A stretch of 32,000 nt of DNA from Promethearchaeum syntrophicum (GTDB taxonomy: Archaea; Asgardarchaeota; Lokiarchaeia; Sigyniarchaeales; Promethearchaeaceae), in assembly GCF_008000775.2 (NCBI RefSeq), contig NZ_CP042905.2:2730001-2762000 (forward strand), given 5' to 3'. Below are positions 1 through 32,000 of this stretch, one piece after another (position 1 is the stretch's first letter; each line of letters begins with the position of its first letter). A program made the translations under genes and the position numbers. Under the pieces are notes generated by a model. That model saw nothing but the letters and a program-made list of their open reading frames with translations, searched no databases and was not told where the DNA came from.

Positions 1-49
1 TTTTAAATTAAAAAAAAGTATATCACAAAAAAAAAAATTGGCACTGAAA

Positions 50-2194
50 ATGATGATGAAATCAACTAAAAGAACTTGCGTTTTTCTATTTCTTACTATA
101 TTCATGCTTGGATTAAGCACAACTCGACCTATCATAGCAGGAGAGGCTGAAAAAACAGAAGGAATGATCTATGCAGGGATATATTACAATGAAGCAGGAA
201 GATATTTAAGCTTAGGTGTAACAATGCGATCTAGTACTGGTGAATTTAATGATAGGATTTATTTCACTATCAACGAAACGGAATATACCATGGACCCTTT
301 CAAATACACTGGAGAAACTGGGGAGGATCTTAACTATAATTATTGGTTAAGTGGACTAAATTATGGTACGTATGAGATTAAATTTTTTCATGAAAATTCA
401 ACTGATATTTATGAATATGAAACAATATTTACTGCAAATATTACTGAATATGAATTTCATGTAGAAGAAAATACTCACTTTGGGTATACTCGAATAGGAA
501 ATACCAATAACATGAGTTTTTATGCCTATTGGGATAATGAAGTATTAACAGAAGAAATTGAAAATATTCAATTGATTTTAAATGGAACATCTCATCCGAT
601 GAGTTGGCATGAATGTTCTAAAAGATTTCTTTTTAATTTGGATTTTGGAATTCATAATTCAAATACCTACAATTATTCAATTTCCTTTTCGATGGGTAAT
701 GAAAACTTCCAAACTGAAAATAAAACATTAACGTCAAGCAATAATAAAGAAATAAGTTTTTTATCTGGAAGTTTATATCCTTTATATACTCCAGATTCTT
801 TAGATTTTAATGTAAAAGTGTCTTATAGCACATGGCAAAATGTAGAACCTATTTTAAAACTCGAAATTGACGGATTAAATCAGACTATTGAGCCCAAATT
901 CGATCTGCAGAGTATGTTCCAAGGTGATCAAATTTCTAGCGTAGATTGGACTTCTACACAACAATTAGGGATGTATAACATTTCTGGACTTGAAGAAGGA
1001 ACTAATCACTCAATTAAAGTTCATGCGTTTGATGATTCAAAATGGCTTACTGATGATTTAATGGACAATGAAACCCTAAGCACTCCTCCAGTAAATGAAG
1101 ATTTTACAATCGATATATTAAATTGGGGGTTTACACCAACAGACTGGTACACTACCTTACACATTGATATTAATGTTACCTGCCCATATCTTACAAATGC
1201 CTATGAGAGAAATGAAGCCAGTTTATCACTATACGGTCCAATGCTCAATAACTTTATTTTTCAAGGGATGGGTGAAGATGATTATAATGATGCAGATTAT
1301 TCGGATGGAAAAATATACAATTTCTCTTATAATTTTTGGAATGCAGAAGAAGTTTATGGGGAATTTACAGGAAAATTCCACATTTTCTATAAAAATCAGA
1401 CTACGACGACGACATATGGACACTACATCAGTTCAAATAACACATTTTCAATCTCTGAAACACCTGTTGCTGAATTCGGAATAAATAAGGAAGATTGGTT
1501 TCTTTATGAGAGTGGTTATGAATCAACCTATCGAGACTGTGATTATTGCAACCTGAAAGGAGTTTCATATTACATATATCGTATAGCTGATTTTGGTTAT
1601 GAACTTGGGGTTAATTATTTAGATCTCGAATACTATGAATGGGATAAATGCAATGAAAAATGGGTCTATGATTTTCCAAATTATGATTATTTAAAGCCGT
1701 ATTATTATGAGCACGATTCCTTTCCAACAAACGTGAACAATGCATCGATGAGAATTTGGATAAACTTAAATGATAATAGCTCACTAGATGATTGGACCTT
1801 TCTCCCTTTAAATAATATCTCCGATTATTTAGAAGATTGCTCCCGTTTATATTTTGAAGATAACAAGGACATTTCCAGAACTTCAGTCGAATTTTCGGCT
1901 AAATTGGGTGATATAAAATTTAATGGATTATTAGATATTGATAGAAAAGGATTTCTAATCGAAAGCTCATCCCAATGGGAATATGGAAAATATTTTACTT
2001 ACAAGGATTATGTAAAGTTAATCAATTCTGGAAATGGAGATATCCCTGAAACCATTAAAGAAAAATCAACAGCAGGAGGAAGTATTACGGTGATATTACT
2101 TGTATTAGCTATCTCCATAGCAGGGGTTGTAATAACTTATAGAAGCGAGCGATTTCCAAATTTCAATAGGTTTATTGAGAAATTAAAGAAATAA
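50..2194 (+). CDS. Secreted, C-terminally membrane-anchored surface protein, rich in N-glycosylation sequons (function unknown)
   Basis: Long ORF; the track start at 38 is TTG and the first ATG is at 50. N-terminal hydrophobic signal-like segment (VFLFLTIFMLGLS). C-terminal TM helix (ITVILLVLAISIAGVVI) followed by a basic tail. At least 17 N-x-S/T sequons counted by eye. No catalytic motif recognised. Confidence 0.7.
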   Translation: MMMKSTKRTCVFLFLTIFMLGLSTTRPIIAGEAEKTEGMIYAGIYYNEAGRYLSLGVTMRSSTGEFNDRIYFTINETEYTMDPFKYTGETGEDLNYNYWLSGLNYGTYEIKFFHENSTDIYEYETIFTANITEYEFHVEENTHFGYTRIGNTNNMSFYAYWDNEVLTEEIENIQLILNGTSHPMSWHECSKRFLFNLDFGIHNSNTYNYSISFSMGNENFQTENKTLTSSNNKEISFLSGSLYPLYTPDSLDFNVKVSYSTWQNVEPILKLEIDGLNQTIEPKFDLQSMFQGDQISSVDWTSTQQLGMYNISGLEEGTNHSIKVHAFDDSKWLTDDLMDNETLSTPPVNEDFTIDILNWGFTPTDWYTTLHIDINVTCPYLTNAYERNEASLSLYGPMLNNFIFQGMGEDDYNDADYSDGKIYNFSYNFWNAEEVYGEFTGKFHIFYKNQTTTTTYGHYISSNNTFSISETPVAEFGINKEDWFLYESGYESTYRDCDYCNLKGVSYYIYRIADFGYELGVNYLDLEYYEWDKCNEKWVYDFPNYDYLKPYYYEHDSFPTNVNNASMRIWINLNDNSSLDDWTFLPLNNISDYLEDCSRLYFEDNKDISRTSVEFSAKLGDIKFNGLLDIDRKGFLIESSSQWEYGKYFTYKDYVKLINSGNGDIPETIKEKSTAGGSITVILLVLAISIAGVVITYRSERFPNFNRFIEKLKK

Positions 2195-2222
2195 TAGAAA
2201 AAGATAGTTAAAATAGTAGATT

Positions 2223-2282
2223 ATCTGAACATAGGTTCAGATGACTACTAACCGAGAATAACTCGGTAATTTTTTCATTTTT
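2223..2282 (+). terminator. Two short hairpins followed by T-runs downstream of the surface-protein gene
   Basis: Stem 2223-2230/2235-2242 (atctgaac/gttcagat, loop atag). Stem 2251-2256/2262-2267 (accgag/ctcggt). These are followed by T6 (2270-2275) and T5 (2278-2282). Archaeal termination typically uses oligo-T tracts. Confidence 0.45.
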
Positions 2283-2532
2283 GGCTTATTTATTGAAAAT
2301 TATCAACTGATTTAAAGATATACTCTACATCCAGTGGATAAACCCACTGATTTGGGATTTTTTTTATGAGATTATTATAGAGGCGGATTCCTTTAGGAAT
2401 ATCGATAGGATTGAGATGATTTGATGGTATTGGTATAGTAGTTGGTGGATTGTGGTTATATGGACTAAATTTATGCTGTAAAACCCACTATCCATTAAAA
2501 AAAATGATTTTTGGTTTGAAATCCTCAATTTT

Positions 2533-2687
2533 TAACTATAATTTAGTGACTCAAAACGTGTTTAAGGGAAAATTGGGTTAAGATGTTGAAAAAGAATGAA
2601 AAAAATGACCAAAAAAAAATCCAAACGGCTTCATTCTTGGAAATTCAGCAAGATAACCTGTCAAATCAGCCATTAGATTCAGTGATC
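2533..2687. repeat. Copy A of a ~155-nt direct repeat
   Basis: Hand alignment to 4220-4373 in the same orientation gives roughly 90% identity. Long identical blocks at both ends: taactataatttagtgac... and ...caaatcagccattagattcagtgatc. Confidence 0.9.
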
Positions 2688-3147
2688 ATTTATTTTTCTT
2701 TTTCTCACCCAATTAATTCCTGAACACATATTCTATTAGTCGGGTTATTGTCAAACCCTCCCATCCTCTTTGAGAGGACGTTTTCTAGTCTTTTACTAAG
2801 TCATAGACAAAGACAATTAACATCATGCTGGTAGAATGAGTGAACATATCATAGAGAATGTTTGAGATAATTGAGTTTCCACTAATTCATTCTCAAGTGG
2901 ATAGTGGCGATGGTAAAAAATGTAGTTTTTGTTGAGATTAAATAAAAAAGGTATTGAAAATAAGTATTTTGAATTAATTTGAACGATATTATCAATCCAA
3001 AATTGATTTAAATTTTAGATTTTTTGGATTGTTTTATCTTTTAGTTTTGAGTTTTCCTATCAAGCTAATGAAAATTCGGTTTTTCAGCATCGAGTTTTAT
3101 TTTACATAAGAATTTCACATAAGTAGTGTATTGTCTTTTTTTATTTT

Positions 3148-3840
3148 ATGACCAACCATAATGAAAATTTCAATCTTGAAACAACGCTTGATGAAATGAA
3201 ATCTATTGGTACCGAATTACTTAGAAAGCATTATATGAAAAATGGAGCAACTGGGGAGTATTATGGTACGAAAAAAGGGGATATTCGAAAAATAGCAAAG
3301 AAAATTAAAAATAACCCACTATTTGCTAGGAAATTATGGAAGACAGAGATATTAGAAGCGAGATTACTCGCCACTCTATTATTAAAACCGATAGATATTG
3401 AATTAGATGAAATGGAAGAATTTGTGAAATCCATAAAAAACATACAAGTCGCTGATTGGTTTAATGCGTACATTGTTAAGAAGCATCCAAAAAAAGAGAT
3501 TTTAAGAGAGAAGTGGATGAAATCAAACAATCCTATGTTATTAAGAGCAGGTTGGAATTTAACATCGATAAAGGTAGTAAAAGAACCTGAAAGTCTTGAA
3601 ATGAGCTCAATTTTAGAAAGAATAGAAAATGAGATGAAAAAAGCATCACCAATTGAACAATGGACTATGAATACGACTCTTGTAGAAATTGGAATTAATA
3701 TACCTAAATATCGAAAAAGAGCGCTTGATATCGGTGAATCTTTAGGGGTATATAGTGATTACAAAGCTCCAAAAGGATGTACAACTCCATTCGCACCAAT
3801 TTGGATTAAGGAAATGGTGGAAAGAAATAAGAAGAAATAA
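3148..3840 (+). CDS. DNA alkylation repair protein, AlkD/AlkC-like HEAT-repeat family (PF08713-type)
   Basis: 230-aa ORF. The sequence pattern (YGTKKGDIRKIAKKI, LWKTEILEARLLATLLL, ADWFNAYIV, LLRAGWNL) matches my memory of the helical-repeat DNA_alkylation family. No database search was possible. Confidence 0.6.
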   Translation: MTNHNENFNLETTLDEMKSIGTELLRKHYMKNGATGEYYGTKKGDIRKIAKKIKNNPLFARKLWKTEILEARLLATLLLKPIDIELDEMEEFVKSIKNIQVADWFNAYIVKKHPKKEILREKWMKSNNPMLLRAGWNLTSIKVVKEPESLEMSSILERIENEMKKASPIEQWTMNTTLVEIGINIPKYRKRALDIGESLGVYSDYKAPKGCTTPFAPIWIKEMVERNKKK

Positions 3841-4219
3841 ACTTGATTTAATAAGAAAAAAAAAAATATACTAACTCCAAATTAGCCTAAGTCACAGACC
3901 AAACGGAATAATAAACACCGCGAATACCCGTTATGGGATGTAATTAAGGTATTTTTTCCTTCCTTCTATATTTATATCCCATCATTGCCCAGAAGTCTAT
4001 CGGTTTATGTAATTGTGATAAATAACTCATGTGAACGCATGGATATCGGTCCCACATCAGATATGGCTATTTGGTCTAATATAGACATAGCATATAACAA
4101 CAAATAATGAAAAAATGGCATGGAATAAAGTCAATAGATGGTTTGAATTATTGTATATCAACTTAGCATAATTAGCTATGATTCTAAAAAATCGTAGAGA
4201 TTAACACATTTGTACATTA

Positions 4220-4373
4220 TAACTATAATTTAGTGACCCAAAACGTGTTTAAGGGTTAATTGGGTTAATATATTGAAAAAACATGAAAAAAATAAAAAAA
4301 GATAATCCAAACGGCTTTATTCTTGGAAATCCAGCAAGATAATCTGCCAAATCAGCCATTAGATTCAGTGATC
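4220..4373. repeat. Copy B of the ~155-nt direct repeat
   Basis: Aligns to 2533-2687. It ends 20 nt from the stop codon of the minus-strand PHP gene. Confidence 0.9.
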
Positions 4374-4392
4374 TTACCTCAAATTTTTTCTT

Positions 4393-5448
4393 TCATTTTT
4401 TTTTTTTACTAAGCCACCTTTGTTTTTTTTCTTTTATCTTCGGTTTTACTAGTTTGTATATTTCAATCATAAAGAAGATCATATAAATTGATGAGAAAAA
4501 TGTAATATAAAGTAAAACGTACTGGGGATCAGAATATATTTTTTTCAAAACTTGCCCGAATTCAATGAATCCTATCATCAAAGCATAGCCAATATTAAAT
4601 TGATGAGTTATTCCATAAAGGGAACCTGATTTATTATAGAGAATATTTGTATTTTTCTGCATTAACTGTTCAAAAATTTCGTCCTCTGAAAAATTATTAA
4701 CTTTTAGCTCCGTCCATGAAAAAGTTTTCTCAGGAATATGCATATCTGAACCGGTGATAATTCCTAAATCATTTTCTAAACAATATTGATAAGATTCTTC
4801 ATCATAATCTTCCCCATTTCCGATCTCAATATAATCTGCACCCCATAAATCTAATTGTTCAATAGTTGGAAATCCTTTACACATCGATCTTGACCAAAGA
4901 ACATGATTTATTACAACAATACCTCCTAAATCATGAGTTTTTTTGAACACAGCTACAATTTCTTCATCAGAAGGATTTGAAGCGTAATTTGTTGAAGGAA
5001 TATAATCGTTAAAATTGTCTTGAGTGGTATTTGGAGGAAAAATCAAGTTAAAATGTCCTCTATTGGTTGTCCATTCCATTCCTAAAAGAACTTTAAAAGT
5101 ATTATTAAACTCATTTCGTGCAATATCTCGTATTTCATATACCCCTTCAAATGTGTTATGATCAGTTAACACCATAGCATTATATCCCAGTGCCATATGC
5201 CAAAGTATATTTTGACGCGGGGATAATTCCCCATCTGAATAATATGTATGAGAATGCCCATCAAGCAGAATATTCCATTCAGATTGGTTATAACTAGGAC
5301 TATATTGAAGCGAATCCCAATCATTATCGGTATATTTGCCATATGGAATCGGTTTGATCGTTGTTCTTATTGAAATTCCCACAAAAATTGCGAAAAAGAC
5401 GTTAAAGAATAAAAATCGAATAAGAAATGATTTCAATTTTGCTTTCAT
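4393..5448 (-). CDS. Membrane-anchored PHP-domain metal-dependent phosphoesterase
   Basis: 351-aa ORF. PHP metal-ligand motifs are present: DGHSHTYYSDG (HxH), LTDHN, MEW, INH, GSDMH. N-terminal TM (FLIRFLFFNVFFAIFVGI) and C-terminal hydrophobic segments. Confidence 0.75.
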   Translation of the reverse strand: MKAKLKSFLIRFLFFNVFFAIFVGISIRTTIKPIPYGKYTDNDWDSLQYSPSYNQSEWNILLDGHSHTYYSDGELSPRQNILWHMALGYNAMVLTDHNTFEGVYEIRDIARNEFNNTFKVLLGMEWTTNRGHFNLIFPPNTTQDNFNDYIPSTNYASNPSDEEIVAVFKKTHDLGGIVVINHVLWSRSMCKGFPTIEQLDLWGADYIEIGNGEDYDEESYQYCLENDLGIITGSDMHIPEKTFSWTELKVNNFSEDEIFEQLMQKNTNILYNKSGSLYGITHQFNIGYALMIGFIEFGQVLKKIYSDPQYVLLYITFFSSIYMIFFMIEIYKLVKPKIKEKKQRWLSKKKK

Positions 5449-5560
5449 AATCTATAATTTCATTTTGTATTATTAAAAATTATAGAAACTGCATACTGAT
5501 TGAAAATAAAAAAACAACTTTTTTTTTTAATTAAGAGTTTTCATTGGGTAGAGCAGAAAA

Positions 5561-6451
5561 ATGATACATTACAAAAGTCTTGAAAATACTGATGAAAAAA
5601 TTATATTAGAAACCCATAATAATGCATTTTCGGATTATCAAGTCCAAATGAACTGGACTCTACCACAGTTCCAAAATATTAACAAGCAAAGAGGGGTCCG
5701 ATATGATTTATCGATTGGAGCATTTGATGATGATAAGCTTGTAGGTTTTATTATTAATGGAGCAGGTGATTGGAATAATAAACCCACAGTTTATGATTGT
5801 GGCACAGGAATTATCAAAGAATATCGCCACACAGGTATAGGAACGGAAATTCTACTGCGCTTAATCACACTTTTACGAGACATGGGCATTTTTCAATATT
5901 TGTTAGAAGTGATTAAAACTAATGAAAATGCCTATCAATTATATTTAAAGCAAGGATTTGAGATAATTCGTGAATTTGATTGTGCAGTTGCAGAAATTGC
6001 GAGGATTAAAAAAAAAATTGAAGAGAGAAAAGAAGATATACAAATTATTCTAAATGATAAAGATTTTGAAATTTGCGAGATAACTCAACCAAATTGGGAT
6101 ATTTATAAGAAATTCTGGGATAAACCACCCTCTTGGCAAAATTCTATTCAAAGTATTGAACGAAATAGAGAGGTGTTAGCAATTTTGGGAATCAATCATA
6201 AGGGAACTCCTGTAGGTTATGCTGCGTTCGATCCAAGAAACGCAGGCATCGCGCAATTTGCAATCCATCCAGAATATAGAAGAAGAAAATTGGGGATAGT
6301 TTTATTAGAACAAATTATAATGAGAGCTCCAACAGCTAAACGAGTCTCGATTATTAATATTGATAAGCGTTTAAGTTCATTTATTGGATTCTATGAAAAC
6401 TTGGGCTTTAAATTATTTGCAGAACAATATGAAATGATGAAGATCATTTAA
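5561..6451 (+). CDS. GNAT-family N-acetyltransferase, two tandem GNAT domains
   Basis: 296-aa ORF. Acetyl-CoA binding motif-A-like segments occur in both halves: YRHTGIGTEILLRLI...AYQLYLKQGFE and YRRRKLGIVLLEQII...FYENLGFK. Confidence 0.75.
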   Translation: MIHYKSLENTDEKIILETHNNAFSDYQVQMNWTLPQFQNINKQRGVRYDLSIGAFDDDKLVGFIINGAGDWNNKPTVYDCGTGIIKEYRHTGIGTEILLRLITLLRDMGIFQYLLEVIKTNENAYQLYLKQGFEIIREFDCAVAEIARIKKKIEERKEDIQIILNDKDFEICEITQPNWDIYKKFWDKPPSWQNSIQSIERNREVLAILGINHKGTPVGYAAFDPRNAGIAQFAIHPEYRRRKLGIVLLEQIIMRAPTAKRVSIINIDKRLSSFIGFYENLGFKLFAEQYEMMKII

Positions 6452-6501
6452 TTAAATTTGAGTTTTTTTTGTTAAAATAGAAGAAAATAAAAAAAAAATT
6501 C

Positions 6502-7338
6502 TCATTTATCTGAATAAAATTTAATCCAGTGTTCAATTGAACGAATATCCATTTCTGGTTGAATAGGCGGATAAAAATCTGGCATTTTAATGTCTTCTGC
6601 TTTAATCCCGTTTTCTATTGATTCTTTAATAATTTTTCTTAGTTCTTTGAATAAATTTAGATGTTTCTCCATTTCCTCCCTACCAGTAAGAGGTCCATGT
6701 CCGGGAATTACATAGGCAAAATCAAGGCTGAGAATTTTCTCGAATGCTAGGATCCAATCATCTGGATTACACGTTTTATCACAAGCCCAGGGAAAACTTT
6801 CAGCAAAAATTAGATCACCTGTAAAAACAACCTTCTCTTTAGGGAAATATGCAAAAGAAGAATCTTTCGTATGGCCTCCTGTATGATATATTTCCACACG
6901 ATCGCTATTTTCCTCGTCAGAAATAATAAATTCAGATTCAAATGTAACAGTGGGTTTAAGAATTTCTATTTGATCTATTGCTTCAGCACGTTCAGGTTCT
7001 TCATTTTTCCATTCTTCAAGAGCTTCTTTAGACCATTCTCCGTTTAATCTTTCATCAATTAATTCTATTTGAGATTCATGAGCCACCCTTTCAACTTCTT
7101 TAAAAGGACCAGCTCCAAAAACATGATCTCCATGGTAGTGCGTAATAAGCAAAAATTTTACTTTTTTATTGTATTTTTTTTCAATTTCCGTTCGAAATCC
7201 CCGAGCATCAGGAGGGTACATAGTTGGATCGATTGCTACAATTGAATTGGGAAGAATTATAGCCCCTGCATTAGAATTATCAGATTGGAACATTAAAGTA
7301 TGCGGGGTTACTTCATGTATATTTTGTGAATAATCCAT
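6502..7338 (-). CDS. Metallo-beta-lactamase-fold hydrolase
   Basis: 278-aa ORF with the canonical HxHxDH motif (THYHGDHVFG) and downstream His/Asp ligands (YHTGGHT, TGDL, PGHG). Confidence 0.8.
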   Translation of the reverse strand: MDYSQNIHEVTPHTLMFQSDNSNAGAIILPNSIVAIDPTMYPPDARGFRTEIEKKYNKKVKFLLITHYHGDHVFGAGPFKEVERVAHESQIELIDERLNGEWSKEALEEWKNEEPERAEAIDQIEILKPTVTFESEFIISDEENSDRVEIYHTGGHTKDSSFAYFPKEKVVFTGDLIFAESFPWACDKTCNPDDWILAFEKILSLDFAYVIPGHGPLTGREEMEKHLNLFKELRKIIKESIENGIKAEDIKMPDFYPPIQPEMDIRSIEHWIKFYSDK

Positions 7339-7455
7339 TTTAATCGATATATTCTTAGGGGATGAAAAAGAAAAACCTTTCTAAAAAATCTATAATCATT
7401 AATAAGAAAAAAATGACTTAAAAAAAAAAAGGAGGAATTTGAAGTGGAACCAAGA

Positions 7456-7812
7456 TTAACCGGAAATTTGAGGAGTTTTTCTAGTTCTATCAAATAAATG
7501 GAGTATTGCAAGAATTGGATGATTCTTTAGCATCCGAGGGCCAGCATAACGCATGACTTCTCTAATTTTTTCTCGTTTATCTGGTTTGTAACAATGAATT
7601 GAGCAGTTTGCACAGGTAGGTTTTTTTTCTGAAAATTGGCATCTATCTACTCTTACTAATGCATAATCCAGTAATTCTTTGCAATCATCACACAAGTTTT
7701 CTTTTTCGTGATGGTGAGCCAGACAAGACATCTTTATCATAATTCCAATTGTTTTTTTTTCTCGTCTGATTCTTCGATTTTCTTTAATGATAATTGTCCA
7801 CCCTTTATCCAT
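7456..7812 (-). CDS. Cys-rich YgbA_NO (nitrous-oxide-stimulated promoter) family protein
   Basis: 118-aa ORF. CDDCKELLDYALVRVDRCQF...KPTCANCSIHCYKPDKREKIREVMRYAGPRM matches the conserved core of PF11756 as I recall it. Confidence 0.7.
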   Translation of the reverse strand: MDKGWTIIIKENRRIRREKKTIGIMIKMSCLAHHHEKENLCDDCKELLDYALVRVDRCQFSEKKPTCANCSIHCYKPDKREKIREVMRYAGPRMLKNHPILAILHLFDRTRKTPQISG

Positions 7813-7970
7813 TAAGCGGGATATTTAAAAAGCATTAATAATATTTACTCTATCTCTACATATAGAACAGATGTTTAAAATAACAAGGTAAAGATTTAAA
7901 TAATTTATGACTAAGAAATAAAATCAGAGTTTTTTTAATTAAAATGTAAAAAATAAAAAAAGTGAAAAAA

Positions 7971-8657
7971 ATGATATTACAAATTATTGAAGTGCCATTA
8001 TATGCTGTAATTCTATTATTGATTACAGGAGTAGCTGCAATATTGTTTTCAGTGTTTATGGTCTTGGATTTTCTTAAGAATAAAAAAATGCACCATTTGC
8101 TCTGGGCAATAGCTTTCTTTGTATTGTTTGTTGCAGGGGTAGTACTTGCTATTGGAAGAAATTATGCACATTTGCTGTCACCAGCAGTATCGGTTTTAGC
8201 AGTGTTTATACCCGGTGGAATAGCTGCTGGTCTTTTCTACTCGTCAGTGTTCGATGAAGAAAAATCAAAGAAATTGGGAATGGGATATGTAATCTTTGTT
8301 TTAGTGGGGGCTGTGTTAATTTTATTAACAAAAACTATTACTGCATGGGCAGAGGCAGCAAAATTTGCTGTGATGTTGGTTCATATCCCAAGCGGATTAG
8401 CGATGGTGATTTTACCATTCTTAGTTTATCAAAAACAAACATCAGAATGGACGCCTCTCTTAGTTTCAATTGGAGGCGCAATAATCGGTCTGGCAGGTAT
8501 TTTACTTGCATTTTTAGTTTCAGGATTTACTGAATTAACAGGTTTTGTATTTGGTGCTCTACCAGTTTTACTATTAATTGTGGCACTCTGTTTCGCATTT
8601 GGATTTCTTCTAACTAAGCAATGGTCTTTTGCTTTTCCGTTTATTAAAAGTGAATAA
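7971..8657 (+). CDS. Polytopic integral membrane protein (unknown function)
   Basis: The track ORF starts at GTG 7962 and the first ATG is at 7971. About 7 hydrophobic helices run throughout. No motif recognised. Confidence 0.65.
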   Translation: MILQIIEVPLYAVILLLITGVAAILFSVFMVLDFLKNKKMHHLLWAIAFFVLFVAGVVLAIGRNYAHLLSPAVSVLAVFIPGGIAAGLFYSSVFDEEKSKKLGMGYVIFVLVGAVLILLTKTITAWAEAAKFAVMLVHIPSGLAMVILPFLVYQKQTSEWTPLLVSIGGAIIGLAGILLAFLVSGFTELTGFVFGALPVLLLIVALCFAFGFLLTKQWSFAFPFIKSE

Positions 8658-8659
8658 AC

Positions 8660-8679
8660 TTTTTTTTTTTTTTATTTTT
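8660..8679 (+). terminator. Oligo-T terminator (T14 then T5) immediately after the membrane-protein stop codon
   Basis: The stop codon is at 8655-8657. T14 run at 8660-8673, then a, then T5. This is the typical archaeal intrinsic termination signal. Confidence 0.55.
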
Positions 8680-8786
8680 AAGCCTTTGAACGAAATTTCA
8701 AAGAACTAAGAGCCTTGAAGTAAAAATCGATTTGGACTAAATTCCAAATAAAAAATCTAATAAAGAGAAAATTTTTAGGTTTTAAA

Positions 8787-10214
8787 ATGAATTCTATAAT
8801 AAAAATGGAAGAGACAACAACAAAATTAGTTCTATTAGGGAGGGGAGGGGTAGGTAAAACTACGCTAAGAAAAATTTTCTTTGATAGAGAAAGTCCTTTA
8901 GTACTAATAAAAGATAATCTAACACCAACTTTAGGGGCTGAAGTTAATTCCTACAACTTGGGATTGAACATTGCCGTTCATGATTTAGCAGGGCAAGAAT
9001 TAAATCATTGGTTGACTGATGGTAGTGGTGCCTTAGATTTATCTGATATAATCCTTGTTGTTTTAGAGTGTTCAGATGATTGGGATGAAAATCTTCAGAT
9101 TATTAAGCAAGTTCAACAAATTCAATCTAAGAATGTACCCTCAGCCGTCATTATTGCATTCTTTCATAAAATTGATCTGCTAACGAGTCTTCAACTTGAT
9201 ACCTTAAAAGCAAGAATTAATGAATTTCGAGAAAATAATGACTTGAATGTTAAAATCTTTCTAACGAGCATTCAAGAGAAACATATTCTAGAAACATTTT
9301 GGGCATTTATTCAATCATTAAAACTGGGAATGTGTCGTAAAAATAACACAAATTTTCGAGATTATATTCTTAAATTGGAATTACTTAGATATTTTACTAA
9401 AAACTCTAAAGCAGATTTGAATGTTTTAGAGAAAGATTTAAAAATTAAACGTGAATATATTCAGTGGTATCTACATCAACTATTTGGAGATGGAACCCTA
9501 GATTTAGAACCGAATTCTGAAGTTGTTACAATCGGGAAAAAAGGGATTGCAACACTAAATACTCTCAAATACGCTTTAAACCCAAAAACAAAAGAAATTT
9601 TGCTCTCAGAACGAGATTATATTAAAGGAGTTATCCTTTCAGATAAAACTGGGATCCCTTTTTATACTTATGAAGAGGTACCTGGTTTCTTTAATACATT
9701 AGTAGTTGATGAAAGAACTAGTTCGGAACCAGGAATAATTTCGATGTTTTTTGCACAAATTGTGGAGTTTGGTAAGACTATGGATTATAACGGGTTAACC
9801 AATTTCCAATTTGGAGGGCATAATCTAAAGATTGCCTCGCTTCTAAGTAAGGGAGTACTTGCAATTTTTTTTGTTGATAGAATTCAAATTGACCAAGGAA
9901 GCATGAAAATTTTAGAAGAATTTTTAAAATCCGTTTTTACCAATTATGGGGATTCCATTTATAATTATTTTGTTTCTAACAACCCCCTAGATATTGCCCG
10001 ACTTAGTAGAAATCTCAAAGATGATATAGAAAGCTTAGATGTCATCTTAAAATCGCATCATCAGAACAAATCAGAATTTACAAAAGAGAAATTACTCGAA
10101 ATGTATTTAAATCTCACGGAAGAGAAGATGGATAAAATATCTAGTAGGGATATGAAATCACTTTTGTTTCAATATCTAATCATGGAAAGCCCAGACACTT
10201 TGAAAGAAATTTAG
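8787..10214 (+). CDS. Ras-superfamily small GTPase (Rag/Gtr-like) with a probable winged-helix middle region and a roadblock/longin-like C-terminal domain
   Basis: G1 GRGGVGKTT, G2 Thr in PTLGAE, G3 DLAGQE, G4 HKID (His in place of Asn, as in Rag/Gtr GTPases). Residues ~190-260 look wHTH-like. Residues ~275-400 (YIKGVILSDKTGIPFYTYEE...GVLAIFFVD) fit the roadblock/MglB-type alpha-beta pattern. Confidence 0.75.
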   Translation: MNSIIKMEETTTKLVLLGRGGVGKTTLRKIFFDRESPLVLIKDNLTPTLGAEVNSYNLGLNIAVHDLAGQELNHWLTDGSGALDLSDIILVVLECSDDWDENLQIIKQVQQIQSKNVPSAVIIAFFHKIDLLTSLQLDTLKARINEFRENNDLNVKIFLTSIQEKHILETFWAFIQSLKLGMCRKNNTNFRDYILKLELLRYFTKNSKADLNVLEKDLKIKREYIQWYLHQLFGDGTLDLEPNSEVVTIGKKGIATLNTLKYALNPKTKEILLSERDYIKGVILSDKTGIPFYTYEEVPGFFNTLVVDERTSSEPGIISMFFAQIVEFGKTMDYNGLTNFQFGGHNLKIASLLSKGVLAIFFVDRIQIDQGSMKILEEFLKSVFTNYGDSIYNYFVSNNPLDIARLSRNLKDDIESLDVILKSHHQNKSEFTKEKLLEMYLNLTEEKMDKISSRDMKSLLFQYLIMESPDTLKEI

Positions 10215-10292
10215 CATATCTGTGAGAGAGGATTCACGCAAATATCGATGACTTTATATTTCGTTTGAAATGAAATAACATAAGAGAATCAT

Positions 10293-11177
10293 ATGAAAAT
10301 AATCGAAGTTGATCACGGAAAATGCATTAATTGCCTGGAATGTGTCGCAGAATGCCCATCACACTTGTTTTTTAAGGAAACCGTCGATTCGGAAAATCAA
10401 GTGGTATTTGTTGATCCGTATTCCAATTGTATTCAATGTGGGCATTGCCTTTCAATCTGCCCAACAGATGCGATAATCTATCAAAGTGTTGAAAAAATGA
10501 TTAAGATTCAAAAAAATTCAATGGATGTTAAGACTTTGTTTCCACAACTAAAATTGCTTTTACAAACTAGACGTTCCATCCGTAGATATCATCCTGAACC
10601 TGTTTCAGAATCGAATATAAAAGAAATATTAGATGTAATGAAGTATGCTCCAAGTGCAAGCAATGCGCGGGCGTGGAAATTTTTAATTTTAACCGATCCA
10701 AAGAAGATTCAAACATTATCTCAAAAAATTGTTAAAACCATTGGCTTAACCCGGAAACTGGTCTCAAATTTCTTCGTAAAAAATTTTTTCATTTGGGGTC
10801 AACTGAGAAAAACAATACGAGAACCGAGTTTCGTTGTTTCGATGGACAGGATTACGGCAGATTCACTTGCTGGTAAGGATCCTATATTTTTTAATGCTCC
10901 ATGTGTAGTATTTCTCTATTCTCCAAATTATGGAAACCTTGCAGGGTGTGATAGTGGAATAATATCAACTTACGGAATGTTAGCTGCAGAAACTCTTGGA
11001 TTAGGTTCTTGTTGGATTGGACTTGCTCAAGAACCTCTTCAGAGACTCAGATCATTAAGTAAGTTTATTGGAATTCCCCGTAGACACACTGTATGGGGAT
11101 GTTTTATTCTTGGAAAACCTGTACCGAATTTTAAAAACATTCCTCCAAAAACAGATTTATCTGTAAAGAGAATTTAA
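10293..11177 (+). CDS. 2x[4Fe-4S] ferredoxin domain fused to a nitroreductase-family flavoprotein
   Basis: Two CxxCxxCxxxCP motifs (CINCLECVAECP, CIQCGHCLSICP). These are followed by the nitroreductase signature RRSIRRY and the SASNARAW segment. Confidence 0.8.
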   Translation: MKIIEVDHGKCINCLECVAECPSHLFFKETVDSENQVVFVDPYSNCIQCGHCLSICPTDAIIYQSVEKMIKIQKNSMDVKTLFPQLKLLLQTRRSIRRYHPEPVSESNIKEILDVMKYAPSASNARAWKFLILTDPKKIQTLSQKIVKTIGLTRKLVSNFFVKNFFIWGQLRKTIREPSFVVSMDRITADSLAGKDPIFFNAPCVVFLYSPNYGNLAGCDSGIISTYGMLAAETLGLGSCWIGLAQEPLQRLRSLSKFIGIPRRHTVWGCFILGKPVPNFKNIPPKTDLSVKRI

Positions 11178-11232
11178 TCTGTAAGGAGAACCAAAAAAAA
11201 CCAAAATAAAAGGATAGGACGCAGCAGATTAT

Positions 11233-12246
11233 ATGAAAATTTTAGTGACGGGTGCCAATGGTTTTATCGGGAGTAATTTCTGTAAATTCTTAGTCTCTCA
11301 ACAGATTTTTCCCAGGGTTTTTATACGGAAAAATTGTGATATGTCTCTTTTTAAACAATTAGTCCCCGAATGGAAGCAATTAGAATATGTATATGGAGAT
11401 TTACGTGATAAATCCTCAATTCGTCCAGCGGTCCGAGGCGTAGAATATATATTTCATATCGCAGGAACAATAAAGGGTAGCTCTTGGATTGAATTTTATG
11501 AAGGCAATTGTTTAGGTACTTTAAATTTAATCAAAATTTGCGAAGAAGAAAATCCCGATATCAAAAGACTTGTGTTTACTTCTTCGATGGTAGCTGGAGG
11601 TCCAGGAACCCCTGAATCTCCACAATGCGAGGATACTCCTTCAAAACCGTTAGAAAATGACTGGTACGGTATCTCAAAATACTACACAGAATGTTGCTCA
11701 AAAAAGCAGACTAATAAACTTCCGATTGTAATAATCCGACCTCCGATGGTTATTGGTCCAGGGGATAAAATATCGTTCGATCTTTTTAATATTGCGAAAA
11801 TAGGCATTAAAGTCTTTGTCTCTGGAACCCCCCGCCAATTTAGCATGGTCCATGTGGAGGATTTAGTGAAAGGAATCTTCTTATGTGGTACTCATCCTAA
11901 AGCAATCGGAGAAACCTTTAATTTTGCTTACGATGGAACTATCAGTTATCGAGACTTGCATGAAGTTATTGCTACCAAATTATTTCATCGAAAATATGGC
12001 AATTTGATTCCAATTCCGATTCCCCCCCCATTATTCTATTTTGTTGGGCTAATTTTGGAACTTGTGAGTAAAATTTCACACGAACCGCCATTCTTAAATC
12101 GACCAAAAGCAATTCAAGCATCCGCTTCTGGTCAAACGATGAGTAACCAAAAAGCGAAGCAAATTTTAGGATGGAAACCCAAATTTAGTAAAATTTCCGC
12201 ACTAGAACATGCCGGAAGATGGTATCAGCAACAAAAATGGTTATAG
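11233..12246 (+). CDS. NAD(P)-dependent epimerase/dehydratase (extended SDR)
   Basis: N-terminal Rossmann motif VTGANGFIGSNF. Catalytic YxxxK (YGISKYY) preceded by TSS. Confidence 0.8.
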   Translation: MKILVTGANGFIGSNFCKFLVSQQIFPRVFIRKNCDMSLFKQLVPEWKQLEYVYGDLRDKSSIRPAVRGVEYIFHIAGTIKGSSWIEFYEGNCLGTLNLIKICEEENPDIKRLVFTSSMVAGGPGTPESPQCEDTPSKPLENDWYGISKYYTECCSKKQTNKLPIVIIRPPMVIGPGDKISFDLFNIAKIGIKVFVSGTPRQFSMVHVEDLVKGIFLCGTHPKAIGETFNFAYDGTISYRDLHEVIATKLFHRKYGNLIPIPIPPPLFYFVGLILELVSKISHEPPFLNRPKAIQASASGQTMSNQKAKQILGWKPKFSKISALEHAGRWYQQQKWL

Positions 12247-12316
12247 TTTTGTTAGTTTTTTTAAGATTATTTCCTTTTTCTTTTAGTAAACATACGTTTG
12301 CATTAATCTTTATATA

Positions 12317-12352
12317 ATAATGCATCTTACCCTCATAAAACAGATGCATTAT
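12317..12352. repeat. Perfect 11-bp inverted repeat (ataatgcatct / agatgcattat) with a 14-nt spacer in the intergenic region
   Basis: Read directly from the sequence: 12317-12327 is the exact reverse complement of 12342-12352. It lies between the epimerase stop (12246) and the next start (12437). Confidence 0.6.
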
Positions 12353-12436
12353 ATCCCAAAATATTACATATATTCACATTTTAATTAATTCTTTTCTTAC
12401 GGAAAGGTTTTAATATTTTGAACTCATTTTTGTCAT

Positions 12437-12622
12437 ATGAAAGAATTTAATGGATTATTTCTATTTGCTATATTAGGGCTTTTAACTGCCATTGCTTTTG
12501 GGATTACTATGAGCATTTATTCGAATTTTACAATATTCGGGAATTTCTTACTGATAGCTATTTTTATCTTGTTTTTTATCGGTTTATATGGAATTGCATT
12601 TATGGTTAGAAAAGAAAAATAA
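12437..12622 (+). CDS. Small two-helix membrane protein (hypothetical)
   Basis: 61-aa ORF with an ATG start and two clear hydrophobic helices. No other support. Confidence 0.4.
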   Translation: MKEFNGLFLFAILGLLTAIAFGITMSIYSNFTIFGNFLLIAIFILFFIGLYGIAFMVRKEK

Positions 12623-12751
12623 TGCATCAATCTAGAAAGTATCAGAAAATTGCTCTTCTGCGAATTTTACTTTCTTTTTATATGTAGCATTGAGGATTGA
12701 ATTATAATTTGAAATAAAGAATCTATAATAGAAAAGAAACTTAAATTACTC

Positions 12752-12967
12752 ATGAAATCTAATATGGGAAAGAAAGATCGAATGATTCGATCGATTGTAG
12801 GCGCAATCTTATTGATTGTAGGGTTGTTGCTTGGATTTTTGAATGCATGGAATTGGATTCCAATTGTCTTACTTATATTTGCCACTGTCTTTATTCTCAC
12901 TGCAATTATTGGGTTCTGTCCGCTTTATTGTCCCTTCAAAATATCAACGAAAAAGTCTGACAAGTAA
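12752..12967 (+). CDS. DUF2892 (YgaP-like) small membrane protein
   Basis: The 71-aa pattern D-R-x-I-R-x-x-x-G, two TM helices and the C-terminal GFCPLY motif are characteristic of DUF2892. Confidence 0.65.
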   Translation: MKSNMGKKDRMIRSIVGAILLIVGLLLGFLNAWNWIPIVLLIFATVFILTAIIGFCPLYCPFKISTKKSDK

Positions 12968-13275
12968 GATAGTAGTTTATTTGCATGTAGCAACGTATCC
13001 TTTTTTTCTTAATTTTCCTTTTTTTAAGAGAAATATCTGCATAAATAAAACCTGCGTTTGATAATTTTATGATTCCCGAAAAATTGTATATTTTATTTTC
13101 TTTTTTTAATTTGAGAAGTATTTTTATTATTCCATTGGATTCTGTTGTATTTATTCCACCATTTCGACTTTCGAATATGGAACGTCATCATGAAATTTTA
13201 AATATAAAAGAACGGTCTATTTTTCCAATACCCTCAAAACTAAGAGTCTTCACTGGTTGGTACTAATTAGATAAC

Positions 13276-15234
13276 TTATAGCCAACGTAAAAGAATTTTT
13301 TTAACTTCATTGATGGTAAATGGTTTTTCAAGCACACCTTTAAAATTATACTCTGAGAAATTTGCCATCACAGGATCAGTAGAATACCCACTAGAAACGA
13401 TTGCTGTGACATCTGGATCAATTTTTACTAATGCTTCGATCGTATCTTTTCCGCCCATTCCCCCTGGAATTGTTAAATCCATGATAACGATATCATAGGG
13501 GTCATTGTTTTGAAGTGCTTGTTCATATAATTGTAAGATATTATAGCCGTCTGTGACAAAATCAGCTTTTTGATTTAGGATATGGAACATTTTTTTTAAT
13601 AATTTTATTACTGTACTATCATCTTCTAAAACAAGTATTTTACCCCTTTTTGTTAATACTATGTCAATTTCTTTTTTATCATGTTCTACTGCTTGTTGTG
13701 ATACTGGTAGAAAGATATCAAAAGTTGTTCCAACATCTACCGTCGATGTGAACGATATCTTCCCATTGTGTTTTTTAATTATTGAATAAACTGTTGCAAG
13801 ACCCAATCCATTTCCATTGGGTTTGGTGGAGAAATAAGGGGAAAATATCTTTTTTTGAACTTGGGGAGGGATCCCTATACCTTGATCTGATATTGAAATT
13901 TTTATATATTGTCCAGGTTTTAACATAACTTTCCTATCCAATTCTTTAAATTGAATTTGAGAAAGGGCAATTGTGATAATTCCTCCATGTTCCATAGCTT
14001 GATCAGCATTTAATAGAATATTATTAATTACTTGTTCAATTTGCCCAGCATCCACATTCACTGGTGGAACTTTATCATGAGGAAGAAATTTGCATATTGA
14101 TTTGGATCCTGGCATTACCAGCTTCATTGAAAATTCAATAATCTTTTCAATATCTTGAGCTTTTTTAATTGGTTCTCCGCCTTTTGAGAATGTCAGTAAC
14201 TGTCTGGTGAGAGCTGTAGCTTTTTTGGTAGCTTCGGAAATATCTTCTAACATTTCACCAATTTCTGAGCTGAAATTCTCTTCTGAATGTTGGATAAGAT
14301 TTACATTCCCTAAAATTCCCACTAAGATATTATTAAAATCATGAGCAAGTCCTCCTGCTAAAATTCCCACTGAATCTAACTTCTGACTTTGATATTTCTC
14401 AAATTCTAATTTCTTTAATTCTGTAATATCTCTCCCCACACCATATATTTCCTGTATATTTCCCTCTGAATCAAATAACGGAGATGCATTGGTCGAAAAA
14501 TTACGATAACTCCCATTTTTTGCTTTAAATCGATACTCTACATTCCTAATTTCCTTACCTTCTAATAATGGTAGTTTTGCTTTGATTAATCCTTCTAAGT
14601 CTTCAGGGTGGATCAAATGCGAAATATCTTTATGCAATAGTTCTTCGTTTGAATATCCTAATGTTTTATTAAATGTTGGATTGATATAGATAAATTCTCC
14701 GTGTAAATCCTCGCTGAATATAAAGTCGGTAGAAAATTCAACGAGATTTTTATATTTTTCTTCACTTTCACGTAATTTTTTTTCCGCAGTTCTTTGGTCA
14801 GTAATATCAATCAGAGAACTGATTATATATTCTTCACTCTCAATCTCAATAATTTCGGCTGAGACCAATGCAATGAGTTTCTGGCGGGATTTTGTACGAA
14901 ACATCATCTCCAAATTACTGACTTTTCCATCCCGTATTAGCCGATTTTTAAATTTTTCTCGTGATTCTTCTGAATAAATATTTAGACTTGTTGATGTCTG
15001 TCCTATTGCTTCACTTCTGGTATACTCTAATGATTTCACAAATGCTTCATTCACATCTATAAACAATCCATCTTTCAATTTAGTTAAAGCCGTTATAATT
15101 GGATTTGAATAAAATATTTTCGAAAATTTTAGCTGCTTTTCCAACTGTGAGATATAGACGAGCGCATCATCTAATGACTTTAAATGCTCTTTTTTTTTCC
15201 TGTTTTGTATATCTTGAGTGGATTGTTTTAACAT
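13276..15234 (-). CDS. Hybrid sensor histidine kinase (PAS-PAS-HisKA-HATPase_c-receiver)
   Basis: H-box GLAHDFNNIL, N-box NNILLNADQAM, G-boxes DQGIGI and GNGLGL. C-terminal receiver with ILVLEDD and IVIMDLTIPGGMGG. Two PAS-like segments lie upstream. Confidence 0.85.
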   Translation of the reverse strand: MLKQSTQDIQNRKKKEHLKSLDDALVYISQLEKQLKFSKIFYSNPIITALTKLKDGLFIDVNEAFVKSLEYTRSEAIGQTSTSLNIYSEESREKFKNRLIRDGKVSNLEMMFRTKSRQKLIALVSAEIIEIESEEYIISSLIDITDQRTAEKKLRESEEKYKNLVEFSTDFIFSEDLHGEFIYINPTFNKTLGYSNEELLHKDISHLIHPEDLEGLIKAKLPLLEGKEIRNVEYRFKAKNGSYRNFSTNASPLFDSEGNIQEIYGVGRDITELKKLEFEKYQSQKLDSVGILAGGLAHDFNNILVGILGNVNLIQHSEENFSSEIGEMLEDISEATKKATALTRQLLTFSKGGEPIKKAQDIEKIIEFSMKLVMPGSKSICKFLPHDKVPPVNVDAGQIEQVINNILLNADQAMEHGGIITIALSQIQFKELDRKVMLKPGQYIKISISDQGIGIPPQVQKKIFSPYFSTKPNGNGLGLATVYSIIKKHNGKISFTSTVDVGTTFDIFLPVSQQAVEHDKKEIDIVLTKRGKILVLEDDSTVIKLLKKMFHILNQKADFVTDGYNILQLYEQALQNNDPYDIVIMDLTIPGGMGGKDTIEALVKIDPDVTAIVSSGYSTDPVMANFSEYNFKGVLEKPFTINEVKKILLRWL

Positions 15235-15559
15235 GCTTTTCGCCTTCTAAATTGAATTTAAAATGGGGGATAACGTTGTAATTAGTTTTACCGACTTTAA
15301 ATTTTTAATCCAAATAGAAAGTAATCAAAAGGGCAATTTTGATTATAATTTCATCATTCCTAAACAAAATTTTATTGTTAAGAGTTTTATACATTTCCCC
15401 TCTATTGCCCTCAATTGTGCCAATTAAATCATCCTATCTACTTTTACTGTTAACATTTCATTTTTCAAAATACATTCTAAATAGAAAAAAACTTAGATGT
15501 TGGAGATTTCCTCACAGATTTTTCTAGAATTTTAACAAAGTGAGTGAAGAAAAAAGTAT

Positions 15560-16471
15560 ATGAATATGCGGATATTGATTTCGAATAATGAGAAGGAAAA
15601 AAATAAGGAAATTAACGTAAATATGATAAAGCAGAGTTTTCAGATTTGTGAGGGGATAGGAGAGCTAACTGAACAAAAATTATGGCAATTGGGATTTCAA
15701 AATTGGGACAAAATTCTACAATCTAAAATGCCAGAGTCATTTTCCCGAGCAAAATGGCGTAACCTACAATCAGAACTGGTTAAATTTAAGACCATATTGG
15801 ATAAAAATGATTTTTCCGAATTCAATAAGGTATGTCCTTCAAAATTACTTTGGAGATCCATTCCAGAATTATTTGGAAAAATCGCTTTTCTTGATATTGA
15901 AACAACGGGATTAAACAGATTTCGCAATAAAATCACAACAATTGCGGTGTACGATGGAATTCAATGTCATAATTTTGTTAATGGAAAGAATCTTGATGAT
16001 TTTCCAGAGTTTATTAAGAAGTTTCCTGCTATCGCCACATATTACGGGAAAGGTTTTGATATCCCGTTTATAAACCATAAATTGGGGATTCATATGGATC
16101 AAATTCATTATGATTTATGCTTTCTCTTAAGAAAAGTAGGAATTACCGGAGGTTTAAAGTCAATCGAAAAACAATTTAAAATCTCCCGGGGAAATATGGC
16201 AGATCTAGATGGGTATTCAGCTGTTGTCTTGTGGAAAAAATACCAAAAAACGAAGGAGGAAAAATATCTACACACCCTACTGGCGTATAATAATGAAGAT
16301 GTCATTAATCTTGAACCTCTTCTTTGTATTGCTTACAATAAACTAATCCGAAAATTTGACACTCCCTTTAAAAAATTAGTAAATCCAGTCAAAAAAATTC
16401 CCAATCCTTTTATTGCAGATAAATCTGTAATCAAAGAATTAAAAAGGGAAACGTTGTCATATTTTCCTTGA
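15560..16471 (+). CDS. RNase H-fold DEDD-type 3'-5' exonuclease (YprB/PF13482-like) with an N-terminal helix-hairpin-helix-like segment
   Basis: Exo motifs FLDIETTG (DxE), YGKGFDIPFI and AYNNEDVINL (Y-x3-D). HhH-like CEGIGELTEQKLWQLGF near the N-terminus. The true start may be the internal ATG at 15623. Confidence 0.7.
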   Translation: MNMRILISNNEKEKNKEINVNMIKQSFQICEGIGELTEQKLWQLGFQNWDKILQSKMPESFSRAKWRNLQSELVKFKTILDKNDFSEFNKVCPSKLLWRSIPELFGKIAFLDIETTGLNRFRNKITTIAVYDGIQCHNFVNGKNLDDFPEFIKKFPAIATYYGKGFDIPFINHKLGIHMDQIHYDLCFLLRKVGITGGLKSIEKQFKISRGNMADLDGYSAVVLWKKYQKTKEEKYLHTLLAYNNEDVINLEPLLCIAYNKLIRKFDTPFKKLVNPVKKIPNPFIADKSVIKELKRETLSYFP

Positions 16472-16545
16472 AATGGAGTAATAAAACAATAATGAATATT
16501 TTTTGAAATATAATCTATTCTTTCAAGCAAAGGAGAACCCATATT

Positions 16546-17187
16546 ATGACAAGTTTAAGTAAAAAGAATATCAATTGCCCCAAATGTCATCAATCTTTTT
16601 CCATTATTACTGAAGCGTCTATAAATACATGGATGAATCCTGAATTAGTGGAAAAATTTCTAAACGATCAGTATTACTTTTCTTGCCCATTTTGCGGGGC
16701 AACCGTCCATTTTGGGCACACTATGATTATCAGTGGTCCGAAAGGAATGTTCTCCATGCGAAATGATGCATCTTATGATAGTAAGAAAGCCAAATTAATA
16801 GAATATGGGGTTCTACAAGGTGAGGGGCAAGATAGTTCCAGCTACGTAAAGGAAACAATCAGTAATTTGGAAAAAACCAAAAAGGAAAATATAGAGCGAA
16901 AAAAGCAAAAAAACCCCCAGATTACGCTAAAAACCATGATTTTAGAATTATATTCCGTACTTCGCAGCAAAAGGTTTAAAGAGATGAAAATTGACAATTT
17001 TGATTGGAATGACTATAATAAAATAACTTTAAAAATAAATGAAGAGCAAGAACGGGAACACAACCCAAATTATTCCAATCCTCTGAGTGATAATTCAGCT
17101 TTATTGGAAGATGATGAAGAATTGATGAACACCTGGAAAAAAATTAAAGAAATTATGGCGCAAGAACAGCGACCTTTACGATCATAG
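16546..17187 (+). CDS. CpXC-domain zinc-ribbon protein with a charged C-terminal tail
   Basis: Two CPxC motifs (CPKCHQ ... CPFCGA) spaced as in PF14353. The C-terminal half is K/E-rich. Confidence 0.6.
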   Translation: MTSLSKKNINCPKCHQSFSIITEASINTWMNPELVEKFLNDQYYFSCPFCGATVHFGHTMIISGPKGMFSMRNDASYDSKKAKLIEYGVLQGEGQDSSSYVKETISNLEKTKKENIERKKQKNPQITLKTMILELYSVLRSKRFKEMKIDNFDWNDYNKITLKINEEQEREHNPNYSNPLSDNSALLEDDEELMNTWKKIKEIMAQEQRPLRS

Positions 17188-17250
17188 GGGGACTATTCAT
17201 TCTTCAAAGAAATGTAAAAAATATATAAATAAAAATCATTCCCCAAAATG

Positions 17251-19260
17251 TTAGATTTTTTCTTGATAAATCGAAAAGAAAATCTGTTGAAGCTTCGAAT
17301 GTTGGCGTAATTTTTCCAATTCTTCGACTTTTGGATTGTTATTCTCATCAAAGTATTTTATAAACGCTTGATACGGTTTATTCTTCTTTGCCACCCCATC
17401 TCGCATTAATTCATGCCCGGTAATTCCGAACTCATTTTCAAAGTCCACATCTAATGTAATATAATGCCCATGTCCACTTTCCGCAATTCTTCTTATATGA
17501 TAATTTGTACTCTTCATTGATTTATCCCCGGAACCTTTATCATCATCTATTATAATCACATACGGAATTTGAAACCCATTGAGCATTTCTTGATAGAGTT
17601 GCATATTAAATTTCCCATTACAGTCAACATATGTGGTAGTCACCCTTTTAGCAACTAAATCCGGAAAGAAATAATCCGCCCACCTTTGCAACATAATTTT
17701 TTCGGTCTCCCCCTCGACCAACACTACTTTATCGGCAAAAAATAATTCACTCCGATTGGGATTCATAAAATAACTGAGGTTTATTTCATTAATTCGATGG
17801 ATCTTTTCATATTCTCTCCCATGGGTATGAATGATATCTTTCACTTTGAGTTCGTAATCGATTTCTTCGATGGGTTGCAAAATGGATGTTGCCTCATATG
17901 CCCCCTTCTTACTTTTTAATACTTTCGCCACCGATTTATAGTCATTAAAATCGATGAAATTTGGTGCATGCGTATTCAAAATGATTTGGTGATTATCCGT
18001 ACTTGCGATTTTAAGGAGGTAGTTTCGCATTAAATCCTGATATTGGGGGTGAAGGAACAGCTCGGGCTCTTCAATGGCAAAATACACTGAATTCGATATT
18101 GCTGGAACTAGGTCTTTTGCTTCTTCATCGCCTTCTTTCCCACTTTTTTTTTGGAATTCCTCTTTATTTTTCACTAATAATGTCTCTGCCCATATTTTAA
18201 ACAATGAAACCATAAAATACCGTTGAAGCCCATGCCCTTTCTCCGAAACTAAAGTGTCTACTCCATCATTCATATAAATTTTTAACGAATCTCGCACCAT
18301 TTTGTTGATATTTGGCAATACGGTATCAAACCGAATATTCGAACCGTCGAATTCTTTGAGCGTATTATTAAGCTTGGATGCTAATTTATTTAGCTCTGAA
18401 GATGAATTGTCAATTTGGTAGATTTTATTCATAATATCCCGAATTTGCTGGTTATGTGCGCGCTCTTTTTCTTCATCGCGCATCTGATCCAGAATATAAT
18501 TCATTAATTTGTTAATACTGGATGGTCCTTTGGCTTTATAAGTGGTTTCTTCATCAATGTCTTGAACCGCTGGAATAAAATAATAATTCCCCAAATATCG
18601 CGCGATATTTGTGGTACCAATTTTACTTCTAACGTACTTCTTTTTCATCTTTAGCGAGTTTATTCCAGGGTGCTGTTTAATATATTGAGTTTTAAGGGCA
18701 TTCATATCAGCGATTGATAAGCGCGATGATGGATTCTTTCCCGCTTTTTTCAGTTTCTCTTTCTTTTTCTTAATATATTCTTCCATCAATTGTTTGAATT
18801 CCTCAGGAACGCTCGGATCTACTTGGAATTCTTTTTTGGAGATTAAACTTTCATCATAAAGAAAACCATAGCGATTTTTTGCGGCAGGAGATGAAAGATC
18901 GGGGATTAATTTGGCTATCTCATACTTAAGTTTCATTTTTTCTTGATTGTGAAGGGTTAACTTAATTTCAACTTGAGCCTTTTCTGTGCCTTCAAATAGA
19001 ATATTTCCTTGATACAGCTTCTTTTCTCCTTCTAATAGATCGATAAATGTTAGCGTTATCGAGATTTCATTTTCCCGCTTTTTCCCTTCTAATCTAAAAT
19101 CATCTTCCACGGGTTTTCTGCCGAAAAATACATCCAACGCTTTCATTATATTCGATTTACCCGAGTTATTCTTTCCTACAAACACCATATACGGAAAAAA
19201 ATAAAATTCTGCACTTTTAATCGTCCGAAAATTGGTAATTGCCACTTTCTTAATTTTCAT
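17251..19260 (-). CDS. OLD-family ATP-dependent nuclease (ABC-type ATPase plus Toprim)
   Basis: N-terminal IKKVAITNFRTIK...GKNNSGKSN (Walker A). GHGLQRYF signature-like segment. Walker B/D-loop FAIEEPELFLHP. C-terminal Toprim with VVLVEGETEKIML and YVIIIDDDKG. Confidence 0.8.
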   Translation of the reverse strand: MKIKKVAITNFRTIKSAEFYFFPYMVFVGKNNSGKSNIMKALDVFFGRKPVEDDFRLEGKKRENEISITLTFIDLLEGEKKLYQGNILFEGTEKAQVEIKLTLHNQEKMKLKYEIAKLIPDLSSPAAKNRYGFLYDESLISKKEFQVDPSVPEEFKQLMEEYIKKKKEKLKKAGKNPSSRLSIADMNALKTQYIKQHPGINSLKMKKKYVRSKIGTTNIARYLGNYYFIPAVQDIDEETTYKAKGPSSINKLMNYILDQMRDEEKERAHNQQIRDIMNKIYQIDNSSSELNKLASKLNNTLKEFDGSNIRFDTVLPNINKMVRDSLKIYMNDGVDTLVSEKGHGLQRYFMVSLFKIWAETLLVKNKEEFQKKSGKEGDEEAKDLVPAISNSVYFAIEEPELFLHPQYQDLMRNYLLKIASTDNHQIILNTHAPNFIDFNDYKSVAKVLKSKKGAYEATSILQPIEEIDYELKVKDIIHTHGREYEKIHRINEINLSYFMNPNRSELFFADKVVLVEGETEKIMLQRWADYFFPDLVAKRVTTTYVDCNGKFNMQLYQEMLNGFQIPYVIIIDDDKGSGDKSMKSTNYHIRRIAESGHGHYITLDVDFENEFGITGHELMRDGVAKKNKPYQAFIKYFDENNNPKVEELEKLRQHSKLQQIFFSIYQEKI

Positions 19261-19534
19261 TTTTTATTTCGCCTTTTTCCTTCTTTTTTTCTTTGATTTT
19301 TCTTTGTTTTCTCTTAGGTAAATAGTTTTATTAAAAATTACTCGAGTATCTTTTAAAAATTATCGAACAATTCAAATCAAGTAAAATCTAAATGGCACAT
19401 AAAAAGAAATAGCATTAAAAAATAGTGTGAGATATTACTTAGTAGTGAACAGCAATCTATGAAATAAAGAAATTTACTAGCTGATCTCGATTTGGAAATA
19501 GTGATAAGAATTGTCAATACCGAAAGCGTTGCAA

Positions 19535-19753
19535 ATGGTGTTAACTGACCGGATTATTTCAGATTTACAAACTAAAATGATATTTATTAATAAAATCCCC
19601 CAGCAAAAACTCACACAGTTGTTTTTTGATATGTGTGATAGTGGGATCACGCGATATATAAAATCTGAGCAAGAAAAAACACCTGAATTGAATGGTTCTA
19701 CTATAATGAAAAAATATTACCAATTTCATAAATCGAGAAAAAGTGACCCATAA
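19535..19753 (+). CDS. Small hypothetical protein, tightly coupled to the downstream nucleotidyltransferase-fold gene
   Basis: The track ORF begins at TTG 19511 and the first in-frame ATG is at 19535. The stop at 19751-19753 lies 1 nt before the downstream ATG (19755). No motif recognised. Confidence 0.45.
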   Translation: MVLTDRIISDLQTKMIFINKIPQQKLTQLFFDMCDSGITRYIKSEQEKTPELNGSTIMKKYYQFHKSRKSDP

Positions 19754-19754
19754 G

Positions 19755-20378
19755 ATGGAATCTCTATATTTAAAAGCCCTATCAGCATTTATATCTCTGT
19801 TTGAAGAATTAGAAGAGAAATTCGGGTATAAATATATGTTGGTTGGTGGTGTACTTACTTCAATATATGCAGAAGCCAGACAAACACAAGATGTTGCTAT
19901 TTTAATTCAATTACATTTTTCTCAAGATTCAAAATTGAATTTACGAAATAGTTTTCAAAAATATAATTTTCAACCCATCACCAATTGGGAGGATGTTTTT
20001 CTTACATGGAATTCAAATCAATTTATTCAAATCTTAGATCCGGATGGAATTGTGAAATTAGATATCAATCTTGCAGGATCTTTGCCAAAAAATGATTCAA
20101 TTTATGAAAAGATAAAATTTTTAGCATTAAAAAATCGAAAAAGACATAATTTCAATGGAATTCTGTGTTGGATCCAAGGAATGGAAGATTTTATACTTTC
20201 TAAGTTGGTATATGGTGGGTATCAAGACTACAAAGATGCATTAGCTTGTTGGATTCGCTATAATCAAATATTAAATGTTGAATATCTCCTTAAAAATGCA
20301 AAAGAACTAGGAATAGAAGAAGTTTACCTAGCTTTAACCCGTAATTATTCGGTTGATAAGGTATTTCCTGATGATTAA
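19755..20378 (+). CDS. Nucleotidyltransferase-fold protein (DUF2204/AbiEii-like), catalytic motif apparently degenerate
   Basis: The track start at GTG 19743 overlaps the upstream gene, so ATG 19755 is more likely. MLVGGVLTSIYAEARQTQDVAILI resembles the G-G...R-x-T-x-D-x-D NTase core but reads D-V-A. VKLDINL and MEDFILSKL match later conserved elements of this fold. Confidence 0.5.
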   Translation: MESLYLKALSAFISLFEELEEKFGYKYMLVGGVLTSIYAEARQTQDVAILIQLHFSQDSKLNLRNSFQKYNFQPITNWEDVFLTWNSNQFIQILDPDGIVKLDINLAGSLPKNDSIYEKIKFLALKNRKRHNFNGILCWIQGMEDFILSKLVYGGYQDYKDALACWIRYNQILNVEYLLKNAKELGIEEVYLALTRNYSVDKVFPDD

Positions 20379-20409
20379 ACTCTTTAAATAAATAAAAATA
20401 TGAAAAAAT

Positions 20410-20460
20410 GTGAGGTGAGTTGCTATAAGGCGACATCCCTCACGCGAATGCAAAATTGCG
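20410..20460 (+). other. Locally GC-enriched twin stem-loop (possible small RNA or terminator structure)
   Basis: Hairpin 1: gtgagg(20410-15)-tga-gttgc(20419-23)-tataag-gcgac(20430-34)-atc-cctcac(20438-43). Hairpin 2: cgc(g)aat(20443-49)-gcaaa-attgcg(20455-60). It lies 32 nt after the NTase-fold gene stop. Confidence 0.3.
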
Positions 20461-20688
20461 ATCACAATTACTACTTAGGGATTTTATATATTTAAACCTA
20501 CTTTTAAATATGAAACTAAATGATTCCTTCTTTGAATGTCTTTTTTTACCTAGATCTAATGATTTTTTAAGAAAAAAGATTGAAACACTATCCATAATTG
20601 GTTAAAATTTTCTTAACTCCAAATTAATCCGTGGTCCATTAATAAAAAAATTAAAATCTCTGATTGATTTAGCTGAAAATTAACAAAT

Positions 20689-21927
20689 ATGCGTAGACCA
20701 ACTTCCAAACAATTGATCAAAAAATTTACCGAATACTTAACCATCGAAAAAAAGTTAAAATCCGAAACCATAAATAAGCACATCTCCATTATTTCCTTCT
20801 TTTATGAGAGTTACCTAAACCAATATGAAGAAATGCACTTATTGGACGTTGAGGGCTTTATTATTGAAGATTACTTGGGTAATTGGTATATCAGGAAAGT
20901 TAGTTCTTCCAATAAAGGCGAAATTGTGGAGATATTAGCCAGTTTTAAAAAATTTTATAAATTCTTACTGAATCAGGGATATATCATGCACGATCAATAC
21001 GAGGAAATCCTTGCAGAATGTAAAAATTCCAAAAAGTATTATAGTAGATTTACATCATATTGGAAGATTGATTTTGATCAAGAAGAAGGGGAAAACTCCT
21101 GGATGACTTGGATGATGGGAGAAGAACCCAATGAAGATTCATTTCATAATCTCTTAAGTAGTCTAATAAATTCACGCGATGTAGACACTGCACAAAAGGA
21201 CCTTCAAGAAGAGCCCATTTCTCCCCGCACTCTAAAATTTTTAGCAGATTTTAAAAAGTTTCTGAAGTATTGTACGACAAATCACGAAATTAAGGTAAGT
21301 AAACGACAGTTAACTCTTCCACGGAAACATCTATTTGCCATTAATGAACAACTCTCATCTCCAGAAGTGTTGAAACCCTACGTTTTTCAATGGGATGCCA
21401 ACCAAATACATCTCTTTTATCATATTGGTTTATCTTTAGGATGTATCCTTGTGGATGATAGTTTTTCTCTGCAAACCACTAAAAGAATAGAACAATATCT
21501 GACGCTTTCCCCACAACATCAATTAATAATCTGTTTGTATTGTTTGTGGGAGGTTATTCCTTGGGCGAATCTCTTATCCCCTACTGCAGGAGGTCGCCCC
21601 GAATGGTCTCAAGATGGTCGGATAATCTTACAAACAGCGCTTGCCGATGCCACAGTGGATCATCCCTATGATTATACTTCATATATATTACAATATTCCC
21701 CAAATCAGAACTTTGAAACAAATTTTCACTTTAGTTCACTTTATAATTGGGGTGTGGTTCCTACCAAGATTTTACCTTCACTGGAACGGATGGGGTTGTT
21801 GATGTGTACGTTTAAAAATCCAGATGAATTAAAGTATTCTTCAGTTTCCACAATAACCATATTGAAGTTCGGCAAAATGGTTTTTTCTTGTTATAAAGAA
21901 TTTATAATTGATAAGATGAAAAATTGA
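20689..21927 (+). CDS. Protein with an integrase-type N-terminal SAM-like (core-binding) domain and an unrecognised ~300-aa C-terminal region
   Basis: Residues ~8-110 (LIKKFTEYLTIEKKLKSETINKHISIISFFYESYL ... EILASFKKFYKFLLNQGYIMHD) follow the XerC/D-type Phage_int_SAM pattern. I could not find the R..HxxR..Y catalytic set in the C-terminal part. Confidence 0.5.
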   Translation: MRRPTSKQLIKKFTEYLTIEKKLKSETINKHISIISFFYESYLNQYEEMHLLDVEGFIIEDYLGNWYIRKVSSSNKGEIVEILASFKKFYKFLLNQGYIMHDQYEEILAECKNSKKYYSRFTSYWKIDFDQEEGENSWMTWMMGEEPNEDSFHNLLSSLINSRDVDTAQKDLQEEPISPRTLKFLADFKKFLKYCTTNHEIKVSKRQLTLPRKHLFAINEQLSSPEVLKPYVFQWDANQIHLFYHIGLSLGCILVDDSFSLQTTKRIEQYLTLSPQHQLIICLYCLWEVIPWANLLSPTAGGRPEWSQDGRIILQTALADATVDHPYDYTSYILQYSPNQNFETNFHFSSLYNWGVVPTKILPSLERMGLLMCTFKNPDELKYSSVSTITILKFGKMVFSCYKEFIIDKMKN

Positions 21928-22009
21928 AAGATCATTTGGATTCTTTTTTATTGAGATTAGGCAGAAATTTTTATTAGATTGAATTACTGAAGATTATATA
22001 AGTGATGAG

Positions 22010-22468
22010 ATGTTACTCCACAACAAAGCGCTTTCCCCGAAACAGATTTCAGAATTAAGGCAAAAAATTAGAACAATCATTAACCCTCATCAAGAAATCT
22101 TGTTGGCATATCTTTATGGTTCAGCTGTAAATGGACCTTTCACATCACACAGTGATATCGATATCGGGCTATATGTAACTCTCGACACTTTAGAAAATCA
22201 ATGGTTTCCTATTCAGTTAAAAAATGAACTGGAAAACAATCTGGATCTGGGTTTACAACCAAAACACGAAATAGATATTCGGATAATCAATCAAACCAGT
22301 CCAAAATATCAATATTCCGTGATATTTCAAAATCCACGAATATTAGTAAGAGATGAACAAGTTCGAGTTGATTTTGAAAAAAACGTTTTGTTAAAATGGT
22401 ATGATATGCGTCACACTTGGGAGAATTTTTATAACGAACGAGAAGAGTGGTTAAAATCAAATAGTTGA
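22010..22468 (+). CDS. Minimal nucleotidyltransferase (MNT/MntA-like antitoxin)
   Basis: LYGSAVNG...SDIDIGLYV, i.e. the GS-x(n)-DxD pol-beta NTase motif. It lies immediately upstream of a HEPN gene with a 6-nt gap. Confidence 0.8.
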   Translation: MLLHNKALSPKQISELRQKIRTIINPHQEILLAYLYGSAVNGPFTSHSDIDIGLYVTLDTLENQWFPIQLKNELENNLDLGLQPKHEIDIRIINQTSPKYQYSVIFQNPRILVRDEQVRVDFEKNVLLKWYDMRHTWENFYNEREEWLKSNS

Positions 22469-22474
22469 AATCCA

Positions 22475-22894
22475 ATGATTAAAAATGAAGTAAAAGAGAG
22501 AAAAATAAGTCGTCTTCAACGAAATTTAAGTTATCTAAAAACAATAGCCTCCATCTCTTTAGATAAATTTTTGGGAAACTTTGAAAAACAATTAGCATGT
22601 CGCTACACAATTCAAGAATGTGTACAGATTTGTATCGATATCGCCTTCCATTTATGCATTGTCAACAAATTCGGAGAACCAATAAATTATAAAGATTCTT
22701 TTAAAATATTAAGTCAAAATCAAATCCTATCAGACCAATTATCCATAAAGATGCAAAATTGGGTTGGGGTAAGAAATCTAGTATCTCACATCTACGAAGA
22801 GGTCGATGACTCCCGAATATATTCATTCATTGTAGATGATCTCCATGATTTTGATGAGTTTATCTCAACACTCAATCAGTTACAAAAAATATGA
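22475..22894 (+). CDS. HEPN-domain protein (DUF86/HepT-like toxin)
   Basis: 139 aa with the R-x4-H motif (RNLVSHIYEE) in the expected C-terminal position. Paired with the MNT gene. Confidence 0.8.
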   Translation: MIKNEVKERKISRLQRNLSYLKTIASISLDKFLGNFEKQLACRYTIQECVQICIDIAFHLCIVNKFGEPINYKDSFKILSQNQILSDQLSIKMQNWVGVRNLVSHIYEEVDDSRIYSFIVDDLHDFDEFISTLNQLQKI

Positions 22895-22943
22895 GTGACA
22901 ATTCTTTTAAAAAAATTATCGGATTAGATTACAATCTAAACTC

Positions 22944-23115
22944 AAATAATATCATTCAACTTTGATTGGTTATAGTCATGGCGGAAAAAAATTATGACTA
23001 CATTTTGTATCACCTGCATGATGAAATCGGAGTTATTACGCTCAATCGGCCCGAAAAGCATAACGCACTCCAATATCCCATGATTATGGAGATAATCGAT
23101 GTTTTTGAATCAATA
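22944..23115. repeat. Left copy of a 172-nt direct repeat covering the upstream region and 5' end of the enoyl-CoA hydratase gene
   Basis: Hand alignment to 27260-27430 gives 13 mismatches plus a 1-nt indel. Confidence 0.9.
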
Positions 23116-23154
23116 AATGGATTGATAAATATCTTTCCTATAATTTACCAATAA
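22978..23154 (+). pseudogene. Detached 5' fragment of the enoyl-CoA hydratase gene (first ~46 codons intact, then 12 unrelated codons and a stop)
   Basis: MAEKNYDYILYHLHDEIGVITLNRPEKHNALQYPMIMEIIDVFESI is a typical crotonase N-terminus. Homology to the right-hand gene stops at 23115. Confidence 0.75.
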
Positions 23155-23365
23155 CCGCCTTTTCCATTCCCTTCGTTCTTTCTCGGCTTTTTTGACCCAA
23201 TTTCTTAAACCAAACGGTAAATCGAAAGAATGAATATTTTCTCAAACAAATTTTCTAATCATTCTCCACAAATTCCTTACCAAAAGCAAGGGGTCAAGCC
23301 AAACCTACGCTAGAAAAATCCCCCATAGATTTAAATTAGATACCTCGGTAGATAATTTAATTAAA

Positions 23366-24139
23366 ATGACAGAAATTCATGTTGACAAAAGTGAAAATCG
23401 CCCCGATCAAGAACTGAATTTCCCAAATCTTCATAAAAGTCAAAAAGTAACGGGAATTATTGGAGTGCTGATCTGGATTTTCTTTGTCGTTGGGTATTTC
23501 TTTCTTTATAACTTTTTTGTGAATTTGAATTACGCCTCCAACTCGGTTTCCCCCTATTCCCTTTTTGCTGTTTATCTACTCATTCTGGGAGGATATATTT
23601 TCGTATCCATAGTATCCCCACTTAATTTTACTTGGAAAGATTTAAAACTTAAAAAACCTGCAGAAGGTTCTGCATTTTTATTCCTATATATCGGTTTCTT
23701 TGTGATAGCCCTGTATCTTGCTTCCTATTTCTTAATTTGGCGTTTTAATCAGGGAGTTACAGGTTATTCCTCGGGTTCATTCGTATTACTGCCAAATCCC
23801 CTATTTCTCATTTGGTTTCTGCTGTTTTCCCCAGTCTTAGAAGAGCTCTTTTTCCGTCAAATTATTATAGAATTTGGAAGTCGTTTTGCTAGTAAAAAAT
23901 CGGTATACATTTTTTCTGGCATTGTATACTATTTAATGTATTTCTCCATGCAATGGATGATGCGGGGTCCTCTTGGTCCGGATGGTATGGATGCAACTCT
24001 TATTAGCGTACTGTTTTCAATCTCACTATCAATGATTCGTGAAATGGATGACTCTATCTTTCCCTGTATCCTCACTCATTTCTTGTACAATTTGTGCTTA
24101 GTCGTATTCCCAATCAGCATTAATTACATAATACAGTAA
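23366..24139 (+). CDS. CPBP-family intramembrane glutamic endopeptidase (CAAX protease/Abi-like)
   Basis: Polytopic membrane protein with motif 1 EELFFRQ (EExxxR) and the distal His motif LTHFLYN. Confidence 0.75.
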   Translation: MTEIHVDKSENRPDQELNFPNLHKSQKVTGIIGVLIWIFFVVGYFFLYNFFVNLNYASNSVSPYSLFAVYLLILGGYIFVSIVSPLNFTWKDLKLKKPAEGSAFLFLYIGFFVIALYLASYFLIWRFNQGVTGYSSGSFVLLPNPLFLIWFLLFSPVLEELFFRQIIIEFGSRFASKKSVYIFSGIVYYLMYFSMQWMMRGPLGPDGMDATLISVLFSISLSMIREMDDSIFPCILTHFLYNLCLVVFPISINYIIQ

Positions 24140-24243
24140 ATGCTGTAATCTCACATTTTCTTAATTTCTTAGATTAGGTTACCTCCGAACTCTAGGATTC
24201 TTTAAAAAATATCGAAAAAAATAAAAAAAAATCATTTTGAAAC

Positions 24244-27051
24244 CTATGTTCGTTTTGATTTCTTTATGATATAGGTAATTGCAGCTAAAGAGAGAAAACT
24301 TATTGCCCAAATTTGAAAACCTGCAATAAAATCTCCACCTTCATTAGGATCATCAGTTGGATCATCAGTTGGATCATCAGTGGGATCATCGGTGGGATCA
24401 TCGGTGGGATCATCTGTAGGAGTAGTGGGCTCTACAGTTATAACCTTGCTATACACAGATGAATCTCCATCTACATCACTAACAGTTAATACTGCAGTAT
24501 ATGAACCGGGAACATCATAAATATGAGAAATTCCAGTTGAACCGGTCATATTTGCAGATCCATCCCCAAAATTCCATTGATATGAAAACGGTCCATCACC
24601 CCATATAGTTTTGTCCGTAAAGCTTACTGCTTCATCTTCTTCAATTGTAGATTTATCAACTTCAAAATAACAAATAGGAGAAGTATCATCCAATACCCAT
24701 CGATCATTATCAATGTCATCTCGATATTTTGCAACTTCTACTTCTCCACTCAAAGGCGTTAAATCGATATTAATATTTGGCCAAGTTCCAAAGTCAAACT
24801 CTATATCATCAAAAAACCAAGATATGATTCCAGCAAATTGAATGGAAGCACCCCAATTTATTTTAAAATTTAATCCATAAACAAAATTTAATAATTCCAA
24901 TAATAAAAATTGCTCATCAATTACTTCAGGTACGGTAAATTCAAATTGTATATCCATTGATGTTTGTTCCATATGAATACTTTGTATATTTGAACCAAAA
25001 TATAAATCTGATTCAATATAGCCAGTCAAAACAGGATTTATTATGAACACCACATCTTCAAAGAATAGATCTACTAGGAATGCATATTGTGGTAAATAAT
25101 GTTTTAAAATTTCATCAACATGAACCCCGATTGTGCAATTTAGAATTGTATCAATTATCTGTGGAGTGAATTCCAGATCAACTGAAAGCATTCCATCTAA
25201 GAATTCCATAGAATTTTCATAAGTATCATCCATTCCTATCTCTTCCAATAACATTTGAATAATAGGATTTGAGAAATCAATTGTTAATGAATTGGTAAAA
25301 ACTGCGTTAAAGGATTTTGTGAAGAAAAACATATCGACATCTACGCTAATGTTGAAAAAGTAATCAATAACTAATACTGCTTCATCAGTTTTTATATTGG
25401 TATTTAACGATCCTGTTATATCTTCTCCAGATATTAATTCATTCGGTGTTTCTAAACTAGTTTCTATTGGAACATATAAAGTCACATTAACACTTCTATC
25501 AACATTAAGCACTGCACCTTCAGTTTCTGTTTCTCCTTGAAAAGAAGCAGCTTGTTGCATTAGTTGATCAAAATTTGAATGGATATATGGAATCTCGAAT
25601 ACCTGTAAAACATCATAAGCAAAAGGTGCATAATCAGGGACTGTATATCCATTTATATCATGAACACCTAGTGTAAAAGCATTATTAATAATCTCATAAC
25701 ATAATTGAATTATATCATCGGTGTAAGGATCAATGTAATATTGCCCTAATAGATCGCCTCCAGTATTTCCTACCGCAAATTGATGATTGTAGGTTTCAAC
25801 TGTAAGTATCATTGAAACTACCCCCCCATAGCATGCACATAAATCATCATTATGCAAACTTAAATCTTGATATTGGTAAGATGCAGTATATTTTTCCCCC
25901 AAAAGTGGCCTAAGTTCTTCTGAATTATTTACTTCTTTAGTTAAAATTCCTGTTTCACTTACACCCCATTCATATATAGAATATTCCATTGAATCACGCC
26001 ATTCAGTATCAGATTGAGTATATTCATCATGATTATCGAACACAAAGCGATATGCCCATAAATCTCCAGTATATGAGAAATTCAAATATATTTGAACAAG
26101 TTCAAAATCATCATAATGGATAAATTGATCACCCCAAAATCCATCAGTCCAGACTTCATTCCAATAATATAAATATTGAATACATAGTGAACCCATCCCG
26201 ATTTCCTTATCATATCCATGAATGACTCGACCAAATAATCCATTTGGGTCTGATGTATGATCCGTATCATCATTATCGATTAAAAATGGTTGGTATAATT
26301 CTGCTATATCTTGGGCAGTAAATACATCATTTGTATCAAGAATTTCAATGTTAAATGCAAGAACAGCATCACCCAACTCTTGTGTGTCTTCCTTATAAGT
26401 CCATATTTCATGATAACCTTCTATTGCATGTGGATCTTCATACCACCAGCCAATAGTCCCTAAACTATCATCTGCAAGAGCATCCCATTCAAAAACATTG
26501 AGATACATACAAGATAAAACAGTCCAATCATTAAATAATTCTATTGGTGTGGAAAAATTATACCATGATTCGTCCCCATCTTCAATTTGATATTCGGCTG
26601 TATCCAAATATCGTCCTTGATAATTTAACCATCCATTATATTCAGGTTCTCCAATCCAATAATTTGGAACATATCGAACAAAAATATCACCAGGACTGAG
26701 AGAATCATGATCATCAAATACATACATTGCTGTCAGCTCAATCTTAAGATTTATCCATTCTAATCCAGGAATTAACTCAGAAGGAATAATATCATCTCCC
26801 GTATAAACAGTATCTTCAGGATTCGCATAATGTGTTATATTTCCAACAATATCATCAACATTTGGTGGTGTTGGTTTTACTTCAGTAGCAGGTTGATTAT
26901 CCCATTCATACCTAAAAACTAAATCTGATTCATTTTCAACTACCGTAGAATCTTCAGATGCAGGTTGAACAGCGATAACATTAGAAATATTAATTCCAGC
27001 TCCAATTAATATTCCAATTGAAATTAGAATACCTAAAAATTTCTTCTTCAT
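24244..27051 (-). CDS. Large secreted surface protein with a C-terminal PKD domain, (PTDD)n linker and TM anchor
   Basis: N-terminal signal-like helix (FLGILISIGILIGAGI). PKD consensus FSYQWNFGDGS...HIYDVPGSYTAVLTVSDVDGD. PTDDPTDD... linker. C-terminal IAGFQIWAISFLSLAAITYII-KKSKRT. Confidence 0.8.
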   Translation of the reverse strand: MKKKFLGILISIGILIGAGINISNVIAVQPASEDSTVVENESDLVFRYEWDNQPATEVKPTPPNVDDIVGNITHYANPEDTVYTGDDIIPSELIPGLEWINLKIELTAMYVFDDHDSLSPGDIFVRYVPNYWIGEPEYNGWLNYQGRYLDTAEYQIEDGDESWYNFSTPIELFNDWTVLSCMYLNVFEWDALADDSLGTIGWWYEDPHAIEGYHEIWTYKEDTQELGDAVLAFNIEILDTNDVFTAQDIAELYQPFLIDNDDTDHTSDPNGLFGRVIHGYDKEIGMGSLCIQYLYYWNEVWTDGFWGDQFIHYDDFELVQIYLNFSYTGDLWAYRFVFDNHDEYTQSDTEWRDSMEYSIYEWGVSETGILTKEVNNSEELRPLLGEKYTASYQYQDLSLHNDDLCACYGGVVSMILTVETYNHQFAVGNTGGDLLGQYYIDPYTDDIIQLCYEIINNAFTLGVHDINGYTVPDYAPFAYDVLQVFEIPYIHSNFDQLMQQAASFQGETETEGAVLNVDRSVNVTLYVPIETSLETPNELISGEDITGSLNTNIKTDEAVLVIDYFFNISVDVDMFFFTKSFNAVFTNSLTIDFSNPIIQMLLEEIGMDDTYENSMEFLDGMLSVDLEFTPQIIDTILNCTIGVHVDEILKHYLPQYAFLVDLFFEDVVFIINPVLTGYIESDLYFGSNIQSIHMEQTSMDIQFEFTVPEVIDEQFLLLELLNFVYGLNFKINWGASIQFAGIISWFFDDIEFDFGTWPNINIDLTPLSGEVEVAKYRDDIDNDRWVLDDTSPICYFEVDKSTIEEDEAVSFTDKTIWGDGPFSYQWNFGDGSANMTGSTGISHIYDVPGSYTAVLTVSDVDGDSSVYSKVITVEPTTPTDDPTDDPTDDPTDDPTDDPTDDPNEGGDFIAGFQIWAISFLSLAAITYIIKKSKRT
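24347..24418. repeat. Six tandem 12-bp units (ggatcatcrgtk) encoding the PTDD linker on the minus strand
   Basis: Units read directly at 24347, 24359, 24371, 24383, 24395 and 24407, with wobble-type variation only. Confidence 0.9.
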
Positions 27052-27259
27052 AAAATAATTCGCCTTTTTTGTGTTTTGTTACTTGTTTTTGGTTAGAAAA
27101 CACTTAAATAGGTTTTTTCTGATTTAAAAGGTTTTCTTCTAATTCATTTTAGTTATTTAAAGAAAGTTGAAAGATACTGTAGAAAATATATCATGGAATG
27201 GCATTTTTCGTGCGTAATCTTTAGATAATATAAATTTCATCGGCATGTTTCAAAATCCG

Positions 27260-27430
27260 AAATAATATCAATCAACTTTGATTGGTTATGCTCATAGCAG
27301 AAAAAATTATGGCTACATTTTGTAACACCTGCATGATGGAATCGGAGTTCTTACGCTCAATCGACCCGAAAAGCATAACGCACTCCAATATCCCATGATT
27401 ATGGAGATAATTGATGTGTTTGAATCTATA
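27260..27430. repeat. Right copy of the enoyl-CoA hydratase 5' repeat (decayed)
   Basis: Aligns to 22944-23115. Relative to the left copy it carries ATG to ATA (27294-27296), A7 to A6 (27301-27306) and TAT to TAA (27323-27325). Confidence 0.9.
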
Positions 27431-28078
27431 TTTAAGAAGAAATCAATTCGAGCGATTATTATTAAAGGAAATGGTCCGAGTTTCAGTGCAGGAGATGATT
27501 TAAAAAGTATAGGAAAGGAAGCATTTCGATTTAAACCTTTGAAAGATGGTTCTATATTTCCACACCACCGATTAATTCGACTAATAGGCGATATTCAAAA
27601 ACCCGTTTTTGCATTTTTACATGGTTTTTGCCTTGGTGCCGGATTTGCATTAGCTCTTGCATGTGATTTTAGATTAGCAACCGATAATCTTGAAATGGGC
27701 GATCATCGAATAACACGGGGGATTGCTATGATGAGTGGTACAAGTTGGTTTCTTCCTCGACTAATTGGATTTGGGAAAGCTACGAATTTAATTATGACTG
27801 GACGTCATCTGGATGCTCATGAAGCTTTAAAATATGGAATAATTAATGAAATTTATTCTACTGAGAATTTTAAAGCACAAGCAATGGAGTATGTTCAAAA
27901 AATTGCTTCTTTACCGACCAAAACTTTGAGGTATGATAAGACAATGTTAAATTCCTCACTTTTAAACGACTTAGTCCCTTCCATGCGGCATGAATTTAAC
28001 CTTCACGTGAAAAATATGAGAACTCAGGATTATAGCGAGGATATTGCTTCATTTAGAGAAAAAAAAGCCCAATTTTAA
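27395..28078 (+). pseudogene. Enoyl-CoA hydratase/isomerase (crotonase) gene body, N-terminally truncated by loss of its 5' end
   Basis: Crotonase motifs are retained (FSAGDDL, HGFCLGAGFALALACD, oxyanion-hole region). The first usable in-frame ATG at 27395 omits ~36 N-terminal residues, which are encoded intact only at 22978. Confidence 0.55.
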
Positions 28079-28151
28079 AGGAAAATAATTAGCTAATTCC
28101 TCAACTAAGGAAAGAACACCTTCAGGAGCTAAAACCAAAAGAAAATTATTG

Positions 28152-29087
28152 TTACGTTTTGCGTTTCCCTTTGTAATGTTCGTAGATAGATTCTGAATCT
28201 ATTAGAGAATTAAATCCATCTATAGAAAGTTTATTGATTAATGTATCGAGATGAGCTATTGTAGGAAATTTTTCATTATTATCTAATTTCTGCCATCTAT
28301 CATATGTTTTAATTAATATATCTATGAAATATGCACAAAAAACGCCCCTTTCTGAATCAGATTTTCTGTCTAATGTGTTTTTTGATACTTGAAAACTTAG
28401 ATATCCCCTATAATCAATTGAAAATTCGAAAGTAATTTCATTAATTTCAGTTTCAAAAGTAATCTTTGAGGGCATATATTTTTTTATTTGAGAAATTCGA
28501 ATAGGTATCGTATCTCCTGCATTTTTATCGCTTGTTATTTTCAAAGAACTCCCACATTTTTTTTCTATATCTTTTTCCATTCTTATTTCGCAAATATTCT
28601 TAATCTCATATTTATTAAATATTTTTTCTTGATTCTGACTCTTAAATAAAAGCCAATTTAAGAAATTTTTATCAAAGTGAAAAGGTTTTATGAAGGGATT
28701 ATTATCTTTACCAAGTATATCTTCAAATTCTCCAATTAATTCTCTCATAAAATTACGAGAACTCTTAAAAAAAATAATATTTGGAGATACCATAAATAGA
28801 AACTGTGATGTATTTTCTTTTTTTTTTGATTCAAGATTAATACAATTAATTTTATATAATTCGATTTTGTCAAAAAAATCAATTAATGTAGGCCTTTCAT
28901 TAATCATATAATCTGTAGATTTAAGGTTAACTAACTCTAGATATAATCTATTTGGGTTTTCATCTTTCCAATTTTTGCTTGTAAGTATCCCTTTCATTAA
29001 TTTTACAAGAGGATCTAAAATTGGTTTTTGATATAAGGATGCAATGGTAAATTTACCAAAATCAATTTCTTTTTTTAAATCTGCCAT
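28152..29087 (-). CDS. Hypothetical protein, no recognisable domain
   Basis: The track ORF starts at TTG 29096 and the first ATG is at 29087 (MADLKKEIDF...). It is a long uninterrupted ORF in a stop-codon-rich AT background and is divergent from the NTPase ORF. Confidence 0.6.
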   Translation of the reverse strand: MADLKKEIDFGKFTIASLYQKPILDPLVKLMKGILTSKNWKDENPNRLYLELVNLKSTDYMINERPTLIDFFDKIELYKINCINLESKKKENTSQFLFMVSPNIIFFKSSRNFMRELIGEFEDILGKDNNPFIKPFHFDKNFLNWLLFKSQNQEKIFNKYEIKNICEIRMEKDIEKKCGSSLKITSDKNAGDTIPIRISQIKKYMPSKITFETEINEITFEFSIDYRGYLSFQVSKNTLDRKSDSERGVFCAYFIDILIKTYDRWQKLDNNEKFPTIAHLDTLINKLSIDGFNSLIDSESIYEHYKGKRKT

Positions 29088-29745
29088 AGTTACCAACTCC
29101 CACCTCAGACCAATTTAAAATGATAAAATCCTATTCATATATAAGATTGTTTATTTCTATCGAGTCTTTATTATCTTGTCTTAATTTCATCTCATTAATA
29201 TTAATTGATCGAAGGAATACAAATTAATTCTAAAGGAACTATTTAAAGATCAATAATTCAGTAACATTCTTTTCTGAGTTGTTAAAAAAACTCAATCTTT
29301 TCACATAAGGGAAAAATTCTAAGATAAAAAGAAAATAAATGTTAATTTCTATAACTCTGATATTTTTTTGGTTAACCAAAATCTTTTAATATAAAATTCC
29401 TGCAATTTTTTAGAACAGAGAAAATTGATTCGTAATCACGGATTCTGGAACCCAAATTGTTTCAGTTTCTTTTGATTTTTATTTTTTAATTTCGCCATTT
29501 GGCTTTATTATTTTAGTTTCATTTAAAATGACTCAAGGATCTTTTAATGATTTTCAGTAGCCATTATTTGAAAATGAGATATAATTGGATTAGATATTAT
29601 TTAATTAGAGGATATTCTTTTGATTTAGTATCAATAAGAAAACTAATTTATTTCTTTTCAGAACATAAATGTATTTAAATTCCCATTCATAAAGAATTAA
29701 TGATGTTTTTTGATTAAAATTCAATAAGAAAAAAAGTATTCTAAT

Positions 29746-32000
29746 ATGACAAAACTTGAAGAAGAAATTAAGAATTTTGCGCTTATTAAACGACAAAAAT
29801 TATTATCAAAGAAATTTAACGATAATAAATATATTCAACAGATGAGGCAAGAAAAACATCAATACTTCCTAAAAATAATTGGAAAAAGAGAAAGTATTCC
29901 TAAATGGCAACCGATTGCGAAATCTCTTATTTTATTTTTAGTTTCTATTAAAGAAATTAAAAATCAAATTGATCTTGACAAAATAAGAAAAGAGAGCCCT
30001 TTTTTAAAAAAATATTTAAGAGATAGTCAATTCACAAGTTATTTTAAAGAAAATACATATACTGGAGATAGTATTAGACAATTACTTTCAGATGATATTC
30101 AAAATAAAGTTGATTTAAAACTACAAAAAGAAAAAATAGTTAAAGAACTTGAATCAAAAAAAAAAAAAGATATCTTGGACTTAGAGAGAAAAAAAAAAAA
30201 ACTTATTATTACTGAAAAAAAGAAGAAAGAAGAAATAAAAACATATTTTGAAGAAAAAGAAAAAAATTTTAAATCAATTATCGATGAATCTAAAGAAGAA
30301 TCAGTCGAAAAATTAATAAATTCATACAAAAAAAAATCCAAACCATTTTATTGCTCTGAAGAATGGTGGGAAAGGCTAAATCTTGACGCAAATCCATTTC
30401 CAGGAAATAACATTGGATTACAAGGAATTGATAAGTCCTTATATGAAGAAATTATAATTAAACTCCCTATATATGACAAATATACAAATATTATTGTTAA
30501 TAATCGAAAAAATCTTTTTGGAAAATCTATTTTTCTTTATGCCGATTATGGTGGAGGTAAATCAACTTTTTTTGATTATTTAAATATTGAAATTTTAAAT
30601 GCTGATATTTTACCAATTAAAATATTAATAGATCCAGATATTGATGCTTTCGATATAAAAAAAAATTTTCGAAAACGTTTATACTACAAAATTTCGAAGG
30701 AATTTATTAAAAAATTTGGAGTTTTACCCGATAATGATTATAATATAGAAAATACAGTAAAAAAAATGCAACAACTTATTGATTCAACATTTTATTCTGG
30801 ATTTGTTATCTTTATCGATGGAATTCACAAAACAACCAACCCCAAAGCATCTTTGGAATTTTTGAAGTTGCTTCAAAATACTATTGAATATTTTTTTGAT
30901 GAAGATTTAAAAGTATGCTTAATCGTAGCAGGTAAAAAGGAATGGATAGATCAATTAAAGAAAGGTGGTGAATATTCAGGATCATTTACTATATTTGAAG
31001 AAATGCAAAATCCAAATCCAATACAAGCTTATGAAATGATATATAAAAGATTGAAAGCTTTTTCAAATTCTGAACTATCTTTTGAGAGATATATAAATGA
31101 AAATGATATAAAAAACTTAATTCAAATTATCAGAGAAGAATACAAAAGAAATATTACATTTAGAGATATTATCCAAGAATTCACAGAAAGAATTAAAACT
31201 GATAAACTGGGTCAAATAAAATTATATCTCCGTTTAAATGAAAATGATTTATTTAAAATTTTAGAAAGATTCAAGGTAAATGAAGAAATTTTTTCAAGTT
31301 TAAAAGAAATCTCTCCAAAAAACTACCCAAAAGAAATTTTAAATCTCTTAGGGATAATTGATCAAGAACAAGGGATTCACGAAAATTCAGATTGGTTTAA
31401 AGATAACATAGATTTATTTTCAATACTCTCTAAAAATAACTTAATAATGAAGAAATCTTCTTCTTCTTCGTTTAAATGGATTTTAAAGAAAAAATTTGGA
31501 AAATTGGTTAAAAATATTGAAGAAGATTATGGATACCAATTGAGGCATTATATAAATGATCTATTTACTCTTAGAAAACCGGATCATCAATCTTTTGAAA
31601 ACCAAGTGTTTGAAGAATTAGAAAAACTGAAAAAACTTGCCTATGCTATTGAGCCTTATAAATCTGATTTACTAAATACATACAATTATATAAATGAACC
31701 TTATATGAAGTTATTAAAAGCTTTAAAATATGAAACCTCCTATAAAAATGAAGGATATAAAGGAATTGTTGAACATTCAGAATTTATTTTAATGAGACTT
31801 CTTAATAATATTAAAAAAATAACAAACGAATACGTTTCCCCAGATATTACCCCTGATTTAATTCAAGATTTTAGTCAATCATGGTTATCTAACCAATATT
31901 TAACTGATTTCATTATAGAATTAAATGATCTTAAATCCAAACAGATTTTAATAAAATCTGAAAGAGAAAAATATCTTGTTTCATTTAAAAAATGCTTTAC
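29746..32000 (+). CDS. Large P-loop NTPase (NACHT/STAND-like motifs) with a Lys/Glu-rich N-terminal region; 3' end lies beyond the window
   Basis: Not in the supplied track because it has no stop in the window. I translated every line by hand in the frame of ATG 29746 and found 751 codons with no stop; an in-frame TAA lies upstream at 29725. Walker A LYADYGGGKSTF (30550-30567) is preceded by ANPFPG. Walker B-like FVIFIDGIH (30805-30822). Confidence 0.75.
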   Translation, partial: MTKLEEEIKNFALIKRQKLLSKKFNDNKYIQQMRQEKHQYFLKIIGKRESIPKWQPIAKSLILFLVSIKEIKNQIDLDKIRKESPFLKKYLRDSQFTSYFKENTYTGDSIRQLLSDDIQNKVDLKLQKEKIVKELESKKKKDILDLERKKKKLIITEKKKKEEIKTYFEEKEKNFKSIIDESKEESVEKLINSYKKKSKPFYCSEEWWERLNLDANPFPGNNIGLQGIDKSLYEEIIIKLPIYDKYTNIIVNNRKNLFGKSIFLYADYGGGKSTFFDYLNIEILNADILPIKILIDPDIDAFDIKKNFRKRLYYKISKEFIKKFGVLPDNDYNIENTVKKMQQLIDSTFYSGFVIFIDGIHKTTNPKASLEFLKLLQNTIEYFFDEDLKVCLIVAGKKEWIDQLKKGGEYSGSFTIFEEMQNPNPIQAYEMIYKRLKAFSNSELSFERYINENDIKNLIQIIREEYKRNITFRDIIQEFTERIKTDKLGQIKLYLRLNENDLFKILERFKVNEEIFSSLKEISPKNYPKEILNLLGIIDQEQGIHENSDWFKDNIDLFSILSKNNLIMKKSSSSSFKWILKKKFGKLVKNIEEDYGYQLRHYINDLFTLRKPDHQSFENQVFEELEKLKKLAYAIEPYKSDLLNTYNYINEPYMKLLKALKYETSYKNEGYKGIVEHSEFILMRLLNNIKKITNEYVSPDITPDLIQDFSQSWLSNQYLTDFIIELNDLKSKQILIKSEREKYLVSFKKCF

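Follow-up and report, generated by a model that had tools for sequence, protein, structure and literature searches.

Which protein is encoded by the long reading frame that runs off the right-hand edge of the window (the whole 32,000-nucleotide stretch of Promethearchaeum syntrophicum DNA analysed here), and does it act together with the gene transcribed divergently from it? A reading made from the sequence alone had proposed a large NACHT/STAND-like P-loop NTPase, absent from the list of open reading frames, which would form a two-gene sensor/effector system with its 311-aa neighbour.

The reading frame at 29746 is a real gene

Translation of 29746-32000 from the ATG at 29746 (+ strand) gives 751 sense codons without a stop up to the window edge at 32000, a run expected by chance with a probability of ~2e-32 if each codon has a stop probability of 0.093, as the local base composition gives. 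The product is 100% identical to DSAG12_03012 of P. syntrophicum MK-D1, a protein of 1045 aa; the window thus holds the 5' 751 of its 1045 codons (29746..32000, + strand), and the end of the gene is predicted ~883 nt past the window. These data confirm that the frame is a real, overlooked gene, as had been proposed, missing from the list because the lister drops frames that run off the source sequence. The locus is a low-GC island (GC 0.24, versus 0.32 elsewhere in the window).

Predicted domain layout of DSAG12_03012

An AlphaFold (AF2) model of the full-length protein (pLDDT 82; pLDDT 94 and pTM 0.91 for the C-terminal part) predicts, in order, an N-terminal helical domain, a coiled coil, an AAA+ P-loop core, a lid, a winged helix, a variable helical domain, a helical bundle and a terminal winged helix, all coordinates below being on the + strand. 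The N-terminal helical domain (aa 1-103; 29746..30054), confidently modelled and conserved in the family (F11 86%, A58, F86), is a possible sensor or adaptor. It is followed by a Lys/Glu-rich long helix or linker of low model confidence (aa 104-204; 30055..30357), the coding stretch of which holds two A13 tracts. The Lys/Glu-rich coiled coil earlier assigned to the N-terminal ~200 residues is thereby retained for ~104-204 only, and gives way over 1-103 to the conserved helical domain.

The AAA+ P-loop alpha/beta core (aa 205-445; 30358..31080), delimited from the model, conservation and Foldseek, carries the family signature WW..L.L..(D/N)PFP....GL (aa 207-225; 30364..30420; W207 99%, P217 100%, F218 98%), with DANPFPG at aa 215-220 of DSAG12_03012. 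Walker A is ADYGGGKST (aa 266-274; 30541..30567; family consensus G-x-F-G-S-G-K-T-T, K272 invariant) and Walker B is FVIFIDGIHK (aa 353-362; 30802..30831; family consensus hhhhD-[D/G]-L-H-K, D358 98%); ANPFPG and both Walker motifs therefore lie in the protein as the sequence-only reading had described them. Two further core residues are invariant, Q377 (30874-30876) and R435 (31048-31050). In the family, the Walker B Asp is followed by D in 57 members and G in 50, with the His kept in 103/115 and the Lys in 106/115. The MK-D1 protein has D-G-I-H-K, and because this is D-G and not D-D/E, its hydrolysis of ATP may be slow, to judge from the motif.

In the helical lid (aa 452-520; 31099..31305; model), the invariant R473 (31162-31164) is likely the sensor-2 arginine, and we take the lid-helix arginine pattern to resemble that of Orc1/Cdc6. 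The modelled winged-helix domain (aa 529-595; 31330..31530) completes an ORC/Cdc6- or NOD-like module. The variable helical domain (aa 620-790), the least conserved folded module with 17% mean identity across the family, starts within the window (31603..32000). Beyond the window lie the helical bundle with R811, R865 and H909 (aa 795-945; model and conservation), with a mean identity of 26% against those 17%, and the modelled terminal winged helix (aa 950-1045). Pfam reveals no classical repeat-type sensor (TPR, LRR, WD40) in the family, and the AF2 model shows non-repetitive helical domains.

A family missed by Pfam, NCBIfam and PADLOC

DSAG12_03012 looked like an orphan when 5.8 billion sequences were searched by word index. 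Its family emerged only when HMMER profiles were searched exhaustively, a methodological point in itself: E <= 1e-3 is reached by 301 cluster representatives (50% identity clusters) and E <= 1e-30 by 163, as a rule ~1040 aa in length and aligned from end to end. All taxon-labelled members are archaeal, and no matches were found in 2.9 million viral contigs or PLSDB plasmids. Ten residues are invariant in the 45 unextended members compared (P217, G269, G271, K272, Q377, R435, R473, R811, R865 and H909). No member scores above threshold in Pfam, NCBIfam or PADLOC and none is named, "unnamed" being judged against these three catalogues; the family may be one of the at least 90 STAND families of PMC13581612. 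A set of 45 members matches 24 Pfam families, all below the curated cut-offs, the closest being AAA_22 (34/45), AAA_16 (24/45) and ATPase_2, "archaeal ATPase" (10/45; best E of the three about 1e-7), which are broad catch-all profiles implying no function.

Fold matches of the ATPase module: Orc1/Cdc6 first, then Apaf-1

The top Foldseek matches of the ATPase module are Orc1/Cdc6 (E = 2.5e-5), Apaf-1 (1.2e-4) and ZAR1 (2e-3), Orc1/Cdc6 scoring slightly better than the other two for this NOD-like module. The four leading Orc1/Cdc6 structures (2v1u, 1w5t, 2qby and 1fnn; E = 2.5e-5 to 1e-4, TM on target 0.41-0.49) are matched over the P-loop, lid and winged helix, and identity to Orc1/Cdc6 is 10-15%. 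No Orc/Cdc6-specific profile occurs among the 24 Pfam families (Bac_DnaA matches 1/45 members), and DSAG12_03012 carries about 650 residues beyond the Orc1/Cdc6-like module, with an extra N-terminal domain, a coiled coil and, on the C-terminal side, about 450 residues; the family further differs in its patchy distribution, compositional island and immune effector fusions. Low identity, missing profile and additional residues speak for a shared ancestry of the ATPase module and against membership in the housekeeping family. A placement in Orc1/Cdc6, named earlier as an outcome that would refute the sensor/effector reading, was thus obtained at the level of fold and not of profile membership.

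Overall, the data support a large AAA+ P-loop NTPase of ORC/Cdc6-STAND type. The AF2 model shows the tripartite NOD layout of STAND proteins in the broad sense (P-loop NBD, helical domain, winged helix), without the C-terminal repeat sensor. The narrower NACHT assignment finds no support: PF05729 matches 1/45 members (E = 1.1e-3) and not the MK-D1 protein, and Walker B is hhhhD-[D/G]-L-H-K rather than the acidic DGhDE form. Like the antiviral STAND NTPases (Avs1-21, bNACHT, NLR-like), the family consists of single large proteins with an ATP-switch NOD-like module, exchanges effector domains (TIR, nucleases, Schlafen-like) between relatives and is located in defence islands. It differs from them in lacking PADLOC Avs or NACHT matches and a repeat-type C-terminal sensor, in having its presumed effector at the C-terminus and not the N-terminus, and in its own signature (WW..L.L..PFP, D-[D/G]-L-H-K and invariant Q377/R435/R473).

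With PADLOC v2.0.0, the MK-D1 protein has no match at E <= 1, and no Avs or other model reaches threshold in the 45 members, the only recurrent match being a weak one to mad8 (7/45, best E = 2e-4). For BREX BrxC/PglY, we found only a weak Pfam match to BrxC_BrxD (DUF499-related; 7/45, E >= 1.5e-3), no PADLOC match to BrxC and a single one to BrxF (1/45, E = 0.008), and the neighbours include no recurrent BREX genes. A KAP profile matches 1/45 members, and in the model no transmembrane helices interrupt the P-loop core. Ava_2192 is a Swt1-like HEPN domain fused to a DUF499-like AAA+ ATPase, bacterial and found in R-M operons with a SNF2 helicase; its HEPN domain is N-terminal and has an active Rx4-6H motif of canonical form (Anantharaman et al, 2013; PMC3710099). 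The present family likewise joins an AAA+ ATPase in conflict loci to a module with weak HEPN_Swt1 matches in 2-3 members, next to BrxC_BrxD in 7/45; the domain order is however opposite, and only the His is conserved, the arginines lying elsewhere.

A C-terminal bundle that behaves like a replaceable effector

Some members carry appended domains, namely TIR, Shedu SduA nuclease, Schlafen/AlbA_2, metallophosphoesterase, a nuclease-like tail and one 60-aa tail without assignment. One member, P0002, shares 29% identity with the MK-D1 protein and has at its C-terminus a bona fide SduA (DUF4263) nuclease domain (E = 5e-23), a domain that the MK-D1 protein lacks, while canonical Shedu is without such an AAA+ module. 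The R811/R865/H909 triad is degenerate in each of the 12 extended members that could be scored, whereas unextended members keep it in 96/102 cases and lose it in 6/102, four of these six being R811K (Fisher p = 3e-12, counting members as independent and ignoring kinship). The extended members occupy at least five separate positions in the ATPase tree (NJ, no support values), and the ATPase residues are kept in every member, extended or not. Triad and appended effectors being mutually exclusive, the bundle (aa 795-945) behaves like a built-in, replaceable effector; the prediction that the effector or sensor part may lie beyond 32000 is supported by the position of this putative effector past the window edge.

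The assignment of this putative effector to HEPN is weak. H909 is conserved at 87% overall, with no Arg conserved 5-7 residues upstream and hence no canonical Rx4-6H motif (MK-D1 has R-x7-H); the conserved arginines are R811 and R865, away from the Rx4-6H position. Of the Pfam families, HEPN_Swt1 alone recurs among the isolated C-terminal modules (3/34, best E = 9.9e-5; P0002, E = 0.13), with all these matches below the 27.5-bit cut-off. With hhalign, the bundle aligns to two HEPN neighbours with probabilities of 0.3% and 1.9%, and Foldseek finds no analogue among PDB or viral structures. HEPN-AAA+ and HEPN-STAND fusions are known, and some HEPN families keep the H without the R (PMC3710099).

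Family members lie in defence islands, without a conserved partner

In 83 loci carrying a family member, neighbours within two genes include Schlafen, OLD/Gabija/AriA ATPases, PbeA, CHAT, TIR, type I R-M and CRISPR RAMP genes, and these neighbourhoods are defence islands. There is no conserved partner gene, the most recurrent neighbour being present in 5/83 loci, and no conserved transposase or replication neighbour. An IS element lies near one homologue (L003).

At the MK-D1 locus, the near-orphan DSAG12_03011 (28152..29087, - strand; ORF and database identity) encodes the 311-aa protein, or 314 aa from an alternative TTG start at 29096. The 658-nt AT-rich spacer between the two genes (29088..29745; GC 0.228) is present as earlier noted, and contains no Rfam match, no tRNA and no repeat above chance. 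DSAG12_03011 has no homologue in the 5.8-billion-sequence index; its single distant relative belongs to a haloarchaeal defence island on a Halobaculum plasmid, with a Shedu gene nearby, and PADLOC gives a weak match to PD-Lambda-2_A (E = 0.006). In the 83 family loci, neither tblastn (E <= 1) nor a two-sequence profile (E <= 10) detects a relative, and the Halobaculum locus has no family NTPase. These co-occurrence data (0/83 loci) contradict a partnership of DSAG12_03011 with the NTPase despite adjacency.

Discussion

We consider it probable that DSAG12_03012 is a stand-alone, single-protein conflict or defence ATPase of a previously unnamed family, archaeal where taxon-labelled. That the family belongs to conflict or defence systems is very probable from the swapping of TIR, Shedu, Schlafen and metallophosphoesterase domains, the defence-island neighbourhoods and the low-GC island, which together support the immune-type P-loop sensor first suggested. 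From these data we infer a defence function, oligomerisation, nuclease chemistry and the identity of the sensor, as follows. The ORC/Cdc6-STAND-type AAA+ module (P-loop core, lid and winged helix) would act as an ATP-dependent switch; a trigger, probably read by the aa 620-790 domain and/or the conserved N-terminal domain, would lead the ATP-bound protein to oligomerise, activating the C-terminal bundle, which carries the invariant R811/R865/H909 site with E807 and N858. As built-in effector, the bundle would most likely be a non-canonical nuclease of Swt1-HEPN-like type with RNA as its target, and its activity would cause growth arrest or abortive infection. The terminal winged helix is a possible nucleic-acid binder.

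In a rival reading, the protein would be of immune type and the R/R/H bundle would be a sensor or regulatory site that binds a ligand or nucleic acid, unextended proteins acting otherwise, e.g. on DNA, driven by the ATPase and by way of the winged helices, or by recruiting a factor in trans. No enzyme fold is recognised for the bundle, the canonical HEPN motif is absent, DSAG12_03012 has two winged helices and R/R/H sites frequently bind phosphate; a sensor site should however survive the addition of an effector, yet the triad is lost in 12/12 cases at five or more tree positions, and the bundle is better conserved than aa 620-790, the reverse of the usual pattern for a sensor that determines specificity. 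We regard this as unlikely. Equally unlikely, in our estimate, is that an initiator-like AAA+ switch of ORC/Cdc6 type was recruited into immunity independently and within archaea, giving rise to the family apart from the classical STAND/NLR lineage, with the bundle a new effector fold or chemistry and not a HEPN RNase.

Readings outside single-protein immunity fare worse. A non-immune signalling or transcription-regulating ATPase, binding DNA by its winged helices like the MalT/AfsR-type AAA_16 STAND regulators, would fit the sub-threshold AAA_16 matches, the C-terminal winged helix and the Walker B form D-D-L-H, which resembles that of AAA_16; it is quite improbable, as the effector fusions are hallmarks of immune proteins, the neighbourhoods are defence islands and not regulated operons, and the locus is a low-GC island. 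That same island, the IS element, AAA_22 as the commonest weak Pfam match (the family of TniB/TnsC-like transposition ATPases) and the archaeal and eukaryotic Orc1/Cdc6 proteins as best structural matches (E = 2.5e-5 to 1e-3) would suit a replication initiator or loader paralogue of Orc1/Cdc6 type, either housekeeping or from a mobile element. Against this, which we hold to be very improbable, stand the distant identity and missing profile, the additional domains, the immune effector fusions, the lack of a conserved transposase or replication neighbour and the empty viral and plasmid searches. The two-gene sensor/effector system can be credited with two adjacent, divergent genes, both of low GC, with the Halobaculum relative near Shedu and with the PD-Lambda-2_A match; given a partner without homologues in the sequence index or the family loci, a Halobaculum locus without the NTPase and no family neighbour beyond 5/83 loci, its likelihood is close to negligible.

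If the preferred reading of a stand-alone immune ATPase holds, about 300 clusters of single-protein immune ATPases, missed by the PADLOC, Pfam and NCBIfam catalogues alike, would be added to the archaeal repertoire. The natural swap of TIR, Shedu, Schlafen or metallophosphoesterase domains for the R/R/H bundle singles out one putative catalytic site that can be mutated, and an ATPase module structurally between Orc1/Cdc6 and Apaf-1/NLR bears on the relation between NLR-like immunity and initiator ATPases. The family occurs in MK-D1, the sole cultured Lokiarchaeon; the independent recruitment considered above, if true, would be directly testable in this cultured Asgard archaeon, a close relative of eukaryotes.

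A large NTPase gene in a low-GC region

The reading frame that opens at 29746 (+) runs to 32000 as 751 sense codons without a stop, for which the chance probability at local composition (stop probability 0.093 per codon) is ~2e-32. As the sequence-only reading had pointed out, this ORF is absent from the track, since the ORF lister omits ORFs that run off the source. The motifs quoted in that reading are also in place: DANPFPG at aa 215-220, Walker A ADYGGGKST at nt 30541-30567 and Walker B FVIFIDGIHK at nt 30802-30831. The window ORF matches residues 1-751 of DSAG12_03012 with 100% identity; this is a 1045-aa "hypothetical protein" of the cultured Lokiarchaeon Promethearchaeum syntrophicum MK-D1, and its gene should end ~883 nt past the window. 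The adjoining gene, DSAG12_03011, is the divergent 311-aa ORF (28152-29087, minus strand), found as described together with the 658-nt spacer (GC 0.228). Within this spacer (29088-29745), we detected no Rfam family, tRNA, excess of terminators or promoters, or meaningful repeats.

The GC content is 0.24-0.25 across the NTPase and 311-aa genes (28001-32000) versus 0.32 in the first 28 kb of the window. The fall is sharp where the two-gene region begins and points to an island gained by horizontal transfer, with its far edge past the window. The two longest A runs of the window, both A13 tracts (30156-30168 and 30189-30201), lie in the Lys-rich linker of the NTPase coding sequence; these tracts could be prone to slippage and might make NTPase expression phase-variable. 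To the left, a crotonase-like ORF (27395-28078, 227 aa) is disrupted at its N-terminus (region 27053-28078): in the upstream frame, ...YIL*HLHDGIGVLTLNRPEKHNAL..., an in-frame stop precedes the conserved N-terminal strand, and the first start codon after it is the M at 27395. Further left, a 935-aa ORF (24244-27051, minus strand) carries, by eye, a hydrophobic segment at its N-terminus and a hydrophobic anchor at its C-terminus, along with a PKD-like stretch and a (PTDD)n repeat, and looks like a secreted or surface protein.

An apparently archaeal family without an existing profile

Searches of Pfam, NCBIfam and PADLOC returned nothing at threshold for either the window fragment or the full NTPase, the best match being AAA_22 (E = 0.009). 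In a word-indexed search of 5.8 billion proteins, the NTPase looked like an orphan: the search retrieved the protein itself and a single relative, the 1211-aa P0002, which is 29% identical and colinear from end to end, and gave the same result with a 45-sequence profile as query. The family was revealed only by an exhaustive HMMER search, using a two-sequence profile from which the coiled coil and the extra tail of P0002 were trimmed off. At E <= 1e-3, it yielded 301 cluster representatives, a number that falls to 242 at E <= 1e-10 and to 163 at E <= 1e-30; most are 1020-1090 aa long and match from ~residue 180 to the C-terminus.

Family members named by their source are called "hypothetical protein" or "ATP-binding protein". 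All those carrying a taxon label are archaeal (Asgard, Thermoplasmatota twice, Nitrososphaerota), most members coming from unlabeled metagenomes. Viral or plasmid carriage is rejected, as searches of 2.9 million viral contigs (IMG/VR) and of PLSDB plasmids yielded no member. Single-sequence and profile searches of PDB sequences returned only noise (coiled-coil, designed-helix and G-alpha matches), and we did not find this architecture described in the searchable literature. The family is missing from PADLOC v2, Pfam and NCBIfam; it may be among the STAND families, at least 90 in number, of a 2026 census (PMC13581612).

Domain anatomy and nature of the ATPase

We modeled the NTPase with AlphaFold2 from a MAFFT alignment that comprised 115 full-length members; the model is confident, with a mean pLDDT of 82, and gives the domain order. 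A helical N-terminal domain (aa 1-103) and a Lys/Glu-rich long helix of low confidence (aa 104-204) precede the P-loop alpha/beta core (aa 205-445), which is followed by a helical lid (aa 452-520), a winged helix (aa 529-595), a helical domain (aa 620-790), a helical bundle carrying R811, R865 and H909 (aa 795-945; hereafter the R/R/H bundle) and a small alpha/beta domain (aa 950-1045). A separate model of residues 770-1045 reaches pLDDT 94 and pTM 0.91. Among the folded modules, the 620-790 domain has the lowest mean pairwise identity across the family (17%, versus 26% for the R/R/H bundle and 31% for the P-loop core). A Thermoplasmatota homologue (locus L002, 1763-2773), whose apparent start is MEWWQRLNL…, has neither the N-terminal domain nor the coiled coil, and both are therefore dispensable in some members.

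The ATP-binding and sensor residues are conserved across the 115 aligned members. The alignment displays a signature W207-W208..L213..P217-F218-P219....G224-L225, a Walker A motif G266..G269-x-G271-K272-T-T and a Walker B motif hhhhD358-[D/G]-L-H361-K362, in addition to F372, L376, Q377, G396, W400, G412, R435 and R473 in the ATPase region and E807, R811, G823, N858, R865, Y868, H909 and N938 in the C-terminal part. Ten positions (P217, G269, G271, K272, Q377, R435, R473, R811, R865 and H909) are invariant in 45 members without extra domains.

The ATPase module is an ORC/Cdc6-STAND-type AAA+ switch, and not the NACHT-like domain initially proposed, on the basis of the Foldseek ranking, the weak Pfam matches and the form of Walker B. 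With the full model against the PDB, Foldseek places archaeal Orc1/Cdc6 on top (2v1u, 2.5e-5; also 1w5t, 2qby and 1fnn), then eukaryotic ORC/Cdc6, Apaf-1 (1.2e-4) and the plant NLR ZAR1 (2e-3), all at 10-15% identity. When 45 members were scanned singly, sub-threshold Pfam matches were to AAA_22 (34), AAA_16 (24), ATPase_2 (10), NPHP3_N (8) and BrxC_BrxD (7), with NACHT, NB-ARC, KAP and nSTAND matching 1-2 of the 45 members each. The residue after the Walker B Asp is D in 57 and G in 50 of the 115 members, followed by L-H-K; this D-[D/G]-L-H-K differs from the DGhDE of NACHT and resembles the "DDLHW" form of AAA_16. Profile matches and motif thus both lead us to reject a NACHT identity. In the MK-D1 protein itself, as in about half of the family, D-G stands in place of D-D, which suggests slow ATP hydrolysis, a property that would fit a switch. 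Nor is the NTPase a housekeeping Orc1/Cdc6, given that no Orc/Cdc6-specific profile is found among the recurrent Pfam matches, that it has ~650 extra residues, and that the distribution is patchy and the gene lies in a compositional island.

The R/R/H triad is degenerate in members with appended domains

The C-terminus of P0002 is a bona fide Shedu SduA (DUF4263) nuclease domain (PADLOC, E = 5e-23), which the MK-D1 NTPase does not have. For each member, we set the residues at six ATPase and six C-terminal positions beside the length of its extension, if any, at either terminus. About 100 of the 115 members combine E-R-G-N-R-H at 807/811/823/858/865/909 with no extension. The triad is degenerate in every one of the ten members whose C-terminal tail is 60 aa or longer, and likewise in the two scorable members extended by ~530 aa at the N-terminus; all of these keep K272, D/E358, Q377, R435 and R473. 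Triad and appended effectors are thus mutually exclusive: degeneracy affects 12/12 scorable extended members versus 6/102 unextended ones, four of these six being the conservative R811K (Fisher p = 3e-12, uncorrected for phylogeny).

The extensions, scanned with Pfam except for the P0019 tail (60 aa) and the P0131 N-terminal extension (~530 aa), are varied. TIR domains are found in P0083 (3.6e-29, with a second, ThsB/CAP12-like TIR), P0013 (1.8e-27), P0036 (5.7e-23), P0135 (5.7e-7) and weakly in P0031; Schlafen/AlbA_2 in P0031 (7.6e-8) and P0039 (5.5e-5); and a calcineurin-like metallophosphoesterase (MPE) at the N-terminus of P0136 (4e-13) and P0148 (1.6e-18), with motifs as in P0136 seen by eye in P0131. 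P0032 and P0037 share a nuclease-like tail of ~190 aa (…ERRDA…VVEFKN…) without a Pfam match, which by eye looks like a PD-(D/E)xK restriction-endonuclease-like domain. On a neighbor-joining tree of the ATPase core, extended members turn up in five or more separate places, and one 7-member clade mixes TIR, Schlafen and nuclease-like tails. The most economical interpretation makes the R/R/H bundle an ancestral built-in effector that decays whenever another immune effector is fused; we favor an effector over a sensor because a sensor site should be retained after fusion.

Is the R/R/H bundle derived from HEPN?

Of the isolated C-terminal modules, 3/34 match HEPN_Swt1 (best E = 9.9e-5), and no other Pfam family matches more than one; HEPN_Swt1 also matches P0002 (E = 0.13). 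The family pattern E..LR.f..N....YG..W ... NW..F ... H resembles Swt1-like HEPN sequences. In the 770-1045 model, R865 opens one helix and H909 closes the next, antiparallel one; from these positions, the two residues are probably adjacent in space. Precedents exist in a HEPN census (PMC3710099): Ava_2192 combines a Swt1-like HEPN with a DUF499-like AAA+ ATPase, HEPN and STAND also occur in fusions, and one HEPN family "conserves H but lacks R". Weighed against these matches and precedents, the canonical HEPN motif Rx4-6H was not found in the bundle, in which the His alone is conserved and the conserved arginines lie elsewhere; Foldseek gave no match for the bundle in PDB or viral structures, seeing only a winged helix in the terminal ~70 residues (like KAT6A WH, Z-alpha and SmtB); and a PDB sequence-profile search of the bundle returned nothing. 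We therefore describe the bundle as "possibly HEPN-derived", a view whose chances appear about evenly balanced, without filing it as HEPN. "HEPN-like" is kept as a lead only, because hhalign against two HEPN-containing neighbor proteins was negative.

A stand-alone gene in defense islands

The sequence-only reading had paired the NTPase with the 311-aa protein as a two-gene sensor/effector system. In the 83 loci with family members that we assembled, tblastn of the 311-aa protein gave no match at E <= 1, and a two-sequence profile found no relative. Searches of the 5.8-billion index, PDB and phage records gave no match to it either. The 311-aa protein is a near-orphan, with a single detectable relative that is remote but colinear, sharing 18% identity across 199 aa (E = 1e-10 pairwise, 3e-3 against the database). 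This relative, a hypothetical protein of 342 aa, is encoded on a megaplasmid of Halobaculum roseum (NZ_CP082287.1, 169562-170590; L084 6710-7738). That locus lies inside a defense island, with R-M genes upstream, co-directional hypothetical genes and a Shedu SduA-domain gene at the end of the run, which may be an uncharacterized defense cassette; it contains no family NTPase. Clustering the neighbor ORFs of the 83 loci revealed no conserved partner, the commonest neighbor occurring in 5/83 and a large helicase in 4/83. Given this co-occurrence pattern and the lack of a conserved partner, the two-gene model is rejected: the 311-aa protein is not the partner of the NTPase, which is organized as a stand-alone gene, and may instead be an independent defense-island gene.

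Within two genes of family NTPases, we found Schlafen/AlbA_2 (6), OLD/Gabija/AriA-type ATPases, PbeA, CHAT, TIR, type I R-M and ResIII, along with ordinary metabolic genes; CRISPR RAMP genes and HEPN proteins also occur nearby. Beside the Nitrososphaerota member (L003), a 270-aa CBS plus Swt1-like HEPN protein (8852-9664) has the canonical ELRNEVSHQ motif, with an IS240-type transposase and a 1052-aa DEAD/ResIII helicase nearby. A related ORF (~303 aa where complete) is found beside the NTPase in five loci, most of which belong to a single metagenome series, directly downstream in L011, L012, L015 and L025 and directly upstream in L016 (a 629-aa ORF), and may be a subclade-specific accessory gene. 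A co-directional ~1770-aa helicase-like gene lies directly upstream in L007 (622-5937) and L009 (2594-7906), whose members rank among the metagenomic proteins closest to the MK-D1 NTPase; one also lies upstream in L040 (4594-7710). In both L007 and L009, the helicase-like gene shares 8 nt with the NTPase start, pointing to a subclade-specific operon. As a partner of the family, the helicase is rejected: of the 31 loci whose upstream sequence reaches 3 kb or more, 3 have it directly upstream, and two of these three are near-identical to each other.

A proposed defense ATPase with a built-in effector

Single-protein AAA+/STAND immune sensors with swappable effectors are already well known as a general kind. 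This family is distinguished by an Orc1/Cdc6-leaning ATPase with its own signature motifs, the absence of a repeat-type sensor, a C-terminal R/R/H bundle with an unrecognized fold, and an apparently archaeal distribution that includes a cultured Asgard archaeon. We consider it fairly probable that the NTPase is a defense-type ATPase with a built-in C-terminal effector; that this effector is a HEPN-like RNase is a more tentative proposal, on which we lean toward doubt. The steps of the mechanism are proposed by analogy with ORC/Cdc6 switches and with STAND proteins of the Avs/NLR type. The trigger would be recognized by the variable 620-790 domain, the N-terminal domain or both, and the ATP-bound protein would then oligomerize, uniting the C-terminal bundles or, in the variants, the TIR, Shedu, Schlafen or MPE domains, types that generally need multimerization to act. 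The activated effector would damage RNA or another cellular target, and the infected cell would thereby be stopped.
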